A stretch of DNA of 63,293 bases, taken from an uncultured Candidatus Saccharibacteria bacterium (GTDB taxonomy: Bacteria > Patescibacteriota > Minisyncoccia > Phycocordibacterales > UBA9973). Under the pieces are notes generated by a model. That model was not told the DNA's origin. It did not search any database and saw nothing but the letters and a program-made list of their open reading frames with translations. The stretch covers positions 1 through 63,293 of the forward strand of contig CAYHBR010000004.1 in the NCBI GenBank assembly GCA_964354985.1, read 5' to 3'. Both the position numbers and the translations under genes were made by a program. Every line of letters starts with the position of its first letter. Position 1 is the stretch's first letter. This document shows, piece by piece, positions 1 to 63,293 of the stretch.

Positions 1-421
1 TACCCGCAGCTGGATTGTCAGTTGAAAGCATAGCTGTTACTGGACCAGTCTGGCCAATAACTGGGACAACTGGAGTTCCTGTTGTTCCGCAACCATTTGC
101 GTTCATTGCTGTTCGGCCTTTTTGACCAAAGATTCCGTCGGCTGTTAGGCCAACTTTTGTCTGCCAAGCCTTTACAGCAACTTTAGTTTTTGCACCAAAG
201 TTTGTTGTTTCGTAGCCTGTAGAACCAGCGCCACTTGCGATCATTGTATCTGTACACAAGTTAAGAGCTTTTTGGAGCTCCATAACTGCAGCACCCTTTG
301 AACCCTGTTTAAGAGTAGGAGCTGTAAATGTGTAAGCCTGTGCAGTGCCTGCGAAGGCAAATGCAAATGCTACCAAACCCAAGACCACTTTCGCGGAGTT
401 AGATTTTAGAAAATTAGACAT
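1..421 (-). CDS. secreted peptidoglycan-binding-domain protein (N-terminal part only; C-terminus runs off the window start)
   Basis: Hand translation from the ATG at 421-419 gives MSNFLKSNSAKVVLGLVAFAFAFAGTAQA/YTF, a Sec signal. It continues LKQGSKGAAVMELQKALN...FGAKTKVAVKAWQTKVGLTADGIFG, a PG_binding_1-like repeat. It is open at the window edge, so it is absent from the ORF track. Confidence 0.55.
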   Translation of the reverse strand, partial: MSNFLKSNSAKVVLGLVAFAFAFAGTAQAYTFTAPTLKQGSKGAAVMELQKALNLCTDTMIASGAGSTGYETTNFGAKTKVAVKAWQTKVGLTADGIFGQKGRTAMNANGCGTTGTPVVPVIGQTGPVTAMLSTDNPAAG

Positions 422-1036
422 AATATATTTATTAATTTTTATGCACGTTATATGAATTTCGACGTGCTCTCGAAAATTATTATTCGATAAGGAGCAAGAT
501 TCACAGTGTGCATTTCTCATGAATAATTTTTATTGAGAATTATTCAAACTCGAAACCAGAGTGCTTGGATAGTTTTACGCTATCGCATTTTGTGCGATTG
601 GCATTTGAACAATTTCAAACAAACTGATATCTGCCTTGTCGACAGGGCCGATAAGGACCGATCAAGAAAACAAAAACAAAAAGACGGACAATTCCTCGGT
701 ATCAAGTTTCGCCAGCCTATGAAATTGTCAATGATCGAACCGTTATATAACGCAAGCTTTTCGTCGGAATCCTATCTCCGAAATCAGCAAACGTTAGAAG
801 GCATATTAGCACATAACGGTGATTTCCGCCAGCTAATATGCTCATCAATTATAAGGCTATAAAACACTGATAACAAAGGATAACAAAGCGTAATCTGTGG
901 ATATGAGCCCAACAACTGGCACTCGGATGAGTACAGCAAAGATGACGATGTATTAAGGGTATGGTGACAATAGAAAACAATAAAAAACAAAATATATCTT
1001 TGTCAAATACAATACCGCCGGTGACAAATTCGTTGA

Positions 1037-1804
1037 CTAAATAATCCGATACATACTCCAGCGTCGTTCGCCTATTCTTTCTATTTTTTTACTGTCTATC
1101 AAGGACTGAAGGTCGCGCTGAATGGTCTTAAAGGACACATCTGGAAAACCGTTTTTTATGTCGGCAATTGTTTTTTGTTCTTTGTTTTTAAGGGAAATAA
1201 GTATTTTAGATTTTCGGTCTTCGCTATCTGTGGATTTGTCCTTTATAAAAGATTTCGCCCCAAATGTTGGTGCTAGTGGTTTGTTGAGGACATTTATCAA
1301 AATTGGAGTTTTTATGTCTTTTATAACTTTTGTATGTCCTTTATATTTTTCCTGTGGTGTGTCCGATACGCCGAAAGCGTTTTCTCTATCTGTCTTTAAT
1401 AGGCTCTCTATATCGATTAAACCCATTCGGCGTGACTCATAGCTACCGCCGAGTGCCATAAGCTCGAGCCTGAGCACTCTAAAATTCATCTCAGAGACAA
1501 GGAAAAGTGTCACACCGACTTCAAGAAAGGCGATGATCTTTTTTATTGTTGTATTTATTTCGGCAGTCTTTCTGTCATAACTTTCGCCCCTAGCTCCTGC
1601 TATGTCGTTTGCAACAGAAAGCAAAGCAAGACTCGACTGGCGAAGCTCTTTTTGAAGTGGTTCTCCTGTGGGAAGGATATTTGAAACCATATAAATAGCA
1701 GCCACGATGTTCCCTGCTCTTTTGGCAGACTGAGCAAGGGATTTGTCCATTGTCTCTATGGCGTTTTTGTTGTCTCTTAGAAATATGTCTTTTTGGGGCT
1801 CCAT
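1037..1804 (-). CDS. hypothetical protein with C-terminal winged-helix (DeoR-like) DNA-binding domain
   Basis: 255-aa ORF with an ATG start. The C-terminus KTIADIKNGFPDVSFKTIQRDLQSLIDSKKIERIGERRWSMY looks like an HTH/wHTH. The N-terminal half is helical with no recognised family. Confidence 0.5.
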   Translation of the reverse strand: MEPQKDIFLRDNKNAIETMDKSLAQSAKRAGNIVAAIYMVSNILPTGEPLQKELRQSSLALLSVANDIAGARGESYDRKTAEINTTIKKIIAFLEVGVTLFLVSEMNFRVLRLELMALGGSYESRRMGLIDIESLLKTDRENAFGVSDTPQEKYKGHTKVIKDIKTPILINVLNKPLAPTFGAKSFIKDKSTDSEDRKSKILISLKNKEQKTIADIKNGFPDVSFKTIQRDLQSLIDSKKIERIGERRWSMYRII

Positions 1805-1850
1805 ATGTCTTTTATTATAAACATATCGGACATGTAAGCAAGTATTTTAG

Positions 1851-1968
1851 TTTACTGAGAGTAATTGTATCTCCCTCGAGACGCGAAAAAACCCTGGTGG
1901 GTTTTTCCTATGTCCGGCACCGTCGCGCCTTCCAATGTCTCTCCGTAAATACAATTACTCTCAGTAAA
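1851..1968. repeat. perfect 20-bp inverted repeat enclosing a 78-nt relatively GC-rich, internally paired core (possible small ncRNA or MITE-like element)
   Basis: tttactgagagtaattgtat (1851-1870) is the exact reverse complement of 1949-1968. The core contains gagac/gtctc pairing and the hairpin aaaaaccc-tggt-gggttttt. It lies in the divergent gap between 1804(-) and ftsK(+). Confidence 0.6.
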
Positions 1969-2016
1969 ACAATATTTATATTCCATGTTACAATGTTTAA
2001 ATATAATAAATAAAAT

Positions 2017-4218
2017 ATGAAAAAAAAGATCGAAGAGAAGGCCAAGAAGCCGAACATTAAAAAGAAAAATCAGAATTTAGACGAACCAGGATTGAAGCAA
2101 GAAACCAAACAGACTATATACGCTGTTTTGGCTTTCTTTTTTGCTTTTTTCTTTATCGTTGCCGCTTTTGGTGGCGGAGGAATAGCAGGCGTTGGTTTTT
2201 ACAAAGTTCTCTACCAACTCTTTGGTATTGGATATATTTTCTTGCCCATTAGTGCCATTCTACTTGGCCTTTCCCTTGTCGGAGAATATCGCGCAAAAGT
2301 TTCCACTCAGCACCTTGTCGCCTCTTTTCTTTTTCTTGTTTCCGGTCTATCTATAATAGACATCGCATCGACTGCTCATTCTGCCGGACTTGTAGGCAAG
2401 GCTGTCGCCTATCCTTTTGTTTTTCTTTTTGATAAGAATATTTCAATATTACTTTTCGGCACACTTATTATCATTTCACTTCTTATGCTTTTCGACAGAA
2501 AGCCCGCTCTTTTTTCTTTTGCAAAAAGACTTTGGGCTCTTATAACTGGCAAAAAAGAAATAGTTGCGGGTCCAGCCTTGTCGGCCGAAGAACAAAAGAA
2601 AATAGATGCCACAACTGCCAAAGAAGAAAAATCTATTCAAGACCAGATTACAGCGCAAAACAATGCGCAGAATAATTCAAAAGACGAATCAACAAAAAAG
2701 AAATCGGGAGACGAAGAACTCGCCGGCTTCCAGATCGCCAGTATTCGCCGAGAAAGTGCATACACTCCGCCACCTCTTTCACTTCTTGAAGGTGACCGTG
2801 GCAAGGCCAATGTTGGAGACATCAAAGGCAATGCCAATATCATCAAGCGCACTCTCGCCAACTTTGGCATTCAAGTCGAAATGGATGAAATCACTGTCGG
2901 GCCTTCTGTGACCAGATACGCGCTCAAGCCAGCCGAAGGCGTCAAGCTGGCGCGTATCGTCGGACTTCAAAACGATCTTTCACTCGCTCTCGCTGCTCAC
3001 CCGATCCGTATCGAAGCCCCAATCCCTGGCAAATCGCTCGTCGGTGTCGAAATCCCAAACAAAACCAAATCAACTGTCGGACTAGCTTCCCTGCTTGCAG
3101 ACGCCGAATACAAAAATTCCGACAAGCCACTCTTTATGGGTGTCGGTCGTGGACTTTCTGGCAAACCAAAATTCATCAACCTAGCAAAAATGCCGCACAT
3201 GCTCATCGCCGGTACAACTGGCGCTGGCAAATCTGTCACTATCCACACACTCATTACTTCACTCCTTTATCGTCTCGGACCAGAAGACTTGCGATTTATC
3301 ATGATCGATCCAAAACGCGTCGAGCTAACTTTGTATAACAAAATCCCCCACCTGCTTACTCCTGTCATTACCGACGCCAAGAAAGCCATTCTCTCACTCA
3401 AATGGGCAGCTAAAGAAATGGAACGACGCTATAACATTCTTGAAACCGAGGCCGTTCGAGATATTGATTCTTATCACAAGCTTGTTGGCAATCGAAAACC
3501 AAAAGACGGCGAGGAAATAGACCGTATGCCGTACATTGTTATAATTCTCGACGAGCTCGCCGACATCATGTCTTCTTTTCCGAGGGAGCTCGAAGCCGCA
3601 ATAGTTAGACTAGCTCAGATGTCTCGCGCAGTTGGTATTCACTTGATACTTTCTACTCAACGACCGGAAGTAAATGTCATCACTGGACTTATCAAAGCCA
3701 ATGTTCCAGCTCGTGTCGCTCTTAAAGTTTCTTCGCAAATAGATTCACGAACTATTCTCGACACTGGTGGCGCCGAAAAACTCCTCGGTGCTGGTGATAT
3801 GCTTTTCATTTCAAGTGACTCTTCGCAACCTGAGCGTATCCAATCTGCCTTTATTACTGAAGAAGAAGTCAAACGCGTCGTGTCATGGCTTGGCAAAACA
3901 TATGAAAACGAAGTCATCGGCGACATTGTTCTTACAGGAACGCCAAGTGTCGATAAATCTATTTTTGAAGCGACACTCGACTCTGACGACAACGGCGATG
4001 ATGATGAAATGTACGAAGCTGCTCGTCAGACTGTCATCGAAGCTGGTAAGGCTTCGACTTCATACCTCCAACGCAAACTCAAACTTGGTTACGCCAGAGC
4101 AGCGAGACTTATGGACATTCTTGAAGAACGCGGTGTTGTCGGGCCAGCGGATGGTGCCAAGCCTCGCGAGGTATTGGAGAAAGGTATTGCCGAAGAAAGC
4201 GCCGGTTTCGGACAATAA
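2017..4218 (+). CDS. ftsK: DNA translocase FtsK/SpoIIIE
   Basis: 733 aa with N-terminal TM helices, Walker A GTTGAGKS, IIILDELAD (Walker B) and a C-terminal gamma wHTH (STSYLQRKLKLGYARAARLMD). Confidence 0.95.
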   Translation: MKKKIEEKAKKPNIKKKNQNLDEPGLKQETKQTIYAVLAFFFAFFFIVAAFGGGGIAGVGFYKVLYQLFGIGYIFLPISAILLGLSLVGEYRAKVSTQHLVASFLFLVSGLSIIDIASTAHSAGLVGKAVAYPFVFLFDKNISILLFGTLIIISLLMLFDRKPALFSFAKRLWALITGKKEIVAGPALSAEEQKKIDATTAKEEKSIQDQITAQNNAQNNSKDESTKKKSGDEELAGFQIASIRRESAYTPPPLSLLEGDRGKANVGDIKGNANIIKRTLANFGIQVEMDEITVGPSVTRYALKPAEGVKLARIVGLQNDLSLALAAHPIRIEAPIPGKSLVGVEIPNKTKSTVGLASLLADAEYKNSDKPLFMGVGRGLSGKPKFINLAKMPHMLIAGTTGAGKSVTIHTLITSLLYRLGPEDLRFIMIDPKRVELTLYNKIPHLLTPVITDAKKAILSLKWAAKEMERRYNILETEAVRDIDSYHKLVGNRKPKDGEEIDRMPYIVIILDELADIMSSFPRELEAAIVRLAQMSRAVGIHLILSTQRPEVNVITGLIKANVPARVALKVSSQIDSRTILDTGGAEKLLGAGDMLFISSDSSQPERIQSAFITEEEVKRVVSWLGKTYENEVIGDIVLTGTPSVDKSIFEATLDSDDNGDDDEMYEAARQTVIEAGKASTSYLQRKLKLGYARAARLMDILEERGVVGPADGAKPREVLEKGIAEESAGFGQ

Positions 4219-4225
4219 CAATATA

Positions 4226-4573
4226 ATGATAGATCCCAAAGATTTCATAAAAATATCACTTCTGTCTCTCCTTTTTATTGGAATATTTGGTTATACATAT
4301 TTTCGGAGTCGAGATGCTATTTGGGGTACAACTATTACCGCTTCGGTTTCTGACGGCGCAGTCCTAAGTTCAAAATTATTAAATCTTACTGGCAATGCAC
4401 CACACACGTCGCTCTTTACGGTAAATAACAAAGAGCTCCTGCTCGATAAAAATGGTAATTTTGTCGATACATTGCTGTTACAAGACGGCTATAATATACT
4501 TACACTAGAAGCGAGCGACAAATTTGGCAGAGTGAAAAGCAAAGTTATACATCTCTTTATTAAATCTTTATAA
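4226..4573 (+). CDS. small membrane-anchored hypothetical protein
   Basis: In-frame ATG at 4226, just after the ftsK stop, inside the long ORF 3767..4573. MIDPKDFIKISLLSLLFIGIFGY is a TM anchor, followed by a beta-rich domain. Confidence 0.5.
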   Translation: MIDPKDFIKISLLSLLFIGIFGYTYFRSRDAIWGTTITASVSDGAVLSSKLLNLTGNAPHTSLFTVNNKELLLDKNGNFVDTLLLQDGYNILTLEASDKFGRVKSKVIHLFIKSL

Positions 4574-4634
4574 GAATTTCATCTCTGTGGTATAAAATAC
4601 CTGCAGAGATTTAGTAATTAATTTCCAATAATTT

Positions 4635-5693
4635 ATGGCAAAAAAAGTAAAAGAACCAAAAGCACACGGCGGAGCAGTCGAAGACGCAATCAAGTCCATC
4701 CTAACCAAATTTGGTGAAGGCTCTATTATGAAGCTCGGAGACGCACCGAAGGTCGCGATAAATGCTATCCCGACTGGCTCGATTGGTCTTGATATCGCTC
4801 TTGGTGTCGGAGGACTACCACGAGGACGCATCGTTGAAATATTTGGACCAGAGTCATCTGGAAAGACTACTCTCGCCCTGCACGTCGTCGCCGAAGCCCA
4901 AAAGCTCGGTGGTGTATGTGCCTATATAGACGCAGAACACGCAATGGATCCTGAATACGCACAAAACCTAGGCGTAAATATCGCAGAATTACTTATCTCC
5001 CAACCAGACACAGGCGAACAAGGCCTTGAAATAGTTGAGTCACTTGTCCGAACTTGTAAAATAGATGTCATCGTTATCGACTCCGTCGCCGCACTTACTC
5101 CAAAAGACGAAATCGAAGGCGATATGGGACAACAACATATGGGTAAACAAGCTCGCCTTATGTCCCAAGCTCTCCGCAAACTTACGGCTATTGTTGCCAA
5201 GTCAAACACTGTTGTTATTTTCATCAACCAGATCCGTATGCAGATCGGTGTGATGTTCGGCAACCCAGAAACCACTCCAGGAGGAAAAGCATTAAAGTTT
5301 TATACTTCTGTGCGACTCGACATACGTCGCATTGCTCAGATTAAAAAAGGTGAAGAAGTTGTTGGCTCACGCACTCGCGTCAAAGTTGTCAAAAACAAGG
5401 TTGCCGCGCCGTTTAAACAAACTGAGTTCGACATAATATACGGCGAAGGTATTTCGCTCGAAGGTGAAATAATGGCTCTTGGTGAAAAGCTCGGCATAAT
5501 CGAAAAAAGTGGTGCTTCTTACACTTACCTTCCACCAGACGAGAAAGACAAGAAAGCCGAGAAAATCCCCCTCGCTCGCGGTTATGACGCAACGCGTCAA
5601 GCACTTCGCGAAAATCCAAAACTCCGCGACCAGATTTTGAAAGTAATAAAAAAGCGAATGAAAGAAGTTGTTTCCGAGAGTAGTGGTGAATAA
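4635..5693 (+). CDS. recA: recombinase RecA
   Basis: [11 protein letters not shown], Walker [10 protein letters not shown] and IDSVAAL are textbook RecA motifs. Confidence 0.97.
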
Positions 5694-5719
5694 ATAAGTT
5701 TATAGTTTATAATATATTT

Positions 5720-6208
5720 ATGGACGGATTAATTATAAAAATTAGTTGGGAATATTTCCTTGGAATACTGGGTGTATTAGTTATGCTTGCATGGTATTCT
5801 GGTAGCCGATTTTCTAAAATTGAAACACTGATCGACTCTGTTAATGAAAAAGTTGGCACTTTGTGGAAAGACAGATTTGCACCGAATAGTTCTCCTAGGC
5901 AATTAAACTCAGTTGGCATTAATATACTTGATGACAGCGGTATAAAAAATATCATTGATTCAAATAAGGTAATACTACTAGAAGCAGTTAGACAAAAGAA
6001 ACCGAAAAATGCCTACGATGCAGAGCAAGAAATCTTAAAGACACTCATGGAACTGCCTGTGATTTGTCCTGAAACCGTAGACAAACTTAAAGACGGGGCT
6101 TTTAAAACTGGCTCCGACTTGGGTTCTTTGCTCTTTGTTGGAAGTATATATCTTAGGAATTTAATCTTTAAAGACCTTGGTTTCAATTTGGATGATATAG
6201 ACAAGTAA
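5720..6208 (+). CDS. hypothetical membrane-anchored protein
   Basis: 162-aa ORF with an N-terminal TM helix (FLGILGVLVMLAWY). No recognisable family. Confidence 0.45.
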   Translation: MDGLIIKISWEYFLGILGVLVMLAWYSGSRFSKIETLIDSVNEKVGTLWKDRFAPNSSPRQLNSVGINILDDSGIKNIIDSNKVILLEAVRQKKPKNAYDAEQEILKTLMELPVICPETVDKLKDGAFKTGSDLGSLLFVGSIYLRNLIFKDLGFNLDDIDK

Positions 6209-6281
6209 TATACAGGTTGATTTTTTACAGTAACTTGACTTATACTGGAATAAGATGGTATAATAAAGAAAAATATCAATT

Positions 6282-6827
6282 ATGTTATTTACAAAAATAA
6301 AAAGCGAAATGAGCCCATCGTTCATTAGAGTGTTTGGTAATTATTTTGAACACACAATCAAGCCAGACTACGGAACAATGCTCCGTATGCAAGACTATGA
6401 GACAATTTATACGAAAAACCGTAGTAGTCTCAGGTGGGAGCCGGGACGACACAAATTGTTCGAATTTGGTCCCTATTCTTATCCAAGATGTTCATGCATT
6501 ATTGATTCTTTCAAAAATCATACAGAAAGAAGGAAATACTGCATTAGTATTATAGAGAAAGAATCAGGAAATACCCCTATTCTTGAATACTCAAAGAATA
6601 AACTCTTTCACGAAAGAATTGAGGCGTCTATTAGATACTCAATGTTATTTTTAAGTGATGTTGAGAATATCAAACCACTACTTAATAAGGCATTATTAAG
6701 TTACGATATTGATAACAATGGTAGAATTGATTTCTACCAGAAAAGTAATCAGCAACGTATCATGGTCGCTGAGGCTATCAATCTTTTATCATTAGCTATC
6801 ATCGAACACGAACTTACACAGTTCTAA
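6282..6827 (+). CDS. hypothetical protein
   Basis: 181-aa ORF followed by a strong terminator. No recognisable family. Confidence 0.45.
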   Translation: MLFTKIKSEMSPSFIRVFGNYFEHTIKPDYGTMLRMQDYETIYTKNRSSLRWEPGRHKLFEFGPYSYPRCSCIIDSFKNHTERRKYCISIIEKESGNTPILEYSKNKLFHERIEASIRYSMLFLSDVENIKPLLNKALLSYDIDNNGRIDFYQKSNQQRIMVAEAINLLSLAIIEHELTQF

Positions 6828-6857
6828 TTTAGAATTTGTGTAAGTGAGATCTTCAAA

Positions 6858-6887
6858 GCCCCCGGTTTTTTTGGGGGCATTTTTATT
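6858..6887 (+). terminator. intrinsic terminator
   Basis: gccccc-ggttttttt-gggggc followed by atttttattt. Confidence 0.8.
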
Positions 6888-6965
6888 TGCCATAGTGCCC
6901 GACTTTCGCTATACTCTGCGGAGTTAGCCCACGGGCTATTTTTATTCGTAACAAGACCCAGATCT

Positions 6966-7544
6966 ATGGCATTACTTTCATACAACGAAATTAAGGAAAA
7001 AAAGATTATCCTCCACGATGGTGAACCTTGTGAAGTAGTCGACAGTCATGTCGCTCGCACCCAACAGCGCAAGCCTCAAAACCAAGTCAAACTTCGTAGC
7101 CTTATTTCAGGCAAAACTTTTGCTGCTACTTACCATGTTTCCGAACAGGCTCCTGAAGCTGACACAATGAAGCGTGATGTAAAGTTCCTATACCGAAACA
7201 AAGGCGAATTTTGGTTTTGTGATCCAACTACCCCATCAAACCGCTTTAAACTTGAAGAAAAGCTTCTCAGCGACAGTGTTCGATTTCTAAAAGAAAATGA
7301 ACTTGTTACTGCGCTCGTTTGGGACAATGATGACGAGGAGCAAATAATTAGTATAAAAATACCAGTTAAAATGACTTTTGAAGTCAAAGATGCACCACCT
7401 GCTATCAAAGGCGACACACGCACTGGCGGAAACAAACAAGTCACACTTGACAATGGTGCTGTCATCAACGTTCCACTTTTTGTTTCGACCGGTGACAAGA
7501 TTGTCGTAAATACGGAAACTGGCGAATATACTGAACGAGTCTAA
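6966..7544 (+). CDS. efp: elongation factor P
   Basis: 192 aa. YNEIKEKKIILHDGEPCEVVDSHV...KPQNQVKLRSLISGKTF has the EF-P OB-domain pattern, and the length is typical. Confidence 0.85.
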   Translation: MALLSYNEIKEKKIILHDGEPCEVVDSHVARTQQRKPQNQVKLRSLISGKTFAATYHVSEQAPEADTMKRDVKFLYRNKGEFWFCDPTTPSNRFKLEEKLLSDSVRFLKENELVTALVWDNDDEEQIISIKIPVKMTFEVKDAPPAIKGDTRTGGNKQVTLDNGAVINVPLFVSTGDKIVVNTETGEYTERV

Positions 7545-7561
7545 AATATATTGAGCATAAA

Positions 7562-7585
7562 AAACCCCCGAGAATGCGGGGGTTT
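7562..7585. terminator. bidirectional hairpin between efp and 7593..8237
   Basis: aaacccccg-agaat-gcgggggttt (6 G-C pairs extended by A-T pairs), lying between convergent genes. Confidence 0.6.
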
Positions 7586-7592
7586 AATTAAA

Positions 7593-8237
7593 CTATTCCG
7601 GAAATGGAATACTACGCAATTCGTGTGCTGTGTGAACAGCTGGATACGAAACTGCAATGAGTTGATACTTCCCTTTTCGCTTCTCTACTCTAAGCACATA
7701 AGACTTTTGACATAGGTAGTCGTGAACAACTTTATCAAAACCGACCAAGTCCATAAGTTTTGGTTTTTCTTCTTCATATGACTCAACCAAATCATATATC
7801 TTAAAAGTGCGTTGTCCTTTTTTGCTCGCCGACATTTCTTTCAAGGCAGTCATTTCGACCACTCTTTTTGCATCATACATATGTTTTGCGCGACCGATGG
7901 TGTCGGCAAGTTTTTTGTACGAGGGATTGTGTTTACCCAAATGAATGTTTCCGATCAGGGCTTTCGCTGATTGCGGACCCACTGGAAAAGCTACTTTGCA
8001 ATCTTTTTCTTTCGCATATAACTGATATTCTTTCAGTTCTCGAGTCGAAATAATTAGTTTTGCAAGATGTTCGTTTATTCTGAAAATATTACAAATACTT
8101 CCAGAAGCGATTTCGAGGCATTGCGTTTCCTGATCAATGTTCATTTCTTGCATTGTTTGCGAAATTGTTTTTGCTTCATCTTTGCCGTCAGCAAAGATAT
8201 ACCATTCGAGGTTTTCGGTGTTTATAAGATCTATCAT
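7593..8237 (-). CDS. hypothetical protein
   Basis: 214-aa ORF with an ATG start. No recognisable family. Confidence 0.45.
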   Translation of the reverse strand: MIDLINTENLEWYIFADGKDEAKTISQTMQEMNIDQETQCLEIASGSICNIFRINEHLAKLIISTRELKEYQLYAKEKDCKVAFPVGPQSAKALIGNIHLGKHNPSYKKLADTIGRAKHMYDAKRVVEMTALKEMSASKKGQRTFKIYDLVESYEEEKPKLMDLVGFDKVVHDYLCQKSYVLRVEKRKGKYQLIAVSYPAVHTAHELRSIPFPE

Positions 8238-8271
8238 TTTTTGGAGGTTTTAAGTACATTACCACAAGATG

Positions 8272-8310
8272 CAAAAAGCGCACGTTTTCGGCCTTGCCGA
8301 AAACGTGCGC
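8272..8310 (-). terminator. intrinsic terminator of the rpsF-ssb-rpsR operon
   Basis: Minus strand: GCGCACGUUUUCGG-CAAGG-CCGAAAACGUGCGC followed by UUUUU. Confidence 0.85.
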
Positions 8311-8375
8311 TTTTATTTTTCTTCACTGACGAAATTTTAAATTTCGCTAACTTTACTTACTACTACTTCTCAAAC

Positions 8376-8576
8376 CTATCTTACAATAAACGGAATAAGA
8401 CCCATAAATCGTGAACGTTTGACTGCAAGAGCAAGCTTGCGCTGGTTCTTTGAAGAAAGTCCTGAACGCTTGCGTGGAGTTATTTTTCCACTTGGGCTAA
8501 GGAACTTTTTAAGTATGTCGGTATCTTTATAGTCGACATGCTTTATATTGTTCGCTGAGAAATAATCATGCTTCAT
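8376..8576 (-). CDS. rpsR: 30S ribosomal protein S18
   Basis: 66 aa: IDYKDTDILKKFLSPSGKITPRKRSGLSSKNQRKLALAVKRSRFMGLIP. Confidence 0.92.
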   Translation of the reverse strand: MKHDYFSANNIKHVDYKDTDILKKFLSPSGKITPRKRSGLSSKNQRKLALAVKRSRFMGLIPFIVR

Positions 8577-8608
8577 ATAATAATTTGTAATAATAATAAA
8601 TTTTAACT

Positions 8609-9082
8609 TTAAAAAGGAATATCTTCGAGATTGTTATCGTCTGTTGGGTATTCGATAGTATCGAAACCTTCATCAGCTTTTGCTTCGGCTGGAGCAGGAC
8701 TTCCACCGGCGACTTCAGGTCTCTGGTATGAGCCAGTAGTTCCAGGCTTACCTGTTCCACTTGGACCAAACTGGAAATTTTCAACTACTATCTCTGTGCG
8801 ATAGTTCTTTTTACCTTCTTTGTCGTCCCAACTTCTTGTTTGAAGTCTACCTTCTACATAGAGCGATCCGCCTTTTTTCATATACTGAGCAATGAGTTCG
8901 GCAGGCTTGGCAAATGCTACGATATTGTGATATTCAGTCTGCTCCTTTTTCACTCCGTTTGCGTCCTTCCAGCTACGATTTGTAGCAAGTGCAGCCGACA
9001 TAACCTTTATGCCTGACGGCAAGCTTTTGAGCTCTGGGTCGCGAGTAAGATTTCCTATGATTTGAACTTTGTTGAGATACAT
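8609..9082 (-). CDS. ssb: single-stranded DNA-binding protein
   Basis: MYLNKVQIIGNLTRDPELK is an OB fold. It has a Gly/Pro-rich tail and the acidic tip DDNNLEDIPF. Confidence 0.93.
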   Translation of the reverse strand: MYLNKVQIIGNLTRDPELKSLPSGIKVMSAALATNRSWKDANGVKKEQTEYHNIVAFAKPAELIAQYMKKGGSLYVEGRLQTRSWDDKEGKKNYRTEIVVENFQFGPSGTGKPGTTGSYQRPEVAGGSPAPAEAKADEGFDTIEYPTDDNNLEDIPF

Positions 9083-9140
9083 ATAAGTTTTTCAAGTAAA
9101 TTTGTAATGTTTCTACCTGCCAAGGTGATACGTTCTTATA

Positions 9141-9620
9141 TTACTCTGTTACTGCAAGCTCTTCAAGTTTCTTTTCCATTTCAACCTCATCGATAGGAGT
9201 TTCTTCGGCATTTTCAACTTTTCGAGCAGGGCGCTTCATACCAGTACCGACAGCACGCTTGCTGGCGATAGTATTTTCACGAACTGTTTTGATAAGTAAG
9301 AAACGAAGAACATCTTCATCTCTTTTCAAAATTGCACTGACTTCTTCGTTTGTAGAAGGATCAGCTTCAAACTTCATCCAACCAAAATATGCTTCACTAA
9401 ACCAAGTTTTCTTGTTTCCTATTGGGCGAGACATCTCGTAACCAAGAGTGATAAGACGAGGAAATTCCTCACTGATGCTCAATGCTCCTTTGCTTTCTAA
9501 AAGCTCCTTTATAGCACCAACCTTTGTTGCTACATTTTCTTCTGGCATATTGCCAACGATAAGATATCCAAGCTCGTATATTCGAGACTGTGAATCTCCA
9601 CCTGTTTCTATTTCTTCCAT
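9141..9620 (-). CDS. rpsF: 30S ribosomal protein S6 (with C-terminal extension)
   Basis: YELGYLIV...FPRLITLGYEM...GWMKFEADPSTNEEVSAILKRDEDVLRFLLIKT matches the S6 pattern. It also sits in rpsF-ssb-rpsR synteny. Confidence 0.78.
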   Translation of the reverse strand: MEEIETGGDSQSRIYELGYLIVGNMPEENVATKVGAIKELLESKGALSISEEFPRLITLGYEMSRPIGNKKTWFSEAYFGWMKFEADPSTNEEVSAILKRDEDVLRFLLIKTVRENTIASKRAVGTGMKRPARKVENAEETPIDEVEMEKKLEELAVTE

Positions 9621-9837
9621 AGTCTAAAGCCTTCGCCGTGTATATAAAACACGACACTAAGGCATAAAATTCTTGTAAAATGCTTGATTCTGTTTTTTGG
9701 ACAAAATCAGCGTGCCCCGTTTCGGACCTAAGCGCTGGGGTTTTCAGTACCCCCGCGAACGTGACTTGGTTACTTTAAAGGAAAACTGGCAATTTGGCAA
9801 GAGCTTGTGTAATTAATTATTATGATAAAATATCGAG

Positions 9838-10323
9838 ATGGAATTTTCAGTAGAAAAATTCAATAAAGTAAAACATGAGGCGGAAGATTTCTATTCAAAG
9901 ATTATCTCTGTGCGTTGTCCGTATTTTGAAGAAAATGTGCATTTCAATGCTAAGGGCTTAGAACATTTAATCTTTAAAGAATGGAACAAAACCCGTCTTA
10001 TCGCTGATCAATTCATTAGATTTAAATACTTAAATCTTGCTCCGGAAGTTATTAGCCACTCAAAAACACTTCAGGGCATTTGGATGACGCAGAAATTTGA
10101 AAGGATTAAAAAGAAAAGTGGGTGGCAAAAAGTTCTTAAACTAACAACTTTCTACGAATTCATTGCGATAATGGAAATACCTAATGCAAAAATACGTATT
10201 AAAATAATCGTGAAGCAAGTAGAGGGTGGCGAAAAATATTTCCTTAGTATTATTCCTTATTGGGGAACAAATAAAATTAATGGCGAGCGAATATTATTTA
10301 GTGGTAACCCAGAGAATGACTAA
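9838..10323 (+). CDS. hypothetical protein
   Basis: 161-aa ORF with an ATG start, followed by the hairpin cccgcc-taat-ggcggg (10335-10350). Confidence 0.45.
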   Translation: MEFSVEKFNKVKHEAEDFYSKIISVRCPYFEENVHFNAKGLEHLIFKEWNKTRLIADQFIRFKYLNLAPEVISHSKTLQGIWMTQKFERIKKKSGWQKVLKLTTFYEFIAIMEIPNAKIRIKIIVKQVEGGEKYFLSIIPYWGTNKINGERILFSGNPEND

Positions 10324-10476
10324 CCATCAAAAAACCCGCCTAATGGCGGGATCTTTGATAGCACCTGGCTGCAGTTTATTTTAACCGCGAGAGAGGCGAA
10401 CCCCTCACAAGTGCCAAATACAATATAACTTACCAACAATAGAATTACAAGCACAGCGTATTGCGCTTTGAATTTG

Positions 10477-12147
10477 CTATTTATCTCCAAAACTATAAAA
10501 ATAGCCGTCGCGAGTGCCGACGAAAATCTGTCCTTTCCAGACGGCTGGAGTGGACTCTATACAAGCACCACCGGTGTGAAGCATTGTATTTGTTAATTTT
10601 GGAATTGCTGGATTTGAGAGGTCGTACTGCCTAAATCCACCAGGAGAACAGGTTACGACCAAAAGTTTTGCGCCAACCGCTTCTGTGCTCGCTGTGTCTG
10701 TGCCTGCGATCACAACAGGCGAAGACCATGCGTGCTCTCCAATATAGTCTTTGTTTGTCACACTTCCAGTTTCGCGATCGACAGTGAGTAGGTTTCCGGT
10801 GTGAGTCGCAACATATAGGTAGTTGCCAAATAATGCTGGGGTTGCCCATATTCCACCTTTTGCCATTTTTTCTTTTGGAACTTGAATGCCCCAAACATAC
10901 GGATCACCTGTTGTTTGTGTTGTTATTTGCCCGCCCGTATCTGTCGTTTGTAAAATGATAGTTTGTTTGTATGGGTCGAGCTTGATAAGTTGTCCAAGTT
11001 CAGCCGAGCGAGCATTCATTCGCTCGAGCTCCGTTGCAACATAAAGCATTCCCTTTTCGTCAACGACAATCGTCGCGTCAGTGTCATCACCTACCCAATA
11101 ATCAAAAACAATCGGTGCGATTCCTTCGGCGATTTTAGAAATATCTAAGCCGAGTATTCTCCCGCCGGAATTTGCAAAATAAACACGGTTGCCAAAAAAA
11201 GTTACTGAGTTTTCAATACTCACCATTTGATCACCGATATTTTTTAGCAGTTCATCATTCCAACCGGGCATTTTGAAAACTATTTGTGGAGCGATGGCAA
11301 CTTTTTTCTCGGCAATTTTTTCGCCGCTTACATTCATATCGACAACACTGTCCGCATCTGAAACATAACTGCGATTTATTTTCATTGTAAAAAACCAACT
11401 GTTTTCACCGCCTTCAAAAAGAAAGTCGTTTATGACAACTGGGTTTCCGTCCCAGTCATTGTTCCATTTGCCTTTTACTTCATCGGCATTCAATGCCCAG
11501 AGTTCGGTGGGAATATCGCGGTCGAGCGCGACAATGCGGAGCTTATTGTCGCGCGAGCCGAAGTAGATAAGCGGAAAACCGTCTGGATCGAGAGTTATCG
11601 AGCCTTTTATAAGATCACCGGTTTGAAATTTTGGCCTTGTTTCTTTTCCTGTCTTTGCGTCCACAAAATGCACAGCACCATCGTATGCTCCAAAAATGAC
11701 TTCAGTAATCCCATCTGGTCTTTCCCAAACTACAGGCTGTCCTGTCCAACCACTACCGCACCACTGCTTCGTCACTCCCTCTGCTTCCGAGAAGCTACAC
11801 ATAGGTTTTCCTATATTACCCAAAACATCTGTGCCTGGATAGCGCCAAAGGACTTTTGGCTCTGCTGGAAGTGGCCCAATACCATAGAAAGTGCGCGTCG
11901 GTGAACCACGAAACATAGTAAGTCCAACAACACTTCCCCACGGCTCCCCTATTTTTTTAAGACTATTTTCAATATTTGAAAAAGTCTCAGTATTTATATC
12001 CTCCACCTTTGGTGCAATTTGCTCTTTATTTTCAGTAGAATAAATAGCGTTAGAGATTTTATGATCAATAAAAAAAGCAGACAAGAAGCCTACCGACAAG
12101 AGTCCGGCGCCAAAAAATGAATACCTAAGAACTTTATTCTGAAACAT
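10477..12147 (-). CDS. membrane-anchored PQQ-like (BamB-like) beta-propeller repeat protein
   Basis: N-terminal TM, then repeated beta-propeller blades of the type G.vhfVDAKTGKE / GNLLTVDRETGSV / GYFYSFG. Confidence 0.6.
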   Translation of the reverse strand: MFQNKVLRYSFFGAGLLSVGFLSAFFIDHKISNAIYSTENKEQIAPKVEDINTETFSNIENSLKKIGEPWGSVVGLTMFRGSPTRTFYGIGPLPAEPKVLWRYPGTDVLGNIGKPMCSFSEAEGVTKQWCGSGWTGQPVVWERPDGITEVIFGAYDGAVHFVDAKTGKETRPKFQTGDLIKGSITLDPDGFPLIYFGSRDNKLRIVALDRDIPTELWALNADEVKGKWNNDWDGNPVVINDFLFEGGENSWFFTMKINRSYVSDADSVVDMNVSGEKIAEKKVAIAPQIVFKMPGWNDELLKNIGDQMVSIENSVTFFGNRVYFANSGGRILGLDISKIAEGIAPIVFDYWVGDDTDATIVVDEKGMLYVATELERMNARSAELGQLIKLDPYKQTIILQTTDTGGQITTQTTGDPYVWGIQVPKEKMAKGGIWATPALFGNYLYVATHTGNLLTVDRETGSVTNKDYIGEHAWSSPVVIAGTDTASTEAVGAKLLVVTCSPGGFRQYDLSNPAIPKLTNTMLHTGGACIESTPAVWKGQIFVGTRDGYFYSFGDK

Positions 12148-12157
12148 TATGCTGGCA

Positions 12158-13006
12158 TTATAGCAGTATTCTGAAAAATTGCTTGGCGTTTTCTATCATC
12201 GCCTTGCGAACTTCCTCCTCGTCCTCACCCCTTATAAAGGCAACAGATTTTACGATTTCGCAAACCATCCAAGGTTCGCATCTCTCATATTTTGTAGAAT
12301 CATCCAAACTTAGTGATGATGACCGAGAAAGAGTACGGTACGGCTCTGGCATTGCAAAAGGCGCATCTGTTTCAGCCATAATTGCCGAGAGAGGAAGCAT
12401 TTTTATCACTTCATCAAAGTCGTGCGAAAAAGTTATTGGCCCGTCAAATGACATCGTATGACCCGCATTGAGCGCTTGTTTTGCAATTTCAATATCACCA
12501 ACAAAGAAATGGAAGTTAGCTTTAACTTCAGGATAATTTGAGAGAATTTTTAATGTCTCTTCGTATGCATCCATTGTGTTGCGACTCGGTCTCGCATGAA
12601 TCATTAGTGGTTTATTAAACCGCTGTGCTAAAACAACTTGTTTTATAAATATTTCTTTTTGCACCTCAAAAAGTGTCTTGTCGTTTTTAGAAATACTTTC
12701 TTTGCTCATTCGAAAAAAGTCGAAACCGCACTCGCCTACTGCTACCACTTTGGGGTGTTTAACTATTTCCTCAAATGCTATTTCATCGAGGTTTTCTCCC
12801 GAATCATTTGGATGTAGCCCAACTGTTGCCCAAATATTCGGGCTCATTTCAGCTATCTCTATTGCCCTCCGAGATGATGCCAAATCAGTTCCGACACAGA
12901 TAGTTGCAGTTCCCTCTTTCTCAATTTTTTTTATCGCACTTTCCAAGTCGGCTGAAAATTCCGGCAGATTGAAGTGAGAGTGAATGTCGATGTATTTTAT
13001 TTCCAT
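12158..13006 (-). CDS. tatD: TatD-family metal-dependent hydrolase/DNase
   Basis: IDIHSHFN start, GLHPN, GECGFDF and ETDAPF are TatD signature segments. Confidence 0.85.
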   Translation of the reverse strand: MEIKYIDIHSHFNLPEFSADLESAIKKIEKEGTATICVGTDLASSRRAIEIAEMSPNIWATVGLHPNDSGENLDEIAFEEIVKHPKVVAVGECGFDFFRMSKESISKNDKTLFEVQKEIFIKQVVLAQRFNKPLMIHARPSRNTMDAYEETLKILSNYPEVKANFHFFVGDIEIAKQALNAGHTMSFDGPITFSHDFDEVIKMLPLSAIMAETDAPFAMPEPYRTLSRSSSLSLDDSTKYERCEPWMVCEIVKSVAFIRGEDEEEVRKAMIENAKQFFRILL

Positions 13007-13024
13007 ATTTACTATATTGATGTC

Positions 13025-14512
13025 TTATATTCTCTGGAACAAAGGCTTCTCTGGCTTCTTGTTTTCTTTGATTAAACTTTTTATCACGCTAGAGGTCTTT
13101 GGCATAAATGGCTCAAGGTAGAGAGCCAGCCCATACAAGTGAAATAGAACGCGATGAACATCTTCTTTTGCTGTTTCAGGATCTGTTTTAATTTTTTTAA
13201 ATGGTTCGTTCTTTTGGATATCTTCATCGAGTGATTTTAGGTTTAACCAAATATCTTCCATTCTTTTTACAATTTCGAAATTCTCAAGTTGTGTATCCAA
13301 AACATCTCCGTACATAACTATTTTCTTTTCGTCGTCAGAAAGTTCTACTCCATACGTAACAGCCATATTCATTGTTCGCGACACAAGGTTTCCAAGACCA
13401 TTTGCGAGATTGGAATTGTAGTGCTCTATCATTCCCTCCATAGTTATATCTGAATCCTCAAAAGAATTTGTATGGCGCAGTAAAATATAACGCAAAACAT
13501 CCGAAGATAAATCCTCTGCGACTGGCTGGAATACACCGACCACATCATACGGGGAGATAACATTGCCAAGAGACTTACTCATCTTTTGTCCACCAGAATT
13601 TATAAAACCATTTATTATTATATGATCAGTACAAGGCAATCCGGCAGACAAAAGCATTGCTTGCCAAGTAAGTGACTGTTGACGAGTATTATCTTTTCCG
13701 CAATATTGAACCTTTTCGCCATTCTCCCAAAATTTTTCATAATTATTTTCGCCATCATTTTTATCATCTAAATTTGGCCAGCCTAGTGTCGAAATATAAT
13801 TTGTCAGTGCATCAAACCAAACATACATAACTTGGCTCTCGTCTCCCGGAACAGCAACACCCCACGGCATTTTCTCTCGACTGCGTGAAATAGAGAAATC
13901 CTGTAAACCACGAGAAAGAAACGCCTTCATTTCATTGAAGCGAAAATCAGGAATAACAAGTCGTGGATTTTCTTCATAAAGTTTCTCGAGCAATGGTGTC
14001 ACTTTCGAAAGTGCAAAAAAATAATTTTCTTCGTCAATAAGCTCAAGCTCTCTGTTTGGGTGAAGTGGACAATGTCCATTTTCATCGAGCTCCGAGTCAG
14101 TCTTGTCGAGTTCGCAACCAACGCAGTATTTTGCGCTGTATTTTCCTTTGTAAATATAACCGCGATTATCACATACTTTCCAAAGTGCCTGTGCGGCAAA
14201 TTCATGGCCTTCGTCTGTTGTGCGGATAAAATTGATATCTTTTGAAATTCCAAGCAAATCAGTTAGTCCACGGAATTTCTCCGCGTATTCATCGACATAT
14301 TCTTTGACATCTTTGCCGGATTTTTTAGCAGACTCCCAAAGTTTCAGTCCGTGCTCGTCTGTACCTGTATTAAAAAACACTTCTCTACCTGTTAGTTTTT
14401 TGTATCGGGCAATAGTGTCGGCGCGAATTATTTCCATCGCAAAACCAATATGTGGATTTGTATTCACATACGGCAAGGTCGTTGTTATGTAAAAAGGTTT
14501 AGATTTGTCCAT
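13025..14512 (-). CDS. metG: methionine--tRNA ligase
   Basis: FYITTTLPYVNTNPHIGF (HIGH region), a CxxC...C..H zinc knuckle (CVGCELDK...HCPLH) and KMSKSLGN. ATG at 14512 is preferred over the TTG at 14518. Confidence 0.95.
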   Translation of the reverse strand: MDKSKPFYITTTLPYVNTNPHIGFAMEIIRADTIARYKKLTGREVFFNTGTDEHGLKLWESAKKSGKDVKEYVDEYAEKFRGLTDLLGISKDINFIRTTDEGHEFAAQALWKVCDNRGYIYKGKYSAKYCVGCELDKTDSELDENGHCPLHPNRELELIDEENYFFALSKVTPLLEKLYEENPRLVIPDFRFNEMKAFLSRGLQDFSISRSREKMPWGVAVPGDESQVMYVWFDALTNYISTLGWPNLDDKNDGENNYEKFWENGEKVQYCGKDNTRQQSLTWQAMLLSAGLPCTDHIIINGFINSGGQKMSKSLGNVISPYDVVGVFQPVAEDLSSDVLRYILLRHTNSFEDSDITMEGMIEHYNSNLANGLGNLVSRTMNMAVTYGVELSDDEKKIVMYGDVLDTQLENFEIVKRMEDIWLNLKSLDEDIQKNEPFKKIKTDPETAKEDVHRVLFHLYGLALYLEPFMPKTSSVIKSLIKENKKPEKPLFQRI

Positions 14513-15560
14513 CTTCAAATGCTACCTTTTTTTTCTCGACGTCGTCAACATATTCAAGTAATGCGACTGTAACTGGAATAGCCAAGATCAGTCCCCAAAA
14601 ACCAGCAAGTTCATATCCTGCCAAAACTGACAAAATAACAACAAGTGGAGATATCCCGACTACCCGCTTGATAACGAGTGGCTGAAAAACATAGCCTTCT
14701 ATTTGTTGAATTATAAAATATGAAACAGCAACAAGCACGGCAAGCTTTAGACCACCTTGCACAAAAGCAAAGCCGGCAGCCGGAATCATCGCAAGTGTGA
14801 CACCAAAAGGAATGAGTTCAAATATTCCAGTTGCGAGCGCTAAAATAAGTGCGTATGGAATACCGAGCAAAGTAAGCACAATAAAAATCATAACGGCAAC
14901 TATTAAACCTAAGATGAGTTGTCCTTTGAGCCAAAGCGCTATTTTGTGTTGCGTACGATCCCAAAGGCCGACTACATAGTTCTCGTGTTTAATGGGAGTA
15001 ACGATTCTCAAAAACTTCTGGACGCCGTTTTCTTGGATTGAAAGATAGAAAGAAACTATGAAAATAAGAATGACATTTACTATTCCACCAAAGATTGCAA
15101 ATAAAGAAGCAAAAAATCCACCAGAGACACTAGCTGCGAATTTTTGAATTGAACTCGTAAGGTCACTAAGAGATCCTGAACCTATAGAAGTCACAAAGTT
15201 TGAAGCATTATTTAGGTTGTCTGCTGTCCCCTGAAAACCAGGCGATGAAATATAGTTTGAAAGATATTCAAGCAAGCGCGAGGTTTCTGTTATTAGAAGC
15301 GGTACAAAAAGATAGAAAACGCCAGAGAAAATTAAAATCAAAATTGCATAAACCAAAATAACGGAAAGCATTCTTCCGATACCGATCTTTTTAAAACGGC
15401 GAATTGCTGCTTCGGCAAAAGAGGCAAAGACAACTGCGGTTAAAACAACGAGCACGATATTCCGCAAAACAAAAAGTGCGTATAAAAGTAACCCGAAGAG
15501 AAGTACACGGATAATTGTACCGGTTGATATTACGACTAGACGCTTATCTTCATGTTCCAT
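14499..15560 (-). CDS. AI-2E family transporter (PerM/UPF0118)
   Basis: Polytopic membrane protein with typical family length and pattern. The start was moved to the ATG (MEHEDK) at 15560, which removes the overlap with the upstream gene. Confidence 0.7.
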   Translation of the reverse strand: MEHEDKRLVVISTGTIIRVLLFGLLLYALFVLRNIVLVVLTAVVFASFAEAAIRRFKKIGIGRMLSVILVYAILILIFSGVFYLFVPLLITETSRLLEYLSNYISSPGFQGTADNLNNASNFVTSIGSGSLSDLTSSIQKFAASVSGGFFASLFAIFGGIVNVILIFIVSFYLSIQENGVQKFLRIVTPIKHENYVVGLWDRTQHKIALWLKGQLILGLIVAVMIFIVLTLLGIPYALILALATGIFELIPFGVTLAMIPAAGFAFVQGGLKLAVLVAVSYFIIQQIEGYVFQPLVIKRVVGISPLVVILSVLAGYELAGFWGLILAIPVTVALLEYVDDVEKKKVAFEDGQI

Positions 15561-15576
15561 TGCTTGTATCGTACAC

Positions 15577-16839
15577 CTAAGGCAAGAACTTCTCAAGCTC
15601 TAGGCTGTCGGCCGTAGGACCGACAGCCGACAAACGGAAATTTTCCGGTTTAAATAATTCTCCTGCTACACGCAAGATGTCTTCTTTTGTGACCGCGTCG
15701 ATCTTTCTCGATCTTTCTTCGGGAAGTTCGAGTTCATGATTGAAAAGGTGTGAGCTTCCATAAAAATTGGCAACATTTTCATTGTCTTCTAGTCCCATAA
15801 GCAAACTTGATTTACGGTATTTTTTCGCAAGAGAAAGCTCGAGATCACTAACAGGCTCTTTGGCTATTTTCTGAAATTCGGTGATCATTGCAGGTAAAAC
15901 TATTGAAATACCTTTTGGGTCTAGTCCTGTTCCGCCATAAAAAACACCGTAGCCTTCAGCGGCGGACTGATTTGCAAAAACATAATATCCGTAGCCGAGC
16001 TCTTCTCTAATGCGCTGGAAAAGGCGCGATGACATTGTTCCTCCTAAAATAGTTGCCAGCATTCCTGCAATAAAACGATCGGGGTGATCGTAACCAAAAC
16101 TTCGAACGCCGAGCAAAATATGCATTTGTTCACTGTCGTCTTTTTTTACTTTTACCCTGCCGTCAAATCCTTCGCCTATTTTTACAACAGGTGTCGGTTC
16201 GCAAACAACTGCATCATTAAAATATTTTTCAATTTCTAAAAATGCATCGTCGTGTGTCACACCACCTGCCACAACTACAACTGTACCAGCTGGGCTGTAA
16301 TGTTTTTTATGCCATTCAACAAGTCTTTCACGAGTAACACTTCGGACAGTTTCTTCAGAACCGATAATAGGCCTACCGGCAGGCAAACCTGCGAAGACTA
16401 GGCTATCAAAAATCTGATCAACCATTGCTCTTGGTTCATCCATATACATTTTAATTTCATCAACGATAACACCTTTCTCTTTTTGAAGCTCAGCTTCTGG
16501 AAAAATAGAGTTGTAGTAAATATCAGCAAGTATTTCGAGGCTTTCTGCAAAATCTGGGAGCGCTGTCTTGGCATGATAGCCGGTGTATTGATTGCCAGTA
16601 AAAGCATTTATGTGTGCACCGAGCGCGTCAAATTCACGCGAAATCTGGAGCGCGTTTGGGCGTTTTGTGGTGCCCTTGAAACACATATGTTCTAAGAAGT
16701 GCGCCATCCCTGCATCGATGTCTGTCTCGTTGTTTGAGCCAACACGGGAAAGAATCATCGTGGTTTGACTGAGCGATTCCGGCATATAAACCGAAACCAC
16801 TCGCACACCATTTTTAAGTTCGTGGGTTTTTATTTGCAT
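15577..16839 (-). CDS. M16-family zinc peptidase (insulinase/pitrilysin-like)
   Basis: Inverted zinc motif HFLEHMCFKGT (HxxEH) near the N-terminus; 420 aa. Confidence 0.88.
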   Translation of the reverse strand: MQIKTHELKNGVRVVSVYMPESLSQTTMILSRVGSNNETDIDAGMAHFLEHMCFKGTTKRPNALQISREFDALGAHINAFTGNQYTGYHAKTALPDFAESLEILADIYYNSIFPEAELQKEKGVIVDEIKMYMDEPRAMVDQIFDSLVFAGLPAGRPIIGSEETVRSVTRERLVEWHKKHYSPAGTVVVVAGGVTHDDAFLEIEKYFNDAVVCEPTPVVKIGEGFDGRVKVKKDDSEQMHILLGVRSFGYDHPDRFIAGMLATILGGTMSSRLFQRIREELGYGYYVFANQSAAEGYGVFYGGTGLDPKGISIVLPAMITEFQKIAKEPVSDLELSLAKKYRKSSLLMGLEDNENVANFYGSSHLFNHELELPEERSRKIDAVTKEDILRVAGELFKPENFRLSAVGPTADSLELEKFLP

Positions 16840-16912
16840 GTTTTTGTTTTCTTTGGGGCGAAAAAATTCTTTGAATTTTTTCGCCCCACTGGCGGGTTGC
16901 CAGCCTAATCTA

Positions 16913-18229
16913 CTAAAAAATCCTTTGCTTTATAAAAGAAGCAAGCTCTACGATAGGTACCCTTTCCTGTTCTCCATTGTCACGATACCGGATAGTTACA
17001 GTGTCTAAGTTTTCAGGATTTTCACCAAGTGTATCAAAGTCAACAACTATACAAAAAGGAGTACCGATCTCATCTTGTCTGCGATAGCGTTTTCCAATGT
17101 TGCCGTTGTCATCGTAACTTATTCGGCCGAATTCTTTTTTGAGCGCCGAGAATACTGCGCGAGCTTTTTCTACAAGTTCTGGTTTATTTCGCAAAAGAGG
17201 CGAAACAGAGGCAAGCACGGGCGCAATATGTGGCGCAAGTTTCAAATAAGCACGGGTTTCTCCTCCCATCTCATCTTCTGTATAAGCAGAAAGTAGTACC
17301 GCCAAGAAGGCGCGTTCTACTCCAAAAGATGGCTCAATAACATGAGGAACTATTTTCTCGCCAGTTTCCTCATCTTGATAATCTATTTTATGACAAGTAA
17401 GATCAAAATTGCCACGATAAGCAAGTCCGAAAAGTTCTTTCTGTCCAAACGGGTATTCGAACTCGAAATCTGAAGTTCGTTTTGAATAATGAGCCAAGTC
17501 CTCTTTTGGAATATCTATTACATGAACTTTCGACATATCAAGTCCAATACTTTCCATCCAATCAGACATTTCCTTTTTCCAATATTCAAATTGTTTTTCC
17601 CAATCATCCTCACGTATGTAATATTCTATTTCCATCTGCTCAAATTCACGAGTTCGAAAAATAAAATCACGTGGTGTTATTTCATTTCGAAAAGCTTTAC
17701 CAATCTGAGCCATACCAAAAGGAAGTTTCGGATGATACGCATCTACTGTATTTTTAAAGTTTACAAAAATACCCTGAGCTGTTTCTGGGCGAAGATATGC
17801 AGTCGAAGCACTGTCCTCTGCTGCGCCAATCTTTGTTGAGAACATCATATTAAACTGGCGAGATTCACCGAGTGCCCCTCCACAGTCAGCACATTTTTTA
17901 ACATCTTCTATCTGGTCTGTTCTAAATCTATGATTACATTTACTGCACTCAACCATTGGATCAGCAAAACCAGCAACATGCCCCGATGCTTCCCAAACTT
18001 CACTACGCATAAGTATTGCCGCTCGGATACCGTACATATCTTCTCGATCAGAAACAAATTTCTTCCACCAAGAACTTTTTATACTGTTCAACAATTCTGC
18101 TCCGAGATGTCCGTAGTCCCAAGCACCAGCGAGGCCACCGTATATTTCAGAACCCTGAAAAATAAAACCGCGTCGCTTGCAAAGCGATATTATTTTTTCC
18201 ATTGTGATGTTTTTTTCTTCTTCTTTCAT
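16913..18229 (-). CDS. glyQS: glycine--tRNA ligase (alpha2 type)
   Basis: LCKRRGFIFQGSEIYGGLAGAWDYGHLG, class II motifs, 438 aa. Confidence 0.93.
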   Translation of the reverse strand: MKEEEKNITMEKIISLCKRRGFIFQGSEIYGGLAGAWDYGHLGAELLNSIKSSWWKKFVSDREDMYGIRAAILMRSEVWEASGHVAGFADPMVECSKCNHRFRTDQIEDVKKCADCGGALGESRQFNMMFSTKIGAAEDSASTAYLRPETAQGIFVNFKNTVDAYHPKLPFGMAQIGKAFRNEITPRDFIFRTREFEQMEIEYYIREDDWEKQFEYWKKEMSDWMESIGLDMSKVHVIDIPKEDLAHYSKRTSDFEFEYPFGQKELFGLAYRGNFDLTCHKIDYQDEETGEKIVPHVIEPSFGVERAFLAVLLSAYTEDEMGGETRAYLKLAPHIAPVLASVSPLLRNKPELVEKARAVFSALKKEFGRISYDDNGNIGKRYRRQDEIGTPFCIVVDFDTLGENPENLDTVTIRYRDNGEQERVPIVELASFIKQRIF

Positions 18230-18243
18230 TTTTTTTAAAATTA

Positions 18244-20211
18244 TTATTGTATTACTTTTTGTCCATTTGGCGGAAAATTTAGTTCGCCAGCAATGAGTGT
18301 CGTGAGCTTGATAGTTAATTTTCGAATTGGATTATTGGTAAACAAATCCGTTGCGGTAAATATTGCTTCGTTGAGCAGATTTGGAGTACTGCCAACCTGC
18401 GAAGTCGAGGGCTTTATCATTACTTGAAATGCCACCGTTTTAGCTGGGACAACAAACCCTGTTCCCCTGGCAACATTGCCAACATTCCAAATAACTTCTT
18501 TCGTCGTGTCGTTATATTTTAGATCTTCATTTGAGCCTGGGTCGAGCTTCACAAAAGAAACGTTGGCAGGCAGTGTTGATCTAACTTCACTCTTAGAGGC
18601 CTTATTGCTCGTATTTGTGATTGTCCACAATAAAGTATATGTTGTTTCAGCCCCAACCTTTGGTGGAATTGGTCCCAAATTTGTTATCGGACCAGTCGAG
18701 TATAGCGTCTTACCTGAAAGTTGCAAATCGGTGTTTATTTTAAAGTCCTTTTTTTCAAAACCATTCAATTCTTTCATAACAACGCCTTCACTAGGCTGGC
18801 TGCCTTTTATACTGATTTCAATAGTAATAGTTGGATCTGGAATAACGGTATTTGAGCCTGCCAAAAGTGAAAGTGAAGCAAAGCCCAGCGTGAGTTCACC
18901 TTTTGCTCCAGGTTGCATTGTTACAAATCCTGGCACTGTATTTACATCCCAAATTACTTCGCCGGTATTTGAGTCATAAAACCCACTTGATGTTATCGAA
19001 GCCTTATTTAACGCATTGCCGTAAATCTTAGCTCTTATTTCTACATTGTTTACCGAAGCAGGTAGATTGTTTGCCCACTTAATTTTAGTCTCGATTTTGT
19101 CTGAAGCATTTACTGCAAAAGTCTCCAAATCTTTTCCACCAAGAGTCAGCGTCGCATTTATAAATGGTTGCCCGATAGTTACTTCTTGAACAGTCGTATT
19201 ATAAAGAACAGCAATCAGTGAGCCGTCTTTGGTATCGCTATCTCCTGCTGAAATTCGGAAGGCTTTTATATCGCCGTTGATTCCAATAACCTTGCCTCTG
19301 ATTGAAATAATGTTTTCAGAGCCGACGGAAGTTTTTGAAAGTGGAAAAATATTATTTCCCAATATTGGACTTGGTGTTGCATCCACAAAACGAAAACCGG
19401 GTGGATAGTCGACTTTGACAATTGCATTTTTTCCAAGATGAGTGGATGCGACAGATGCTTTTATTTTCAATTCATAATCTTGCCCTGAAACACTCTCGGC
19501 TGGAGCATCTATCGAAAGGACGAGTGGCGCCGTATTTATTTGAATCTTAAAAATTTCTTCTTTGGTAAAAGTAGAAATAGAACCTCTGACATTGTATTCG
19601 AGTCTGGCGCGAATATCTTTGGTAGTTCCTTGTTCTCCGTACAAAATTACTGAAACATGTTCACTGACTTCTTCTCCTGGAGAAATAGATTTCAATGTTA
19701 TGCGTTTTCGTTCATAGTCGCCGGCACTCGCAGTGCTTCCACCTCGTGGGTATTCTATTATCAAATCAGCACTGTCTATCGAAACAGAATTTTCATTTTT
19801 AACAATTACATCTATCGGCAACTCCTCACCACCTGCGGTGTAAGAATTTCCTAAAATTGTGATTATTACTCTCTCTGTCGAAACTGTATTTTCGCCAGTA
19901 TAGAGCATTGCAAAAGCAAAAATAACTCCAATTACTAAAAATAAAACGGCGCCGACAAAAAACTTTTTGAATAAGGATGATGGTGCTCTAAAATTTATTA
20001 TTTGTTTTTTTACAGGTTTCATTTTTTCTTCTTGCCATGTTTCTCCTACTTCAAATTCTTTGTGACTAAAAACTCCTTCTTTGTTTTTTCGAAGAAGTGC
20101 CTCGTTTTTGGAAAAAAGTTTTTTCTTGAGCGCCTCAAGACGGCTGGTTCGGTTGGGGTCTATATTTGGATTATTACTTTGATATTTATTTGGGTCTTTG
20201 ATATCGTCCAT
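18244..20211 (-). CDS. large membrane-anchored extracytoplasmic hypothetical protein (beta-rich)
   Basis: Long ORF. The ATG (MDDIKDP) at 20211 is preferred over the TTG at 20271, which overlaps recO. One TM (FVGAVLFLVIGVIFAFAMLY), then about 550 aa of beta-rich sequence. Confidence 0.6.
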   Translation of the reverse strand: MDDIKDPNKYQSNNPNIDPNRTSRLEALKKKLFSKNEALLRKNKEGVFSHKEFEVGETWQEEKMKPVKKQIINFRAPSSLFKKFFVGAVLFLVIGVIFAFAMLYTGENTVSTERVIITILGNSYTAGGEELPIDVIVKNENSVSIDSADLIIEYPRGGSTASAGDYERKRITLKSISPGEEVSEHVSVILYGEQGTTKDIRARLEYNVRGSISTFTKEEIFKIQINTAPLVLSIDAPAESVSGQDYELKIKASVASTHLGKNAIVKVDYPPGFRFVDATPSPILGNNIFPLSKTSVGSENIISIRGKVIGINGDIKAFRISAGDSDTKDGSLIAVLYNTTVQEVTIGQPFINATLTLGGKDLETFAVNASDKIETKIKWANNLPASVNNVEIRAKIYGNALNKASITSSGFYDSNTGEVIWDVNTVPGFVTMQPGAKGELTLGFASLSLLAGSNTVIPDPTITIEISIKGSQPSEGVVMKELNGFEKKDFKINTDLQLSGKTLYSTGPITNLGPIPPKVGAETTYTLLWTITNTSNKASKSEVRSTLPANVSFVKLDPGSNEDLKYNDTTKEVIWNVGNVARGTGFVVPAKTVAFQVMIKPSTSQVGSTPNLLNEAIFTATDLFTNNPIRKLTIKLTTLIAGELNFPPNGQKVIQ

Positions 20212-20227
20212 AGCATTTATTTTACCA

Positions 20228-20806
20228 CTAAAGCATCGTTTCGCGGAGACTGTTATTAACTTCGGCGACAAGTGATTCGCGGCGGAGTGTCACCTGGGCA
20301 AGGAGTTCGGTTGTAATCGGTGCTTCGAGTATACTTTTTTCGCCACTATCAGTGACATATCCGAGGTAAAAAAGGATACGGAATACTGCCAAAAGCTCGA
20401 GGGCAGAGGTGTCTATTTTTTTTTCTTGATTATTTTTTGATAGAAAATTCATGACCTCTATGAGTGCATCGTAGAGTGGCTCATTTTTTTCTTGCTCAGG
20501 AACTAGTCGGCGGAGTAGTGTCGCTATCCGATGAAGCACGGTAAGTGTCGCCATATCTGGTTTATCAAGACTCAAAACTAGGTCGGTGCTTCCCGCTCGA
20601 TATGCGGCCTTGGTTGCGATAAGGTCGGTTTGGACAACCATATATGGCTGGAGCGCAAAACGGAGTTTGGAGGTCAGTTTTCGTACACCCCGCGCATCCG
20701 CCCGAACAAGCCCCAAATCCCTCGTGTAGAGGACAATTTGCTTGTCCGCCTCGCCCCTAGCGTATCCGCCAAGGACGATGGCTTCGGTGTGGTGGATGTG
20801 GTGCAT
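20228..20806 (-). CDS. recO: DNA repair protein RecO (short form)
   Basis: TEAIVLGGYARGEADKQIVLYTRDLGLVRADARGVRKLTSKLR matches the RecO N-terminal OB-fold pattern. Confidence 0.7.
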   Translation of the reverse strand: MHHIHHTEAIVLGGYARGEADKQIVLYTRDLGLVRADARGVRKLTSKLRFALQPYMVVQTDLIATKAAYRAGSTDLVLSLDKPDMATLTVLHRIATLLRRLVPEQEKNEPLYDALIEVMNFLSKNNQEKKIDTSALELLAVFRILFYLGYVTDSGEKSILEAPITTELLAQVTLRRESLVAEVNNSLRETML

Positions 20807-20866
20807 ATTGCTATTTTACTACATTTGACAAAATCCCTCGTTAAGTCTAATTTTAAAGAAAAACTT

Positions 20867-21361
20867 ATGGAACAAATATGTCACACATACGACGGCTCTG
20901 AGTTTGCTCTTTCCCTCGGAAAATGCCCCGTCAGCGGAACTATTGGTTCAGTAGAAAAAACTGAAGCAATTGTGCGTTTAAAAGGAACAAACGAAACAGA
21001 CATCTCTAGTTATATAGTTGAAAAAATTATCAACTGTGTCATTAGTCTTATTTTGCCAGGGAAACCAAAAGGTGCAATTGGTACTGAAACAAAACTTGAA
21101 ATATCTTTTATTAATCAAGTCACGACTGATTCAAAAGATATACCAAAAGACAAGCTCAGACTTATTGATACTTGGAAAGTTTTGAACGCTCGGGAAGGCA
21201 GAGGAACATTGCACGCAAATGTAGTAAAAAGCAGTGTTGTACACGGAGATACCGGAATAATTTCTCTTGATTTTCAGTTTACATTTTTTACAAAAGGAAT
21301 TGTTATTGGTCATGGTAGATACCAAATTTCCCCAACATCTCGATACAGCTTAGAATTTTAA
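20867..21361 (+). CDS. hypothetical protein
   Basis: ATG (MEQICH) at 20867, after recO. The upstream part of ORF 20630.. is antisense to recO. A terminator (acggcc-att-ggtcgt plus T9) follows at 21362-21388. Confidence 0.45.
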   Translation: MEQICHTYDGSEFALSLGKCPVSGTIGSVEKTEAIVRLKGTNETDISSYIVEKIINCVISLILPGKPKGAIGTETKLEISFINQVTTDSKDIPKDKLRLIDTWKVLNAREGRGTLHANVVKSSVVHGDTGIISLDFQFTFFTKGIVIGHGRYQISPTSRYSLEF

Positions 21362-21664
21362 ACGGCCATTGGTCGTTTTTTTTTATTTCAACTAATAACT
21401 ATCGAGGATTGATATAATAGACATTATAGTAAAATCCTTCGCCTATTTTTTTATACATTTTATTTCAGTATCTCAATTTTAAATATATTATCTCCAACTT
21501 TCACTTTTCCTCCATCGTTTTAAACAAAATATATCTGCAAAGCTACAGCAACAGCTCCGGTGTGGTGGATTGGGTGCATGTTTGTTTATTATAACAAATG
21601 AAATATTTAGCTGTTGACTTATTGCAAAAACAATGTAGTATGAACGAAACCTAAAAAATAAAAA

Positions 21665-22087
21665 ATGGACACTATCTCTCACCTGAGCCACCCACAACTA
21701 TTTAGTATTGAGTGGCTAATTATTTGTATTGCATTAGGTTTTATGATATACCTACTGCTCTCAATGTTTTCAATTACACGCGAAAGAAAAAAGTTATCTT
21801 TGCATAAAGAACGACTCGGACTCCTTATTAGAAATATGAAAGCAATGCCGATCAAAAATTTTATAATTTTTGATATGGAAGAAGTCCTGTCTCTTGAATA
21901 TGTTAACGGGGTACCTTGCTACCAAAAAGATAGCCCGACATATAATGATGATTATATATTTTATGCAGGAAATAAACTAGTTTATGCAGGGCCGTATGAC
22001 GACTACAATTTTTTCAATGAAGGACTAGAGATTGTGATCGATAATTCTTCAATCTTCTTCCCGTGGAAAGAAGATTGGAAAATGTGA
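21665..22087 (+). CDS. hypothetical membrane protein
   Basis: 140 aa with one TM (WLIICIALGFMIYLLLSMF). A TTGACT-16-TAGTAT promoter-like sequence lies at about 21614-21641. Confidence 0.45.
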   Translation: MDTISHLSHPQLFSIEWLIICIALGFMIYLLLSMFSITRERKKLSLHKERLGLLIRNMKAMPIKNFIIFDMEEVLSLEYVNGVPCYQKDSPTYNDDYIFYAGNKLVYAGPYDDYNFFNEGLEIVIDNSSIFFPWKEDWKM

Positions 22088-22104
22088 TAAAAAAATAGAG
22101 TACA

Positions 22105-22131
22105 AAAAGACTGAAAAACTTCAGTCTTTTT
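22105..22131 (+). terminator. intrinsic terminator
   Basis: aaaaagactgaa-aaac-ttcagtcttttt followed by T-rich sequence. Confidence 0.8.
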
Positions 22132-22181
22132 TTATTGTAGAAAATCTAGTAGTAAATGATTGTGACATTATTTGTTTACAG

Positions 22182-22748
22182 TTATTTTAACAAAGTTAAT
22201 ATTTCCGGTAATTCTTTTACTCCATCTTCTTCTGTAAAGTGCCCTCTATTTTCTAGTATATCCACCTTTGCATTAAGTTCATTTATAAATATATTTTTAT
22301 TTTCATTAACGAAACCGTATGTGTCATTACTTGAAAGGAATACTTGTATGTTTGAGCAAATTTTGCCTACTTTTGCAAAATTAATTGAATGTTCTATCCA
22401 TGGCTTCGCTAGATCTTGCGTTTCCTTATCCTCAAGATTATCAAGATTAAACCACCCGGCAACAAAAACAACTTTTGCGACTTTTGCCCCAATAGGCAGT
22501 GTCTCGAAAAAACGCATAATTGTTTGGCAACCAATTGAATGACCAATAAATAATGTATGTTCATCTGGCACCATAATTAAATTCTGGAGAAAAGAAACGC
22601 GTTCTTCTATCACTGGATGATCGGTGTTAGGCATTTCAGGTACAAATACTTCGTAACCGAGAAGTTCAAGCTCGTTTTTTATCCAAGGATACCAATCACT
22701 TTGTGGGGTACCGCCCCAACGATGTATGATGTAGGCTTTTTTATTCAT
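22182..22748 (-). CDS. alpha/beta serine hydrolase, RBBP9/YdeN (Ser_hydrolase) type
   Basis: 188 aa: AYIIHRWGGTPQSDWYPW, nucleophile elbow GHSIG and a C-terminal GHF. Confidence 0.72.
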   Translation of the reverse strand: MNKKAYIIHRWGGTPQSDWYPWIKNELELLGYEVFVPEMPNTDHPVIEERVSFLQNLIMVPDEHTLFIGHSIGCQTIMRFFETLPIGAKVAKVVFVAGWFNLDNLEDKETQDLAKPWIEHSINFAKVGKICSNIQVFLSSNDTYGFVNENKNIFINELNAKVDILENRGHFTEEDGVKELPEILTLLK

Positions 22749-23511
22749 ATTTATAATTATATGTTTCTAAGTCAATGCGGGTAAAATCAATTAATTTTTT
22801 TGATTCCAAATCGTATGAGCAGTTTTGATAAGGGTTTTCTGGAACATCCAATTCCAATGGATTTTGCTGGTACACATACACTTGTCCTTTGAGTGGAACA
22901 CCTGGGTAACACCAAAGTACCCATTCTTCTCTCCCCTGAATATATTCGTTTGGAAAAAATATTTGTTTTTTAGCAACTAGATAGAATAAAAAATGTTCCT
23001 CAAGAAAAAAATTCTCTTGCTCTGGAGTAATTTCACGTCCACAAAATACGGCATCTTCTTTAACATATTTCTGAAATAGGACATCACCTAGGTACCACTT
23101 CTTAAAATCAATAAAATTCTGTTCAATATTTGCACCCTTGTAATCTAAATATAGCTGATTCCAAACTTCATAAGAAAATGCTTGCTGGATTTGAAAGCGG
23201 TCTTTTTCTTTATTAAGTAGATTTTTAAAGCCATTATTATGCCTCAAAATAAGATTCATAAATTTACCCTTTAACTCCGTTGCTGGCTTTCTTGAGTTGA
23301 GGTAAAGAGAATCACCATAAACAAGATTTAGGCCAATTTTTGGATCAGATATTTTAGCAGGAGAAAAATGTTTTAAATATTCTATCAATTGCACTGGTGA
23401 TTGGCCTGTTCTGTGTTCTACCCTAGCAAGAGATATTGGAAAAACCAAAATGCCATAACCTTTCGGGAATTTATTTATATCAAAGAAAGTGTTTTTTGGA
23501 ATATTTTTCAT
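22741..23511 (-). CDS. hypothetical protein with cyclodipeptide-synthase-like (XYP-type) sequence motifs
   Basis: 256 aa. The segments GILVFPISLARVEH, LNLVYGDSLY, FFLEEHFLFYLV and VLWCYPGVP resemble, in the same order and similar spacing, the CDPS segments recalled from AlbC: GISAGNSYF (Ser37), VVYVDTHI, YVLAEAPLF (Y178/E182) and VLCYH (Y202). The YP pair instead of YH is the XYP-subfamily hallmark. This is a weak, memory-based comparison. Confidence 0.35.
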   Translation of the reverse strand: MKNIPKNTFFDINKFPKGYGILVFPISLARVEHRTGQSPVQLIEYLKHFSPAKISDPKIGLNLVYGDSLYLNSRKPATELKGKFMNLILRHNNGFKNLLNKEKDRFQIQQAFSYEVWNQLYLDYKGANIEQNFIDFKKWYLGDVLFQKYVKEDAVFCGREITPEQENFFLEEHFLFYLVAKKQIFFPNEYIQGREEWVLWCYPGVPLKGQVYVYQQNPLELDVPENPYQNCSYDLESKKLIDFTRIDLETYNYKYE

Positions 23512-23512
23512 T

Positions 23513-24058
23513 TTATTTCATCATTTTTAGTAATGCATCTCTCGCCTCGGGCAACTCATGCCAATTTGCTTTTCCACTGAGGTGCCCACCTCCTACAACT
23601 GTCACCAATTCACTATCAAGATGCTCTGCAAGTTTTTTACCTTCATCGTATGGAATGTTTGGGTCATTGTCGCCATGAATGACAACAAAATGTTTTGCAT
23701 TACTTTTAATTTTTGAGAAATTTAATGGCTCATTGTAAAAAGAAGAAAGTACTCCAGATTTTGGTTTTCCAAAACGCCCAGAAACCAAAACGACACCCTC
23801 TATTGAATGAGTAGCTTGTTCTAGGTATCTAAGCACCGCTCTCGCACCAAGACTATGCCCAACTAAATATATTTCTATGTCAGCCTCAATTACATTGGAG
23901 AGCACAGTAATCCAACTTTCGCATGTAGGCTCTAGCCCAAGTGGCATTGGTAGCGCACACGCATACACACCCTCTTTATCAAGCTCTCGCATAAGCCAAG
24001 GACGCCAAGCTTTATTTGGCGATGAATCGAGACCGTGAATTATAAATACTTTTTTCAT
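23513..24058 (-). CDS. alpha/beta serine hydrolase, RBBP9/YdeN (Ser_hydrolase) type (paralogue of 22182..22748)
   Basis: 181 aa: VFIIHGLDSSPNKAWRPWL, GHSLG, GGGHL. Confidence 0.72.
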   Translation of the reverse strand: MKKVFIIHGLDSSPNKAWRPWLMRELDKEGVYACALPMPLGLEPTCESWITVLSNVIEADIEIYLVGHSLGARAVLRYLEQATHSIEGVVLVSGRFGKPKSGVLSSFYNEPLNFSKIKSNAKHFVVIHGDNDPNIPYDEGKKLAEHLDSELVTVVGGGHLSGKANWHELPEARDALLKMMK

Positions 24059-24666
24059 ACTGCTTTCTTAATGATAAACCAATTCCAAAAATGTCGCGCA
24101 CTTCCATTTATTTTTCCTGATCGTACAACTTTCCAGCCATGTTTTATAACCTCGTCTTTAAATTCCTTTTTGCTTAAAAAAGTAAAGTGTCTTGCGTCTT
24201 GTTGTGCATCTCCAGGCTGAAAAGGAAACGGTATGTAACCAATGGCACCAGACTTGGTTAATGCATTAAGATTTAAAAAGACAGTACTCCAGTCCTGAGG
24301 TGGAATATGCATCAGTATTGCACCCATCCAAAATGCATCATACTTTTTATGTGGTAATGTTGCTTTTGCAGTTATATCGCCATTAACAAATGTTTGATTA
24401 GAAAAACGTCGTTTCGCAATAGAGATCATTTTTTTACTAAAATCGAGACCCGTGTAATGAAGATCACTCCCCATGCCCATAAACAGAGGTACATGAATTC
24501 CCCACGCGCAACCAATATCAATCACATTATTTCCTTTTTCAAGCATAGACCTAAAAAGTGGAAATCGTTTTTCGTGAAAAAAAGAATTGGTCTTTTCCTT
24601 TGTCCAATTTTCAGCATTGTCGTCGTAGTACTTTTTATTTTGTTTCTGAATTATAATATCTACCAT
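24055..24666 (-). CDS. class I SAM-dependent methyltransferase
   Basis: Motif I is VIDIGCAWG. It has the Methyltransf_11/25-like spacing (YDAFWMGAILMHIP). Confidence 0.75.
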   Translation of the reverse strand: MVDIIIQKQNKKYYDDNAENWTKEKTNSFFHEKRFPLFRSMLEKGNNVIDIGCAWGIHVPLFMGMGSDLHYTGLDFSKKMISIAKRRFSNQTFVNGDITAKATLPHKKYDAFWMGAILMHIPPQDWSTVFLNLNALTKSGAIGYIPFPFQPGDAQQDARHFTFLSKKEFKDEVIKHGWKVVRSGKINGSARHFWNWFIIKKAV

Positions 24667-27600
24667 TTATTTTTCTATCTTAACTTTTAATATAGAATCG
24701 GCGATTTTAACCTCTTCCCCATCATTTACATCAAAACTTATTTTCGAAACCATGACAGTTTTTTTGATATCATCGACAAATTTTTCAATCAAGTTTCTGC
24801 CTGATTCATCGGTTTCTATAATTAGTGAAATCGTATCAGACGGAGTGAGACCAGAGACCCTGCGCATATCCTGCAGCGCACGAATGAGTTCACGGACATT
24901 GCCTTCGGCGCGAAGCTCTGGGGTGATCTCAGTATCAAGAACAAATATCGCTTCTTTTTGAGCATCATCAAAAAATGTAAAATCAATATTTTTTACATTT
25001 ATTTCATCTTTAATAATTTCTAGATAATCAACCCAGTTGTCAGATAGTGTTATTCTATTTTGAGAAATCACAAACCTCGAGAGTGGTTGCCTCACTGGAA
25101 TTTTATTTTCCTGACGAGCAGCCAGTGCTTTTTCAACAATGCTTCGCGCGCGAGTCATATCAGAGATAACATTTTCGTTTACTTTGCCTGCAACTGGCCA
25201 AGTCGAAAGGTGCACACTTTCGGCGTCTGCATTTTTTTCGCGTGCGAGATTTTTTTCGTCTCCAACGATTTTCAATTTCTGCCAAATATCTTCGGCGGCA
25301 AATGGCGCAAATGGCGCGAGTACCTGCGAAAGTTTTTTGAGCACTATATATAATGTCTGCTTTGCATGTTGTGTGTCGATTGTGTCGCGTGTATTTTCTG
25401 CACCTTCATTTTTTGTATAATCATGTTTCAATCGGTCGCGCGAACGGCGCAAATACCAAGTCGACATGTCACCAATAAAATCACGAATTGCACGAACTGG
25501 TTCGATCATTCGGTAGCCATCGAGTGAATTTGTTGTTTCGGCAATCAATTGATTGAGACGTGTCAAAATCCATTGGTCTAAAACATTTTTGGATTTTTCG
25601 ACAGCACTTTCTGCTGTTGCCTCAAGCACCACATCTCGATAGAGTTCGTAGAAAGCCAAGACATTGTAAGTCAGTCCAAGCGTTTTACTTGCAAGTTCAC
25701 GCACGACTGCTTCATCGTAGTTTTTTCCTTCGCCTGGCTGGTTAACTGAGAACATCCAGAGACGCAAAACATCGACGCCATATTTATCCATTTGCTCCCA
25801 CGGATTTACAATGTTGCCGATAGACTTCGACATTTTTTTGCCGTCTTTGTCGAGCAAGTGTCCGAGACAAATAACATTTTTGTACGGCGTTCCGCGACCC
25901 ATGAGTACACCGACAGCGAGCAGTGTGTAGAACCAGCCACGAGTCTGATCGATCGCTTCTGAAATAAAGTCAGCTGGGTAGCCTTTCGTTTCGATCCATT
26001 CTTTATTTTCAAATGGATAGTGATCTTGGGCAAACGGCATCGAACCCGAGTCGAACCAAACATCCATAACTTCCTTGACACGACGAAATTCCTTGCCATC
26101 TTTTTCGAGCACAATGTCGTCGATAAATGGACGGTGCGGATCTAGCTCAAAATTTTCGTTGTGTGGAAATGGCGCGAAGTCAATTTTTTTATACTCCGCA
26201 TTTTTGAAATAATGATAACCGGGAATTCCTGAAATAGCATCGAGCGACTGCTGTGGCGAAAACATTTTAGCTGAAGTATCAAGTAGCCACGCCGGACCAC
26301 CGTGTGTGACTATCAAGATCTTTTTGCCACTATACTTAGTTTCAATATCAAATATAAAATCGAGCACACGCTTTCTAACATCAGCATATGACTCACCACC
26401 AACTGGTGCAGTCGTAAAATACTCAGCTGTTTTTGGAAAAGCAGAGTGGTACTCATCCCAAGTTTTTCCATCGTAGGTCTCACCGAGTTGAAATTCGATC
26501 AAGCGAATATCCTCTATTACTGCACTCGCGTCGAGGCCAAAAATTTTGGCTATTTCTTCAGCGGTTTCTTTGGTTCGACTGAGTGGTGAATAGAAAATAT
26601 AATCGAGACTTGTTTCAGATCTTATTTTTTCTGCCGTATCCGCCACTGTTTTTTTACCATTTTCTGTGAGGCTCGATTTTTCACTGAGTTCATCGGTGAT
26701 AAGATTTAGTAAATTTGAATCTGTCTCTCCGTGGCGCACTGCGTAATAAGTATTTCCACTACGCTTTGTAAGTTTTCGAATAGTCTCAAAAGAGTCGGCA
26801 ATTATTTTTTCGCCATCCTCGGCAATCCAAATCGGCAGAGGTGTTCCCCAATATCGTTCGCGTGAAATTGCCCAGTCTTTGACTTCGCGAATCCATTCGC
26901 CAAAACGACCTTCTTTGATATGCTCCGGCTCCCAATTTATTTTTTCGTTTTCAGCAACCAACTGGTCTCGCATTTTTGACATAGCAATGTACCAAGAATC
27001 CCGCGCATAATAAATGAGCGGAGTTTTGCAACGCCAGCAGTGTGGGTAGTTATGTTCAAATTTCTTTTTATCAAAAAGAAGTGAACCGGTCGGGCGATTT
27101 GCTAGGTCTTTTATGATGTCGATTGCAACATCTTCGTCTTTTACAAAACGGCCTTCAAGAAAATCTGTACCTTTAATAAATTTACCTTCGACATCGACAG
27201 TGTGGAATTTGGGCAAACCAACTTTTGAACCAAGTTCAAAGTCGTCAGCGCCGTACATGGACGCAATATGGACAATTCCAGTACCGTCTTCGGTCGTGAC
27301 GAAATCCGCCGCGTAGACTTTGTACGCATTTGGCATTTTTTCTTTTTCGCTATTTTTTTCTTCCGCCGAGATAATATTGCTAAGGTATGGATAAAGTGGT
27401 TCGTATTCCATGCCGACCATTTGGTCTCCGGTAAATGAAGTTACAATTTCTAAATTATCACCTAAAGTTTGCTTTCTTTCATCAGCAATAATTAATATTT
27501 CATCATCTTTTTTTATAAAAACATAATTAATATTTCCACCCACAGCCAAAGCCACATTACCTGGTAATGTCCATGGTGTCGTTGTCCAAGCCAACAAATA

Positions 27601-28305
27601 ACAAACATACTCTTTTCCATCTTCGAATTTAAGTTTATTTTTTAGCTTAAATTTCGCCGTCAGAGAAAGATCTTTGACATCTGCGTAGCCTTGCGCGAGC
27701 TCATGTGTCGCAAGAGCAGTTCCGCAACGCGCGCACCATGGCACGATTCGGTAGTCTTTGTAGAGCAAACCTTGTTCGTCGACGCGTTTGACTATACTCC
27801 AAAGTGATTCGACATAATTGGTATCAAAAGTATAGTAAGCTTTTGACTTGTCTACCCAGTAGCCGATGCGATCGGTAAAACTTTCCCAATCAGCGATAAA
27901 TTCAAAAACACTTTCGCGACATTCGCGATTAAACTTTGCAACTCCATATTCTTCAATTTCTTTTTTTGACTTGAGACCCAACTTTTTTTCAATCTGAAGT
28001 TCAACAGGCAAACCGTGAGTGTCCCAACCAGCGCGACGAGGCACACGAAAGCCTTGCATCGTTTTATAGCGAGGCATGACATCTTTGAAAGCCCGAGCTT
28101 CAAGGTGATGGAGTGCAGGCTTGGCATTGGCTGTCGGTGGGCCTTCGTAAAAAACATATTCACCTTTTGGAGCAACTTTTTCAAGAGTTTTCTGGAAAAT
28201 TTTCTGCTCTGCCCAAAAATGCAGCACGGCTTCTTCCCTCAGTGCTTGCACTGACTTGGTTGGTTGGTCTTTTTCTTGATTTTTTTCTTTTTCGTTATCT
28301 TTCAT
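24667..28305 (-). CDS. ileS: isoleucine--tRNA ligase carrying an inserted histidine-phosphatase (PGAM-like) domain
   Basis: PPTANAKPALHHLEAR (HIGH region), WTTTPWTLPGN (editing domain), WAISRERYWGTPLPIW, DVWFDSGS and KMSKSIGN. At 1212 aa it is about 200 aa longer than usual, because of the insert at aa ~518-715 (RHGETDSN ... IVTHGG). Confidence 0.93.
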   Translation of the reverse strand: MKDNEKEKNQEKDQPTKSVQALREEAVLHFWAEQKIFQKTLEKVAPKGEYVFYEGPPTANAKPALHHLEARAFKDVMPRYKTMQGFRVPRRAGWDTHGLPVELQIEKKLGLKSKKEIEEYGVAKFNRECRESVFEFIADWESFTDRIGYWVDKSKAYYTFDTNYVESLWSIVKRVDEQGLLYKDYRIVPWCARCGTALATHELAQGYADVKDLSLTAKFKLKNKLKFEDGKEYVCYLLAWTTTPWTLPGNVALAVGGNINYVFIKKDDEILIIADERKQTLGDNLEIVTSFTGDQMVGMEYEPLYPYLSNIISAEEKNSEKEKMPNAYKVYAADFVTTEDGTGIVHIASMYGADDFELGSKVGLPKFHTVDVEGKFIKGTDFLEGRFVKDEDVAIDIIKDLANRPTGSLLFDKKKFEHNYPHCWRCKTPLIYYARDSWYIAMSKMRDQLVAENEKINWEPEHIKEGRFGEWIREVKDWAISRERYWGTPLPIWIAEDGEKIIADSFETIRKLTKRSGNTYYAVRHGETDSNLLNLITDELSEKSSLTENGKKTVADTAEKIRSETSLDYIFYSPLSRTKETAEEIAKIFGLDASAVIEDIRLIEFQLGETYDGKTWDEYHSAFPKTAEYFTTAPVGGESYADVRKRVLDFIFDIETKYSGKKILIVTHGGPAWLLDTSAKMFSPQQSLDAISGIPGYHYFKNAEYKKIDFAPFPHNENFELDPHRPFIDDIVLEKDGKEFRRVKEVMDVWFDSGSMPFAQDHYPFENKEWIETKGYPADFISEAIDQTRGWFYTLLAVGVLMGRGTPYKNVICLGHLLDKDGKKMSKSIGNIVNPWEQMDKYGVDVLRLWMFSVNQPGEGKNYDEAVVRELASKTLGLTYNVLAFYELYRDVVLEATAESAVEKSKNVLDQWILTRLNQLIAETTNSLDGYRMIEPVRAIRDFIGDMSTWYLRRSRDRLKHDYTKNEGAENTRDTIDTQHAKQTLYIVLKKLSQVLAPFAPFAAEDIWQKLKIVGDEKNLAREKNADAESVHLSTWPVAGKVNENVISDMTRARSIVEKALAARQENKIPVRQPLSRFVISQNRITLSDNWVDYLEIIKDEINVKNIDFTFFDDAQKEAIFVLDTEITPELRAEGNVRELIRALQDMRRVSGLTPSDTISLIIETDESGRNLIEKFVDDIKKTVMVSKISFDVNDGEEVKIADSILKVKIEK

Positions 28306-28345
28306 ATTTATTTATTTAAAATTAATATTTTCTTAATCTTGATTG

Positions 28346-28403
28346 TATAAAATAAAAACTCGCCCACGAATTACGATTGTAAAAATCATAATCCAAGGGC
28401 GAG
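28346..28403 (-). terminator. T-box-controlled intrinsic terminator
   Basis: Minus strand: CUCGCCC...(AUUAUGAUU-UUUAC-AAUCGUAAU)...GGGCGAG followed by UUUUUAUUUU. Confidence 0.8.
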
Positions 28404-28650
28404 CTTCTTTGTTCTGCGCGACAATCTGCCGGCAACGAGCACGCGGTACCACCTTGTTTTTTTGCATCAGGATTTTGCAAAAGCTCTGCAAAACAACGAC
28501 ACAACTCATTGTTGCTATTACGGGCAACCCGCCGGATTTTACTCACCTTCCTTTCGGTTCCCAACTTTTAGTTTGGGCTGTTTCGCATTAAAATGCAAAT
28601 CAGGCTTTCTTTCCAGAGCTCAGGGGTGATGACCCCTTCAGCGCTTGTGA
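28346..28650 (-). promoter_or_regulatory. T-box riboswitch leader of ileS
   Basis: The minus strand carries the exact T-box core GGUGGUACCGCG (plus-strand 28442-28453). An antiterminator can be drawn as CAAGG[UGGUACC]GCG...CGC-CCUUG, and its 3' strand (AGCUCGCCCUUG) is also the 5' arm of the terminator. UGGU fits a tRNA with discriminator A. ileS lies downstream. Confidence 0.85.
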
Positions 28651-28654
28651 CCTA

Positions 28655-28682
28655 ACTATATGAGAAAATAGGAATTTTGCAA
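28655..28682 (-). promoter_or_regulatory. sigma70-like promoter for the T-box leader
   Basis: Minus strand: TTGCAA, 16 nt, TATAGT. Confidence 0.5.
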
Positions 28683-28740
28683 GAAAAAAAAATGACAAAT
28701 AAAAAAACTCCCCTTTCGAGGAGCCTTACTATGGGGGAAA

Positions 28741-29466
28741 CTAATTTAAAATCCGAATTCCTTGTTCTTTCGAAATACGATGCTCGCGAGTCGCACCATT
28801 TGATGATTCCCAACCGGGCATCATTTTCAAAGTTTTTATATGTCCACTTTTTAAAACTGGAACATATACTTCTTCCAAAATAGGATTTTCTGTACCCGAA
28901 AATTTTTCCGGAAATCTTGCGCCAATTTCTCTGAAAATATCCTCAAAAGGCGTCTGATTGAAAACTAAATGATTTTTATTGGTTGTATCAATAACATGTT
29001 GATGAAACAACTCAATGTTTTTTTTACGATCGCCTGTTCCGCCCGTTGAAATTGGACCGGAAACTAACACCCAATTTTCTCCTCTTTTCAAAATATTCAT
29101 AAATATTTCACGAACAGCAGGGAGTGAGTCCGGCGTAAATTCAAGCGAATACAGATGAAACAAATCTGATTTGGTGATATGAGGCCGATGATTGAAAGTT
29201 ATTTCTTCTTCAACATTCTCATACGCCCATCTCTTTTCGTCAAAAAAAGGTTCACTGAATCCATCAATAAAAATAGGTAAGCAAGTTGCGTTCATGTTCG
29301 GGTCAATCGATTTACAAATCCGGAGACTTTTAATCTCATTTGTAGCCTGAGCCAAACGATACAAATCGTGCCAATTTTCATGATCACTGTATTTTTTTTG
29401 GTTTTGACTAAAAACATTTTTAATAAGCCCGTGAAGCAAATGGGAGTTTTTGGCATATCTTTTCAT
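28741..29466 (-). CDS. hypothetical protein with a C-terminal DUF4406 / nucleoside 2-deoxyribosyltransferase-like domain
   Basis: VLVSGPISTGGTGDRKKNIELF ... MPGWESSNGATREHRISKEQGIRI fits the DUF4406 pattern (GP..G....N...F ... W..S.GA..E). ATG (MKRYAK) at 29466 is preferred over the TTG at 29520. Confidence 0.4.
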   Translation of the reverse strand: MKRYAKNSHLLHGLIKNVFSQNQKKYSDHENWHDLYRLAQATNEIKSLRICKSIDPNMNATCLPIFIDGFSEPFFDEKRWAYENVEEEITFNHRPHITKSDLFHLYSLEFTPDSLPAVREIFMNILKRGENWVLVSGPISTGGTGDRKKNIELFHQHVIDTTNKNHLVFNQTPFEDIFREIGARFPEKFSGTENPILEEVYVPVLKSGHIKTLKMMPGWESSNGATREHRISKEQGIRILN

Positions 29467-29521
29467 GGTACATTTTTTAGAGTTTGAGATGCATAGTACT
29501 AGAAAACAACTTATTGTCAAA

Positions 29522-31234
29522 CTACATTTTCTCAGGAACTTTTATTCCGAGCAAATACAATCCTTTAGAGAGAACGTTTGCAACTGCACCAGACACAGCG
29601 ACACGGTAACCGCTTGTCGTATCAGTTTCAGAAATTATTTGTTCGTTTGCATAAAAATTGTTAAATGCGCCAGCTAGTTCTATGAGATATGTCGCAATGT
29701 GGTGTGGTGCACGATCTTCTATCGCACGGAGAGTGACTGCCGGAAAACGCTCGAGAATTCTTTCGATGTTTATTGTGACATCTGTGGGATTTTTAAGACT
29801 TGGTTTTATACCAGCTTCTTTTGATTTGCGACAGATGGAGCGCGCACGAGTTGCTGAGTACTGCAGGTACGGACCAGAGTCACCATCGAAAGAAATTGAT
29901 TTATCAAAATCAAAAATAATATCGCTTCCTATTCCGGAATGCAATATCGAAAATTTTATAGCAGATACTCCGACAGCCTCAGCAACTACTGCTCTTTCTT
30001 CAGCAGTGAAGTCACGTTCTTTGATAATTTCCAAGATAGATTCTTTGGCATCACGAATAAGTGACTCTCCGGTTATAACATTGCCCCTCCTTGAACTCAT
30101 TTTGCCTGCCGCGAAACGCATCATTCCGTGTGTAATGTGTTCCATTTTTTCGGCATAGTTTTCTTCTTTGAACATCTGGCGAATTGCTTCCGTCACAACT
30201 TCCATATAATCTTTTTGCTCAATGGCTGTTGTAACAATAGAAAGATCCGGATTTATTTTAGTGAATTTCTCAACAGTAAGTGCCAATTCTTTTGCGTCGT
30301 ATAAAGGCAGTCCTTGGCTTGTTAAAAATACGCGGGTATGCAACTTTTTATTAAACTTTTCTGCTCGAAAAATAACAGCACCATCTGATTCTTCAAAAAC
30401 ACCTTTTTCCAAATACTCACGAACCAAAGCCACTCCGTGAGAAGCGACTTCTGATTCGAAAAAATAATTATCAAATTTTGTACCAAGAGTTTTGTATATC
30501 TCTTCAAATGCTTCAAGTGTAACCTTGCGTCCTTCAGCGTAAAGTTCTTTGTATTCTGCATCGCCCTCATATAGTTTTTTATTTAAAATATCAATCTCAT
30601 TTTTGACGCCTTCCTCGTCTTCATACAGAGCACTGCCGAAAGCGTAACACTCGCCAATATAGTCAGCTTTTTCACTCACTGTTTTTCCGAGTATCCCTTG
30701 TCCTTTTTTCAATATACCAAACATTGTTTTTGCAACATGAAGTCCTATGTCTCCCTGATAATTTGCGCGAACAACCTCGCCTCCGTGAAAATCAATCAGG
30801 CGGGCGATCGATTCCCCTATTGCATTCGACATCAAGTGACCAATATGAAAAGGCTTGAACGGGTTTGGTTGGGTGTACTCAACGACAACTTTTTTTGTTT
30901 CAAATAAATCACTTCTTCCAAAAAGATCGCCGTCGCGAAGAATAAATTCTAGGATACCGGTAAAATATTCACGCGATAAATTGAAATTTATAAAACCTGG
31001 TCCGGCGACATTCACTGAATCAATATATGGGGGTAGGTTGTCTTTCATCTCAGTGACGATAGCCTGCGCAATAGTAACTGGTGACTTTCCATACTGCTTT
31101 GAAATACTAAGTGCCACAGAAGACATATAGTCACCGTGTCCCAGTTCTTTTGGGTACATTATTTCTGCTTTGCCGACCAAAAAGCCGACCTTGCGCATTG
31201 TGTCTTCTAAAAATGTTTGGAGTTTATCTTTCAT
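29522..31234 (-). CDS. argS: arginine--tRNA ligase
   Basis: EYTQPNPFKPFHIGHLMSNAIG (HIGH), a DALR anticodon-binding C-terminus and the typical terminal Met. Confidence 0.95.
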   Translation of the reverse strand: MKDKLQTFLEDTMRKVGFLVGKAEIMYPKELGHGDYMSSVALSISKQYGKSPVTIAQAIVTEMKDNLPPYIDSVNVAGPGFINFNLSREYFTGILEFILRDGDLFGRSDLFETKKVVVEYTQPNPFKPFHIGHLMSNAIGESIARLIDFHGGEVVRANYQGDIGLHVAKTMFGILKKGQGILGKTVSEKADYIGECYAFGSALYEDEEGVKNEIDILNKKLYEGDAEYKELYAEGRKVTLEAFEEIYKTLGTKFDNYFFESEVASHGVALVREYLEKGVFEESDGAVIFRAEKFNKKLHTRVFLTSQGLPLYDAKELALTVEKFTKINPDLSIVTTAIEQKDYMEVVTEAIRQMFKEENYAEKMEHITHGMMRFAAGKMSSRRGNVITGESLIRDAKESILEIIKERDFTAEERAVVAEAVGVSAIKFSILHSGIGSDIIFDFDKSISFDGDSGPYLQYSATRARSICRKSKEAGIKPSLKNPTDVTINIERILERFPAVTLRAIEDRAPHHIATYLIELAGAFNNFYANEQIISETDTTSGYRVAVSGAVANVLSKGLYLLGIKVPEKM

Positions 31235-31260
31235 AAATTGATTATTTATTGATGGGAAAT

Positions 31261-31683
31261 TTATCTGCCAGTACTACCAAAACCACTACCTCCTCGCTCT
31301 GTATCTGAAAGTATATCAGTTTCTTTAAAAACAGCTTGTTCTGTTTTTTGAATGAGCAATTGGGCAACTTTGTCTCCAACATGGAAGGTATGGTCTTCGC
31401 CTGAAAGATTTGCGATTGCAACAATAATTTCACCTCGGTATTCTGAATCTATCACACCAGCTATTGTCGTTAAACCTTTCTTTGTTGCTAAACCACTTTT
31501 TCCCCAAACCAAACCCGCGTAGCCATCGGGAATTTCAAGAGCAATACCTGTTCCAACAGTCCCCCTGCCGTGGGCTGGGATTGTTATTTCAGAGCAAGAA
31601 AAAAGATCCGCTCCGGCATCAGTTAGATGAGCGTAACTCGGGAAAGTCGCTTCTGGCTTAAGTTTTTTAATCTTTATTTCCAC
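31261..31683 (-). CDS. dut: dUTP diphosphatase
   Basis: AGADL, GVIDSEYRGEI, RGGSGFGSTG. GTG start. Confidence 0.92.
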   Translation of the reverse strand: MEIKIKKLKPEATFPSYAHLTDAGADLFSCSEITIPAHGRGTVGTGIALEIPDGYAGLVWGKSGLATKKGLTTIAGVIDSEYRGEIIVAIANLSGEDHTFHVGDKVAQLLIQKTEQAVFKETDILSDTERGGSGFGSTGR

Positions 31684-31798
31684 GCGGTTATAGTAACATA
31701 GCTAGTCAAAATCTACACGCCTGATTTTTTCTACAATTTGACAAAATACTCAGGTGGAGTAATTTTAAACCAAAACTAGAAACTTAAAAACAATAAAT

Positions 31799-32263
31799 AT
31801 GAAAAATGACTATAAAAAATCATTTGTTGATGTAGAAAACGCCACAGGCGAAGACTATCGAAACCTTATCAAGATAATTGCAAAAGACGAGGTCTGTCCG
31901 TTTTGCAAAGAAAATCTTGAAAAATACGGCAACAAAATAATCGACGAAACTGATTATTGGTTGCTAATTGAAAAACAAAATCTTGCCGACGGAAAAAGAA
32001 ACCAGCTTGTTGCAATACCAAAAAAACATATTGAAACGATTTGGGAAATTGAACCGGGAGTTAGTGCTGACTTATTGAAATTGTTTTCTCGAGGAGCTAT
32101 CGAAAGAGGCATCGAAGGCGGTGCGCTTGTTATCCGTTTTGGTAACACAAAACTCTCAGGTGCGACAATAAAGCACCTGCACGTAGAGTTGATTGAGCCA
32201 GAAATTGGCGAAGAAGTAGAATTCCATATTGGACACAATTCAAAGAATAAAATTCTAGAGTAA
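31799..32263 (+). CDS. HIT-like protein (degenerate histidine triad)
   Basis: A CPFC zinc-like motif and IPKKHI. The triad position reads KHLHVEL, where the third His is replaced by Glu. Confidence 0.45.
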   Translation: MKNDYKKSFVDVENATGEDYRNLIKIIAKDEVCPFCKENLEKYGNKIIDETDYWLLIEKQNLADGKRNQLVAIPKKHIETIWEIEPGVSADLLKLFSRGAIERGIEGGALVIRFGNTKLSGATIKHLHVELIEPEIGEEVEFHIGHNSKNKILE

Positions 32264-32291
32264 AAATGACAGGCAAATAATTTAAACATTA

Positions 32292-32317
32292 AACAGCGCA
32301 ATTTGCGCTGTTTTTTT
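32292..32317 (+). terminator. intrinsic terminator
   Basis: acagcgca-at-ttgcgctgt followed by T7. Confidence 0.85.
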
Positions 32318-32358
32318 ATAGAATGGCAAAAAAGTTGGCGCCATTGTATGATATTTAG

Positions 32359-32853
32359 ATGGAAAACACTAAACACGAGCGTCCATCTTGGGATGAATAT
32401 TTTGTAGGAATTACTGAGGCTGTGGCGGGTCGTGCGACTTGTGACCGCGGACGCTCCGGTTGTGTCATTGTTAAAGACAAACAAATATTGGTAACGGGTT
32501 ATGTGGGAGCTCCAAAAGGGATGCCACACTGCGATGAAGTCGGTCACCAGATGAAAACGATGCGTCACGAAGATGGCTCGGAGACGAAACACTGTGTTCG
32601 AACAGCTCACGCCGAGCAAAACGCCATAGTTCAGGCAGCAAAGCGTGGTGTCTCGATAGATGGAAGTACTATCTATTGCAAAATGACACCTTGTTCGACT
32701 TGTGCAAAAATGATTATCAATTCTGGAGTAGTGCGTGTCGTCTGCGAAAAAAGATATCACGCAGGTGGTGAGAGCGAGGAAATGTTTAAGCAGGTTGGAC
32801 TTAAACTAGATTTTATAGATGAAAATATTGAAAATTATGAAAACCAAAAATAA
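32359..32853 (+). CDS. comEB: deoxycytidylate (dCMP) deaminase
   Basis: WDEYF, HAEQNAI and PCSTCAKMI zinc-binding motifs. Confidence 0.88.
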   Translation: MENTKHERPSWDEYFVGITEAVAGRATCDRGRSGCVIVKDKQILVTGYVGAPKGMPHCDEVGHQMKTMRHEDGSETKHCVRTAHAEQNAIVQAAKRGVSIDGSTIYCKMTPCSTCAKMIINSGVVRVVCEKRYHAGGESEEMFKQVGLKLDFIDENIENYENQK

Positions 32854-33439
32854 AGTGGTGCAAAAAAACAAAGCAAAATCAATAAATAAAATCGTTGTTG
32901 GTTTTGTTGGAAAAATTTGCTCGGGCAAAGGCGTGGCGACAGAATATCTTGCCAAGAAATATTCGGCTGACACTATTCTTTTTTCGGAGTCAATGCGTGA
33001 CTGCTTGGCGCGAATCTATCAGCCGACAACCCGAGAAAATATGCAGAAAATTTCACTTATCCTTCGCCAAAACTTTGGGCAGGATATTTTTTCTCAAACT
33101 GTTTTTGAAGACGTAGTTGTTAGCAAGAAAAAAGTTATTGCGATAGACGGCATCCGCCGAATAGATGACATAAAAACTCTAACAAAGCTTCCGAAGTTTA
33201 TTCTTGTACAACTAGTCTCACCTGCTGAAATGCGATTCGCTCGACTTAAAAAAAGAAAACAAAATCCTGGTGAGGCAAAAATAAAATGGGAACAGTTTAT
33301 GATTCAAGACAATGCTGAAACAGAAGAAACAATAACGGCTGTTGCAAAAAAAGCAAAATATACGATAAGCAACAGTGGTTCACTAAAAGATTTTTATTCT
33401 GAAATTGATAAAATACTATCTAAAGAAAAGATGAAGTAG
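32819..33439 (+). CDS. P-loop nucleotide/nucleoside kinase-like protein
   Basis: Walker A is GFVGKICSGKG. The start overlaps the dCMP deaminase 3' end. Substrate unknown. Confidence 0.5.
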   Translation: MKILKIMKTKNKVVQKNKAKSINKIVVGFVGKICSGKGVATEYLAKKYSADTILFSESMRDCLARIYQPTTRENMQKISLILRQNFGQDIFSQTVFEDVVVSKKKVIAIDGIRRIDDIKTLTKLPKFILVQLVSPAEMRFARLKKRKQNPGEAKIKWEQFMIQDNAETEETITAVAKKAKYTISNSGSLKDFYSEIDKILSKEKMK

Positions 33440-33457
33440 ATAGTATTTTACATCACA

Positions 33458-33497
33458 GCAAAACAAAAACCTCCCAAAAGGGCGGTTTTTGTTTTGC
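33458..33497. terminator. long bidirectional hairpin between convergent genes
   Basis: gcaaaacaaaaacc(t)ccc-aaaa-ggg(c)ggtttttgttttgc. Confidence 0.75.
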
Positions 33498-33504
33498 TGT
33501 TAAT

Positions 33505-33930
33505 TTAGTCAACAATCGTGATACCAGCATTCTTTGCTGTTCCCTCGATGATCTTCATCGCTCCCTCGATATCATTGGCATTGAGATCACGCATTTTCTT
33601 CTCTGCTATTTCACGAACCTGAGCTCGTGTGATCTTCCCTACCTTTGAGATGTTTGGTTTACCTGAACCTTTTTCGATACCTGCTGCCTTAAAGATGAGC
33701 GCTGATGTTATTGGGGTTTTGACGACAAAATCATAGCTTCGGTCTTCATAAACATTGATCTTGACTCCGACTGTCTCACCGAGCCATTCCTGACTAGCGG
33801 CATTGAACTTCTGCACGAAGTCACCAATGTTAATACCAGCCTGACCGATTGCCGGTCCGATTGGTGGTGCTGGCGTAGCCTTTCCGGCTGGTGCCAATAG
33901 TTTTACTTTTTTGATAATTTTTTTAGCCAT
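33505..33930 (-). CDS. rplK: 50S ribosomal protein L11
   Basis: [26 protein letters not shown]... Confidence 0.96.
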
Positions 33931-34012
33931 ATATTGTTTGAAAATTTAAAAATTGAAGCGTGCGTAACGAGCATGATATTACCTGATAATAGCTCCCGCG
34001 TCAAACCGAGGA

Positions 34013-34558
34013 CTAGAGCTTCTTAACCTGCAAGAAGTCGAGCTCAACTGGAGTTTCGCGACCGAACATCGAAACGAGCACCCGGACTTTTCCTCGATCT
34101 GTATCAACTGCTGAGATTTTGCCTTCGAGTTCTTTAAACGGACCATCAGCAATCATTACTGTTTCGCCAACAACGAGGTCAATATTGTGAGTAACAGACT
34201 TATCGTCCATTCTTGAGAACAAGTTTTTAATTTCTTCCGGTGAAAGTGGGACTGGGTTTACACCAGCGCCGACGAAACCAGTGACACGTGGAGTGTTGCG
34301 GACAACATACCAAGAATCGTCGGTCACAATCATATCAACCAAAACATAACCTGGGTAGATTTTTTCTTCTTGTTCAACTCGTTTACCTCCCTTGATTTTT
34401 ATTTTTTTCTCTACAGGCACAATGACATTGAAAATTCTGTCTTGCATTCCGAGAGATTCGATACGCTGGCGGAGGTTTCGGAGCACAGCATTTTCATAAC
34501 CAGAATAGGTATGAATTGCGTACCAGTGTCGCTCACCGCTTGATTCTTGTTTTGCCAT
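34013..34558 (-). CDS. nusG: transcription termination/antitermination factor NusG
   Basis: WYAIHTYSGYENAV (NGN domain) and a KOW motif (GETVMIADGPFKELEGKI). Confidence 0.93.
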   Translation of the reverse strand: MAKQESSGERHWYAIHTYSGYENAVLRNLRQRIESLGMQDRIFNVIVPVEKKIKIKGGKRVEQEEKIYPGYVLVDMIVTDDSWYVVRNTPRVTGFVGAGVNPVPLSPEEIKNLFSRMDDKSVTHNIDLVVGETVMIADGPFKELEGKISAVDTDRGKVRVLVSMFGRETPVELDFLQVKKL

Positions 34559-34603
34559 AATGATTAGAAATTAAAAGTTATTAAATAAATTTATTAAATG
34601 AAA

Positions 34604-34786
34604 CTAAAACGACAATAGTTTTCCAAGTCCAAATGAAAACAGTGAATCAAATGCCCAAAGAAAATATGCGACACCGATTGAAATAAGAATAACTGCAAAT
34701 GTTGAAACCATAACCTCTTTGCGAGTTGGCCACTTTACCTGCTTCATCTCTTCTTTTGTAGATTTTATGTAATCAATTGCTTTCAT
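34604..34786 (-). CDS. secE: preprotein translocase subunit SecE
   Basis: 60 aa: EMKQVKWPTRKEV followed by a TM helix, in secE-nusG-rplK synteny. Confidence 0.85.
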   Translation of the reverse strand: MKAIDYIKSTKEEMKQVKWPTRKEVMVSTFAVILISIGVAYFLWAFDSLFSFGLGKLLSF

Positions 34787-34871
34787 ATATTTTTGATATT
34801 CTTCTTATAAAAAAGCCGCCCCGGAGGACGGTATTTCTATACTACTCCTAATAGTCGAATCGGTCAATTAT

Positions 34872-35660
34872 CTATCTTATTTCGTAAGAAATCGTCACAT
34901 TTGAAGAGATTTTGTTTTGACCGGCTGGGATTTCTGCAACTGGAGCAGAAGCCTCGGAAGCATCCAGGCTAGCATTTTTGCCATAGGCCATACCGTAATA
35001 TCCACCATTTGATTCTTGGAAACTAATTACCCTGACAATGTGAACACCTAAGTCTCGAGCCAGCACCACAGCTTTAGCACGAGCCTTTTTTATAGCCTCC
35101 GCGCGAGCCTGATCCTTTAATGCATCTTCGTTTTCAATAGAAAAATTTGGACCGGAGATATTGGAAATACCACTTGTACCAAGACCTGTGAGCAACTCAC
35201 CAACTGTGTCTATCGAGCGAACTTTAACATCGACAGTTTGACTGGCTTCATACCCAACAATCTTTGGACTGCGTGATGGGCAATAACCATTTGTACAAAC
35301 GGCCGTACCATAATCATACTTTGGTTGCGCGTAATAATTACTTGTTTTTATATCTTTCTCATCAATCCCCTGACTTTTTAGATAAGCGATCGCTTTGTTT
35401 ACTAGCTCGCTTTCTTTTTCTTGAGCAATTTTAGTTGTACTACCCTCTCCGCGAGCGGTAAAAGCAATAGTTGCAATGTCTAACACAGCAAAAACATCAC
35501 TGTCACCAGAAACTGAAATGGTACTTGGAGTATCTTTCGTTCCAATGTACTGACCGGTGCGGATTTCGTTGACTATCTTTGCAACAAAATAAATAGAAAT
35601 AATAGAAAGAAAGGCTACCAATCCTGTCGAAATTCTCTGTTTTTGTATATCGTTTAACAT
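34872..35660 (-). CDS. SIMPL (DUF541) domain protein
   Basis: TM anchor, ISVSGDSDVF...ARGEGSTTKIAQEKESELVNKAIAYLKSQGIDEKDIKTSNY, and the characteristic C-terminal ISSNVTISYEI. Confidence 0.72.
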   Translation of the reverse strand: MLNDIQKQRISTGLVAFLSIISIYFVAKIVNEIRTGQYIGTKDTPSTISVSGDSDVFAVLDIATIAFTARGEGSTTKIAQEKESELVNKAIAYLKSQGIDEKDIKTSNYYAQPKYDYGTAVCTNGYCPSRSPKIVGYEASQTVDVKVRSIDTVGELLTGLGTSGISNISGPNFSIENEDALKDQARAEAIKKARAKAVVLARDLGVHIVRVISFQESNGGYYGMAYGKNASLDASEASAPVAEIPAGQNKISSNVTISYEIR

Positions 35661-35695
35661 ATAATTGATGACTTATTATTTATAAGTTTATTTAT

Positions 35696-36163
35696 TTAAT
35701 TGACAGCTACAAGCTCAACATCAAAAATAAGTGTTGCATTTGCCGGAATAATTCCATTGCTTGCAGCTCCGTAACCAAGCTCTGGGGCAATAGTTAGAGT
35801 TCTTTTTTCACCTACTTTCATACCAAGCACCCCAAGCTCCCAACCCTGAATCACACGACCTTCTCCGAGTTTAAATGAAAATGGCTCAACGTGACTAAAT
35901 GCAGGATCTATATTTGAATCAAATTTTGTGCCATCAACAAGTGTACCTGTGTAATTTACAGTAACATTGTCTCCTATTCTAGAAGCACTGCCTGACCCTT
36001 CAACACTCGTGACTACCTTTAACTTGCCATCTGCTAAAATATTTTCAAAAACTTGCTGTTGGTTATCGTTCATACCTGTTTTATTCTTATTACCTTTTAA
36101 TAAATACCAACCTGCACCAATTACCGCAATAATAACTAAAATTGAAATTAATGTTTTATTCAT
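35696..36163 (-). CDS. FKBP-type peptidyl-prolyl cis-trans isomerase (membrane-anchored)
   Basis: VNYTGTLVDGTKFDSN, GWELGVLGMKVGEKRTLTIAPELGYG, LIFDVELV. Confidence 0.92.
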   Translation of the reverse strand: MNKTLISILVIIAVIGAGWYLLKGNKNKTGMNDNQQQVFENILADGKLKVVTSVEGSGSASRIGDNVTVNYTGTLVDGTKFDSNIDPAFSHVEPFSFKLGEGRVIQGWELGVLGMKVGEKRTLTIAPELGYGAASNGIIPANATLIFDVELVAVN

Positions 36164-36307
36164 ATATAAGATTATACATTATTTTTTATCTGACTATTAG
36201 AGTAACTTCTAAACACAATACTAGCTATAGAAATCAATATCCCAACATCAACCGTATTGACTGATATGTGAAAAAACAAAAAAACACTTTCGTGTATAAT
36301 TAATAAT

Positions 36308-37441
36308 ATGAAATTGGGGTTTCTGGTTTTCATAATACCGATACTATTACTCTTAGGGGTTGTATCATTTATTATATTTAAGGCTGGGATATCATTCGGA
36401 ATAATTAGGACACCAATCGCTAAAAAAATTGCTTCGATAATAATAATCCTTATGCCCATTGTTCTTATTGCAACAATGACAATAGGTGGCAAGATCTATA
36501 GCCCAGTTAATAATTTTTTCTATCTAATAACTGTAATATGGCTTCCTATCCTTGTTTATTTATCTATCGGAATCGCTATATTATTTATAATAAAATTTAT
36601 TGCAACCAAGTCTGGAATTAGTACGGGGGAAAATAAAACCTTAGCTTTAAGAATGTTTCCTGTTGCTCTTTCTATAATTATTGCCGTGTGTGGGTTGATT
36701 GTTTTTGGAATAGTTAATGCCTCAATCCCGAGAGTTGTTTATTACGAGATAAACTCGCCTTCTCTTAGCAAGAACTGGGCGGTTAAAAATATTATCCTTG
36801 TTTCAGACTTACACCTCGGAGTTGTTAGAAGCGAAAATTTTATGAACAAGGTTGTTAAAAAAATAAACAGCGAACAGCCGGACATTGTACTTATTGCTGG
36901 CGATATTATCGATAGTCCTGTTTTTAATTATAGAAAAAGTTTATTACCGCTAAATGGAATTAAATCTAAACTAGGAATATTTTACACTCCAGGAAACCAC
37001 GAGGCATACAACAACGAGCCTGAAATATTTTTTCCTATCATTAAATCTTTATCGAATACTCTTATTGATAGGAGTATTGAAATAAATGGCACAAATATAA
37101 TAGGTGTCGACTTTAGTAACGAGAGCCTTTCTGAAACAAGCACTCGTATATCGGAAATTAATATAAATAAAAATCTACCTAGTATCGCTCTTTTGCACGA
37201 TCCAAAAAACACGCAAGCCCTTTTAGACGCAGGAATCTCGCTGGTTGTTTCGGGACACACTCACTGTGGTCAATTTTTTCCAATAAATCTAATAGTCAGA
37301 GCTATTTACGGTAAATACACTTATGGTATTTCAAATCAAACAAAAGACGGTGCTTCGATCACCTCTTGTGGAGCAGGAACTGCCATGTCTCCGATCAGGA
37401 TTGGAACAAACTCTGAAATTGTCGTAATTCACATTCACTAA
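36308..37441 (+). CDS. membrane-anchored metallophosphoesterase
   Basis: 4-5 N-terminal TM helices, then VSDLHLG, AGDIID, GNHE and GHTH motifs. Confidence 0.85.
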   Translation: MKLGFLVFIIPILLLLGVVSFIIFKAGISFGIIRTPIAKKIASIIIILMPIVLIATMTIGGKIYSPVNNFFYLITVIWLPILVYLSIGIAILFIIKFIATKSGISTGENKTLALRMFPVALSIIIAVCGLIVFGIVNASIPRVVYYEINSPSLSKNWAVKNIILVSDLHLGVVRSENFMNKVVKKINSEQPDIVLIAGDIIDSPVFNYRKSLLPLNGIKSKLGIFYTPGNHEAYNNEPEIFFPIIKSLSNTLIDRSIEINGTNIIGVDFSNESLSETSTRISEININKNLPSIALLHDPKNTQALLDAGISLVVSGHTHCGQFFPINLIVRAIYGKYTYGISNQTKDGASITSCGAGTAMSPIRIGTNSEIVVIHIH

Positions 37442-37443
37442 TA

Positions 37444-38358
37444 TTAAAGAAACTTTTCTGCTCTCCACCTTGCAGTAACACCAGCAGGCAGAATAGCTCC
37501 CCTTTTTGAAGACTCCACAATAGTAAGCTCTAGGGTTTCTATTTTCCCTCCAAATTTTTCTTCTACCGCTTTTAAACAATTTCCAAAGGCAATAGCTGAA
37601 TAACCCGAGGCGTAACCCGAAATAATAAAAAACAAAGGATCATCAGACAGAAGCTGTACGCACCCATTGAAAAGTTCTGCGAAATTATCTTCGATTTTCC
37701 AAACCTCACCATCTGGTCCTCGACCAAAAGCGGGCGGGTCCATAACGATAGCATCATATTTATTCCCCCGCTTAACCTCGCGTTTAACAAAAGAGAGAGC
37801 ATCGTCAACCAACCAGCGAATTGTTTTGTCAGATAAATTATTATGCTCAGCATTTTCTTTTGCCCAATCAACAACAGGTTTTGAGGCATCAACATGAGTG
37901 ACTTCAGCGCCGGCTTTTACTGCTATCAAGGTCGCACCACCGGTGTATCCAAAAAGATTGATCACCTTAATATTTTCTTGTACAATTTCCTCCCCTTTTG
38001 ATTTTCTGTTTTGAATCGCCTCTGTTATAAATTCCCAGTTTGAAATTTGTTCTGGAAAAACACCGATATGCTTGAAAGATGTTGGTTTAATAACAAAAAC
38101 TAGACCACCGTGTTCAATGTGCCACAGCAAAGGCACATTTCCCGTAACTTTATTATCGATTTTACCTAGCCCAATTTTCTTCCGCCAAATTCCAGTTTTA
38201 GAATCCACTCGTTCAAAAGCCAGATCCGAGTCATTCCAAACTTCAGCCGGTTCACTTTTTTGCCAAAGAGCTTCGGGGTCGGGTCTGCGCAAAACAAAGT
38301 CCCCGATTGCTTCGAGTTTCTCTCCTTCTCCAGAATCTAGTAATTTATAATTTTTCAT
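37444..38358 (-). CDS. class I SAM-dependent (rRNA-type, RlmI/RlmK-like) methyltransferase
   Basis: GVFPEQ, NLFGYTGGATLIA, VTHVDASK, DPPAFG. Confidence 0.72.
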   Translation of the reverse strand: MKNYKLLDSGEGEKLEAIGDFVLRRPDPEALWQKSEPAEVWNDSDLAFERVDSKTGIWRKKIGLGKIDNKVTGNVPLLWHIEHGGLVFVIKPTSFKHIGVFPEQISNWEFITEAIQNRKSKGEEIVQENIKVINLFGYTGGATLIAVKAGAEVTHVDASKPVVDWAKENAEHNNLSDKTIRWLVDDALSFVKREVKRGNKYDAIVMDPPAFGRGPDGEVWKIEDNFAELFNGCVQLLSDDPLFFIISGYASGYSAIAFGNCLKAVEEKFGGKIETLELTIVESSKRGAILPAGVTARWRAEKFL

Positions 38359-38362
38359 AAAT

Positions 38363-38959
38363 TTATTTTTTTTTATTTTTTATTTTCTGAAAAGTTTTAA
38401 ACAAAAAAGGAATTAGGACTGATAGTCCGATGACCACGAAGATTATTGGCATAATAAATCTATCAGGGTTTGGAATATATTGACCAAAAAAATACCCGGC
38501 TCCGACAACTATTACCGGCCAAATTATCGCACCAATGGCATTGTATAGAGTAAAAGTTGAACGCTTCATCTTTCCAATGCCGGCAAGTGGTCCGACAACA
38601 GTACGAACCATCGGGATAAATCTTGCGAACAAAAGAGTCAGAACACCGAAGCGAGTAAAATATTGCTCTGCGCGCTCCATACTTTTTGTTGAAACAAGTC
38701 CGACTTCCCGCTTATTAAAAATCTGACTGCCGTATTTCTTTCCTAAATAATACGATAGTTCGTATCCTAAAAATGAGGCGACCGCGGTCACCAATATTGC
38801 GCCGAAAAAAGACATTTTTCCAACAGCTGCTAATATACCAAAAGCAAAAATCAAACTGTCTCCGGGGAAAACCATGCCTACCAAAAGGCCGGTTTCTGCA
38901 AAAATAGCGATTGCAAGACCAAGCAGTCCAAGTGTAGAAAATGTTTCAATATTAAACAT
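38363..38959 (-). CDS. DedA/SNARE-associated family membrane protein
   Basis: VFPGDSLIFAFGILA, RFIPMVRT. Confidence 0.8.
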   Translation of the reverse strand: MFNIETFSTLGLLGLAIAIFAETGLLVGMVFPGDSLIFAFGILAAVGKMSFFGAILVTAVASFLGYELSYYLGKKYGSQIFNKREVGLVSTKSMERAEQYFTRFGVLTLLFARFIPMVRTVVGPLAGIGKMKRSTFTLYNAIGAIIWPVIVVGAGYFFGQYIPNPDRFIMPIIFVVIGLSVLIPFLFKTFQKIKNKKK

Positions 38960-38978
38960 ATATATAATTTGGAGACGA

Positions 38979-39146
38979 TTAAAAGAAATTTAGGAGATAA
39001 GCCAATATAACAAGTGCGCCGATCGTACCAACAGCTGGATGAATCCGCCAAAGAATGATATCGATGATGACCAATCCAACAAACCACCATAGGCCTATTG
39101 CGGAAATAGAATTACTAATAGTTGTGAGAAATGTTTGTATACTCAT
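38979..39146 (-). CDS. possible 55-aa two-TM small membrane protein
   Basis: Hand translation gives MSIQTFLTTISNSISAIGLWWFVGLVIIDIILWRIHPAVGTIGALVILAYLLNFF*. It is below the ORF-track size cutoff. Confidence 0.3.
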   Translation of the reverse strand: MSIQTFLTTISNSISAIGLWWFVGLVIIDIILWRIHPAVGTIGALVILAYLLNFF

Positions 39147-39204
39147 GTTGGCATTTTATCACAATGGCTTGCTATCGGCGAGGAAAATATGTAGGATTGC
39201 CAAC

Positions 39205-39360
39205 ATGGACGATATTCTCAAACCAATTGGAACATTTCTGGGCTACGTTTGGCGTGGCGTACTTTTGATAGTTGTTGCCATTATTTATTTACCGGCTTTT
39301 CTTCTCACAACTTTATTAAATAAACCTTTCGAGGAAATGCTCAAGAACTTTGGATTATAG
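39205..39360 (+). CDS. possible 51-aa single-TM small protein
   Basis: The internal ATG of ORF 39055..39360 gives MDDILKPIGTFLGYVWRGVLLIVVAIIYLPAFLLTTLL... Confidence 0.3.
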   Translation: MDDILKPIGTFLGYVWRGVLLIVVAIIYLPAFLLTTLLNKPFEEMLKNFGL

Positions 39361-39410
39361 AAGCATTTTTATATATAAAAATCGTATGTGCAAAAAAAAT
39401 ACGCCGGTAG

Positions 39411-39773
39411 TTATACCGGCGCAAGATCGAGCCAACTCAAAATAAAATTTACCACACCTTCGGTTTTTATATACTGAAGAAATAAAACTTCTTTCGGTAA
39501 ATATCGAGGTATTTTTTTGTTTGAGTCAATAACTCCAATAACAGAAGATTGTGGGAACAATCTCAACATTTTTTCGACAAGCTCACTGTCTATTTCTTTT
39601 AGTGTTTCGATAAACACTAATTTTGTTGAATCTACTTTCGTAGAATCAATTTTAGAAGTAAAATTATCTCCCATTTCAAGTCTTGGCAACTGACTTTTTT
39701 TAAAATGTTTTCGGAGCTCAATGTAAAGCAAACCAGATTCTAGTCTGCCAACATCAACGAGTATTATTTTCAT
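39411..39773 (-). CDS. hypothetical protein (receiver-domain-like N-terminus, degenerate)
   Basis: 120 aa beginning MKIILVD. No clear phosphoacceptor context. Confidence 0.4.
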   Translation of the reverse strand: MKIILVDVGRLESGLLYIELRKHFKKSQLPRLEMGDNFTSKIDSTKVDSTKLVFIETLKEIDSELVEKMLRLFPQSSVIGVIDSNKKIPRYLPKEVLFLQYIKTEGVVNFILSWLDLAPV

Positions 39774-39837
39774 ATCTTTAAGAATTTTTCCAAGTATAGA
39801 CTTATCACTTCAGAATGCAATAGGTTATAATAGCCAT

Positions 39838-40464
39838 ATGAACAAATTCACCCCAAAAACATTCTCCATTCCGGAGCTCAAAGGTATTTCAGCCAAGACC
39901 GTTGGCGAACACATAAAATTGTACGAGGGCTATGTTGCGAACGCCAACACAATACTTGCCAAAGTCGAGGAATACAACAAAAACACAGCAGAGAACGGCT
40001 ACATCCTCGGCGAACTCATGCGTCGTTTCTCTTTTGAGTGGAACGGCATGAAAAACCATGAGAAATATTTTGCCTTACTCGAGGGTGGTGCCACTGCTAT
40101 TTCGTCTGGCATATCGCCTTCATCCGACAACTCGGTTGGCAGCACTGCTGGCAGCACGCTCGAAAATGCCATCAAAGAAACTTGGGGTTCTGTTGAAAAT
40201 TTTCTTGCTCGATTCAAGTTACTCGCACTTACTCGCGGTATTGGTTGGGCAATGCTCTCGCGCGATATTAACGGCAAACTTTTCCTGCATTGGGTAGACG
40301 AACAACATCTCGGGCAACTTCAAGATACGACACCTGTTGTGGCGCTCGATATGTGGGAACACTCATTTGTCGCTGACTATCAACCTTCTGGCAAGAAACA
40401 ATACATCGAAGATTTTTTCGCAAATCTAAACTGGAAAGTCGCCGAGCAGTTTTTTACGGAGTAA
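39838..40464 (+). CDS. sodA: Fe/Mn superoxide dismutase family protein
   Basis: GEHIKLYEGYV, WNGMKNHEKYF and DMWEHSFVADY (the D..H metal ligands). It carries a Ser/Gly-rich insertion (ISSGISPSSDNSVGSTAGS). Confidence 0.78.
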   Translation: MNKFTPKTFSIPELKGISAKTVGEHIKLYEGYVANANTILAKVEEYNKNTAENGYILGELMRRFSFEWNGMKNHEKYFALLEGGATAISSGISPSSDNSVGSTAGSTLENAIKETWGSVENFLARFKLLALTRGIGWAMLSRDINGKLFLHWVDEQHLGQLQDTTPVVALDMWEHSFVADYQPSGKKQYIEDFFANLNWKVAEQFFTE

Positions 40465-40531
40465 ATATTAATATAGAAAATTGAAATAAAAAAACCTCCA
40501 GTAAGAAGGTTCTTTGAACTAATTTTATTAT

Positions 40532-40855
40532 TCAATCTATTAACGATTTCCATTTTTTAATGTAATTCGAGACCCTGCTGGACTCATACCTGATTCCACT
40601 AGTACTAGACGCTTCGTAAACTAGTTTTTTTCTATCTTGCTTAAAGGAATCATCTGTGTGAGCCATTATTGTCTGCAGAAACTCAAGTTTTGTAATAATC
40701 TCAATTGGAATTCTTTGTTCTTCACGCAACCTGTTTGTCTGGGAATATAATTTCTCCCCATGCGGAGTAATTAATGATTCAATCTCGGTTACCCATTTTT
40801 TAATTAGAGATACACTCGTTCCGTTTATATGATTTTCCATATCTTTTTTAAACAA
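40532..40855 (-). CDS. hypothetical protein
   Basis: 107-aa ORF with no recognised family. Confidence 0.4.
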   Translation of the reverse strand: MFKKDMENHINGTSVSLIKKWVTEIESLITPHGEKLYSQTNRLREEQRIPIEIITKLEFLQTIMAHTDDSFKQDRKKLVYEASSTSGIRYESSRVSNYIKKWKSLID

Positions 40856-40893
40856 CTATACATTTAATTTTACCAATGTCAATTTATTGTATT

Positions 40894-42558
40894 CTAAAGC
40901 CTTTTCCACCCAAACGGATCAAACTTGTAAAACAAGAAAATATACATGAGTGCCATCGCCCAAAATGGTGTCGATAGTGGGATGGCTGCCAACGGTATTT
41001 TCGTTGAGTAGTGAATAATGCCGAGAATCGTACCAGAGATGGCCGAAGCGATGAGCGCAAAAGGCATGGCGAGCGGTAAAAAGACAATGCCGATGAGCGC
41101 GACTATTGTCGTGAAAGCCATAAGGTATGGCACAAAAGGTAAAACCGCAATGTTGGTGAGCGGGCTGACGAGCGACAGCACACCGGTTTTGAAAAGAATA
41201 AATGGCAAGACGAATATTTGCGTGCCGATCGTTCCGGTTGCTATTTCGCGCCACGGCAAACCGAATTTTTCTTTTGGTAGCCACATAAACCAATGTGCGA
41301 CACGTGGTGAAAAATAAATGACGCCGACAGTGGCAATGAAAGAAAGCTGACACGAGACATCGTAGTAAAGTGTGTAAGGGTTTATCGCGGTCATGACGAA
41401 ACCAGCCAGCAAAAGCACGAGACCGATATTCGCCTGTCTACCTTTGGCTTTGGCAAAGAGCACTATGCAACCCATAATCCCCGCTCGCACGGCACTCGAC
41501 TGGAGGCCAGTCATGACAACAAAAAGAATAATCGCAAGTCCGCCCATCGCGAGCGCGCCAGTGAGTGGCAGGAAAGAAAAAAGTTCACGAAAAAAATTGG
41601 CAACAATGCTGACATTGTAACCAGAGAGCGCGATGATGTGCGTCGTACCAGTCGTGATAAATTCCTCGCGATTTTCTTTGGTGATTTGTTTGTCGCCGAG
41701 AAGCACGCCGCTCGAGAGGCTTCCTTTCATTCCTGGCACGAGTGTTTTGATAACATCTTCGAGATTACTTTCAAACTTTTGAAGTACGCGCAAAACAGGA
41801 TTGCCTTTTTTGGTTTCAGTCACGGTTATGGTTTTGGCTTTGACGATGGCGAGTATGCCGTCTTTTTTTAGAAAATTTGGATAGTCGAACATTCCGCCAG
41901 TTGTCGTTTCAAATGGTTCTGGTTTTTCGAGTTTGCCGGTGACTCGCAAGATATCGCCATATGAATAGTCTTTGCTCTCGCTGTCGCGGATTTGGAATTT
42001 TATTTTCTGGATATTATTACTACTTATATTATTACTTACATTTTTTTTATTGTTTTCGCTGGCGAGATTTTCTTTATTATTTCTTATACTTCCCTTCATG
42101 ATGAATTGGCTACCATTAGTTCCGGCTTCAGACGAAGCCACAACCATGCCGACGAGTTCGATGTTTTGCTCAAACTGGAGCGTTGCGATTTTCTTATTAA
42201 CATTGTTTTCTGTGATAGAAAAACGAAACATCGCCAGCCCGGCGCAAATGAAAAAAATAATGTAGACGCGTTTCGAGCGATTGGATTTTATTTTGTTCTG
42301 TTTCGCGTCAGAATTTTCCGCACTTTCTATTTTTGTGTGTTCTTTTCTCCTGCTCGGCCAAAGTAAAATGCCGATTGCAATTGCAATCGGCATTATGTAT
42401 AGAAAACTATTTCGGAAGAGACTGGCTGTTAGTATTCCGGCGAGCCAACCGGCAATTCCAACTTTTACTAGACTGACTTCACCTGTTCTGATTTTAACTT
42501 GAACCAGTTTTTCTTTAACTCTCTCCTTCCTTAAATTACTATCTTCCCTTCTGTCCAC
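40894..42558 (-). CDS. comEC: ComEC/Rec2 DNA internalisation channel protein (no metallo-beta-lactamase domain)
   Basis: N-terminal OB/DUF4131-like part plus a polytopic competence domain (TGTTHIIALSGYNVSIV). GTG start; the exact start is uncertain. Confidence 0.8.
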   Translation of the reverse strand: MDRREDSNLRKERVKEKLVQVKIRTGEVSLVKVGIAGWLAGILTASLFRNSFLYIMPIAIAIGILLWPSRRKEHTKIESAENSDAKQNKIKSNRSKRVYIIFFICAGLAMFRFSITENNVNKKIATLQFEQNIELVGMVVASSEAGTNGSQFIMKGSIRNNKENLASENNKKNVSNNISSNNIQKIKFQIRDSESKDYSYGDILRVTGKLEKPEPFETTTGGMFDYPNFLKKDGILAIVKAKTITVTETKKGNPVLRVLQKFESNLEDVIKTLVPGMKGSLSSGVLLGDKQITKENREEFITTGTTHIIALSGYNVSIVANFFRELFSFLPLTGALAMGGLAIILFVVMTGLQSSAVRAGIMGCIVLFAKAKGRQANIGLVLLLAGFVMTAINPYTLYYDVSCQLSFIATVGVIYFSPRVAHWFMWLPKEKFGLPWREIATGTIGTQIFVLPFILFKTGVLSLVSPLTNIAVLPFVPYLMAFTTIVALIGIVFLPLAMPFALIASAISGTILGIIHYSTKIPLAAIPLSTPFWAMALMYIFLFYKFDPFGWKRL

Positions 42559-43355
42559 GACGCAATTATATTCGCCTCTTCAGCTTCTGACAATGCCTTT
42601 TTAAATTTCGCACCACTTTTTCCTTTGACTCGCGCTTCACAGTCAACCCAAGTGCGATGTGTTTCAATCATTCCGCCGACCATCGAGACATACGAATACG
42701 CTGGTGTCATGCTCCGAGTTTTTTGCTCTTTGCTTTTTGATTTTTTTTCTGGTGACGCGGGGCGGTCTGCGACAGTGTCTCCGAGCAATCGTTCGTAGTC
42801 TTTTTTATTTCCCAAAAATAAAAGAATACGGTCACCGTCAGCAAAAGCAGTCGCAATCATATCGGCACGTTCGTTGCCAAGCACACCAGAGTGACCAGAA
42901 ACTTTGGTAAATGTGAGTTCGATTTTTGACTTAAAATACCAGACGAGCTGGTACATCGGTTCCCAAATATCCTTGTTGGCAACCGGCGAACCATCGGCAG
43001 TTTGCCAATTGTTTTTAAACCAGCCATATACCCATTTAGTGATACCGTTTAGTACATAGGCCGAATCAGAATTGATCTCGACTGTCGTTACTGCTCCAAC
43101 CGCCGATGTGCCGTTTGTTGTCGTGCTGTTTGTTGCTGTGCCGTTTGTTGTCGTGCTGTTTGTTGCTGTGCCGATATGGTCGCGAATGTATTCGAGTGCC
43201 CGTAAGACCGCCGTAAGTTCCATGCGGTTATTGGTCGTATGCGCATCAGCACCGCCTATCTCGACGACTTTGTGGCTCGAAAACTCCATAGTCGCCGCCC
43301 AGCCACCCGGACCAGGATTGCCACGCGACGAGCCGTCGGTATAGATAGTTATCAT
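42531..43355 (-). CDS. rnhA: ribonuclease HI with a Thr/Asn-rich internal insertion and a C-terminal hybrid-binding (Cauli_VI-like) domain
   Basis: MITIYTDGSSRGNPGPGGWAA, NNRMELTAVLRALE, INSDSAYV, GHSGVLGNERAD. The C-terminal segment YSYVSMVGG..THRTWVDCEARVKGKSGAKFKKALSEAEEA has the HBD pattern. ATG at 43355 is preferred to the GTG at 43364. Confidence 0.88.
   Translation of the reverse strand: MITIYTDGSSRGNPGPGGWAATMEFSSHKVVEIGGADAHTTNNRMELTAVLRALEYIRDHIGTATNSTTTNGTATNSTTTNGTSAVGAVTTVEINSDSAYVLNGITKWVYGWFKNNWQTADGSPVANKDIWEPMYQLVWYFKSKIELTFTKVSGHSGVLGNERADMIATAFADGDRILLFLGNKKDYERLLGDTVADRPASPEKKSKSKEQKTRSMTPAYSYVSMVGGMIETHRTWVDCEARVKGKSGAKFKKALSEAEEANIIASWTEGKIVI
43111..43170. repeat. perfect 30-bp tandem duplication inside rnhA
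   Basis: ccgtttgttgtcgtgctgtttgttgctgtg occurs twice (43111-43140 and 43141-43170). It encodes TATNSTTTNG twice. Confidence 0.95.
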
Positions 43356-43382
43356 ATTCTTCACACCAGCATTCTATACAAT

Positions 43383-44378
43383 TTATGAAGATTTGGAAAT
43401 AAGGTTCAAAATAAGTTTAACGATTTTGTCTTTATCGCTCGGATTGCTTTCCGCAACAAGAACCGTGACAGCAGTGAGAGCAGACGGAGTCATTTTTTTG
43501 ATATTGAGAATTCCCTCTTGTTGAAGTAGCCAAACAAAAGCAAAAGCACCCGAGCGTTTGTTGCCGTCTGTGTAAGGATGATTTTTAACCATAAAATACA
43601 AAAGGTGCGCAGCCTTTTCTTCGACTGTCGGATAAAGTTCTTTGCCACCAAATGATTGCATGACATTGCCGACTATGCCCGAAACATTTCCGGCACTTCT
43701 TTCGTTGCCGAAAATATCAGTTGCCTCACCTTTTTCAATCAGAGTTTTGCGAAGCTCAAACAAATCTTTTGAAATTTTATCTGAAGTAAGTCCGACTTTC
43801 TTTTTCGTGAGCTTGGCTTTCGGCAAAAGCTCTTGGTCGTACGCATCGAGCGACAGCCAAGTGTCGGCAAAAAGCGAAATAAGCTCTACGGCATCTTTTG
43901 GACTAACAGCCGAACCAATTGGTAAAAGTTTTTTTACTTCATCGACAATACCAAGAAAATGAGTGTAATTTTTGGCAATTTGTTTTTTGTTCACAACAAA
44001 GCCGTCGACAATATAGCTACGGAGGGTTTTTGTGGCCCAAATACGGAAGCTTGTTCCCATTTTTGAATTTACTCGATAGCCAACTGCAATAATAGCGTCT
44101 AAGTTGTAAAATTTAATATTTCTTTCAACTTGCCTGTTTCCTTCAATTTGAACTTGTAATGATTCCTTACAAGTTGCTTTTATCTCCAACTCTTTGTCTT
44201 TAAAAATATTATTCAAGTGAAGTGTCACGTTTTGAGGAGTAACCTCAAATAACTGGGCAATCTGCGCCTGTGTTGCCCAAAAAGTCTCGCGCGTAAAGTC
44301 ACCACGCAGTTCAATAGCTCCGTTTTTGGCTTGGTAAATAATTACGTTTTTATTTTGATTCAACTGCTTCTTTTTCAT
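43383..44378 (-). CDS. Fic/Doc-family protein with an N-terminal RhuM-like DNA-binding domain
   Basis: The N-terminus (WATQAQIAQLFEVTPQNVTLHLNNIFKDKEL...FYNLDAIIAVGYRVNSKMGTSFRIWATKTL) is paralogous to 45173..46207. The C-terminus carries the Doc-type motif HPYTDGNKRSG. ATG at 44378. Confidence 0.75.
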   Translation of the reverse strand: MKKKQLNQNKNVIIYQAKNGAIELRGDFTRETFWATQAQIAQLFEVTPQNVTLHLNNIFKDKELEIKATCKESLQVQIEGNRQVERNIKFYNLDAIIAVGYRVNSKMGTSFRIWATKTLRSYIVDGFVVNKKQIAKNYTHFLGIVDEVKKLLPIGSAVSPKDAVELISLFADTWLSLDAYDQELLPKAKLTKKKVGLTSDKISKDLFELRKTLIEKGEATDIFGNERSAGNVSGIVGNVMQSFGGKELYPTVEEKAAHLLYFMVKNHPYTDGNKRSGAFAFVWLLQQEGILNIKKMTPSALTAVTVLVAESNPSDKDKIVKLILNLISKSS

Positions 44379-44422
44379 GTTGAGATATTGTACTCTTTTT
44401 ATTTTTGAAGACAAATATCTAA

Positions 44423-44455
44423 GCAAAACAAAACCCGCATGAAGCGGGTTTTTGC
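44423..44455 (-). terminator. intrinsic terminator
   Basis: gcaaaacaaaacccgc-atgaa-gcgggtttttgc. It is nearly identical to the hairpin at 46256-46289. Confidence 0.8.
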
Positions 44456-44473
44456 AATATTAATACTTATTCA

Positions 44474-44980
44474 TTAAGAGTTTCTAGACCACCAATCAAA
44501 AATCAAAAAGCGGTGGTGACAAATTATGTGAGTACCAGTGCCTAGACTTCCTCCCTCAGAATAAACAGACGTACATCTCATCCTTGCTGACGGATTATTA
44601 GTTACAACCACTCCACCCGATGCCAATATATCAGTAGCATAAGCAATCATTTTTTTAGAAAGCTCTACTGAACCTTTTGGAATGCTTGAAAAAAGTAAGC
44701 ACGAGCCATCTTCTGCCAAAACACCCCATTCAAAAATTCCTTGCTTATTTAATACTTTACATTTTTCTGACTCAGACATAGGAGGGAATTTTACTTTTAG
44801 ATCTGGGATAATACCATCAAAATAAATAGTAGGGTTACTATTTAAAGCTACCTTACTACTCAAAGCCACCGCCCCAGCATTTTCTGTTTTGGCTGGAGTC
44901 TTAAATTTGTAACCGATAACACCTCCGACGACAATACCCAAGATAACAAGCACTACTAATGTTGTCTTTTTATTATTCAT
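44474..44980 (-). CDS. membrane-anchored hypothetical protein
   Basis: 168 aa with an N-terminal TM (TTLVVLVILGIVVGGVIGY). Confidence 0.5.
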   Translation of the reverse strand: MNNKKTTLVVLVILGIVVGGVIGYKFKTPAKTENAGAVALSSKVALNSNPTIYFDGIIPDLKVKFPPMSESEKCKVLNKQGIFEWGVLAEDGSCLLFSSIPKGSVELSKKMIAYATDILASGGVVVTNNPSARMRCTSVYSEGGSLGTGTHIICHHRFLIFDWWSRNS

Positions 44981-44995
44981 AATGCCTAAAGTGTA

Positions 44996-45005
44996 CCCCC
45001 CCCCC
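44996..45005. repeat. C10/G10 homopolymer tract
   Basis: Ten consecutive C (plus strand), 16 nt upstream of the ATG of 44474..44980 (minus strand). It lies in the divergent gap facing the RhuM gene. Confidence 0.95.
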
Positions 45006-45172
45006 GATATGTATCGTCAAGAGAAGTTATGCACAGGGCGATTATTACTAAATATAAGTATTGGAGAAACGAGTTAATAAATTTTATAATTATTAATACT
45101 GAATAGAGCAAAATTTTCGCATTGTCTTTTATTAAAAAACCAAGTAACATTGCCAATATAGACAGAAGAAAT

Positions 45173-46207
45173 ATGGATAAAAATAACTTGGGACAAAAAA
45201 ATACTACTGCCCAATTCCTCATATTCACTACCGAAACAGGAGAGCCGAAAATCGAGGTTCGTATTGAGGGCGAAATGGTATGGCTGAGCCAGAAGCTCAT
45301 GGCAGAGCTTTTTGATGTGGACATTCGCACTATTAGCGAACATCTACAAAATATCTTTAAAAGCCGGGAATTGATCGAAGATTCAGCTGTCCGGAATTTC
45401 CGGATAGTTCAAAATGAGGGGAAAAGAGAGGTTTCAAGGGAAATTGAGCACTACAACCTTGACGCAGTTATTGCTGTGGGTTATAGGGTAAACTCCAAGA
45501 GAGCCACACATTTCCGTATTTGGGCAACCCATGTCCTACGTGATTTTATAATAAAAGGGTTTGCACTTGATGATGAACGCCTCAAGCAAGGTAAAAAATT
45601 ATTTAATGTTGATTACTTCCGAGAGTTGCTCGAACGAGTTCGATCAATCCGCTCGAGCGAACGCCGTATCTATCAGCAGATTACCGACATCTTTGCCGAA
45701 TGCAGTATTGACTACGACCCTGATTCTCGTATCACGCATGACTTTTACGCGATGGTTCAAAATAAATTTCACTTCGCTATCACAGGCAAAACTGCGCCTG
45801 AAATAATCCATAGCAAGGCAGATGCAACATTGCCGAATATAGGTCTCTCGACATGGAAGAAATCCCCTACTGGCAGAATACTCCAATCCGACGTCACTAT
45901 CGCCAAGAACTATTTGGAAGAAAAAGACATCAAACAACTCGAAAGGACGGTTACGGGATTTTTCGACTATATTGAAGGCCTTATAGAACGAAGCAATACA
46001 TTTACTATGAAAGAATTTGCCGCGAGCGTTGATAAATTCCTGACTTTTAATGAATACGAGGTTCTTAATGGGAAAGGCCTGATATCGAAAGCTGACGCTG
46101 ATGAAAAGGCGATTTCAGAATACAGAGAATTCAATAAGCACCAGAAGATCGAATCGGACTTCGACAAAGAAGTTAAGAAACTTATTGACGAGAATAAGCC
46201 TGAATAA
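45173..46207 (+). CDS. RhuM-family protein
   Basis: VWLSQKLMAELFDVDIRTISEHLQNIFKSREL...HYNLDAVIAVGYRVNSKRATHFRIWATHVLRDFIIKGF...YFRELLERVRSIRSSERRIYQQITDIF. ATG at 45173 is preferred to the TTG at 45122. Confidence 0.8.
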   Translation: MDKNNLGQKNTTAQFLIFTTETGEPKIEVRIEGEMVWLSQKLMAELFDVDIRTISEHLQNIFKSRELIEDSAVRNFRIVQNEGKREVSREIEHYNLDAVIAVGYRVNSKRATHFRIWATHVLRDFIIKGFALDDERLKQGKKLFNVDYFRELLERVRSIRSSERRIYQQITDIFAECSIDYDPDSRITHDFYAMVQNKFHFAITGKTAPEIIHSKADATLPNIGLSTWKKSPTGRILQSDVTIAKNYLEEKDIKQLERTVTGFFDYIEGLIERSNTFTMKEFAASVDKFLTFNEYEVLNGKGLISKADADEKAISEYREFNKHQKIESDFDKEVKKLIDENKPE

Positions 46208-46255
46208 TTTATCTCAATTATTTTGCCTCAGTAGATTAATGTGGCGAGATTGTGC

Positions 46256-46289
46256 AAAACAAAACCCGCTTGAAGCGGGTTTTTTGTTT
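46256..46289. terminator. bidirectional terminator
   Basis: aaaacaaaacccgc-ttgaa-gcgggttttttgttt, between convergent genes. Confidence 0.8.
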
Positions 46290-46312
46290 AATAAAATTTT
46301 CTTATGTTCTAA

Positions 46313-47296
46313 CTACATTAAACTATCAATAAGTGCATCGAGACCTGCGTTGAAATTATCTTGATTTGCATGACACTGAATAACTACTGGTTCAGTTGGA
46401 CCACCGTACACACCGCAACTTTGATACAAAAGAGAAAAGGTTGTTGTCTTTGTACCACTTCCATTTGCTGTGGTATATGTATAAGTAAAACCATAGCCAC
46501 CTGCGTAGCCATCACCGCCCTTACTAACACAATAAGTTCTTGTACCAATCACTCTTTGAGATGCAACCGTTGGCGTATCACCTCCCGTGCTTCCTGTTGC
46601 GCAAGAAAATGCCGTCAATGAATTCTGGATTATTGGAGGCCATGAATTAAATGCTGTACCAATGTATTGCGGTAGTGTGGTTGAAATTGGTGGATGAGGA
46701 ACAACGTTTATAGTAAATAATCCGTTTGAGTAGTCATACGGACCGTATCCCGAACCAACATGAGTTGCGTCACCTGTGCCCATAATAGTAAGGAAGTAAT
46801 GCTGACCAGGTGTTAGGTTTGTATTGGAACTTGGGGGCAAAGTAATGACCTCGCTTCCATCATCCGCCAAACCAACATAAGGGTTTATCCCACCAAGAGT
46901 AAATCCAGAATAATCACCTTCTATTTGACTCTGTGTGTATGGGGTATTGCCTGTGCGCTTTACAAGGGCAACACCGATTGTATTAGGGTCGATGTTGCAA
47001 CCCTTCCATTTAACCGTAATTTGTTGTCCTGCTTGGTATACTTCGCCACCATTTGGGGAAATCAACCGAATGGTTGTTGGGGAGTTAGCATTACAAGCAG
47101 TTTGCTGTGGCTGATTTTGATTAGAATTATTTTGTGTGGTATTTGTATTCGTAGCTTGTGTATTTTGATCCTGATTAATCAAGGAATTACTTTTGTTATT
47201 CTTCCCAACAAAATACGCACCTGCTCCAACCACCAAAACCGCAACGATTATTAAAATCACGGCAATAGGAGAAAAGCCCTTATTATATTTATTCAT
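46313..47296 (-). CDS. membrane-anchored secreted protein with a Q/N/T-rich linker and an SPNGGE-type domain (paralogue of 58845..59987)
   Basis: MNKYNKGFSPIAVILIIVAVLVVGAGAYF anchor, a low-complexity QNTQATNTNTTQNNSNQNQPQQ linker, then IRLISPNGGEVYQAGQQITVKWKGCN. Confidence 0.6.
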   Translation of the reverse strand: MNKYNKGFSPIAVILIIVAVLVVGAGAYFVGKNNKSNSLINQDQNTQATNTNTTQNNSNQNQPQQTACNANSPTTIRLISPNGGEVYQAGQQITVKWKGCNIDPNTIGVALVKRTGNTPYTQSQIEGDYSGFTLGGINPYVGLADDGSEVITLPPSSNTNLTPGQHYFLTIMGTGDATHVGSGYGPYDYSNGLFTINVVPHPPISTTLPQYIGTAFNSWPPIIQNSLTAFSCATGSTGGDTPTVASQRVIGTRTYCVSKGGDGYAGGYGFTYTYTTANGSGTKTTTFSLLYQSCGVYGGPTEPVVIQCHANQDNFNAGLDALIDSLM

Positions 47297-47384
47297 ATGT
47301 ATAATACTACCCCCACCGAAACATTTTGCAATGGAAAAAATTTATTATAACAACTAAGCGCGTGGTAGTGATAAATTTTTTTGA

Positions 47385-49262
47385 TTAAAGAATATCCAAT
47401 ATCCTCACTCTTGCTTCCCTGCCCCGAAAGTATGACATTTCAAGAGTACCGACAACTGTGACATTTTGTCCTGCGACAAGGCTACCGTTATCATCTGCAC
47501 TCCCAAAATCTGCGGCAGTTTTAAAAAACGCAATCGCCTTGCACGAACCGTATTCGTCGCTCATTGTGATTTCCAAATGTTCTTTGGTTTTACCAAATTG
47601 CTTTACGGCTTCAAGTGTAATATTTTGAAATAGAAAAATTGGTTTTGGATTGTGTAAACCAAATGGCGCGAATCGGTCTATCTCGGCAATAAAAGCTGGC
47701 TTTACTTTGTCGAGCGAAAGCGTTGCGAGCGCGATGTTTGGGTTCATTTCAATTTCCGAAATTTTTGCAGCTTCCGCATTTGCACGCAGTGAAATATATG
47801 TCTTGCAAAGTGCTTCTTCGAGAAAATGAATTTTCTCGCGAGTCGCAACAAAACCACCAGCCACTGTGTGCCCGCCAAATTGCACAAAGTATTCGGTGTT
47901 GGCAGTCATCAGATCTACAACATTGACACTGCCGTCCGAGCGACACGAACCTTTGATGTGTTCGTCTTCCTCTTCCATTCCCCAAACAAAAACTGGCTTG
48001 CGAAGCTCGTCGGTGAGTTTACCAGCGACAAGCCCAAGAATCCCCGCCGCCCAACCAGTATTACCGATAACCACAACCGGAGTTTCGGCTGAAGTTTCGT
48101 CACTATCTTTTCCCGCCGAACGCTTGGCAAGAGTGGCTTTGGCCTCTTTCATAATCCGAGCCACCAAAAGTTTGCGCTCATCGTTTATGTTCGACAAATG
48201 TTCAGCCATTGGCACGGCCTTGGCGTAGGTGTCAGCCGACAAAAGATCAAAGGCTCGCATCGGTGTGTCCATTCGCGAAGCCGCATTTATCCGCGGTGCA
48301 ACCATAAATGTCAGGTCGTCTTCGGTCAGGTGTTCGGTATCCATTTTCATTTTCGAAAAAAGTGCACGCAAGCCTGGGCGTTTATTTTTGCGCAAAACTT
48401 TCATGCCGTAGTACGAAATAATTCTGTTTTCACCGCGAATAGGCACCATGTCGGAAAGCGTGCCAAGGGCCGCCATATCAAGAAACCATTTTTCGAAGCC
48501 TTCGGAAATTTTAAAATACTCACCATATTTTTTGACAAAGGCTTGTGCGAGCTTGAAAGACACGCCCGCACCAGAAAGAACTTGTTCAGGATACGAAGCC
48601 ACAAAAGCAACTTCGGGCAAAGAAACCTGTTCATTATTTTTTTCAGAAACTTTTTCTTCGCCAATTTTTTCCACATCGGTTTCTTTCCCTTTTATTTCTG
48701 TCCCGACAAATTGCGCAACATCATCGACATGCGGATTGATGAGCGCGTACGCTCGTGGTATTTCGCCATGTGGCAAGTGGTGGTCGGTAATGATGACATC
48801 GATACCGTTTGCAGTCGCATAAGCGGTTTCTTCTATTGCCGTAATACCGAGGTCAAAAGTGATAAGCAACTTTACGCCGTCTTTTACAAATTCCTTGATC
48901 GCATCCATGTGCAGTCCATAACCTTCGTCGTGACGATGAGGAATATAAAAACGAACTTTGTCATAACCAATTTTTAAAAATAAATCCGACATTATTGTCG
49001 CCGCCGGAATGCCGTCGCAGTCATAGTCGCTGTAAATGACAATTTGCTCGTGCCCTTCCATTGCTTCAAAAATACGCACAACGGCTTTTTCCATATCACG
49101 AAATAAAAATGGATCGAGCAAGTCTTCGTATTTGGGTAGCAAAAACTTCTCGGCGTTTTGTTCGTCGATCAAACCACGCACAAAAAGCATCTTGCGGACG
49201 ATTTCAGTATAGGTCTGTAATAAATGCCCCGGCACATCCGGGGCGATTTCCCACTTTTTCAC
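47385..49262 (-). CDS. recJ: single-stranded-DNA-specific exonuclease RecJ
   Basis: DHH motifs IYSDYDCDGIPAA, DLGI and ITDHH, plus a DHHA1 region. GTG start. Confidence 0.88.
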   Translation of the reverse strand: MKKWEIAPDVPGHLLQTYTEIVRKMLFVRGLIDEQNAEKFLLPKYEDLLDPFLFRDMEKAVVRIFEAMEGHEQIVIYSDYDCDGIPAATIMSDLFLKIGYDKVRFYIPHRHDEGYGLHMDAIKEFVKDGVKLLITFDLGITAIEETAYATANGIDVIITDHHLPHGEIPRAYALINPHVDDVAQFVGTEIKGKETDVEKIGEEKVSEKNNEQVSLPEVAFVASYPEQVLSGAGVSFKLAQAFVKKYGEYFKISEGFEKWFLDMAALGTLSDMVPIRGENRIISYYGMKVLRKNKRPGLRALFSKMKMDTEHLTEDDLTFMVAPRINAASRMDTPMRAFDLLSADTYAKAVPMAEHLSNINDERKLLVARIMKEAKATLAKRSAGKDSDETSAETPVVVIGNTGWAAGILGLVAGKLTDELRKPVFVWGMEEEDEHIKGSCRSDGSVNVVDLMTANTEYFVQFGGHTVAGGFVATREKIHFLEEALCKTYISLRANAEAAKISEIEMNPNIALATLSLDKVKPAFIAEIDRFAPFGLHNPKPIFLFQNITLEAVKQFGKTKEHLEITMSDEYGSCKAIAFFKTAADFGSADDNGSLVAGQNVTVVGTLEMSYFRGREARVRILDIL

Positions 49263-49291
49263 AATACGATTTTACCATATACTAGAGACAT

Positions 49292-49753
49292 ATGAATGAC
49301 CAGCAAAAAGAGCCAGCGGATACAACAAACGAGAAAATAATCGGCGGGCAAAAAGATTCCGCGGGCGACACTATTTTTGGAAAAATAATCCGCCGTGAGA
49401 TACCAGCAACTATCGTGTACGAAGACGATGAATCACTGGCCTTTATGGATATCGCACCAGTTGCCAATGGGCATTTACTATTTATACCGAAAGTTCAATA
49501 TGTCTGGATGCAAAATGTACCAGATGAGCTTTTGAGTCAGATGTTTATCAAAACCAAGAAACTCATGATTGCAATGAAGTCCGGTCTTGCTTGTGATTAT
49601 GTCCAGGTCTCCGTCGTTGGCAAAGATGTGCCACATTTTCACATTCACCTAATTCCCCGTTTCTACAACGACGAACTTCATGGTTGGCGGACAGGCCAAT
49701 ACACAGGTAATGAAATAAATGACTATGCCGAAAAAATAAAAAAAGGGTTATAA
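49292..49753 (+). CDS. HIT-family (HinT-like) nucleotide hydrolase
   Basis: IFGKIIRREIPATIVYEDDESLAFMDIAPVANGHLLFIPK and the triad HFHIHLIP. Confidence 0.88.
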   Translation: MNDQQKEPADTTNEKIIGGQKDSAGDTIFGKIIRREIPATIVYEDDESLAFMDIAPVANGHLLFIPKVQYVWMQNVPDELLSQMFIKTKKLMIAMKSGLACDYVQVSVVGKDVPHFHIHLIPRFYNDELHGWRTGQYTGNEINDYAEKIKKGL

Positions 49754-49760
49754 TATTTAT

Positions 49761-50243
49761 ATGATAAACAAAGACCTATTAGACTATGTCCGCTCAGAAA
49801 AAGAACGTGGCATCCCAAAAGATACTATAAAGAAAATGCTTCTTGAAAGTGGTTGGCAGGAAAAAGATATTGTTGATGCAGAACAAATAGTTTATGCAAT
49901 AAATATTGCGCCTGCTCCAGTGAGGCCTATCGAAAAAATACAACCTGTTAATATCCAACCAACAAATATTCTTGGTGCAATAAAAACCTACGGACAAACA
50001 ACAAGCCAACCGAGCTTAAACCAATCTGGCTTAAATCAAACAAAATTAGATTTGCCCGACATAACCGAGCCTACGAACATCGTTCCCCAAAAAATCACCG
50101 GAGTGCAACCCATTCCAATACTGCAGGTACAACCACACAAGTCTTATGCAAAAATCGGACTAACTATTATCGTAGTTATGCTTGTTTTATTACTCGGAGT
50201 AGCTGCTTATGCATATTATAGTGGGTACTTTGCGCCTTTTTAA
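49761..50243 (+). CDS. hypothetical protein: short N-terminal helical module, linker, C-terminal TM
   Basis: LLDYVRSEKERGIPKDTIKKMLLESGWQEKDIVDA resembles the N-terminus of 56353..57897. C-terminal TM is IGLTIIVVMLVLLLGVAAYAYY. Confidence 0.5.
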   Translation: MINKDLLDYVRSEKERGIPKDTIKKMLLESGWQEKDIVDAEQIVYAINIAPAPVRPIEKIQPVNIQPTNILGAIKTYGQTTSQPSLNQSGLNQTKLDLPDITEPTNIVPQKITGVQPIPILQVQPHKSYAKIGLTIIVVMLVLLLGVAAYAYYSGYFAPF

Positions 50244-50336
50244 TTTTCTTCCCTCTTAAAATAATTCTTAATTTTTTCTAAATTCTTTTCCCCAGCTAAA
50301 ATTTGGTTTATTTTTTGCCGGCGTATAATTCAAAAC

Positions 50337-51005
50337 ATGAGAATATTAATAATAGAAGATGACAAAGAGATAAGAACAGCACTTGCTTCACATCTCGAAT
50401 CTGTGTGTTTTGCAGTTGATACCACCGGAGACGGAGCAGATGGATCTTTTTTAGCAAGGACAAATGACTACGACGTGGTAGTCCTTGACTACATACTTCC
50501 AAATAAAGATGGCCTGCGTATTTGTCACGAAATTCGTGAAAGTGGTAAGAATATGCCAATTATTTTAACTTCTGTAAGAAATGAAATATGCGACAAAGTT
50601 GAGTTATTAAACTCTGGCGCTGACGACTACGTCACAAAACCTTATTCCCTAGACGAAATACTGGCTCGTATTAATGCAATGATTCGGAGACCTAAAAAAG
50701 TCGATTCACCGCTTATGTATATTTCAAATATTACGATAGACGCAAATAAACAAAAAGTAACAAAAGGTAATAGAGAAATTTATCTTACCAGAAAAGAATA
50801 TTCACTACTTGAATATCTGGCTCGTAACGAAGGGCGAGTAGTCACGAGAGGAACTATTATGGAACATGTTTGGAATATGGAAAGTGACCCTTTTTCAAAC
50901 ACAATAGAGGCTCATGTTTTCAACTTGAGAAAAAAGATTAGGGGTGGTAAAAATGAACTTATTCGAACAATACCTGGTCGTGGATATATGCTAGAGACAA
51001 AATAG
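50337..51005 (+). CDS. OmpR/PhoB-family response regulator
   Basis: MRILIIEDD, VVVLDYILP (phosphoacceptor Asp), a conserved Lys in DDYVTKP, and a winged-helix output domain (TRKEYSLLEYLARNEGRVVTR...IRTIPGRGY). Confidence 0.93.
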   Translation: MRILIIEDDKEIRTALASHLESVCFAVDTTGDGADGSFLARTNDYDVVVLDYILPNKDGLRICHEIRESGKNMPIILTSVRNEICDKVELLNSGADDYVTKPYSLDEILARINAMIRRPKKVDSPLMYISNITIDANKQKVTKGNREIYLTRKEYSLLEYLARNEGRVVTRGTIMEHVWNMESDPFSNTIEAHVFNLRKKIRGGKNELIRTIPGRGYMLETK

Positions 51006-51063
51006 TTTGTAATATTTATAATAAAATAATTTTTATTTTATAAAAAATTTATGAGGACTTAAT

Positions 51064-51135
51064 ATGGCTTTGAGATACTTTTCTTGGAGCAGCCACCATG
51101 TTGGTCGAGGTAGTGCTTCGTTAAAAATAATTTAA
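51064..51135 (+). CDS. candidate small ORF 1 (23 aa)
   Basis: ATG preceded by GAGGA with a 6-nt spacer. Sequence MALRYFSWSSHHVGRGSASLKII*. It shares the 14-nt start context ttaatATGgcttt with sORF2. Confidence 0.35.
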   Translation: MALRYFSWSSHHVGRGSASLKII

Positions 51136-51142
51136 GATTAAT

Positions 51143-51250
51143 ATGGCTTTAATCATAGAGAAAATGCTCAACAGCAAGGAATCAAGATCCGAAAAAGAAG
51201 TTCGGAATCTTTCGGTAAATGCCGGAGAGTTTGAGCCCTGGTGGAGTTAG
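51143..51250 (+). CDS. candidate small ORF 2 (35 aa), possible signalling-peptide/RiPP precursor
   Basis: MALIIEKMLNSKESRSEKEVRNLSVNAGEFEPWWS*. It has a charged leader-like N-terminus and a Trp-Trp near the C-terminus. It ends 30 nt before the kinase ATG. Confidence 0.4.
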   Translation: MALIIEKMLNSKESRSEKEVRNLSVNAGEFEPWWS

Positions 51251-51279
51251 TCAGAAAAAAAAATATACGAAAAGAAATA

Positions 51280-52842
51280 ATGAGCACTAGAAAACTGAGC
51301 ACAAAATTACTCGTCACAACCTGCCAAGGGTGGTACAGAAATTGTGCTCATTATTTCTATGTTGCACTTCTTAAACCAATATCAGAGAGCGAAGACAATA
51401 ACAGAGGAGAACGGATACTTACGCTCATTTTGCTTTTTATCTTTACCCTGACTGCAATACTAGGAACTGGACTCATTATTCAAAAGATTAGTCTAGGGAA
51501 CAACTACCATGGTGTACCAATTTTATTATTTACTATAATTCTCACATTCTACGCTATTCTAATTTTAATTTCGCGTAAAGGTTACTATCGCACTGCAGGA
51601 TACATATTTATATTAGTATTTTTTACGATAACCTTTTACGGCAGTATTCAGTGGGGAGCAAGTATGCCTATGGGTCTTCTCGCTTATGGATTAGTCGTTA
51701 CTATGGCAAGTATAATAATCAGCAGTCAATTTGGCTTTATTGTCGCAATTTTTTCTTGCTTTGCAATTTTAGGTGTCGGACTAAACGAATCTAGCGCAGG
51801 AGCGCTTCCTACATGGAAACTTGAGGCAATAGAGAAGAAAGATGTCTTTGGCTATATCGTAATGATTTTTCTCACTGCGCTTCTCTCCCGAATATCTAAC
51901 AAAGAAATGGAGAAGTCGCTTGTAAGAGCACGCATATCCGAGCAAGCGCTTAAAGAAGAGCGAGACAACCTCGAAATAATTGTCGAAGTGAGGACCAAGG
52001 CTTTGCGCGAATCCGAAAGAGAACGCCTGCGAGAACTTTATAGATTTGCAGAATTTGGCAAACTCTCTGGTGGTATTTTCCATGACCTACTCAGCCCACT
52101 TACAGCTGTATCACTTTCTGTTGCTAATCTGGACAGACAAAACAGACTACGCAAAGAAAATAAACTTAATATTGAAAATAAGTTAAATAGTGGAATGGAA
52201 CAAGACGACGGGAGTAGATTTAATAATGAAAATGAAATAACAACTGATGGGTCAGAAGTTACTGAGTCTATCAAAACTGCCGTCGCAGCAACCAAACGAA
52301 TGGAGCAATTTATGCTTACTATTCGAAAACAAATAAAATCAGATAATCAAAAATACCTATTCTCTTTCAACGAAGAAATAGAAGACGCTATCGAGCTCGT
52401 TCGTTTTCGTGCCCAAAAAGCAAATGTCTCTGTCCATTTTGAAGCAACAGAAAATATCCAGATTTTCGGGAATCCACTCAAGTGCAACCAAGTGATAACC
52501 AACCTCATCAATAATGCTATCGACGCTTATGGAACTAATGGAAATGGGGCAATTTTTATCGAACTCAAAAAACTTACGGAGAAAATAACTTGTAGCTTTT
52601 CAGACAATGCTCTCGGTATACCACCTGAAATTATGGCAAAGATATTCACTCCTTTTTTCACAACCAAGGAAAGCGGTATCGGCCTTGGTCTCTCAACAAG
52701 TAAGGACATCATTGAAGAAAATTTCGGCGGGATTATTTTATATGAAAGCATTCTTGGCAAAGGAACGACTTTTACAATTAGCTTACCTCTGCAAATACAT
52801 GAACCTAAAACTGAAAAACAGCATAACCAAATGTCTACTTGA
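51280..52842 (+). CDS. sensor histidine kinase with ~6 N-terminal transmembrane helices
   Basis: H-box FGKLSGGIFHDLLSPLTAV, N-box NLINNAIDAY and G-box GIGLGLS. The membrane-embedded sensor has no large external domain. ATG at 51280 is preferred over the GTG at 51241, which overlaps sORF2. Confidence 0.9.
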   Translation: MSTRKLSTKLLVTTCQGWYRNCAHYFYVALLKPISESEDNNRGERILTLILLFIFTLTAILGTGLIIQKISLGNNYHGVPILLFTIILTFYAILILISRKGYYRTAGYIFILVFFTITFYGSIQWGASMPMGLLAYGLVVTMASIIISSQFGFIVAIFSCFAILGVGLNESSAGALPTWKLEAIEKKDVFGYIVMIFLTALLSRISNKEMEKSLVRARISEQALKEERDNLEIIVEVRTKALRESERERLRELYRFAEFGKLSGGIFHDLLSPLTAVSLSVANLDRQNRLRKENKLNIENKLNSGMEQDDGSRFNNENEITTDGSEVTESIKTAVAATKRMEQFMLTIRKQIKSDNQKYLFSFNEEIEDAIELVRFRAQKANVSVHFEATENIQIFGNPLKCNQVITNLINNAIDAYGTNGNGAIFIELKKLTEKITCSFSDNALGIPPEIMAKIFTPFFTTKESGIGLGLSTSKDIIEENFGGIILYESILGKGTTFTISLPLQIHEPKTEKQHNQMST

Positions 52843-54865
52843 TGGATGGAAGTTTATTCAATCAAAACAACAACCCAACGGTAAATGGTGCGGAATATCT
52901 TTCACTAGCGATGGAAAATGGGTTGCTTCAAAAACAGCATTCACTACTTCTCTCATTCTCACCTCACTACGGCCACTTTTTGAATATCCAGTAATAGATC
53001 GAAAATCTTTAAAGCAAGTTGTGGAAAATGCTGTCGAGTACCTCATTACTGAAAGTGAGGAAAAGTATACGACTTGGAACTACTGGGAAAGAACAGAGCC
53101 AAGACGCGATAAGATTCCGGCTGACATGGATGACACATCTCTTGCATTAGCAGCTATTAAAATATGGAGTCCAAAAAAAATTGGTGGAAAGGAACTTGCT
53201 AATGTTGTGCATTCATTATTTTCCACAGAAACAACAGAAGGTGGTCCGTACAATACCTGGATTACTGATTTTAAAAATGACATGCGTTTTAATGATTGCG
53301 ATATTGCAGTTAATGCCAATATTGCTTTTATGCTTTCACTCATCGGGATAAATGTACCGAACTTAACAAAGTTATTTGAACAACAAGTAAACGATGGGTC
53401 ATTTAAATTGAAAAATATTTCCAAATACTATAAGTCACCTATTGTTACCCTTTATTTTATCGCTCGAGCATATCAAGGAGATAAGCACCAAATTTTTATA
53501 GATGAAATTTTAAAACTACGAATTACTACTGGTGACTGGGGAACGCCAATGCATACAGCTCTAGCTCTTTCGGCTCTGCACTATTTAGGCCAAGACATTA
53601 CAATCGAAACAAAAGCACTGGGTTATATAGTCGTTTCTGCACAAGGAGGTTATTTTAAAAAAGAGGCCTTCTATTTTGAAGGCGGTGACAAAATAAATAT
53701 GTGGTACCACGGCAGTGATACACTCACGACAAGTTTTTGTATTGAAGCACTGTGCTGCGCTACTGTATCCAAAACAATAAAAACAAAAGATGGTTCTGAA
53801 AAAATTTCTGATAAAATAATTAGCAACCAGGAAGTGTGCAAATTTGAGAACGAGAGCAAAACTGTTGCTCGAAATTTTCTCGGCCGATCGAAATCACTAT
53901 CTAAATATTTCGAAAAAAGTGCTAAAGTATATCTAGCAAAGGTTTATTCTCATCATTGGGTCAAAGAGAGTATTCTTATGCCATTTTTCTTTGCAGACGC
54001 TTTTACCGAAATCGGGAACCGACGTAACAAAAAACAATTTGGCTTAAACGAAGCGAGTTTACACAAACTTTCATATGCCAATTTGTGTGGATGGATAGGA
54101 TATTCAGTGCTTGATGAAATAATAGACGGCGAATCACCTGTTTCTCTTATCCCATTCGCCAATTTCTGCTTAAGAGAAATGAATACATTGTATGGGGAAA
54201 TCTTTTCTGAACAAAGCCATAAAATAATTGTGAGTATACTAGAAGAAACAGACATCGCGTACGCGGGTGAAAACACCCGCCGAATGACAAAGAAGGGTGA
54301 CTCTTTTTTACTTGAGACTTTTTTAAAAGAAGCAGTTTTGCGGAAGTCGGTTTTAGGAAAGTCGGTTGAATATACTTACGACATAAACAGTTCTAGTAAA
54401 TCGATAGGTCAATGCATAGCTGGACTTGGTGTTCTTGAGTTACTCAGTGATACTGATTTTAAAATACCCCAAATACAGCAAGCGTTCATTTTGTTTTACA
54501 GAAATTACCTTGAGGCTAAACAGGACAGCGACGACGCCGAGGACCTACTCGAAGACCTTGGGCGTGGACATATTAGTAAAGTCGGAGCTCTTACTCTTAC
54601 TGCTTTTGTAAAAAAATATCCAAGTAAAAAATTACTAAGCATAGAACAAGACAAAGATACCTTACTTGATATTTTTTGGAATGATGTTTTTCCAAATTTA
54701 TATGAAGAAATATCAATATCACTTAGGTGCTCCGAGCAAGATATTTTGAAAATTCCCCTTAATAATACCGATTATTTTCTTTCTCTTATTCGAATCGCCC
54801 AAAGTAATATCGACAAAACAAAGAGCGAGAGGAAACTGGTTCAAGATTTTCTTAAAGCTTACTGA
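52799..54865 (+). CDS. fusion protein: N-terminal terpene-cyclase/prenyltransferase-type alpha/alpha toroid (DxDDT motif) plus C-terminal polyprenyl-synthase/ComQ-like alpha-helical domain
   Basis: N-terminal half: QW-like repeats QQPNGKW, QVNDGSF and TTGDWG, and IPADMDDTSLALAAI (the class II cyclase DxDDTA-type motif). C-terminal half: YSVLDEIIDGE, then about 140 aa later YLEAKQDSDDAEDLLED, which fits the FQxxDDxxD spacing of trans-prenyl synthases. The start at ATG 52799 overlaps the kinase by 44 nt. Confidence 0.55.
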   Translation: MNLKLKNSITKCLLDGWKFIQSKQQPNGKWCGISFTSDGKWVASKTAFTTSLILTSLRPLFEYPVIDRKSLKQVVENAVEYLITESEEKYTTWNYWERTEPRRDKIPADMDDTSLALAAIKIWSPKKIGGKELANVVHSLFSTETTEGGPYNTWITDFKNDMRFNDCDIAVNANIAFMLSLIGINVPNLTKLFEQQVNDGSFKLKNISKYYKSPIVTLYFIARAYQGDKHQIFIDEILKLRITTGDWGTPMHTALALSALHYLGQDITIETKALGYIVVSAQGGYFKKEAFYFEGGDKINMWYHGSDTLTTSFCIEALCCATVSKTIKTKDGSEKISDKIISNQEVCKFENESKTVARNFLGRSKSLSKYFEKSAKVYLAKVYSHHWVKESILMPFFFADAFTEIGNRRNKKQFGLNEASLHKLSYANLCGWIGYSVLDEIIDGESPVSLIPFANFCLREMNTLYGEIFSEQSHKIIVSILEETDIAYAGENTRRMTKKGDSFLLETFLKEAVLRKSVLGKSVEYTYDINSSSKSIGQCIAGLGVLELLSDTDFKIPQIQQAFILFYRNYLEAKQDSDDAEDLLEDLGRGHISKVGALTLTAFVKKYPSKKLLSIEQDKDTLLDIFWNDVFPNLYEEISISLRCSEQDILKIPLNNTDYFLSLIRIAQSNIDKTKSERKLVQDFLKAY

Positions 54866-55934
54866 GATTTAATTTAAAATGTGCAACTAATTTTAGCCAA
54901 ATTTCTTTGTGTTTACTGGACATCTCTATTTTTTCAAGAATCACTTCTGCTTTTTTAAGATGCTCAGCAATTGCCATACGCTCACTTAGTAGTGAACCTG
55001 ACAAAGTGAATAATTCTCTCACTCGGCATATATCGTTAGTATCGAGTGGTTGACCTCGGTAAACCGAGTATACTGCCTTTTGTCCTGCTGTAGAATGATT
55101 ATCAAAATGCAAAGACAAATGCGTTGGTAAATCGGCTGTGATATCTGACCCAAGCGACTTTCCCAACACAGCTTCGCTCGCCATTAGGTCAGACAAATCA
55201 TCTAGTCTTTGAAAAGCATGGCCGAGATGGTGTCCGAGTTTTTGATAATACTCAGTCTTTGTTTCAAAAGAAACTAGCTCTGGCTGATTTTTAACTCGAG
55301 AAACAGACTTATCTTTGGATTGATATACTGGGTGCCCTTCAACAGCCAAAGCAAGTCCAAGTAACGCCGGGTATACAAAAGTGTAACGCGCAGTTTTGAG
55401 CTCAATAGATGTGCTGAGAATACTTTCAGTAATATCTCTCCGTTTAACGAGTGAGGTGTCTATCATTTGTCCAATATTGGTCTCTTCGGCTAGTTTCAAA
55501 AAGATTGTCCGGGGAACTTTGTTGGAAATGTAATCAGGAGAATCAGTGCCGTTAATACTTTGTATTGCCCAAATTAGACATTGATTGCCAGCAAGCAAAG
55601 CCTGGTTGAGACCAAAGCGCGCACTTAGTGTTTCTACGCCATGTCGTTTATTTGAATTATCTAAAATGTCATCGTGAATAAGAGCAAATAATTGGAAAAG
55701 TTCAAGAGCAAAAAGTACTGGTAATATTGACTGCTTATCTGTACTTACTTCGCTTTTATAAGCCAAATTGCATATATAAGGACGTAAGCGCTTGCCGTCT
55801 CGAGCAAGCATAATAAGTTGTTCTCCGACAATTGAAAAATCCGGATAATGCACAACAACACTATCTACGCATTTTTTTAAATAAACCAAAAACAGTGGGT
55901 CAAAATACTTTTTAAATATAATTAATTGTTCCAT
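54852..55934 (-). CDS. polyprenyl diphosphate synthase (trans-IPPS family)
   Basis: FARM is LIHDDILDNSNKRHG and SARM is GHAFQRLDDLSDL. There is a 14-nt tail-to-tail overlap with the fusion gene. ATG (MEQLI) at 55934. Confidence 0.85.
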   Translation of the reverse strand: MEQLIIFKKYFDPLFLVYLKKCVDSVVVHYPDFSIVGEQLIMLARDGKRLRPYICNLAYKSEVSTDKQSILPVLFALELFQLFALIHDDILDNSNKRHGVETLSARFGLNQALLAGNQCLIWAIQSINGTDSPDYISNKVPRTIFLKLAEETNIGQMIDTSLVKRRDITESILSTSIELKTARYTFVYPALLGLALAVEGHPVYQSKDKSVSRVKNQPELVSFETKTEYYQKLGHHLGHAFQRLDDLSDLMASEAVLGKSLGSDITADLPTHLSLHFDNHSTAGQKAVYSVYRGQPLDTNDICRVRELFTLSGSLLSERMAIAEHLKKAEVILEKIEMSSKHKEIWLKLVAHFKLNLSKL

Positions 55935-56061
55935 TCCAACACTGTACAAGGCTGAGATGAAGTAAAAATCAATTATTTATCAAGTAAAAACGAGAGGAAT
56001 TACTACTCAATATTAAACTTTATTTTGCCAATTCTTGTAGAGCCGACTTTTTATTTAAGAA

Positions 56062-56104
56062 AATAGCAGTGTCGGTCAGGCTACGCCTTTCCGACACTGC
56101 TATT
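56062..56104 (-). terminator. 14-bp perfect hairpin (second terminator after tRNA-His, or leader of the prenyl synthase gene)
   Basis: aatagcagtgtcgg, 15 nt, ccgacactgctatt. On the minus strand it is followed by UUCUUAAAU. Confidence 0.5.
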
Positions 56105-56111
56105 TGTACAA

Positions 56112-56146
56112 ACAAAAAAACCGACTCACGCCGGGTTTTTTGTTTA
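56112..56146 (-). terminator. intrinsic terminator downstream of tRNA-His
   Basis: Minus strand: AAAAAAC-CCGGC-GUGA-GUCGG-UUUUUUU. Confidence 0.7.
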
Positions 56147-56154
56147 ACAAATAG

Positions 56155-56227
56155 GGAGCCTATCGGGAATTGAACCCGAATCGAAGGTTCCACAAACCTC
56201 AGTGTTAACCGTTACACCATAGGCTCC
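56155..56227 (-). tRNA. trnH: tRNA-His (anticodon GUG) with encoded G-1, no encoded CCA
   Basis: Hand-folded cloverleaf. Acceptor GAGCCUA/UAGGCUC with G-1:C73. D stem GUGU/ACAC. Anticodon stem GAGGU/ACCUU with loop UUGUGGA. T arm UCGGG-UUCAAUU-CCCGA. Confidence 0.92.
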
Positions 56228-56352
56228 GTGTGGATATGGTTCTAATCTTGCATAAGACTAGAACCATATACGGACTTGCATCCGCCTGTAGTTTATAGCA
56301 AAAAATCTCCTTTTTTGCTAGTCTGATAAGTTTTTTCTAAAAAATAAAGTAA

Positions 56353-57897
56353 TTAATTGCATTTATCACCAAGTGGCTGCTTGTTTGCTTTACCTGAAAA
56401 ACCACGGCTATCAGTACAATAATACCCAGTCGTATTGTGGGTATACAAGCTCCATGCGGTCGCCGTATCAAAACAAATAGGATTATCGAAACCTGAAGCT
56501 AATATTTTAGCTGAAATAAACGGAATAGTAAGCTCTGTCCCCGTCTCTCCTTCTACTCCAGATTTCTGACAAACCCCTTTAAATGAATTATTATTTGTTC
56601 CTTTAAAAACTCCAGCTACAGTCCTAATATCCGAGAAAAAACTTTTTAAAACTTCTGGTAAATCTGTTGCTGCATTTTTATTTTCAAGCTCAGAGTATGA
56701 GACAACAAGTGGTGGAATATTTATAGTTGGAGACAAGTCAAAATGATCATAAGAAATAGTGAACCTTACTCTTACTGGCAAAGAATATTCTTTTGTCTTA
56801 TAAGCAAAACTAATAACTGCTTTTTTTATTAAATCGTTTTGGTCGAAAGTAATTTCCCCTGTTGGTAATTCGGTAATGGCTGTAAATGTAAATTTTGAAC
56901 CGATATTTGCCGACATCTCCAATCTATCACTCATTAAAAAAATATTACTGAAATAAGTCGCAATCGAGTCGGCATACCTAACTGTAACGATAGTTTCTCC
57001 CGTTGGAAGATTTGTTGAGTTTCCAGGTATTGCATCACTAAGAAACGAAGCCAATTCACGGGCAAAGCCTTTGTCATACAAACTTGTTTTTCCAAAAAAA
57101 CCATATGCAAAGGTTGGTATGTTCATCTCGCCATCATAACGGATCCAATTTGCACCTTGGTTTGAAATAGTATTATCGAAAACAGTTGAACTCTCTGAAA
57201 GCTTTGCGTAAAAAGCATTACTGATAAGTCGACTTGTCGCACTAAAATCCATACTTTTATTACCTTGAACACTTATTTTATTCGTAAATTTAACCTCATT
57301 TTTTTTTGCCCGTGAATCAAACCAGTCGTCCACTCCTAAAAATGTGCCTTTTATTGTGGCTGGAACTTGTCTTGAGTCTATCCCGCCAAAAGTACTTACT
57401 AAAACTTTATCAGTTAAAACCATACCGGCCGGGGCAGTTATTTCATAGTCACCTGAATATTGAATTGATTTTAAATTTTCTACTACACCTACAATTCTAG
57501 AAATTTTTTTATTCGGACTATTTAAAAGTGGGCCAAGTAAGAAATATCCCCCTACTCCAAAGACAACAAGCCCAAAGACTATTAAAATAGGAATCAGTCG
57601 GTGATGCTCTGGTTTAATTTCTTTACTAAAAACTTCGGGAGTTTTTACTTCTACCACAGTCGGTTCAATTTTGAGATCAATATTTGTTGCTTCTTTTGGC
57701 AGACCGACAGCTATCGGCATTTCTATCATCGGGCTACCGGCTTTGTCTGGACTTGCTCTCTCGGCAATCATACGGAATGCTTCGGCTATTTCCATTCTCT
57801 GCCAACCAGCAGTAACGAGCGCTTCCATTATCACTCCGTGGGCTGTTCCCTTGTTGACTTCGTTTTCTATATAAGTAAGTAGTTCGTTTGTAATCAT
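56353..57897 (-). CDS. membrane-anchored extracytoplasmic hypothetical protein
   Basis: 514 aa. The N-terminal module LLTYIENEVNKGTAHGVIMEALVTAGWQRMEIAEA resembles that of 49761..50243. One TM helix (LIPILIVFGLVVFGVGGYFLL), then a large domain ending in a Cys-containing C-terminus. Confidence 0.55.
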   Translation of the reverse strand: MITNELLTYIENEVNKGTAHGVIMEALVTAGWQRMEIAEAFRMIAERASPDKAGSPMIEMPIAVGLPKEATNIDLKIEPTVVEVKTPEVFSKEIKPEHHRLIPILIVFGLVVFGVGGYFLLGPLLNSPNKKISRIVGVVENLKSIQYSGDYEITAPAGMVLTDKVLVSTFGGIDSRQVPATIKGTFLGVDDWFDSRAKKNEVKFTNKISVQGNKSMDFSATSRLISNAFYAKLSESSTVFDNTISNQGANWIRYDGEMNIPTFAYGFFGKTSLYDKGFARELASFLSDAIPGNSTNLPTGETIVTVRYADSIATYFSNIFLMSDRLEMSANIGSKFTFTAITELPTGEITFDQNDLIKKAVISFAYKTKEYSLPVRVRFTISYDHFDLSPTINIPPLVVSYSELENKNAATDLPEVLKSFFSDIRTVAGVFKGTNNNSFKGVCQKSGVEGETGTELTIPFISAKILASGFDNPICFDTATAWSLYTHNTTGYYCTDSRGFSGKANKQPLGDKCN

Positions 57898-57912
57898 TTT
57901 ATTATAAAATAT

Positions 57913-58392
57913 TTATTGCTGAATTTTTGTTGTATCGTCTTTACTTGCTTCACTAAATTTTCGCATATCAGAAAAAACTTTCAAGACTGACTCGTTTTTA
58001 CTTTCCGTGTGAAGCCAAATATTACTTATACAAGAACTATTAAACTCAGAATAAACAGTCGCATCAATTTTTGGGCAGGCACCTCCGACTTCTATAGTAT
58101 CAGAAATACTATTTACTTCTCCGGTGTTATTCGGCGGTGTGATTTTAAAACCAAATATCTTTTTTGAATCGGCCGGATTTTTTATCTCCTCAAAGATCCA
58201 ATCTGATGGGTAAATAAAAGCTGTGTCGTTTAAAGTATAGGCATTCCAAATAATTTTTTCGGAAACTTCGGGCACTATTGTGTCTTTTTGCTCTACCCTC
58301 TCGTATGGCGCCGGATTATTTTTTGTAGAAAAAAAAGCCACGCCTCCAAGCACTATTAAAATGACGAGTATCGAAAGAACTTTTTTTTGCAT
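57913..58392 (-). CDS. membrane-anchored hypothetical protein
   Basis: ATG (MQKKVLSILVILIVLGGVAFF) at 58392. Confidence 0.5.
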   Translation of the reverse strand: MQKKVLSILVILIVLGGVAFFSTKNNPAPYERVEQKDTIVPEVSEKIIWNAYTLNDTAFIYPSDWIFEEIKNPADSKKIFGFKITPPNNTGEVNSISDTIEVGGACPKIDATVYSEFNSSCISNIWLHTESKNESVLKVFSDMRKFSEASKDDTTKIQQ

Positions 58393-58461
58393 GAGTCTAT
58401 TATAACCGCAATATGTAAATGATAAAAATAAAAACACGGGATTAATCGTGTTTTTATTTTG

Positions 58462-58747
58462 CTTTGTGCAGTAATTCTATCATTTGCGCGAACTTATTTC
58501 AAAGTAGATAAGTAGCGTTCCCCGCGCGCTACGCGCCTCTGTGCTTCGCACAGAGCTTCTGCTGAAGCAGAAGTGCGGGGAAACGCTCTGCACACCACCA
58601 CAATGTTTTAAAAAGGATGTGGTGTGCAGAAATGCAAATGCGGAACGCGAGCGAAATTTTGCGAAATGCTGGGGGTGTGGGGGAAAGTATTTCGCAAAAT
58701 TCGCTTCGCGTGCTTCGGCATTTCTTTTTTTGGCGGGGCGGACAACT
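58462..58747 (+). repeat. inverted repeat R, left copy (hairpin-rich, relatively GC-rich)
   Basis: It is the reverse complement of 60749-61040. The copies are near-identical over 58462-58716 versus 61040-60786, then an indel-rich patch, then tggcggggcgg[a/g]caact. Confidence 0.95.
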
Positions 58748-58785
58748 AGAAAAAATACTCCAAAAAAAACAAAAATGTTTTTGAA

Positions 58786-58818
58786 AACATAAAAGCACCT
58801 TTAAGGTGCTTTTATGTT
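58786..58818 (-). terminator. terminator hairpin after 58845..59987
   Basis: aacataaaagcacc-tttaa-ggtgcttttatgtt. Confidence 0.7.
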
Positions 58819-58844
58819 GAACATATATTCTAGAAATCTGACAA

Positions 58845-59987
58845 TTAGTTAAATTTGAAAGTTTTTAGTAATTGCTCAAACTTAGCGATTTCTGCGACAT
58901 CACCATTGCCGAGGGGTGTGCTAAATTTAAAATAAAGTGAATGTGTCTGATCCTTATGCATGAAGAAAACATACATATCATGAGAAGGAATAACTGTGTG
59001 TCCCGCATGTTCGCCTCCACTGACAGTGGCAGTATTTCTCATTTCTCCCACAATCGCTGTCTGTCCTCCAACCGTTATTGTTTTTTTAGTCTGCGCAAAA
59101 ATATCTGAGGAATTATTATACCTTGAGAGTTCATCGCTGTAGACAGCACTTCCCATCGTGTAACATTCAATATGCATACTATCTTTTGGCGCATAAATCT
59201 GGTTATTGCTTCCATCGTGCGTCTCGATTCCTTGTGAAGCAGTGTCGATAAAATCAATCATTCTGCTCATGATAGTGCCTTGTAGGTTAATGGCATTTGA
59301 CTCATTGCCAGCTGACCAAGAATCTGGATATTGGAAAGTATATCCACATCCTGTATTGGTATATGTTTTCCAATTGGCAGTAGAAATTTGGGGAGCATTG
59401 ATCGTAAATTTATTATCAGAAATATCGCTTGGAATATTTGGACCCCCAACGGCAGGCCAAATAGCAACATAAAAATTATTTCCGTAATACACAGGATTAC
59501 CACTATCCCATTCACTTGCATCGTCCGTTGGAAGTGTTACAACAGCCGAACCATTATTTAATGCCGTTTTTGTTAGGACATGTTCCTCTCCGCCCATTCC
59601 GCCAGGACTTTTATATCGGACATCAATTTGTAAAAGTGTATTTGCAGACAAATTACAACTCTTCCATTTAACTGTAATTTTTTGACTAGCTGTATAAACT
59701 TCTCCACCATTCGGTGAAAGAACCGTTATTGAAGGATTACATGTTGGTGTAGGAGGAGGCGTTTGCTGTTGTGGCGGATTATTAGCAGGCGGAGGAGTTT
59801 GGGCAGGAGGATTATTATTTGTCGTCGGCGGAGTATAATTCTGTTCAGTTGTCGGAAAATAATTATCACTCACCGTATTTTTCGGAGTAGAACTTTTTCC
59901 CGCAAAGTAAGCAACTCCGCCGACCGCTAAAACTCCAAGAACTATTAGTAAAACTACGACTGGTGCAAAACCTTTATTGTATTTCAT
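58845..59987 (-). CDS. membrane-anchored secreted protein with a Pro-rich linker and an SPNGGE-type domain (paralogue of 46313..47296)
   Basis: MKYNKGFAPVVVLLIVLGVLAVGGVAYF anchor, PPTTNNNPPAQTPPPANNPPQQQTPPPTP linker, then ITVLSPNGGEVYTASQKITVKWKSCN. Confidence 0.65.
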   Translation of the reverse strand: MKYNKGFAPVVVLLIVLGVLAVGGVAYFAGKSSTPKNTVSDNYFPTTEQNYTPPTTNNNPPAQTPPPANNPPQQQTPPPTPTCNPSITVLSPNGGEVYTASQKITVKWKSCNLSANTLLQIDVRYKSPGGMGGEEHVLTKTALNNGSAVVTLPTDDASEWDSGNPVYYGNNFYVAIWPAVGGPNIPSDISDNKFTINAPQISTANWKTYTNTGCGYTFQYPDSWSAGNESNAINLQGTIMSRMIDFIDTASQGIETHDGSNNQIYAPKDSMHIECYTMGSAVYSDELSRYNNSSDIFAQTKKTITVGGQTAIVGEMRNTATVSGGEHAGHTVIPSHDMYVFFMHKDQTHSLYFKFSTPLGNGDVAEIAKFEQLLKTFKFN

Positions 59988-60020
59988 AATGATTTAATCT
60001 TATCATAATTACTAGCTAGC

Positions 60021-60127
60021 AAAAAGCTCCTAGCCAGTATGATAACCTTGCGGTTACCCATACCCCTTTCGGGATATGACACGGTCTGTGCAAACTCTGA
60101 CTAGGAGTTTTTTATCACAGACCGTGT
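60021..60127 (-). ncRNA. structured 5' leader / unclassified RNA element upstream of 58845..59987
   Basis: The minus-strand RNA has a 12-bp helix ACACGGUCUGUG/CACAGACCGUGU and two adjacent GNRA-capped hairpins (CAUAUCCC-GAAA-GGGGUAUG and GGUAACC-GCAA-GGUUAUC). It also has a long-range helix CUCCUAG/CUAGGAG followed by CUUUUU. Both small hairpins have a G-U wobble on the minus strand where the plus strand would have an A-C or C-A mismatch. Confidence 0.5.
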
Positions 60128-60237
60128 TTGCGACCATGCCTTTATTTTTAAAGGTTTAGGTCTTCTATTAAGTTATGTTGCTATTATGCCAAATTTAAGG
60201 TTAAAAAGCTAATTTTTAGAAACATCTAAATTTTCGC

Positions 60238-60265
60238 TTGACTTAAATTACCTAACTGCTATACT
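60238..60265 (+). promoter_or_regulatory. near-consensus sigma70-like promoter with no downstream plus-strand ORF
   Basis: TTGACT (60238-60243), 16-nt spacer, TATACT (60260-60265). Confidence 0.5.
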
Positions 60266-60271
60266 CAATGT

Positions 60272-60325
60272 ACAAAGTGCCGTAAGGCTCCGAGAAACCC
60301 CGCCAAAAGCGGGGTTTCGAGTTTC
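60272..60325 (+). ncRNA. candidate ~50-nt small RNA convergent with the MazF-like gene
   Basis: It lies between the promoter above and the hairpin GAAACCCCGC-CAAAA-GCGGGGUUUC (60294-60318), which is followed by GAGUUUCU. It abuts the toxin stop codon (60325-60327). Confidence 0.3.
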
Positions 60326-60714
60326 TAGAGGAAAGATTTGAGTTTTTGTTTCATTTCATCAAAAAGTTCATTCGGAATATCGTAGAGCTTTCTTTTCAAT
60401 CGTTTAACACTAAGTAATTTCATTTGTGCCAAAATAGCGGAAACTTTTTGTTCGTTCGGGTCAGTGTAATTGAAATAAAAGTCAAATTCCTTTTGTTTTG
60501 TTGAAAGTGGAATAACCCAAAACATGTGATTGTTGAACTTTTTAACAATCAAGATAGGACGAGAAAAATTATCACCTGATCCGTTTTGTTCATAACCAAT
60601 ATTTTTTCCTAAACTGGACATCCACACTTCACCCTCTTTTGGAAAACGGTCAGGTTTATTTTTTTCGTCTTCAATTTTCTTTTTCAGTTCATTCCAAGAA
60701 TCAAAATCTTTCAT
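60325..60714 (-). CDS. PemK/MazF-family toxin (endoribonuclease fold), with no recognisable protein antitoxin gene
   Basis: KEGEVWMSSLGKNIGYEQNGSGDNFSRPILIVKK...VIPLSTKQK...SAILAQMKLLSVKRLKRKLYDIPNELFDEMKQKL aligns by eye with EndoA/MazF ([27 protein letters not shown]...SVILLEQIRTIDKQRL...DDEMMDKVDEAL). Confidence 0.78.
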   Translation of the reverse strand: MKDFDSWNELKKKIEDEKNKPDRFPKEGEVWMSSLGKNIGYEQNGSGDNFSRPILIVKKFNNHMFWVIPLSTKQKEFDFYFNYTDPNEQKVSAILAQMKLLSVKRLKRKLYDIPNELFDEMKQKLKSFL

Positions 60715-60748
60715 AGAAAGATTTTACCATTTTGAGTTTCTTTCTTCC

Positions 60749-61040
60749 AGTTGCCCGCCCCGCCAAAATCCCGCCAAAAAATCAGGAAGCACGCGAAGCG
60801 AATTTTGCGAAATACTTTCCCCCACACCCCCAGCATTTCGCAAAATTTCGCTCGCGTTCCGCATTTGTATTTCTGCACACCACATCCTTTTTTAAACATT
60901 GTGTGGTGTGCAGAGCGTTTCCCCGCACTTCTGCTTCAGCAGAAGCTCTGTGCTTCGCACAGAGGCGCTTCAGCGCGCGGGGAACGCTACTTATCTACTT
61001 TGAAATAAGTTCGCGCAAATGATAGAATTACTGCACAAAG
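60749..61040 (-). repeat. inverted repeat R, right copy
   Basis: Reverse complement of 58462-58747, including the 8-mer as gcacaaag at 61033-61040. Confidence 0.95.
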
Positions 61041-61163
61041 AGAGACGTTCGCGAAATTAGAAATGTGGAGCGGATTTTTGGGAAAAAAATCCGCACTGTG
61101 TGTCCCGACGCTAGCCTTGCTAGCGCGGACGAAATCCCAAAGTTCCCCCCAGCGTATGGAAAC
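61033..61163 (-). repeat. inverted repeat P, left copy (131 bp including the 8-mer; contains the recombinase 5' UTR and start codon)
   Basis: Checked base by base: it is the exact reverse complement of 62569-62699. Confidence 0.97.
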
Positions 61164-62715
61164 AATTCAAACCAAAACTAAATGTGTTCTCTATGCGAGA
61201 AAATCTACTGAAGAGGACGATAAGCAGGTGATGAGCATTGAAGCTCAATTGTTTGAGTTGCAAGAATATGCGCATAGAGAACGCATTGAAATTGTGAAAG
61301 TATTCACAGAAGCGAAAAGCGCAAAGAAGCCCGGGCGAGACGGTTTTGCGAAAATGATAAATTTTATTGAAACCTCAAAAGAACAGATTGGCATACTTTC
61401 TTGGCACCCCGACCGTCTCGCTCGGAATTCTGTTGATGGTGGAAAAATAATTTACTTGGTAGACATCAACAGAATTGCTTCTTTACGCTTTCCGCAGTTT
61501 TGGTTTGAGCCAACTCCGCAAGGCAAATTTATGTTGCAAGTGGCGTTCGGACAAAGTAAATATTTTTCTGACAACCTCGTGGAAAATGTGAAGCGTGGAA
61601 TCCGCCAAAAAATCCGCCGTGGGGAGTGGTTAACGCTCGCACCAATGGGATATGTGAATAACTACAAAACGAAGAATATCGAACCTCATGCTGTGTATTC
61701 CAAAGTTATCAAGCGAGCGTTCACTGCATATGCCACAGGAAAATATACCCTCATCGGACTGGCGGATTTTTTGGCGGATCACGGATTATGTCAGAAAAAA
61801 GGTACGCCACTTGCCAAATGTTCCGTCGTGAAAATGTTGACCAACAGAGCATATCTCGGATTTATCAAACATCGTGGTGAATGGCACGACGGAACATTTG
61901 AGCCGATTCTTTCCCCGACACTGTTTGAAGCAGTACAAAAAATTCTTTCGGCGAGGAGAAGACCATATCATTCTAAACTTCGTCATCCATTTCCATTTAC
62001 CCAGTTTATGACCTGTGGTGAGTGTGGCTGTGCGATTACCGCTCAATATGCCACCAACCGCTATGGTGTCATCTACACTTACTATCGTTGCACCAAAAAG
62101 AACGGAGTGTGCGCACAGCCATACATACAACAAAATCTTCTCGCCGAAAAACTCGAAACACTGCTTCAATCAGTGTCGCTTCCCCGTGAAGAAATTGAAA
62201 ATATGGAAAGGCAAATTTCTGCGTGGGAAAGTGAATCAATTTCTTCACGGGGAAGTGTTGCCCAAAATCTTAAAACTAAACTTTCCGAGACGAAGGAGAA
62301 GCTAGACAAACTGATATCACTGTATCTCGATGGCGACATTGAACGCGAAATATATTTGGAACGAAAAGACCTTCTCCTTCGTCAGAAAGCAAAGGCAGAG
62401 GAAAGTTTTAGAGATTTTGGACAACAGGGAAAGAATCGGCTCGAACCCTTGCGGAGTTTCGTTTTGTCCTTAAGAGAAGCCATGGAATTAGAAAAAACTT
62501 CCAATCATCTCGAATGGAAGAAGTTTTTCCAAAGTATCGGCTCTAACCCCTCTCTCAAGGACAAAACGGTTTCCATACGCTGGGGGGAACTTTGGGATTT
62601 CGTCCGCGCTAGCAAGGCTAGCGTCGGGACACACAGTGCGGATTTTTTTCCCAAAAATCCGCTCCACATTTCTAATTTCGCGAACGTCTCTCTTTGTGCC
62701 CAGGAGAGGACTTGA
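61156..62715 (+). CDS. large serine recombinase
   Basis: METIQTKTKCVLYARKSTEEDDKQVMSIEAQ contains the catalytic Ser in YARKST. Also present: a resolvase domain (GILSWHPDRLARN), a recombinase domain, a zinc ribbon CGECGCAITAQ...YYRCTKKNGVC and a coiled-coil tail. ATG at 61156 is preferred to the upstream start at 61063. The last ~44 codons lie in repeat P, and the stop (62713-62715) lies antisense inside tRNA-Leu. Confidence 0.9.
   Translation: METIQTKTKCVLYARKSTEEDDKQVMSIEAQLFELQEYAHRERIEIVKVFTEAKSAKKPGRDGFAKMINFIETSKEQIGILSWHPDRLARNSVDGGKIIYLVDINRIASLRFPQFWFEPTPQGKFMLQVAFGQSKYFSDNLVENVKRGIRQKIRRGEWLTLAPMGYVNNYKTKNIEPHAVYSKVIKRAFTAYATGKYTLIGLADFLADHGLCQKKGTPLAKCSVVKMLTNRAYLGFIKHRGEWHDGTFEPILSPTLFEAVQKILSARRRPYHSKLRHPFPFTQFMTCGECGCAITAQYATNRYGVIYTYYRCTKKNGVCAQPYIQQNLLAEKLETLLQSVSLPREEIENMERQISAWESESISSRGSVAQNLKTKLSETKEKLDKLISLYLDGDIEREIYLERKDLLLRQKAKAEESFRDFGQQGKNRLEPLRSFVLSLREAMELEKTSNHLEWKKFFQSIGSNPSLKDKTVSIRWGELWDFVRASKASVGTHSADFFPKNPLHISNFANVSLCAQERT
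62569..62699 (+). repeat. inverted repeat P, right copy
   Basis: Exact reverse complement of 61033-61163. It ends with ctttgtgc, whose last 3 nt are the 3' end of tRNA-Leu. Confidence 0.97.
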
Positions 62716-62778
62716 ACCTCCACGGATTGCTCCACACGAACCTCAATCGTGCGTGGTTACCAGTTACACCACCTGGGC
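62697..62778 (-). tRNA. trnL: tRNA-Leu (anticodon GAG), type II with long variable arm, no encoded CCA
   Basis: Hand-folded. Acceptor GCCCAGG/CCUGGGC plus A73. 3-bp D stem GUG/CAC. Anticodon stem CACGA/UCGUG with loop UUGAGGU. Long variable arm. T arm GGAGG-UUCAAGU-CCUCU. Confidence 0.9.
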
Positions 62779-62864
62779 ATTTTGCTTTTGTAGTATACAG
62801 ATTATTCAACCTAAATCAAGAAATCCCAGACTGTCTGGGATTTCATTTATACTAAATATTATTT

Positions 62865-63272
62865 TTATTCTGCGTCTTTGTTTTCCTTGGCCTCGGCAAC
62901 TTCTTCTTCGTGTTTGCCTTTGAGAGTATACATTTTCATTTTGCGGGCAACTTCACGAGCGGCTTTTTCACGGACATAGTAGAGCTTGGAACGGCGAACA
63001 CGAGAACGCTTGACCACTTCTATTTTGTCGATGTTTGGAGAATAGAGTGGGAAGACGCGTTCGACACCGACACCACTAGCTACTTTGCGAACGGTGAAAG
63101 TCGCACCAGCCTGGACGCCATGCTTACGTGCCAAAACTAAGCCTTCGAACGCCTGGAGACGAACCTTGCCCTTATCTTCGATTTTTGACCAGACGCGAAG
63201 TGTGTCACCTGAAGAAAATTCAAGCTTTGCGCGTTCGTCGCTGTTTACTGGGGTCATTACTTTAGCTGTCAT
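62865..63272 (-). CDS. rplS: 50S ribosomal protein L19 (with Lys/Glu-rich C-terminal extension)
   Basis: [81 protein letters not shown]. Confidence 0.93.
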
Positions 63273-63293
63273 AGATGTTCGTTACTTTAGCAT

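Follow-up and report, generated by a model that had tools for sequence, protein, structure and literature searches.

The window analyzed here, the whole stretch of 63,293 nucleotides, contains a minus-strand locus that in our view is probably, though far from certainly, a T-box-controlled operon in which ileS is accompanied by the gene for X, a protein from a divergent clade of the cyclodipeptide synthase (CDPS) superfamily with an acyl-enzyme mechanism, the other genes being cargo. The predicted structure of X and the conservation of its residues support its assignment to a new, previously unannotated, and very divergent clade of this superfamily, which most likely uses aminoacyl-tRNA. The features of the locus are listed in Table 1.

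Table 1. Features of the ileS-X locus (positions counted from the first nucleotide of the window)
Feature	Position	Strand	Evidence
Promoter-like site TTGCAA-16-TATAGT	28655..28682	-	Consensus match only, directly upstream of leader
T-box leader, ultrashort Stem I	28340..28650	-	RF00230 match and conservation in six loci
T-box sequence GGUGGUACCGCG (antiterminator bulge pairing with tRNA 3' end)	28442..28453	-	Exact match
Intrinsic terminator of leader	28349..28404	-	Hairpin 28359-28404, then U run; read from sequence
ileS, isoleucyl-tRNA synthetase, 1212 aa	24667..28305	-	TIGR00392; tRNA-synt_1, Anticodon_1, DUF5915 domains
His_Phos_1 (histidine phosphatase) domain inside IleRS catalytic core, aa 521-677	26275..26745	-	PF00300, E 1.3e-29
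Class I SAM-dependent methyltransferase, 203 aa	24055..24666	-	Methyltransf_25, E 9e-14
PF06821 serine hydrolase A, 181 aa, GHSLG nucleophile motif	23513..24058	-	E 5.9e-23, 82.1 bits
X, divergent CDPS-fold protein (predicted), 256 aa	22741..23511	-	AF2 model, Foldseek, residue conservation
X, predicted catalytic codon S27	23431-23433	-	
X, predicted catalytic codon E172	22996-22998	-	
X, predicted catalytic codon Y202	22906-22908	-	
PF06821 serine hydrolase B, 188 aa, GHSIG motif	22182..22748	-	E 2e-17, 64.3 bits
Bidirectional terminator hairpin	22104..22131	.	Closes operon and convergent plus-strand gene

Structure of the predicted operon

The five minus-strand genes follow one another in the order ileS, methyltransferase, hydrolase A, X, and hydrolase B. 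ileS and the methyltransferase gene are separated by a 0-nt gap, the latter overlaps the hydrolase A gene by 4 nt, a 1-nt gap precedes X, and X overlaps the hydrolase B gene by 8 nt; the gene coordinates confirm the packing of five genes and the junction positions given in the original prediction. The operon is flanked by the promoter-like site and the T-box leader at its 5' side, where the terminator of the upstream gene is located at 28704-28727, and by the bidirectional terminator at its 3' side. Promoter-like consensus matches occur at chance frequency in this AT-rich region, and promoter- and terminator-like matches within the operon are likewise as frequent as chance alone would predict, so that internal signals can be neither demonstrated nor excluded. 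Co-transcription of the five genes behind the leader, considered very likely in the original prediction, is plausible.

IleRS scores 850 bits against TIGR00392, above the cut-off of 621.4, and the match falls in two stretches because the histidine phosphatase domain interrupts the protein. The RHG, SPLxR, GGE, and THG motifs of this insert are seen in the translation, and the insertion is also present in relatives. Since the tRNA-synt_1 match of Pfam spans aa 27-516 of IleRS, the N-terminal catalytic region is predicted to be full-length and should contain a CP1 editing domain of its own. Both hydrolases pass the test for PF06821 (Ser_hydrolase, YdeN/RBBP9-like; gathering score, 22 bits) by score and by the GxSxG motif, and they are 26% identical to each other.

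The T-box leader of ileS

The candidate leader has the Stem I GGGG-UCAUCA-CCCC (28623-28636), in which AUC at 28628-28630 is the specifier. The leader matches RF00230 at 28392-28650 with 32.9 bits (local E-value 1.6e-5), and the window scan yielded no T-box at the Rfam gathering score of 93 bits; the shortfall is explained by the ultrashort Stem I, as 76 Stem I positions of the model are replaced by a 6-nt loop in the Rfam alignment. A long Stem I with the distal tRNA-elbow platform is absent in the window leader, and among the six aligned leaders a short distal hairpin is kept only in locus L008.

Leaders of this type precede ileS in five related loci, that is, in six with the window. The GGUGGUACCGCG motif is also found upstream of ileS in L005, L007, L008, L018, and L036, and the Stem I loop of every one of the six aligned ileS leaders reads AUC-A, the Ile specifier with a purine. 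Compensatory changes in Stem I and the terminator hairpin alter 9 pairs on both sides across the six loci; RNAalifold recovers the terminator hairpin, with seven pairs altered on both sides. The antiterminator, whose pairing is visible in the cmscan alignment, shares its 3' strand in part with the 5' arm of this terminator. Judging from this conservation, the single T-box leader of the original prediction is real and Ile-specific.

T-boxes with an ultrashort Stem I are a known variant (PMC7583486). The window leader resembles the actinobacterial ileS T-boxes of this kind (Sherwood et al. 2015, reviewed in PMC7583486) in the control of ileS, the AUC specifier, a Stem I without the distal tRNA-elbow platform, and a hairpin kept in the Stem II region. 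Its host, unlike theirs, is an ultra-small CPR (Paceibacteria) bacterium. The actinobacterial T-boxes act on translation by Shine-Dalgarno sequestration (PMC7583486), whereas in the window a covarying hairpin and a U run precede the start codon by about 45 nt, which points to an intrinsic terminator as the expression platform.

Sequence similarity and predicted fold of X

X matched no Pfam or NCBIfam family and no PDB sequence profile. The CDPS profile PF16715, originally proposed as a check, gave no match to X at E<=1, a scan of 53 relatives with the limit relaxed to E<=10 also found none, and searches of PDB with X (phmmer and profile search) retrieved no CDPS chain. Standard hhalign of the X family against CDPSs gave probabilities of 0.1-1.7%, which are not significant. 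With deeper profiles, greedy local hhalign produced a full-length colinear X-CDPS alignment (P 3.4e-4) in which S27 falls opposite S37 and Y202 opposite Y202, and cross hmmsearch between X and CDPSs gave E-values of 7.7e-5 to 1e-3 in small databases, always aligning helix alpha4 to alpha6.

The AlphaFold2 model of X (pLDDT 93.0, pTM 0.90) was compared by Foldseek with two structure libraries. In PDB, ranks 1-31 are all occupied by CDPSs (AlbC, Rv2275, YvmC, BtCDPS, Shae-CDPS, Fdum-CDPS, and others; E 5e-5 to 4.5e-3, probability 0.98-1.00), with target-normalized TM-scores of 0.45-0.60. In the viral library BFVD, the top two matches are a phage CDPS and a megavirus CDPS. For calibration, a model of AlbC matched the bona fide XYP enzyme ParcuCDPS with TM 0.51-0.67 and E 1e-5 to 6e-5; judged from the models, X is roughly as distant from CDPSs as AlbC is from ParcuCDPS. 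X is thus predicted to have the CDPS fold, and the originally suggested comparison with AlbC, YvmC, and Rv2275 turned out in favor of the assignment.

The catalytic domains of class Ic synthetases (TyrRS, TrpRS), which have the Rossmann-like fold in common with X, are its next-best structural neighbors, as reported also for genuine CDPSs (PMC12945691). They enter the PDB list at rank 32, mixed with more CDPS entries, and their E-values are at least 100-fold weaker than those of the CDPSs. Unlike TyrRS and TrpRS, X has no anticodon-binding domain, and no HIGH or KMSKS motifs are seen in its translation.

Predicted active-site residues

The secondary-structure elements follow in identical order in the X and AlbC models, and residues were mapped by secondary-structure register and spacing, not by an inspected superposition. 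S27 ends X strand 20-27, as S37 ends strand 31-37, the first core strand, in the AlbC model; F168-x3-E172 lies in X helix 163-180, as Y178-x3-E182 lies in AlbC helix 169-193, the long helix preceding the Y202 strand; and Y202 ends X strand 197-202, as AlbC Y202 ends strand 198-202. The spacing from Ser to Tyr/Phe (141) and from Ser to Glu (145) is the same in X, AlbC, and ParcuCDPS (S26, Y167, E171; PMC7613923). X shares with the NYH CDPSs (AlbC 3OQV/4Q24, Rv2275 2X9Q, YvmC 3OQH; PF16715) the predicted fold and element order, the Ser ending the first core strand, the aromatic-x3-Glu in the long helix, the Tyr ending the following strand, and the 145 residues between Ser and Glu.

In 185 full-length relatives of X, 42 of them divergent, the five best-conserved of the 256 columns are Y202 and E172 (184/185 each), E171 and S27 (182/185 each), and F168 (181/185). 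Four of these five, S27, F168, E172, and Y202, are the predicted counterparts of AlbC S37, Y178, E182, and Y202; the four CDPS-like segments recognized in the original prediction are present and contain the residues in which the family varies least.

The differences from the NYH enzymes are considerable, with 11-16% identity in the Foldseek alignments and PF16715 unmatched. The position of AlbC G35 is occupied by P25 (Pro in 144/185 and Gly in 28/185 relatives), that of Y178 by Phe (181/185), that of H203 by Pro, and that of N40 by Arg, and W54 and P184 of CDPSs have no counterpart in X; G35, W54, Y178, and P184 are CDPS invariants as judged from 53 NYH CDPSs. The first two substitutions had been anticipated as caveats. 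XYP CDPSs with a Tyr-to-Phe change at the Y178 position stay active (PMC7613923), and Phe at this position weakens the case for CDPS membership more than that for the mechanism. X is also longer than AlbC by a 10-residue insertion between the Glu and the Tyr and by some 25 residues at the C terminus, and the N-terminal strand and helix of AlbC are missing from it.

With R30 (Arg/Lys in 175/185) and P203 (171/185), X carries an XYP-type motif, that is, a non-Asn residue three positions past the Ser and a Tyr-Pro pair. Both are shared with ParcuCDPS (XYP; Parcubacteria RAAC4_OD1_1, 7QB8), which comes from the same broad bacterial group and is numbered almost equally (S26/Y167/E171 against S27/F168/E172; PMC7613923). 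ParcuCDPS is a recognized CDPS, with demonstrated synthesis of cyclo(His-Pro) and cyclo(His-Glu) (PMC5816076); unlike it, X is not found by CDPS profiles. Among the Foldseek matches the solved XYP structures do not rank highest, and ParcuCDPS appears at rank 33 and below, so that X is not simply a close XYP relative.

The family of X is strongly conserved (45-77% identity), unlike typical CDPSs, and is found among housekeeping genes, not in biosynthetic clusters. This fits a single conserved function, not necessarily diketopiperazine synthesis. It is conceivable, if unlikely, that aminoacyl-tRNA would load Ser27 but no cyclodipeptide would form, the aminoacyl or dipeptidyl group passing to another acceptor (a small molecule, a cell-envelope precursor, or a protein amine) or leaving as a linear product that is methylated in some lineages. 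The alteration of G35, Y178, and P184 agrees with such a function, the conservation and housekeeping setting suggest a fixed substrate pair or acceptor, and methyltransferases are linked to X repeatedly: besides the SAM methyltransferase of the window operon, P0162 and P0169 are fusions of X with a SET-domain methyltransferase, and in L028, L031, and L032 enzymes of this type are encoded directly downstream of X, overlapping or 1 nt apart. However, fusions of CDPSs with tailoring domains are already known (PMC5816076), so that the methyltransferase link is compatible with a diketopiperazine product; no acceptor-related partner gene conserved family-wide was found; and Y202, the cyclization residue of CDPSs (PMC7613923), is joint best-conserved in the family.

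Genomic context of X

The clade of X occurs in Paceibacteria and related CPR genomes. In about 12 loci ileS is followed by X, with gaps of at most 15 nt, and X there is 51-77% identical to that of the window. This link is restricted to one clade, and in most of the 80 loci the neighbors are unrelated housekeeping genes. Elsewhere X is found next to valS (L001/L002), leuS (L012), and tyrS (L081). Together with the T-box control common to X and ileS and the housekeeping genes around X, these adjacencies would suit an aminoacyl-tRNA deacylase, quality-control factor, or tRNA-binding accessory factor of branched-chain class I synthetases, which could merely hydrolyze the acyl-enzyme or only bind tRNA. 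We regard such a role as improbable. With the ileS clade taken as one event, X lies beside a synthetase gene independently four or five times in about 60 contexts, which is close to the number of about three expected by chance on a rough estimate; IleRS, with its full-length catalytic region, should carry an editing domain itself; and X keeps both E172 and Y202, which simple hydrolysis does not require.

In the relatives, the slot separating ileS from X is variable. It holds two unrelated unknown proteins in L086 and two hydrolases in L010, and it is empty in L006, L008, L013, and L018; a class I methyltransferase occupies it only in the window among the ileS-X loci examined. Homologs of the PF06821 hydrolases adjoin X in L005, L010, and L022. 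Of the gene cluster whose conservation was to be checked, the adjacency of ileS and X recurs within one clade, and the methyltransferase and hydrolases are not conserved partners. A dedicated five-gene biosynthetic cluster, in which these three enzymes would tailor the product of X, as the original prediction had it in its fuller form, has a correspondingly small probability: the tight packing behind a single leader, the recurrence of the PF06821 hydrolases, and the SET-type methyltransferases linked to X in other loci speak for it, but the closest relatives carry different genes in the slot or none. From this comparison, the methyltransferase and the two hydrolases would be cargo of the variable slot, not established tailoring enzymes.

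It is very unlikely that X shares only the ancient Rossmann-like (HUP/class I synthetase) fold with CDPSs, has a tRNA-unrelated chemistry, and merely inherited a functionless synteny with ileS: the nonsignificant sequence-profile link, the moderate TM-scores (0.42-0.60) with rmsd of 4.5-6 Å in the PDB comparison, the unrelated neighbors in most loci, and the low GC content of X (31.9%, against 41.4% for ileS, and below that of its neighbors) would allow it, but two independent structure libraries are topped by CDPSs, ahead of all other Rossmann-like proteins and with nucleotidyltransferases and other HUP families not among the top matches of either, and four positions predicted from CDPSs, picked from one sequence before any alignment, are among the five most conserved.

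Proposed mechanism

On the reading that we favor, a T-box-controlled operon with a divergent member of the CDPS superfamily, transcription would begin near 28655-28682 and proceed into the leader, which presents AUC in the ultrashort Stem I loop. By the known T-box mechanism, uncharged tRNA-Ile would stabilize the antiterminator, whereas with charged tRNA-Ile the 28359-28404 hairpin and the U run would terminate transcription. Read-through would yield one mRNA spanning all five genes, from ileS to hydrolase B. X would then bind aminoacyl-tRNA, the aminoacyl group moving to Ser27 to form an acyl-enzyme; Glu172 could act as the general base in the attack on a second aminoacyl-tRNA, and Tyr202 could assist release of the product, in the simplest case a cyclodipeptide. 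One of the substrates might be Ile-tRNA-Ile supplied by the co-transcribed IleRS, a suggestion based on operon position.

It is paradoxical that a consumer of Ile-tRNA should be induced under a shortage of charged tRNA-Ile, and this speaks against the reading.

With the "hypothetical" protein X, a strongly divergent branch of the cyclodipeptide synthases, which use aminoacyl-tRNA, appears to be established that has so far been unannotated.

Predicted fold and active site of protein X

Protein X, the 256-aa product of the fourth gene of the ileS operon, is best interpreted as a member of an unannotated, divergent clade of the cyclodipeptide synthase (CDPS) superfamily that keeps the acyl-enzyme catalytic apparatus. 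The AlphaFold2 model of X, built from 53 family sequences, has a pLDDT of 93.0 and a pTM of 0.90. In the Foldseek search of this model against the PDB, ranks 1-31 are occupied by CDPSs (E 5e-5 to 4.5e-3, probability 0.98-1.00, TM 0.41-0.52 by query and 0.45-0.60 by target), and TrpRS and TyrRS appear from rank 32, mixed with further CDPS entries. The best two matches in an independent library of viral structures are CDPSs as well, with TyrRS within the next two ranks. CDPSs head both lists, in line with the CDPS resemblance proposed in the original prediction. As a yardstick, AlbC, a CDPS of the NYH subfamily, was modeled and then searched in the same way. Its model matches NYH CDPSs with TM 0.8-0.9, XYP CDPSs with TM 0.53-0.71 (E about 1e-8), and ParcuCDPS, a proven XYP-subfamily CDPS of Parcubacteria, with TM 0.51-0.67 (E 1e-5 to 6e-5). 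By these values, the predicted structure of X is about as distant from AlbC as ParcuCDPS is.

The four conserved catalytic residues of CDPSs are S37, Y178, E182, and Y202 (PMC7613923); in the 53 canonical NYH CDPSs collected here, these residues are invariant together with G35, W54, and P184. According to the DSSP strings of both models, the order of secondary-structure elements is identical in X and AlbC: the first core strand ending in Ser (residues 20-27 with S27 in X, 31-37 with S37 in AlbC), a 25-residue helix (77-101 and 82-106, respectively), a five-residue strand (112-116 and 114-118), a long helix with the aromatic-x3-Glu motif (F168-x3-E172 and Y178-x3-E182), and a strand ending in Tyr202 (197-202 and 198-202). 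The distances from Ser to the aromatic residue (141 residues) and to Glu (145) are the same in AlbC, ParcuCDPS, and X. In the family alignment of 185 sequences, 42 divergent members among them, the best-conserved five of the 256 columns are Y202, E172, E171, S27, and F168, and they include all four CDPS-like catalytic positions named in the original prediction. Since these had been picked from one sequence prior to any alignment, their conservation is an independent test; by our own calculation (252/C(256,5)), the probability of such a coincidence is about 3e-8.

Several features distinguish X from the canonical enzymes. G35 of AlbC and the NYH CDPSs is replaced by P25, with Gly found at this position in 28 of the 185 relatives, and Y178 is replaced by F168; both substitutions had been noted as caveats from the start. 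W54 and P184 of the NYH CDPSs have no counterpart. Compared to AlbC, X has a 10-residue insertion before strand 197-202 and a longer C-terminus, and lacks the N-terminal strand and helix.

Sequence family of X

Sequence searches gave X no name: Pfam, NCBIfam, PADLOC, PHROGs, PDB phmmer, and PDB profile searches were all without a match, and a Pfam scan of 53 relatives at E≤10 also yielded no family name; the CDPS profile matched neither X nor these relatives. A defense-system or phage origin of X was rejected because PADLOC and PHROGs give no matches. No description of the family was found in literature searches.

Standard hhalign of X against CDPS alignments of 4 and 53 sequences was not significant (0.13% probability; 1.65% probability, E 0.03), and with deeper profiles, global hhalign reached 0.3% probability. 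Greedy local hhalign on the deeper profiles produced a full-length colinear alignment (P 3.4e-4, 38% probability) in which S27 is matched to S37 and Y202 to Y202. Reciprocal hmmsearch in small databases gave E values of 8e-5 to 1e-3, always aligning the CDPS helices alpha4-alpha6 with X residues ~69-145. This sequence link between X and the CDPSs is weakly consistent with homology and does not prove it.

Close relatives of X number at least 167, and matches at E≤0.001 extend to at least 229 representative clusters. None of these proteins has been named, and all stem from Parcubacteria, Paceibacteria, and related CPR genomes; relatives are encoded in 107 species-level genomes. Twelve of 80 loci encoding X relatives (L056, L064, L067, L070, L072, L074, L075, L077, L081, and L083-L085) come from genomes labeled by their submitters as DPANN archaea (Woesearchaeota, Pacearchaeota, Nanoarchaeota). 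The family may be common to CPR bacteria and DPANN archaea, or the DPANN-labeled bins may be misassigned. One relative, P0136 (525 aa), is extended at its N-terminus by 280 residues for which no family was identified beyond a weak winged-helix hint, and carries Asp-Asp in place of the Glu-Glu pair.

The ileS operon

The ORF list agrees with the tight packing described for the five minus-strand genes, which follow one another from ileS on with a 0-nt gap, a 4-nt overlap, a 1-nt gap, and an 8-nt overlap. Inside the operon, promoter- and terminator-like matches are as frequent as chance would give. A second copy of ileS, which could serve for self-resistance, was sought and not found within the 63-kb window. 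The GC content of X (31.9%) is far below that of ileS (41.4%) and the whole window (39.6%), and is also low in the genes of the methyltransferase (35.6%) and hydrolase B (34.9%). The pair encoding ArgRS and a 259-aa protein, the sole match of which is a short C-terminal DUF4406, also precedes ileS in L013; the 259-aa protein precedes ileS in L006 too.

Features of the ileS operon and of other parts of the window
Feature	Positions	Strand	Length	Remarks
Bidirectional hairpin	22104-22131			closes the operon
Hydrolase B	22182-22748	-	188 aa	PF06821 serine hydrolase
X	22741-23511	-	256 aa	neither Pfam nor NCBIfam match
Hydrolase A	23513-24058	-	181 aa	PF06821 serine hydrolase
Methyltransferase	24055-24666	-	203 aa	class I SAM methyltransferase by Pfam/NCBIfam
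ileS	24667-28305	-	1212 aa	IleRS by Pfam and NCBIfam (TIGR00392, 850 bits)
His_Phos_1 insertion in IleRS	26275-26745	-	aa 521-677	PF00300, E 1.3e-29
T-box leader region of ileS	28340-28650	-		ultrashort Stem I, intrinsic terminator
RF00230 match	28392-28650			32.9 bits, cut-off 93
Promoter-like site	28655-28682			after the terminator of the upstream gene
Terminator of upstream gene	28704-28727
Gene of the 259-aa protein and ArgRS gene	28741-29520 and 29522-31234	-		upstream of the operon
LOOT RNA (RF03000)	60041-60162	-		88.2 bits, well over the gathering score of 46.4

The His_Phos_1 domain is inserted in the catalytic core of IleRS and has intact RHG, SPLxR, GGE, and THG motifs. The same insertion is present in IleRS of L005-L008, L013, L017, L018, L036, and L086, and no paper on it was found in literature searches. 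This insertion of a histidine-phosphatase domain into an IleRS is a by-product of interest by itself.

T-box leader

At the Rfam gathering threshold, nothing passes in the leader of ileS; the RF00230 match comes from a permissive scan, its score being low because 6 nt stand in for 76 Stem I positions. The T-box sequence GGUGGUACCGCG, found in this leader, recurs just upstream of ileS in five other loci (L005, L007, L008, L018, and L036). The aligned leaders have in common a short hairpin whose loop reads AUC-A in every one, that is, an Ile codon and the usual purine, with Stem I pairs varying by locus (GGGG/CCCC, GGAG/CUCC, GAGG/CCUC, GGGA/UCCC). The consensus structure from RNAalifold contains Stem I, a conserved hairpin of the GCGGG/CCCGC type, and a long terminator hairpin with a U run behind it; nine pairs are altered on both sides. 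In the RF00230 scan alignment, the sequence forming the 3' strand of the antiterminator extends into the 5' arm of the terminator. Given the box motif, the invariant AUC-A, and the covarying stems and terminator, the leader is, as judged from the aligned sequences, a real T-box, as had been proposed, and it is Ile-specific and terminator-based. The small distal hairpin still kept in the L008 leader looks like an intermediate form.

Ultrashort Stem I has been described mainly in translational actinobacterial T-boxes, and the distal platform has been called essential in transcriptional ones (PMC7583486), hence the combination of an ultrashort Stem I with a terminator is unusual. The ileS leaders of the window and of L005, L007, L008, L018, and L036 present the specifier in a terminal loop, and their expression platform is an intrinsic terminator. 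Such a terminator-type T-box is likewise of interest by itself.

Genomic context of X

In about 12 loci of one clade, ileS is followed by X with gaps of at most 15 nt or a few inserted genes; X is there 51-77% identical to the window protein, and IleRS always has the His_Phos insertion. The slot between ileS and X varies: it holds the methyltransferase and hydrolase A in the window, two unrelated proteins of 242 and 404 aa without a family match in L086 (1890-3837), which encodes the closest relative (77% identity), two hydrolases in L010, and no genes in L006, L008, L013, and L018. Downstream of X, the window, L005, and L022 each encode a PF06821 hydrolase. Conservation of the cluster thus extends to ileS and X and not to the genes between them, and gives no support to the methyltransferase and hydrolases as tailoring enzymes. 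While the observations of the original prediction were confirmed, its interpretation stood in part, for the CDPS fold and residues and not for the tailoring roles.

In the other ~65 loci, X lies amid unrelated, mostly housekeeping genes (aldolases, dnaX, dnaN, ftsZ, mltG, clpB, FAD-linked oxidase). When ±3 genes of 80 loci were clustered and 87 likely operonic neighbors were scanned against Pfam, no family-wide partner gene was found except the clade-specific ileS. Minor themes among the 80 loci are FAD-linked oxidase (five cases), ClpB, NUDIX, SET, and PF06821 (three each). The 554-580-aa FAD-linked oxidase (FAD_binding_4 and FAD-oxidase_C) stands directly after X in L009, L027, L050, L062, and L063, starting 1-4 nt past X in four of them and overlapping it by 29 nt in L062; a fructose-bisphosphate aldolase lies ahead of X in two of the five.

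Other synthetase genes neighbor X in L001 (valS), L012 (leuS), and L081 (tyrS). The TyrRS of L081, a locus from a DPANN-labeled genome, matches the model PRK08560. Synthetase adjacency was set aside as independent evidence, the independent events being near chance by our rough estimate. The association with SET-domain methyltransferases is a more specific recurrent link: they are fused to the C-terminus of two X-family proteins that keep S27, E172, and Y202 (P0162 and P0169), and small SET genes lie directly downstream of X, overlapping or 1 nt off, in three loci (L028:4154-4657, L031:6722-7204, and L032:6749-7249).

Possible role of X

The likeliest chemistry of X would be aminoacyl-tRNA-dependent and proceed via a Ser27 ester, with a cyclodipeptide as the simplest candidate product. 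Two traits set the family apart from typical CDPS clusters, namely its strong conservation and the housekeeping genes around it, and they make another acceptor or role conceivable. The predicted co-transcription with the T-box-controlled ileS, conserved in one clade, suggests that Ile-tRNA may be involved.

A more far-reaching scenario, which we consider rather unlikely, is that X founds a third, housekeeping-type CDPS-like branch of CPR and DPANN-labeled genomes, with expression tied by the T-box to tRNA-Ile charging. If the symbiont were short of Ile, X would turn other available aminoacyl-tRNAs into a signal of starvation or one directed at the host; this could be a diketopiperazine or a novel aminoacyl-transfer product, which some lineages would methylate with their SET or class I methyltransferases. 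If so, X would be the first aminoacyl-tRNA-consuming enzyme under direct T-box control.

In the 2017 census, all putative CDPSs fell into two subfamilies, NYH and XYP (PMC5816076). Current CDPS profiles miss the X family, although, judging from the models, it has retained the CDPS fold along with the three catalytic residues Ser, Glu, and Tyr. Its members would add to the sequence space of aminoacyl-tRNA-dependent peptide-forming enzymes and would supply new scaffolds or new chemistry, natural SET methyltransferase fusions among them. CPR organisms have tiny genomes and few recognizable biosynthetic pathways; a strongly conserved X-type enzyme wired to a sensor of tRNA-Ile charging would give a concrete starting point for learning what they do with charged tRNA beyond translation.

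Follow-up and report, generated by a model that had tools for sequence, protein, structure and literature searches.

A histidine phosphatase nested in the CP3 subdomain of a type-2 isoleucyl-tRNA synthetase and its association with ileS in Patescibacteria

Results

The ileS locus and its surroundings

The window, i.e. the whole stretch of 63,293 nucleotides that was analyzed, carries an ileS gene encoding a type-2 isoleucyl-tRNA synthetase (IleRS) in which a histidine phosphatase (HP) is nested (Table 1). The unit is preceded by argS, a conserved neighbor: relatives keep the order argS-...-ileS[HP] and elsewhere the order is argS-HP-ileS. No T-box was found upstream of ileS at the Rfam gathering score; a full-length match to RF00230 in this region (32.9 bits, E 1.1e-5) is far under the gathering score of 93 and might represent a divergent leader. 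The genes located downstream of ileS vary among the relatives sharing the insert, and the link between the phosphatase and a downstream operon suggested by the initial annotation was therefore abandoned.

The genome to which the window belongs (0.7 Mb, rated 100% complete) encodes a single IleRS and a single His_Phos_1 copy, which is the nested HP. PGK is present in this genome, iPGM/apgM were not found in it and enolase (Enolase_C) is absent from it, the search controls being positive in 14/14 genomes. A role of HP as a substitute inorganic pyrophosphatase was also considered and is disfavored, since a soluble PPase gene is present.

Table 1. Features of the ileS/HP unit and of its upstream region, in positions of the window.
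Feature	Position	Strand	Basis
ileS, 1212-aa type-2 IleRS with the nested HP inside	24667..28305	(-)	ORF, TIGR00392
HIGH signature, non-canonical A64-L65-H66-H67 (A/GXHH type)	28105..28116	(-)	sequence, PMC10485003
Rossmann fold first half, CP core, CP1 editing, CP2 and CP2-CP3 linker KDWAISRERYWG	26842..28104	(-)	Pfam, 8c8w alignment
CP3 N-terminal part TPLPIWIAEDGEKIIADSFETIRKLTKRSG; first zinc-knuckle Cys pair absent (AEDG)	26755..26841	(-)	P. megaterium WECEGC alignment
Nested branch-1 histidine phosphatase, aa 518-712	26170..26754	(-)	PF00300, own HMM, AlphaFold
R524-H525-G526, RHG motif: phosphate-binding Arg and nucleophilic His	26728..26736	(-)	sequence, conservation
R577, second phosphate-binding Arg, within SPLSRTKET (aa 573-581)	26575..26577	(-)	conservation 142/142
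E604, predicted general acid; aligns with the Glu of PhoE 'LREIHLG'	26494..26496	(-)	alignment to 1ebb/1h2e
H668, second catalytic His, within LIVTHGGP (aa 664-671)	26302..26304	(-)	conservation 142/142
CP3 C-terminal part FPHNENFELDPHRPFIDDIVLEKDGKEFRRVKE; second zinc-knuckle Cys pair absent (EKDG)	26071..26169	(-)	P. megaterium alignment
Rossmann fold second half (DVWFDSGS), anticodon-binding domain, type-2 C-terminal domain (DUF5915)	24667..26070	(-)	Pfam, alignment
Possible divergent T-box leader, upstream of ileS	28392..28650	(-)	RF00230, weak match
argS, conserved upstream neighbor of the ileS/HP unit	29522..31234	(-)	Pfam Arg_tRNA_synt_N, tRNA-synt_1d, DALR_1

The host enzyme is a type-2 IleRS

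The ileS product scored 850 bits against the TIGR00392 equivalog model, above its cut-off of 621.4, and the next best models were those of the type-2 proteins MupA/MupB (742-745 bits). In the Pfam search, tRNA-synt_1 (E 5e-118) was split around His_Phos_1, with an N-terminal part covering aa 27-516, and was followed by Anticodon_1 and DUF5915. Homology to the type-2 IleRS of Priestia megaterium (8c8u/8c8v/8c8w) and Thermus thermophilus (1ILE) extends over the whole length (E 1e-225, TM 0.78-0.88) and the domain order is shared, from the Rossmann halves through CP1-CP3 to the type-2 C-terminus (domain names after PMC7955072 and PMC7191050). The top solved relatives were P. megaterium IleRS2 8c8w/8c8u, and the AlphaFold model of the full protein (pLDDT 90.2, pTM 0.82) gave TMt values of 0.78-0.81 with 8c8u/8c8v/8c8w.

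The signatures of the synthetase were located in the protein. The HIGH position reads xxHH in the consensus of 83 relatives as well; the A/GXHH form is tolerated only by IleRS2 and is known in natural IleRS2 (PMC10485003). The Thr-rich motif of CP1, TTTPWTLPGN (aa 241-250, 27556-27585), is invariant or nearly so in the 83 relatives, T241, T242, C191/C194 and C423/C426 are invariant in the IleRS family alignment, and the protein is matched by two structures of the editing domain alone, 1wk8 and 1udz. KMSKS is found at aa 824-828 (25822-25836). As the sole IleRS of a complete genome, the host is predicted to be a functional type-2 IleRS, and we infer that it aminoacylates tRNA-Ile. Current annotation pipelines call such proteins just 'class I tRNA ligase family protein'.

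Position and boundaries of the insert

The initial annotation had recognized a complete branch-1 histidine phosphatase within the catalytic core of IleRS; its place is the connective-polypeptide region, which divides the Rossmann fold. The domain was borne out by Pfam, which placed His_Phos_1 (PF00300) at aa 521-677 with an E value of 1.3e-29 and 103.7 bits, for a gathering score of 21.7. The motifs on which this reading had been based, namely KDWAISRERYWGTPLPIWI (aa 476-494), RSGNTYYAVRHGETDSN at the start of HP (aa 515-531), SPLSRTKET, LIVTHGGP and EVMDVWFDSGS (aa 745-755), are all at the places given for them. The boundaries were set at aa 518-712 from an HMM and the strands of the AlphaFold model, the envelope of our own HMM covering aa 515-712. 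The start of the interval first proposed (26161-26754, or aa 518-715) thus agrees with ours and its end was revised.

Alignment with P. megaterium IleRS2 paired residues 21-514 of the query with 11-476 of the 8c8w chain, and residues 719-1173 with 484-911. About 200 residues are therefore present here at a place where the Priestia enzyme has about 7, in agreement with the insert size first estimated. The surrounding segment had been described as a short connector, which did not hold: HP sits in a loop of the CP3 subdomain, a unit of 50-70 aa in other IleRS that binds zinc in Thermus (PMC7191050, PMC7955072). The N-terminal part of CP3 comprises two strands and one helix in the AlphaFold model, and P714, H715 and H724 of its C-terminal part are nearly invariant in the family alignment. 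The zinc knuckle (two Cys-x2-Cys pairs) was looked for in both parts and was not found, AEDG and EKDG replacing CEGC and CPVC of P. megaterium; the four CP3 cysteines of the Priestia/Thermus type-2 enzymes are thus lost in the present IleRS. The linkers are conserved on both sides of HP (S516, N518, Y520, P714 and H715), and just upstream of it stands the CP2-CP3 linker, which lines the tRNA A76 pocket (PMC7955072).

HP is predicted to be a complete small phosphatase

The AlphaFold model of the insert alone reached a pLDDT of 95.2 and a pTM of 0.92, so that HP is confidently predicted to fold as an independent lobe. Foldseek identified GpgP, PspA and PhoE (4qih, 4ij5 and 1h2e) as its nearest solved folds, with a probability of 1.00, TM of 0.70-0.78 and rmsd of 2.4-3.2 A; the structures of dPGM and BPGM fitted worse (rmsd 5-8 A). 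The insert also matched PhoE at E 3e-13 (1ebb/1h2e). Its best NCBIfam match was the phosphatase half of NF005567 (81.8 bits, cut-off 326), and it remained below every equivalog cut-off tested, i.e. those for CobC (78.8 vs 162.9), PspA (57.1 vs 350), SixA (26.1 vs 74.5), GpmB and the RNase H/acid phosphatase. It follows from these scores that the insert resembles CobC, PspA, GpmB, SixA and NF005567 but cannot be filed under any of them.

Both catalytic His motifs had been noted as intact, and this can be extended to both Arg and to the Glu. R524, H525, R577, E638 and H668 are kept in 142/142 nested IleRS inserts, and E604 in 141/142, the remaining one having an Asp. Equivalents of R524/H525 were found in 14/14 inserts of valyl-tRNA synthetase (ValRS) and in 24/24 tandem copies, and the catalytic set is intact in the inserts of ValRS and in both copies of the tandem proteins, with insert identities of 28-45%. 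The retention of these core residues in about 180 nested copies at about 30% identity is a signature of retained catalysis. HP shares its fold, its size of about 200 aa and the complete catalytic set (RHG, Arg, Glu, His) with PhoE/YhfR (1EBB, 1H2E), Hydrogenobacter PspA (4IJ5), mycobacterial GpgP Rv2419c (4PZ9, 4QIH) and CobC. The latter occur as separate proteins with known small-molecule substrates, whereas HP is embedded in, or genetically tied to, a class Ia synthetase. Taken together, fold and residues indicate that HP is a complete, apparently working small phosphatase of the PhoE/PspA/GpgP/CobC type and not a phosphoglycerate mutase. The insert is acidic, with a pI of 5.1 (family median 5.9) and a net charge of -8, and its charge gave no sign of a tRNA-binding surface.

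Distribution of HP and linkage to ileS

A survey of the class of the host detected HP in 310/401 genomes and 228/283 genera, almost always inside IleRS, and other classes of the phylum have nested copies as well. Of the best 150 HP places, at least 147 fall in ORFs no shorter than 669 aa. The arrangement, first described as very unusual, is so for bacteria in general but is the rule within Patescibacteria. A detectable copy is absent from 91/401 genomes of the class (23%), and the function of HP must therefore be dispensable or replaceable.

Other arrangements were encountered. In other lineages IleRS carries tandem nested copies, the second HP coming from a different clade of the HP tree than the first. 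ValRS-HP was found in 14 clusters, with the insert in the same CP3 loop, inside the CENC...CPTC knuckle; one of these proteins (P0086) retains both Cys pairs around it. In G348, G086 and G208, HP is encoded by a free gene (184-194 aa) that runs 1-4 bp into the start of an ileS lacking the insert, and three further families have stand-alone copies adjacent to ileS or valS. The free copies fall within the IleRS-associated clade of the HP tree, where the G348 gene is sister to the insert of P0114 (support 99). In the tree of the IleRS backbone, insert-less IleRS are scattered inside nested clades at no fewer than three places, and G348 is again closest to P0114. In four cases a stand-alone gene of the IleRS-associated clade lies away from ileS, which indicates that the link is not obligatory; these genes have no common neighbors, being adjoined by genes for a glycosyltransferase, an aminotransferase, an isochorismatase, a deaminase and a rubrerythrin. 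The loops of CPR aminoacyl-tRNA synthetases (aaRS) also host GNAT domains and an in-frame IS200-type transposase, and the HP pattern may be explained in part by a site that tolerates insertions.

As shown by comparison of these sequences, the IleRS-associated HP clade co-diversifies with IleRS throughout Patescibacteria and remains attached to it in interchangeable forms, as a single nested domain, as tandem nested domains or as a separate gene whose stop codon overlaps the start of ileS. The same comparison shows that HPs of other clades were captured independently by the CP3 loop of ValRS and by a second site in IleRS.

Discussion

Class Ia synthetases are known to carry additional domains within the connective polypeptides of their Rossmann fold, such as the CP1 editing domain, the leucine-specific domain of LeuRS and the domain described by NCBIfam NF040702 'ileS_w_GNAT'. 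CP1 is an inserted domain that became a second active site; it is universal and acts on aminoacyl-tRNA, whereas HP is lineage-restricted. A CobC-like HP fused to a nucleic-acid enzyme has a precedent in the RNase H/acid phosphatases of the Rv2228c/SCO2299 type (NF005567), but these are end-to-end fusions rather than nested domains and involve another partner enzyme. To our knowledge, phosphomonoester hydrolysis has no place in aminoacylation. In-frame PGM-superfamily domains inside CPR IleRS were mentioned in one sentence, for two genomes of another class, by Kantor et al. (2013, mBio, PMC3812714), who also reported a Nudix domain in a CPR aaRS loop; the present IleRS differs in having a single HP and no Nudix domain. 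Apart from that sentence, we found no study in the literature of an HP nested in an aaRS. That mention is descriptive and does not analyze the site, the catalytic residues, the distribution or the gene linkage.

We consider it likely, with a probability of about 0.6, that an active phosphomonoesterase is nested in a functional IleRS and is under selection to stay linked to it. One polypeptide would thus correspond to two enzymes, a type-2 IleRS and an HP of about 195 aa in its CP3 loop. By homology, H525 would attack the phosphate of the substrate to form a phospho-histidine intermediate, the phosphate being held by R524, R577, H668 and N531, and E604 would protonate the leaving group and then activate a water molecule. 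Selection would keep HP co-expressed with IleRS, in most lineages fixed physically to it at a 1:1 ratio. Nucleotides such as ppGpp or Ap4A and 2'/3'-phosphates had been put forward initially as possible substrates. As substrate, our first guess would be a small phosphorylated molecule or a nucleotide, in soluble form, rather than tRNA itself.

There is an appreciable chance, short of even, that HP is a housekeeping passenger, that is an ordinary metabolic phosphatase lodged in a permissive loop and mechanistically unconnected to aminoacylation. It could then act on nucleotides, sugar phosphates, 3-phosphoglycerate or phosphoserine, and would be kept in place since a strongly and constitutively expressed essential gene guarantees expression where promoters are few. 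As the sole His_Phos_1 of the genome, HP has to meet any need of the cell for an enzyme of this kind, and PGK in a genome devoid of enolase makes 3-phosphoglycerate a dead end, which a PhoE-like enzyme could clear. The passenger is also in line with the GNAT, Nudix and transposase domains held by CP3 and other CPR aaRS loops, the lack of HP in 23% of the class, the unlinked stand-alone genes, the acidic surface and the metabolic phosphatases found as closest folds. However, it does not predict that an HP gene having left ileS stays beside it, as seen in several families with overlapping stop and start codons, nor the recapture of different HP clades by ValRS and by a second IleRS site, nor the agreement of the HP and IleRS trees. 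The conservation of both linkers suggests a fixed docking geometry rather than a neutral tether.

It appears rather unlikely that the IleRS and ValRS of Patescibacteria have gained a third activity in addition to synthesis and editing, a dedicated HP, within CP3 or encoded ahead of ileS, working on the own ligands of the synthetase, either a tRNA 3'-phosphate or 3'-pyrophosphate or a phosphorylated nucleotide-type inhibitor. Before charging, this third active site would clear a 3'-phosphate, an opened 2',3'-cyclic phosphate or a 3'-pyrophosphate from a blocked 3' end of tRNA-Ile. Its target might instead be a by-product, in the form of a phosphorylated nucleotide, or a poison that mimics the aminoacyl-adenylate and is directed against IleRS, either of which it would break down. 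The same kind of enzyme has joined two class Ia synthetases repeatedly and independently at the CP3 loop, next to the linker that lines the A76 pocket (PMC7955072), and unfused HP is still operon-coupled to ileS. In NCBIfam, the insert comes closest to the phosphatase half of an RNase H/acid phosphatase fusion, where the partner is again a nucleic-acid enzyme, and the HIGH variant of antibiotic hyper-resistance (PMC10485003) fits past selection by IleRS inhibitors. Against this stands the acidic character of the insert, together with the fold topology: the chain enters and exits HP at the sheet edge opposite to the catalytic pocket, so that the pocket should point away from CP3. Moreover, every tRNA would need such a repair, yet HP is carried only by IleRS and some ValRS, and it is dispensable in 23% of the class.

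A catalytically dead structural or regulatory module, in which an enlarged CP3 would stabilize the enzyme or sense a phosphorylated ligand, is very improbable. The loss of the zinc-knuckle cysteines means that HP might substitute for them structurally, and the conserved linkers would suit such a role, but essentially all of the approximately 180 nested copies, at about 30% identity, retain the full set of nucleophilic His, two Arg, Glu and second His. Scarcely any credit is left for a moonlighting cofactor-dependent phosphoglycerate mutase filling a missing glycolytic step. The domain does belong to the dPGM superfamily, the genome has PGK but no iPGM/apgM, and there is a weak match to an archaeal short dPGM model (63.8 bits); the term 'PGAM-like' used initially is thus justified at the superfamily level only. 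The dPGM models were far under their cut-offs (TIGR01258, 26.8/81.7; NF038349, 63.8/225; PRK01295, 37.7/316), the closest folds are phosphatases and, since the 100%-complete genome is without enolase, 2-phosphoglycerate would have no use; the missing glycolytic dPGM was rejected on these grounds. An assembly chimera or annotation artefact at 26161 or 26754, which had been raised as a caveat, has a next to nil probability and is excluded by the single unbroken frame, by a continuous GC content of 0.40-0.42 across both junctions and by the recurrence of the same nested architecture in over 150 protein clusters and in independent assemblies of over 300 genomes.

Few enzymes have been studied as thoroughly as the aminoacyl-tRNA synthetases, and time and again their acquired domains, editing domains and tRNA-binding appendages among them, have brought to light previously unknown steps in the quality control of translation. 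A phosphatase that seems catalytically intact is kept with IleRS across a bacterial radiation, whether nested, in tandem or translationally coupled, and its capture by ValRS was independent. If the coupling is mechanistic, it would define a hitherto unrecognized step accessory to tRNA charging or a novel way in which a synthetase protects itself. If it is not, HP would illustrate clearly how, in ultra-small genomes, essential genes come to house enzymes unrelated to them.

The host enzyme is a type 2 IleRS

The protein encoded by ileS is a type 2 IleRS. TIGR00392 scored 850 bits on it (cut-off 621), the next-best family models were of the MupA/MupB type, and the closest solved structures were those of Priestia megaterium IleRS2, Thermus IleRS and the eukaryotic enzymes. 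At the HIGH position, the consensus over 83 CPR IleRS proteins carrying a nested histidine phosphatase (HP) reads xxHH; the A/GXHH form is found in IleRS2 only and is tied to mupirocin hyper-resistance (Brkic et al. 2023, PMC10485003). The editing-domain motif TTTPWTLPGN and the Cys pairs of the CP core are conserved among relatives. Since the genome (0.71 Mb in 23 contigs), whose completeness is rated at 100%, has no other IleRS, the enzyme should be functional.

Features of the ileS protein (query), its genome and the related proteins. Residue numbers of the query refer to the full-length protein.
Feature	Position	Molecule	Basis or remark
ileS ORF	24667-28305 (-)	window	1212-aa protein
argS, DUF4406-like 259-aa ORF, ileS with nested HP, SAM methyltransferase, Ser_hydrolase, unknown 256-aa ORF	22741-31234 (-)	window	gene order
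T-box leader match (RF00230), weak, full-length	28392-28650 (-)	window, upstream of ileS	32.9 bits, E 1e-5, gathering score 93
Class I synthetase catalytic domain, in two parts		query	Pfam
HIGH motif, ALHH	28105-28116 (-)	query	non-canonical A/GXHH form
CP2-CP3 linker equivalent KDWAISRERYWG	aa 476-487	query	
Nested HP	26170-26754 (-), aa 518-712	query	HMM envelope and AlphaFold strands
His_Phos_1	aa 521-677	query	Pfam, E 1.3e-29, 103.7 bits, gathering score 21.7
KMSKS	aa 824-828	query	
Class Ia anticodon-binding domain		query	Pfam
DUF5915	C-terminus	query	Pfam
PGK	C3:23828-24946	own genome	
Soluble pyrophosphatase	C11:9851-10207	own genome	
IS200-like Y1 transposase	aa 340-461	P0316 (metagenome class Ia synthetase, 1066 aa)	in frame
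Histidine phosphatase	aa 680-854	P0316	in frame
GNAT acetyltransferase	aa 935-1063	P0316	in frame
WYCENC...[HP]...CPTCG...DTLDTWFSS		ValRS P0086, P0144 and 12 further clusters	order of ValRS motifs and HP

The phosphatase is nested in CP3

The initial annotation had described a PGAM-like domain inside the IleRS catalytic core at 26161-26754; all the sequence strings that it cited were found in their places, and the interval (aa 518-715) was refined to aa 518-712. In an alignment with P. megaterium IleRS2 (8c8w), query residues 21-514 and 719-1173 corresponded to chain residues 11-476 and 484-911, so that about 200 residues of the query stand for about 7. The GC content is level over both junctions of the insert, which argues against the chimeric misassembly at 26161 or 26754 that had been envisaged.

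The connective polypeptide of Candida and yeast IleRS consists of the CP core, CP1 (editing), CP2 and CP3, the latter (CaIleRS 473-534, ScIleRS 459-526) leading from CP2 into the second Rossmann half; the topology of CP3 varies between species, it binds zinc in Thermus, and the CP2-CP3 linker ARDWNVSRNRYWG forms the lining of the pocket that takes the 3' end of the tRNA (PMC7191050, PMC7955072). In the query, HP starts about 30 residues past the equivalent linker, and the remaining CP3 (FELDPHRPFIDD...RRVKE) comes after it, ahead of DVWFDSGS. This order places the insert inside CP3, topologically within the split Rossmann fold and outside its core sheet. The location first proposed was thus right as to the split fold, but the host segment is the small CP3 subdomain and not a plain connector. 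Compared with the zinc knuckle of P. megaterium (CEGC...CPVC), the query has all four cysteines replaced (AEDG...EKDG).

The insert is probably an active phosphatase

The nearest solved sequences to the insert were PhoE/YhfR (E 3e-13) and the phosphoserine phosphatase PspA. Structure prediction, suggested at the outset as a way to see whether the insert folds independently, was confident: AlphaFold gave pLDDT 95.2 and pTM 0.92 for the insert alone, and pLDDT 90.2 and pTM 0.82 for the full-length protein, with insert blocks at 90-96. The fold was matched by Foldseek to GpgP, PspA, PhoE and the Entamoeba phosphoserine phosphatase (TM 0.70-0.78, rmsd 2.4-3.2 Å), whereas structures of dPGM and BPGM fitted less well (rmsd 5-8 Å). 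By this topology, the pocket would sit where strand 1 ends, on the side opposite the attachment point, and probably points away from CP3. No NCBIfam equivalog model reached its cut-off on the insert, the best below it being the phosphatase half of an RNase H/acid phosphatase fusion and CobC.

In line with the intact signature motifs initially reported, R524, H525, R577, E638 and H668 are kept in 142/142 nested IleRS inserts, E604 in 141/142 and N531 in 131/142, and the catalytic set is likewise complete in the inserts of 14 ValRS and in each of the two copies that 12 tandem proteins (IleRS with two nested HPs) carry. Near-invariance of these residues while insert identity to the query goes down to 28-45% indicates that catalysis has been retained; the insert is a complete, probably active phosphatase. 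By homology, the reaction would go through a phospho-His525 intermediate with E604 as general acid. The insert is the sole His_Phos_1 domain of its genome.

Nested phosphatases are widespread in Patescibacteria

A word-indexed search recovered 88 clusters of insert-bearing proteins as long as IleRS, under the source names Paceibacterota, Nomurabacteria, Minisyncoccota and Patescibacteria. The survey of CPR IleRS that had been proposed was performed on 401 sampled genomes of the window's class (E <= 1e-5): HP was matched in 310 of them (228 of 283 genera), and at least 147 of the best 150 places lay in ORFs of at least 669 aa, mostly 1100-1260 aa. Other classes have nested copies too in a phylum-wide sample, several families there with tandem forms of 1450-1550 aa, and 662 representatives were obtained at E <= 1e-10 when all proteins of a 1.8-billion-protein library were scored. 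Among metagenome IleRS proteins, P0259 carries four HP copies, and P0309 and P0230 bear a further HP that follows the catalytic domain and precedes the anticodon-binding domain, a third insertion site. In ValRS (14 clusters, with source names including Falkowbacteria and Peregrinibacteria), HP splits the CP3 zinc knuckle at the same CP3 position as in IleRS. The feature is real and ancient within Patescibacteria, and the window protein is an ordinary member of a widespread protein class. The sole mention of the feature found in the literature is a single sentence by Kantor et al. 2013 (PMC3812714), beyond which our literature search returned no study of an HP-in-synthetase architecture; the HP-in-IleRS feature is almost undescribed.

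Linkage of phosphatase and IleRS with and without fusion

In the HP tree, the inserts nested at site A (the insertion site of the query), the first tandem copies and the free genes adjacent to ileS grouped in a single 163-member clade (support 85). The stand-alone HP of genome G348 was sister to the insert of protein P0114 (support 99), and G348 was also nearest P0114 in the IleRS backbone tree, computed after removing inserts, in which insert-less enzymes fell inside nested clades in at least three places. These placements show that HP and IleRS co-diversify and that nested and adjacent states have interconverted. ValRS inserts and second tandem copies fell in HP clades other than the IleRS-associated one and are therefore independent captures. 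Within a nested-HP IleRS clade, the insert-less IleRS of G348 (L010 5355-8129 (-)) has a branch of 1.45 changes per site, which is very long.

In G348, G086 and G208, from two families of the class, the insert-less IleRS (924-934 aa) has an unbroken catalytic domain and a free HP gene (184-194 aa) lies directly upstream, sharing 1-4 bp with the start of ileS. This gene is also downstream of argS in G348 and G086; the G208 locus starts at the contig end, so that any argS there would lie beyond it. Among 40 stand-alone HP homologues surveyed across the phylum, 6, in three more families, had ileS or valS no more than 5 kb away, compared with a chance proximity of about 2% when a single gene and a genome size of about 0.9 Mb are assumed; one family showed the order argS-HP-...-ileS, one family had a free HP next to an IleRS with its own nested HP, and one free HP was directly upstream of valS. 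The frame dut-argS-[variable]-ileS[HP]-[variable]-recO is kept in relatives and the cargo 3' of ileS differs, consisting of a Pol-beta NTase, or of Lactamase_B, Ser_hydrolase and beta-lactamase.

At two loci, L029 (G564:C20) and L030 (G508:C2), a free HP was found directly upstream of an IleRS with a nested HP of a different clade. Upstream of the window's ileS there is no T-box at gathering threshold; the weak match listed in the table may be a divergent CPR T-box.

Possible functions of the nested phosphatase

From a functional IleRS, an intact folded HP, their long-term linkage and the ValRS captures, we infer with a probability of roughly 0.6 an active phosphomonoesterase, selected to stay co-expressed with IleRS and usually fixed to it. 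Two substrate readings refine this one, and their odds are not additive with it. HP could be a housekeeping phosphatase carried by an essential gene, to which we give somewhat less than even odds: CPR synthetase loops host GNAT, Nudix and even transposase domains, HP is missing from 23% of the class, some stand-alone members of the IleRS-associated clade are unlinked and have unrelated neighbours, and the insert is acidic (pI 5.1). A mechanistic role on a synthetase ligand, such as a phosphate at the 3' end of the tRNA, a by-product of nucleotide type or a poison that mimics the adenylate, seems unlikely; it would fit with an operon coupling that survives separation of HP from IleRS, repeated capture by the same loop beside the A76-pocket linker, conserved linkers and concordant HP and IleRS trees. 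A phosphoglycerate mutase would lack a pathway to work in, since the complete-rated genome has no enolase; iPGM/apgM is absent as well, and lower glycolysis, with PGK present, appears to end at 3-phosphoglycerate. A pyrophosphatase role is unlikely because the genome already has a soluble pyrophosphatase.

Among known kinds of protein, the host belongs with the class Ia synthetases that have gained an accessory domain by insertion, and the insert with the histidine phosphatases of small-phosphatase type.

Follow-up and report, generated by a model that had tools for sequence, protein, structure and literature searches.

What does a block made up of a response regulator, small open reading frames, a membrane-embedded histidine kinase and isoprenoid-type enzymes do in a bacterium with a tiny genome? 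Such a block lies in the window, the whole 63,293-nt stretch of DNA that was analysed (contig CAYHBR010000004.1). A sequence-only reading had described it as six ORFs that might form an undescribed ComQXPA-like system. All six ORFs were present, and five of the six parts proved to be real, sORF1 being the exception. The features are as follows.

50337–51005, + strand: OmpR-family response regulator, 222 aa (Pfam Response_reg 1e-25, Trans_reg_C 5.5e-25)
51031–51053, + strand: candidate regulator-binding direct repeats, TTTTAT ... ATTTAT, 11-nt phase, just 5' of the promoter
51064–51135, + strand: sORF1, rejected as a gene
51071–51079, + strand: predicted extended −10 promoter element TGAGATACT, from conservation
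51086–51119, + strand: 5'-UTR hairpin with a GGTCGA loop (51103–51108), 39 nt 5' of the sORF2 ATG
51143–51250, + strand: sORF2, putative precursor peptide, 35 aa, leader MALIIEKMLNSKESR..., C-terminus ...NAGEFEPWWS, with conserved orthologs
51280–52842, + strand: histidine kinase, 520 aa, sensor with six transmembrane (TM) helices and no extracytoplasmic domain (HATPase_c 4e-23)
52799–53773, + strand: N-domain of the fusion enzyme, class II terpene cyclase toroid, residues 1 to about 325 (Foldseek, profile)
53834–54865, + strand: C-domain of the fusion enzyme, trans-isoprenyl-diphosphate-synthase (trans-IDS) fold, residues 346–688 (Foldseek, hhalign)
54852–55934, − strand: trans-polyprenyl diphosphate synthase, short-chain type, 360 aa (PF00348, 6.7e-37)

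The gene order, an OmpR-type regulator followed by a 35-aa peptide, a 6-TM histidine kinase and a fusion enzyme of ~650 aa, recurred in ~78 of 80 species-level relatives (distinct loci), most of which are titled Patescibacteria or CPR. The fusion enzyme family comprises 1,564 clusters at 50% identity, and the cassette, counted directly in these ~78 loci, spans by all sequence indications hundreds of tiny-genome (CPR) bacteria. The kinase gene was located directly 5' of the fusion gene, frequently overlapping it, in ~78/80 distinct loci, which bears out the co-occurrence of enzyme and two-component system on which the earlier proposal depended. The peptide gene lay directly 5' of the kinase gene in the same proportion (~78/80), and the regulator adjoined the cassette in 69 of the 80. 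Linkage of peptide, kinase and fusion genes persisted down to 24–30% enzyme identity; between lineages this distant the remaining flanking genes differed while the four genes stayed together. Where the kinase was inverted (loci L070 and L084), the peptide gene was inverted along with it, and in L013, L019, L039 and L067 the regulator was downstream with the parts still together. The proposed co-localization of functional parts thus holds for regulator, peptide, kinase and fusion enzyme, but not for sORF1, which is no gene, or for the separate polyprenyl synthase, which is facultative. That the arrangement is kept across CPR bacteria makes it most likely, with a probability somewhat better than even, that the cassette serves to produce and detect a peptide signal decorated with a lipid.

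No protease or exporter was a conserved member of the cassette among the 80 loci compared. A single Nomurabacteria clade has, within a few kb of the cassette, genes for ABC half-transporters, for an HlyD-like protein and for an MFS pump; this linkage looks like lineage synteny.

The product of sORF2 is MALIIEKMLNSKESRSEKEVRNLSVNAGEFEPWWS. Orthologs in relatives ended in EFEPWWS, EFLPWWS, EFEPWWG or ELEPWWS, and the family leader is KKILTDKxxR (general N-terminal pattern, hh-x-K-h-L-T-D-K-x-x-R). The leader is conserved and the middle of the peptides varies; a Trp located 1–7 residues from the C-terminus is invariant. Among 72 distinct peptides, L9 and the Trp were present in all 72 and R15 in 71; Pro preceded the Trp in 60, and 63 contained one Trp only. 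Both the frame and the C-terminal Trp of sORF2 are therefore kept in relatives, a point that the sequence-only reading had left to comparative genomics. No Pfam or NCBIfam family matched the peptide. An HMM of the sORF2 family, run over the 15,129 ORFs of all retrieved loci, gave one strong match per locus, always adjoining the kinase (E-values from 7e-17 to 2e-3; best background match, 0.06).

Many clades have peptides whose middle is hydrophobic and rich in Ala and in which an AxA-like site precedes Pro-Trp. Such sequences could alternatively represent small exported or membrane peptides.

sORF1 had been proposed as a further small gene and was rejected, as its DNA is conserved and its frame is not. 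The frame is open only in the window; the homologous DNA of the five closest relatives is not an open frame (in L001, a stop follows three codons at the homologous position), and the domain search found no family match. Its ATG is located between the repeat box and the conserved extended −10 element, and the ORF shares its DNA with the promoter and the 5'-UTR hairpin. Judged by this conservation, sORF1 is regulatory DNA or RNA (conserved promoter and 5'-UTR).

The motif TGn(G/C)ATACT was kept in 6/6 members of the window's clade, and similar TG-n-TATAAT-like elements were present in other clades. Within the 55 nt 5' of the −10 element, 4-mer autocorrelation over 37 loci with their own promoter peaked at 11 nt (z 15.3) and 22 nt (z 7.5). 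The regulator may bind these 11-nt-phased repeats; since they are of the kind bound by OmpR-type regulators, their presence at the peptide promoter suggests autoinduction. With regard to the hairpin, [GA]TCG[AGT] occurred 22–62 nt 5' of the peptide ATG in 40 of 72 loci, and the stems varied by clade (GAGCTAT/ATAGCTC, GTCCTA/TAGGAC, CAACTTG/CAAGTTG, GGCCTTTT/AAAAGGCC). Mean perfect stem length was 4.98, compared with 3.33 ± 0.21 in 200 shuffles. The hairpin of the window had a predicted fold dG of −11.9 and no Rfam match.

The regulator, as OmpR-type as first described, was 71–78% identical to the same-position regulators of the five closest relatives and fell under every cut-off of the NCBIfam equivalogs. 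The kinase also agreed with its earlier description (~6 TM helices, no external domain): six hydrophobic segments were found (residues 45–68, 79–99, 105–123, 128–148, 151–169 and 188–205), joined by loops of about 20 aa at most. Its start ATG at 51280 is conserved (AAAGAAATAATG). In the window kinase Pfam detected HATPase_c and no other domain, and relatives gave a weak HisKA match; the H-box, FHDLLSPL, is readable in the sequence. The peptide receptors ComP, AgrC and ComD are polytopic, and pherotype-style diversification is typical of ComP. Among close relatives, identity was 50–59% in both the sensor region and the kinase core; as the sensor is no more divergent than the core, ComP-typical diversification is not evident at present sampling.

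The 688-aa ORF at 52799–54865 has 44 nt in common with the kinase gene, the same overlap as noted before. Pfam, NCBIfam and PDB sequence searches of this single protein detected neither a toroid nor a prenyl-synthase-like domain; the AlphaFold model (pLDDT 87), Foldseek and profile searches bore out the fusion of the two. The N-domain contains a catalytic-type motif, D109-x-D111-D112-T113. Its best Foldseek matches were drimenol synthase (9mhs/9m7e, E 1e-10), followed by small SHC 8pak, MstE 6sbg and SHC 1sqc, and its profile matched the cyclase domain of drimenol synthase (E 7e-20), PDDLDDT pairing with PDDLDTT. Structure and profile thus point to a class II terpene cyclase, and the LanC-like or glycosyl-hydrolase toroid for which the sequence-only reading had allowed was rejected. 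DxDDT was found in 57 of 62 family proteins; the other five lack a recognisable motif, some of them being truncated ORF calls. The toroid is apparently a catalytically intact cyclase, and an intact DxDDT cyclase extends the predicted chemistry beyond ComX-type prenylation to cyclization of the prenyl chain.

The C-domain had no Pfam or PDB sequence match and no detectable sequence similarity to the ComQ family. By Foldseek it matched 3aqb and 5h9d (TMt 0.67), and it keeps both Asp-rich motifs, a FARM-like D439/D443 and Q575-x-x-D578-D579-x-x-D582; QxxDDxxD was present in 62/62 members. Alignment with cassette-adjacent polyprenyl synthases (hhalign, probability 72%, E 3e-5) superimposed the FARM and Q+SARM regions, and contained no counterpart of GGKxxR and KT, the IPP-binding motifs invariant in the 17 true synthases beside cassettes. 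According to a review (PMC13290415), every trans-IDS-like prenyltransferase that has been characterised acts on Trp, and a Gln ahead of the SARM is common to them. The C-domain is predicted, from its modelled fold and motifs, to be a Trp prenyltransferase.

The separate polyprenyl synthase is the canonical enzyme that had been recognized (motifs DDILD and DDLSD), but it is no core part of the block. Of 80 loci, 17 have it next to the cassette, and these show three different arrangements, a distribution that marks it as a facultative add-on. In the window it is convergent to the fusion gene, the 3' ends overlapping by 14 nt. Its best NCBIfam matches were short-chain IdsA, GGPP and FPP synthases, each under the cut-off. 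Phe at −5 and Ala at −4 precede DDILD, which we take to be the pattern of archaeal-type GGPP synthases. This enzyme probably supplies the prenyl donor.

From the observed gene content, order, conservation, folds and motifs we infer modification of the peptide and sensing by the kinase, together with every chemical and signalling step of the following scheme. We propose a self-contained circuit of four genes with ComQXPA-like working and an extra chemical step. The 35-aa sORF2 product would be the precursor, docked on the fusion enzyme by its conserved N-terminal leader. The C-domain would transfer a C15–C20 prenyl group from a prenyl diphosphate, supplied in the window by the convergent synthase, to the invariant Trp; the N-domain would protonate the distal double bond via the DxDDT acid and cyclize the peptide-bound chain to a polycyclic terpenoid. 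With the leader removed and the product exported, the short hydrophobic Trp-terpenoid peptide may partition into the membrane and bind to the 6-TM sensor of the adjacent kinase. The latter would phosphorylate the OmpR-type regulator, which would bring about autoinduction by binding to the 11-bp-phased repeats of the peptide-operon promoter and presumably bind further targets as well. For this reading speak the linkage, the ComX/PalX/StheX-like shape of the peptide, the conserved cyclase motif, the C-domain fold, the ChrPC precedent (see below), the recruitment of a synthase in three arrangements, the phased repeats and the polytopic sensor. Against it we count the similarity of the C-domain to synthases, limited to a fold match and the hhalign probability, the absence of a conserved protease or exporter, the lack of extra divergence in the sensor, the enzymes missing DxDDT (5/62), and the hydrophobic Ala-rich peptide middle with its AxA-like site in many clades.

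The same prenylated, cyclized peptide may instead be mainly an effector, that is, a membrane-active lipopeptide directed at hosts or competitors or a factor in episymbiont attachment, the two-component system being a producer-side regulator or self-protection sensor similar to NisRK of nisin. We regard this as possible and rather unlikely. Lipid-bearing RiPPs are usually described as bioactive natural products, the variation of the core region between clades fits an arms race as well as pherotypes, and there are the transporters of the Nomurabacteria clade. However, beyond that clade the cassette has no immunity or transporter gene as a conserved companion; its universal partners are kinase and regulator, the peptide gene follows the kinase even when inverted, and the tail beyond Trp is very short, which recalls ComX more than antimicrobial peptides. 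One peptide could serve both as effector and as signal.

Both domains have terpenoid-enzyme folds, drimenol synthase (the closest sequence relative of the N-domain) uses free FPP, and a polyprenyl synthase is sometimes adjacent. The fusion could thus be a bifunctional terpene synthase that converts free prenyl diphosphates to a cyclic terpenoid membrane lipid or hormone, sORF2 being an MgrB/SafA-like modulator of a kinase that senses membrane state or the terpenoid; in many of the peptides a hydrophobic stretch comes after a basic N-terminus, as in small membrane proteins. We consider this explanation doubtful, and less probable than an effector. Without GGKxxR and KT, chain elongation by the C-domain is unlikely, and the class I cyclase NSE/DTE motif deviates from the standard form, with His or Glu in place of Ser/Thr. 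Moreover, the invariant Pro-Trp at the extreme C-terminus is left unexplained, the polar middle of the window peptide cannot span a membrane, and the characterised trans-IDS-like transferases all act on Trp (PMC13290415). Inherited synteny without functional coupling, with the small ORF an unrelated conserved leader peptide or uORF of the kinase, would suit compact CPR genomes with many overlapping genes and is very improbable given the persistence of the four genes at 24–30% enzyme identity amid changing neighbors, the rearrangements that leave the parts together and the independent insertion of prenyl synthase at three different positions.

The peptide-signal reading was compared with known systems. 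Like ComQXPA, the cassette has four adjacent genes with a cognate regulator and a polytopic kinase without extracytoplasmic domain (as far as described in PMC4008528), and a small precursor with Trp a few residues from the C-terminus. However, the order is regulator-peptide-kinase-enzyme rather than Q-X-P-A, the regulator is OmpR-type and not NarL-type, the taxon is CPR and not Firmicutes, and the enzyme, compared with ComQ, contains a further domain, a class II cyclase that is apparently active. Pfam and NCBIfam gave no ComQ/PF00348 match for the fusion and no ComX family match for the peptide. By these comparisons the cassette is an analog of ComQXPA and not a member: the likeness first proposed extends to the working and not to family membership. 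In the Pal cluster of Paenibacillus alvei (PalP-PalX-PalQ), a kinase and a precursor are accompanied by a Trp prenyltransferase of the trans-IDS fold, and the accepting residue is a C-terminal Trp (PMC10853753). StheX of Sphaerobacter thermophilus (StheQ-StheX) has WW at positions 2–3 from the C-terminus, as in PWWS of the cassette, and PalQ and StheQ share with the fusion a Gln that precedes the (pseudo-)SARM by one helical turn. In contrast, the leader of PalX is long and of the NHLP type, StheX has a length of 69 aa, and the cassette leader is unrelated and of 15–17 aa; the cassette enzyme has a full SARM, DDxxD, in place of the pseudo-SARM NDxxD; and only the cassette enzyme has a cyclase domain.

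Two small bacterial class II terpene cyclases resemble the N-domain: the drimenol synthase AsDMS, whose cyclase domain is homologous (E 7e-20) and aligns at the acid motif, and MstE, a structural match that cyclizes prenyl chains already on an aromatic ring (PMC13290415). AsDMS acts on free FPP and carries a HAD phosphatase as fusion partner, whereas the cassette cyclase is fused to a trans-IDS-like domain; MstE is stand-alone, and neither is linked to a peptide or two-component system. Fused Trp-prenyltransferase/cyclase RiPP maturases, ChrPC and NctPC, are reported in the available accounts (PMC13290415) of Hubrich et al. (2024, Chem 10:3224). As described there, ChrPC combines a trans-IDS-like prenyltransferase and an MstE-like class II terpene cyclase in one polypeptide, prenylates a Trp of a ribosomal peptide with C10–C20 donors and then cyclizes the chain; its product is named 'steromaze' in PMC13647313. 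The accessible texts on ChrPC mention neither embedding with a regulator and kinase nor occurrence in CPR, and a peptide-signal circuit of this kind in CPR is not reported within the literature open to search. The suggestion of an undescribed system thus stands for the CPR circuit and not for the enzyme logic, for which a precedent was published in 2024. ChrPC, compared by description only, shares both folds and the predicted logic with the cassette fusion; its name suggests that the prenyltransferase precedes the cyclase, whereas in the cassette fusion the cyclase is N-terminal.

The ORF list of the window reproduced the coordinates of all six ORFs of the sequence-only reading. The genes also agreed with its description of an OmpR-type regulator, a multi-TM kinase without external domain, a fusion gene starting inside the kinase gene and a convergent canonical synthase. 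The genes are as follows.

Genes of the window cassette and the adjoining synthase
50337-51005, forward strand: response regulator with Response_reg plus Trans_reg_C (Pfam), i.e., OmpR-type
51143-51250, forward strand: sORF2, candidate precursor peptide of 35 aa ending in ...NAGEFEPWWS
51280-52842, forward strand: histidine kinase with HATPase_c (Pfam) and H-box FHDLLSPL
52799-54865, forward strand: fusion enzyme of 688 aa, sharing 44 nt with the kinase gene and 14 nt with the synthase gene
54852-55934, reverse strand: canonical polyprenyl diphosphate synthase (PF00348, 6.7e-37)

Residues 1-205 of the kinase contained six hydrophobic segments, with connecting loops of no more than about 20 residues. 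HATPase_c was the only family match in the window protein, and weak HisKA matches were found in its relatives.

The 688-aa protein, which had been read as a toroid fused with a polyprenyl-synthase-like domain, had as a single sequence no match in either Pfam or NCBIfam (both E 0.01), and none in PDB. A word-index search identified 29 homologues, all of which were hypothetical proteins from Parcubacteria/Paceibacteria MAGs or unnamed; a profile-seeded search of this type revealed no further relatives or names. The alignment of these homologues (A1), which also served as input for an AlphaFold model, contained an invariant P-x-D-x-D-D-T in the N-terminal half, and G-W-x-x-Y-x-x-x-D-x-x-x-D and Q-x-x-D-D-x-x-D-x-x-x-D in the C-terminal half. 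The model (pLDDT 87, pTM 0.77) showed two helical domains and a disordered, low-confidence linker (residues 325-345). When the N-terminal domain was compared with PDB using Foldseek, class II terpene cyclases were detected, including the drimenol synthase AsDMS (E 1e-10), a small squalene-hopene cyclase, MstE and classical SHC. A profile of this domain (34 lineages) also matched the AsDMS cyclase domain (E 7e-20), with PDDLDDT aligned to PDDLDTT of AsDMS. D109, D111, D112 and T113 were invariant in A1 and in a further alignment (A3). This domain has both the alpha/alpha toroid fold and the DxDD-type general-acid motif that define class II terpene cyclases. An unrelated toroid, either LanC-like or of the glycosyl hydrolase type, had been considered in the sequence-only reading and was excluded by the Foldseek and profile searches: the top 27 Foldseek matches were class II terpene cyclases, LanC was not among the top 50, and the first epimerases or GH-like barrels came at E 2e-3.

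For the C-terminal domain, Foldseek detected trans-isoprenyl diphosphate synthases in PDB (3aqb and 5h9d, TMt 0.67); a search of PDB sequences with the C-domain profile produced only noise and no sequence-level match. An hhalign comparison with 17 true synthases that adjoin the cassette gave 72% probability (E 3e-5, 262 columns), pairing the first Asp-rich motif (FARM) with FARM, and Gln plus the second Asp-rich motif (SARM) with FQxxDD. Both FARM Asp residues (D439 and D443) were invariant in alignments A1 and A2 of the family, and a FARM-like regular expression, (Y/F)D(D/N)F(L/F)D, matched 47 of the 62 listed proteins. DxDDT was present in 57 and QxxDDxxD in all of the 62 distinct family members. 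The GGKxxR and KT motifs, which are invariant in the synthases (G47, K48, R51, K180 and T181), had no conserved counterpart in the C-domain in the hhalign comparison; the window synthase (54852-55934) has FARM, SARM, GGKxxR(P) and KT. A chain-elongating synthase function of the C-domain was rejected because these IPP-binding motifs are missing. Together, the fold, profile and hhalign results point to a predicted class II cyclase fused with a non-elongating trans-IDS-like domain. The proposed fusion is thus supported by AlphaFold, Foldseek, the N-domain profile and hhalign, and not by single-sequence family searches. Two family members (P0019 and P0025) carried a precomputed Pfam label, PF28380, which was not reproduced by scanning a local Pfam copy; part of the fusion protein may already be covered by a family in a recent Pfam release.

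We examined the distribution of the fusion family by an exhaustive HMM scan, which, with clustering at 50% identity, yielded 1,564 clusters when the limit was E <= 1e-30 and 3,778 when it was E <= 1e-3. Each of the best 150 clusters was about 650 aa in length and had two domains. In the contigs of the three closest homologues, the regulator, a 35-aa ORF, the kinase and a kinase-overlapping fusion gene were found in the same order as in the window, and a convergent synthase was present in two of the three. Scanning one genome per GTDB species identified 216 loci with a fusion relative, the best 80 of which were analyzed. Taxon labels of these loci are record titles. Patescibacteria/CPR lineages accounted for 59 of the 80, among them Paceibacterota, Nomura-, Buchanan-, Doudna-, Colwell- and Moraniibacteria and Saccharibacteria, as well as Davies-, Shapiro-, Roizman- and Levyibacteria. 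Another 14 were titled 'uncultured Gammaproteobacteria' (TPA co-assemblies). We regarded these titles as unreliable because at least one such locus (L072) was essentially identical to a Microgenomates locus (L073) at the peptide gene, with the same layout; judging from this match, the titles are probably wrong. Single loci were titled Methylomirabilota (L020) and Dormiibacterota (L075).

In tblastn searches with the window proteins, nearly every locus had a kinase homologue that ended where the fusion gene begins, and the regulator was located 0.3-0.5 kb upstream of the kinase. Clustering of flanking ORFs in 80 distinct loci, all chosen via the fusion enzyme so that peptide-kinase pairs without it fall outside the sample, detected the kinase in 80, the fusion in 79 and the regulator in 69. 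This supports the suggestion of the sequence-only reading that the enzyme gene occurs beside the two-component system. Loci without a clustered regulator were mostly at contig ends, or the regulator had moved downstream. No other universal gene family, including any universal protease, exporter or immunity gene, was detected around the cassette in the 80 loci. In two Saccharimonadales loci (L070 and L084), the kinase and peptide genes were inverted together, in divergent orientation to the fusion gene:

L070, 1944-2051, reverse strand: peptide gene
L070, 1843-509, reverse strand: kinase gene
L084, 6652-6927, reverse strand: peptide gene

This joint inversion shows that no linkage in the cassette is tighter than that of the peptide and kinase genes. 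Loci of one Nomurabacteria clade (L046, L056, L058, L064, L071, L078, L079 and L082) had additional genes on the flanks, namely two ABC half-transporter genes and genes for a YihY-like membrane protein, an HlyD-like protein, an MFS pump and MurG. They were located at 1-7 kb from the fusion gene on both sides and were not linked to the cassette in other clades. The ABC, HlyD and MFS genes could possibly code for peptide exporters; their linkage looks like lineage synteny.

The sORF2 orthologues of the window clade comprise MAKIIEKILSSKEVRNEEAVRNLSLNAGEFEPWWS and peptides that end in ...NAGEFLPWWS, ...NEGEFEPWWS, ...EAGEFEPWWG or ...QAGELEPWWS. An ORF of similar design (34-42 aa) was located between the regulator and the kinase throughout the family. 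An HMM built from 58 peptides was scanned against 15,129 ORFs of 20-130 aa from every locus and the window, and detected one strong match per locus (E 7e-17 to 2e-3), always adjoining the kinase; the top unrelated ORF had an E value of 0.06. L026 was the only locus in which the region was present without a recognizable copy, and the start of the copy in L037 was unclear. Multiple conserved positions were observed among the 72 distinct peptides: a Trp was invariant, preceded by Pro in 60 peptides, followed by 1-7 residues and not accompanied by a second Trp in 63, and Leu9 was also invariant, with Arg15 present in 71. The region from the leader to the Trp was variable. It was polar in the window clade; in many other clades, the middle of the peptide was hydrophobic and rich in Ala, and Pro-Trp was directly preceded by an AxA-like site, which hints at a leader cleavage position. 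Of the two small genes originally proposed, sORF2 was retained, with its frame and C-terminal Trp kept across the family, and sORF1 (51064-51135) was dropped on account of a broken frame in the five closest relatives.

In these five relatives, the region homologous to 51040-51140 was conserved as DNA and not as a reading frame, and sORF1 was rejected as a second peptide gene. Conserved blocks included TTTATC, an extended -10 element TGnNATACT (window 51071-51079) and GAAGCAA...GGTCGA...TTGCTTC. The sORF1 ATG (51064) is flanked by the TTTATC block and the -10 element, and is thus upstream of the transcription start, which is predicted near 51086. The whole stretch appears to be regulatory DNA rather than a gene. 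The promoter, repeats and hairpin described here are predictions by sequence comparison.

Repeat phasing was analyzed in 37 loci with a recognizable promoter of their own, using 55 nt upstream of the -10 element. Autocorrelation of 4-mers gave one peak at exactly 11 nt, with z 15.3, and another at 22 nt, with z 7.5, a within-sequence periodicity that is not inflated by related sequences, as some of our counts are. One example is L018 (about 5360-5400), which contains CCTTTACAATT CCTTTACTTTTT CTTTACC. Direct repeats with exact 11-nt spacing (CTTTAC x3 being one example), located just upstream of the extended -10 element, were observed at 51031-51053 in the window and in L018, L022, L029, L013 and L078. 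Regulators of the OmpR/PhoB family classically bind to tandem repeats spaced by one helical turn. Taken with this mode of binding, the 11-nt phasing suggests that the peptide operon is controlled by the adjacent regulator, with autoregulation via putative OmpR-type boxes.

The second conserved feature of this region is a hairpin. GTCGA, usually as GGTCGA, preceded the peptide ATG by 22-62 nt in 40 of 72 loci and was located in the hairpin loop or on its 3' side (hairpin 51086-51119 and GGTCGA 51103-51108 in the window). Loci with this hairpin at a distance of 25-56 nt from the ATG include the window, L046, L056, L058, L064, L033, L030, L043, L034 and L018. The stem sequence varied from clade to clade with pairing retained, and these changes are likewise not a product of related sequences. 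Stems were measured by a motif-anchored search with shuffles (MAFFT alignment of the hairpins gave inconsistent registers), and the mean perfect stem length was 4.98 compared to 3.33 +/- 0.21 in shuffles. The presence of G-U pairs on the + strand points to an RNA element. No meaningful Rfam match was found for the conserved upstream region, and the GGUCGA hairpin may be an undescribed cis-regulatory RNA. The remaining loci, mostly of Microgenomates/Saccharibacteria types, lacked the hairpin, and the regulator stop was followed by a strong Shine-Dalgarno sequence and the peptide gene.

The separate polyprenyl synthase abutted the cassette in 17 of the 80 loci and in three different positions: convergent downstream (window, L001, L005, L007, L012 and L061), co-directional downstream (eight loci) and between the regulator and the peptide gene (L017, L032 and L035). 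Such independent recruitment speaks in favor of the synthase being functionally linked to the supply of prenyl donors. It also shows that the synthase is a non-core part of the cassette. The closest NCBIfam neighbors of the window synthase were short-chain synthases. Its uninterrupted DDILD is preceded by Phe (-5) and Ala (-4), which we take to be the pattern of archaeal-type GGPP synthases. Its 14-nt overlap with the fusion gene (54852-54865) involves the 3' ends of both genes; tail-to-tail overlap or abutment was also observed in L001 and L007.

Additional genes were found near the window cassette. Proteins encoded at 49761-50243 (forward strand) and 56353-57897 (reverse strand), which directly border it, had a common N-terminal domain of ~45 aa, MI(N/T)x(D/E)LLxY(V/I)...GW(Q)..., with a transmembrane segment after it. 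Neither matched a Pfam family, and a few close relatives also had homologues of both near the cassette. The region is also flanked by genes for two predicted secreted proteins that are paralogues of each other (46313-47296 and 58845-59987, both on the reverse strand). Both proteins begin with M(N)KYNKGF(S/A)P and continue with a hydrophobic helix, similar to a pilin-like signal, and they have a common domain, ...C-N-x-x-S-x-T-(I/V)-x-L-(I/x)-SPNGGEVY-x-A-x-Q-x-ITVKWK-x-CN.

According to a review (PMC13290415), all characterized trans-IDS-like prenyltransferases (ComQ, PalQ and the P domain of ChrPC, a fused prenyltransferase-cyclase RiPP maturase) act on Trp and have a Gln just before SARM, and the MstE-like C domain of ChrPC cyclizes the prenyl group once it has been transferred. 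The four cassette partners and their motif pattern fit a make-and-sense circuit. By analogy with the characterized enzymes, the trans-IDS-like domain would prenylate the invariant Trp and the class II domain would cyclize the Trp-attached chain. Gene linkage and promoter anatomy suggest that the leader would dock the precursor on the fusion enzyme, that the 6-TM kinase would sense the matured short lipopeptide within the membrane, and that the regulator would act back on the operon via the phased repeats. The kinase sensor did not show hypervariability of the pherotype kind: among close relatives, sensor and kinase core were both 50-59% identical.

CPR bacteria have very small genomes and few regulators, and to our knowledge almost no secondary metabolism or self-signaling has been described in them. 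We consider it possible, though somewhat short of probable, that three things hold jointly: that CPR/Patescibacteria have their own ancient autoinducing peptide pheromone circuit, distributed throughout the group and based on a Trp-linked polycyclic terpenoid peptide made by one fusion enzyme, that a new family of 6-TM kinases reads this signal and, via an OmpR-type regulator, controls behavior of these obligate episymbionts such as host attachment, competence or division, and that a conserved GGUCGA-loop RNA hairpin controls precursor expression. If this is true, about 4.5 kb of a reduced genome is devoted to making and sensing a terpenoid-decorated peptide. The fusion family occurs in Paceibacteria, Saccharibacteria, Microgenomates and others, and the circuit would be a rare genetic handle on communication or host interaction of uncultivated CPR cells. 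The circuit would also join ComX-type quorum sensing with the newly found cyclized-prenyl RiPPs, and hundreds of natural enzyme-peptide pairs would be a biocatalysis resource for peptide lipidation.

Compared to ComQXPA, the locus would work in a similar way but falls outside each of its sequence families. ComQ belongs to IPR033965 and PF00348, whereas the fusion enzyme had no Pfam or NCBIfam match and was related to trans-IDS only by fold and by hhalign (72%). sORF2 had no Pfam or NCBIfam match either, and a Trp near the C-terminus is the only layout in common with ComX. The window regulator has Trans_reg_C and is OmpR-type, unlike ComA, the NarL/GerE-type partner of the ComP kinase, and the gene order is also different. 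The differences from ComQXPA listed in the sequence-only reading (regulator type, toroid fusion and gene order) were thus all real. The WW at positions 2-3 from the C-terminus of the window peptide is also present in StheX, the ComX-like substrate of StheQ, and PalQ is located in a kinase-precursor-transferase cluster. No mention of ComQ, ComX or prenylation is made in a census from 2020 that covered the quorum-sensing genes of CPR and DPANN. The literature searched, which did not extend to Hubrich et al. 2024, contained no link of Patescibacteria/CPR to ComX, prenyl, RiPP or peptide pheromone.

Fused prenyltransferase-cyclase RiPP maturases were reportedly described by Hubrich et al. in 2024 (Chem 10:3224). 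In architecture, the window enzyme is similar to ChrPC in being a single polypeptide with trans-IDS-like and MstE-like class II cyclase domains. Other features of the ChrPC type are also found here: an Asp-rich acid motif in the cyclase, FARM, a Gln preceding SARM, and an adjacent sORF, one per locus, with an invariant Trp as the candidate acceptor. The cassette appears to bring its own precursor family, sensor family and predicted cis-regulatory elements. What would be new here is a cyclized-prenyl RiPP maturase architecture hard-wired to a two-component system and spread across CPR.
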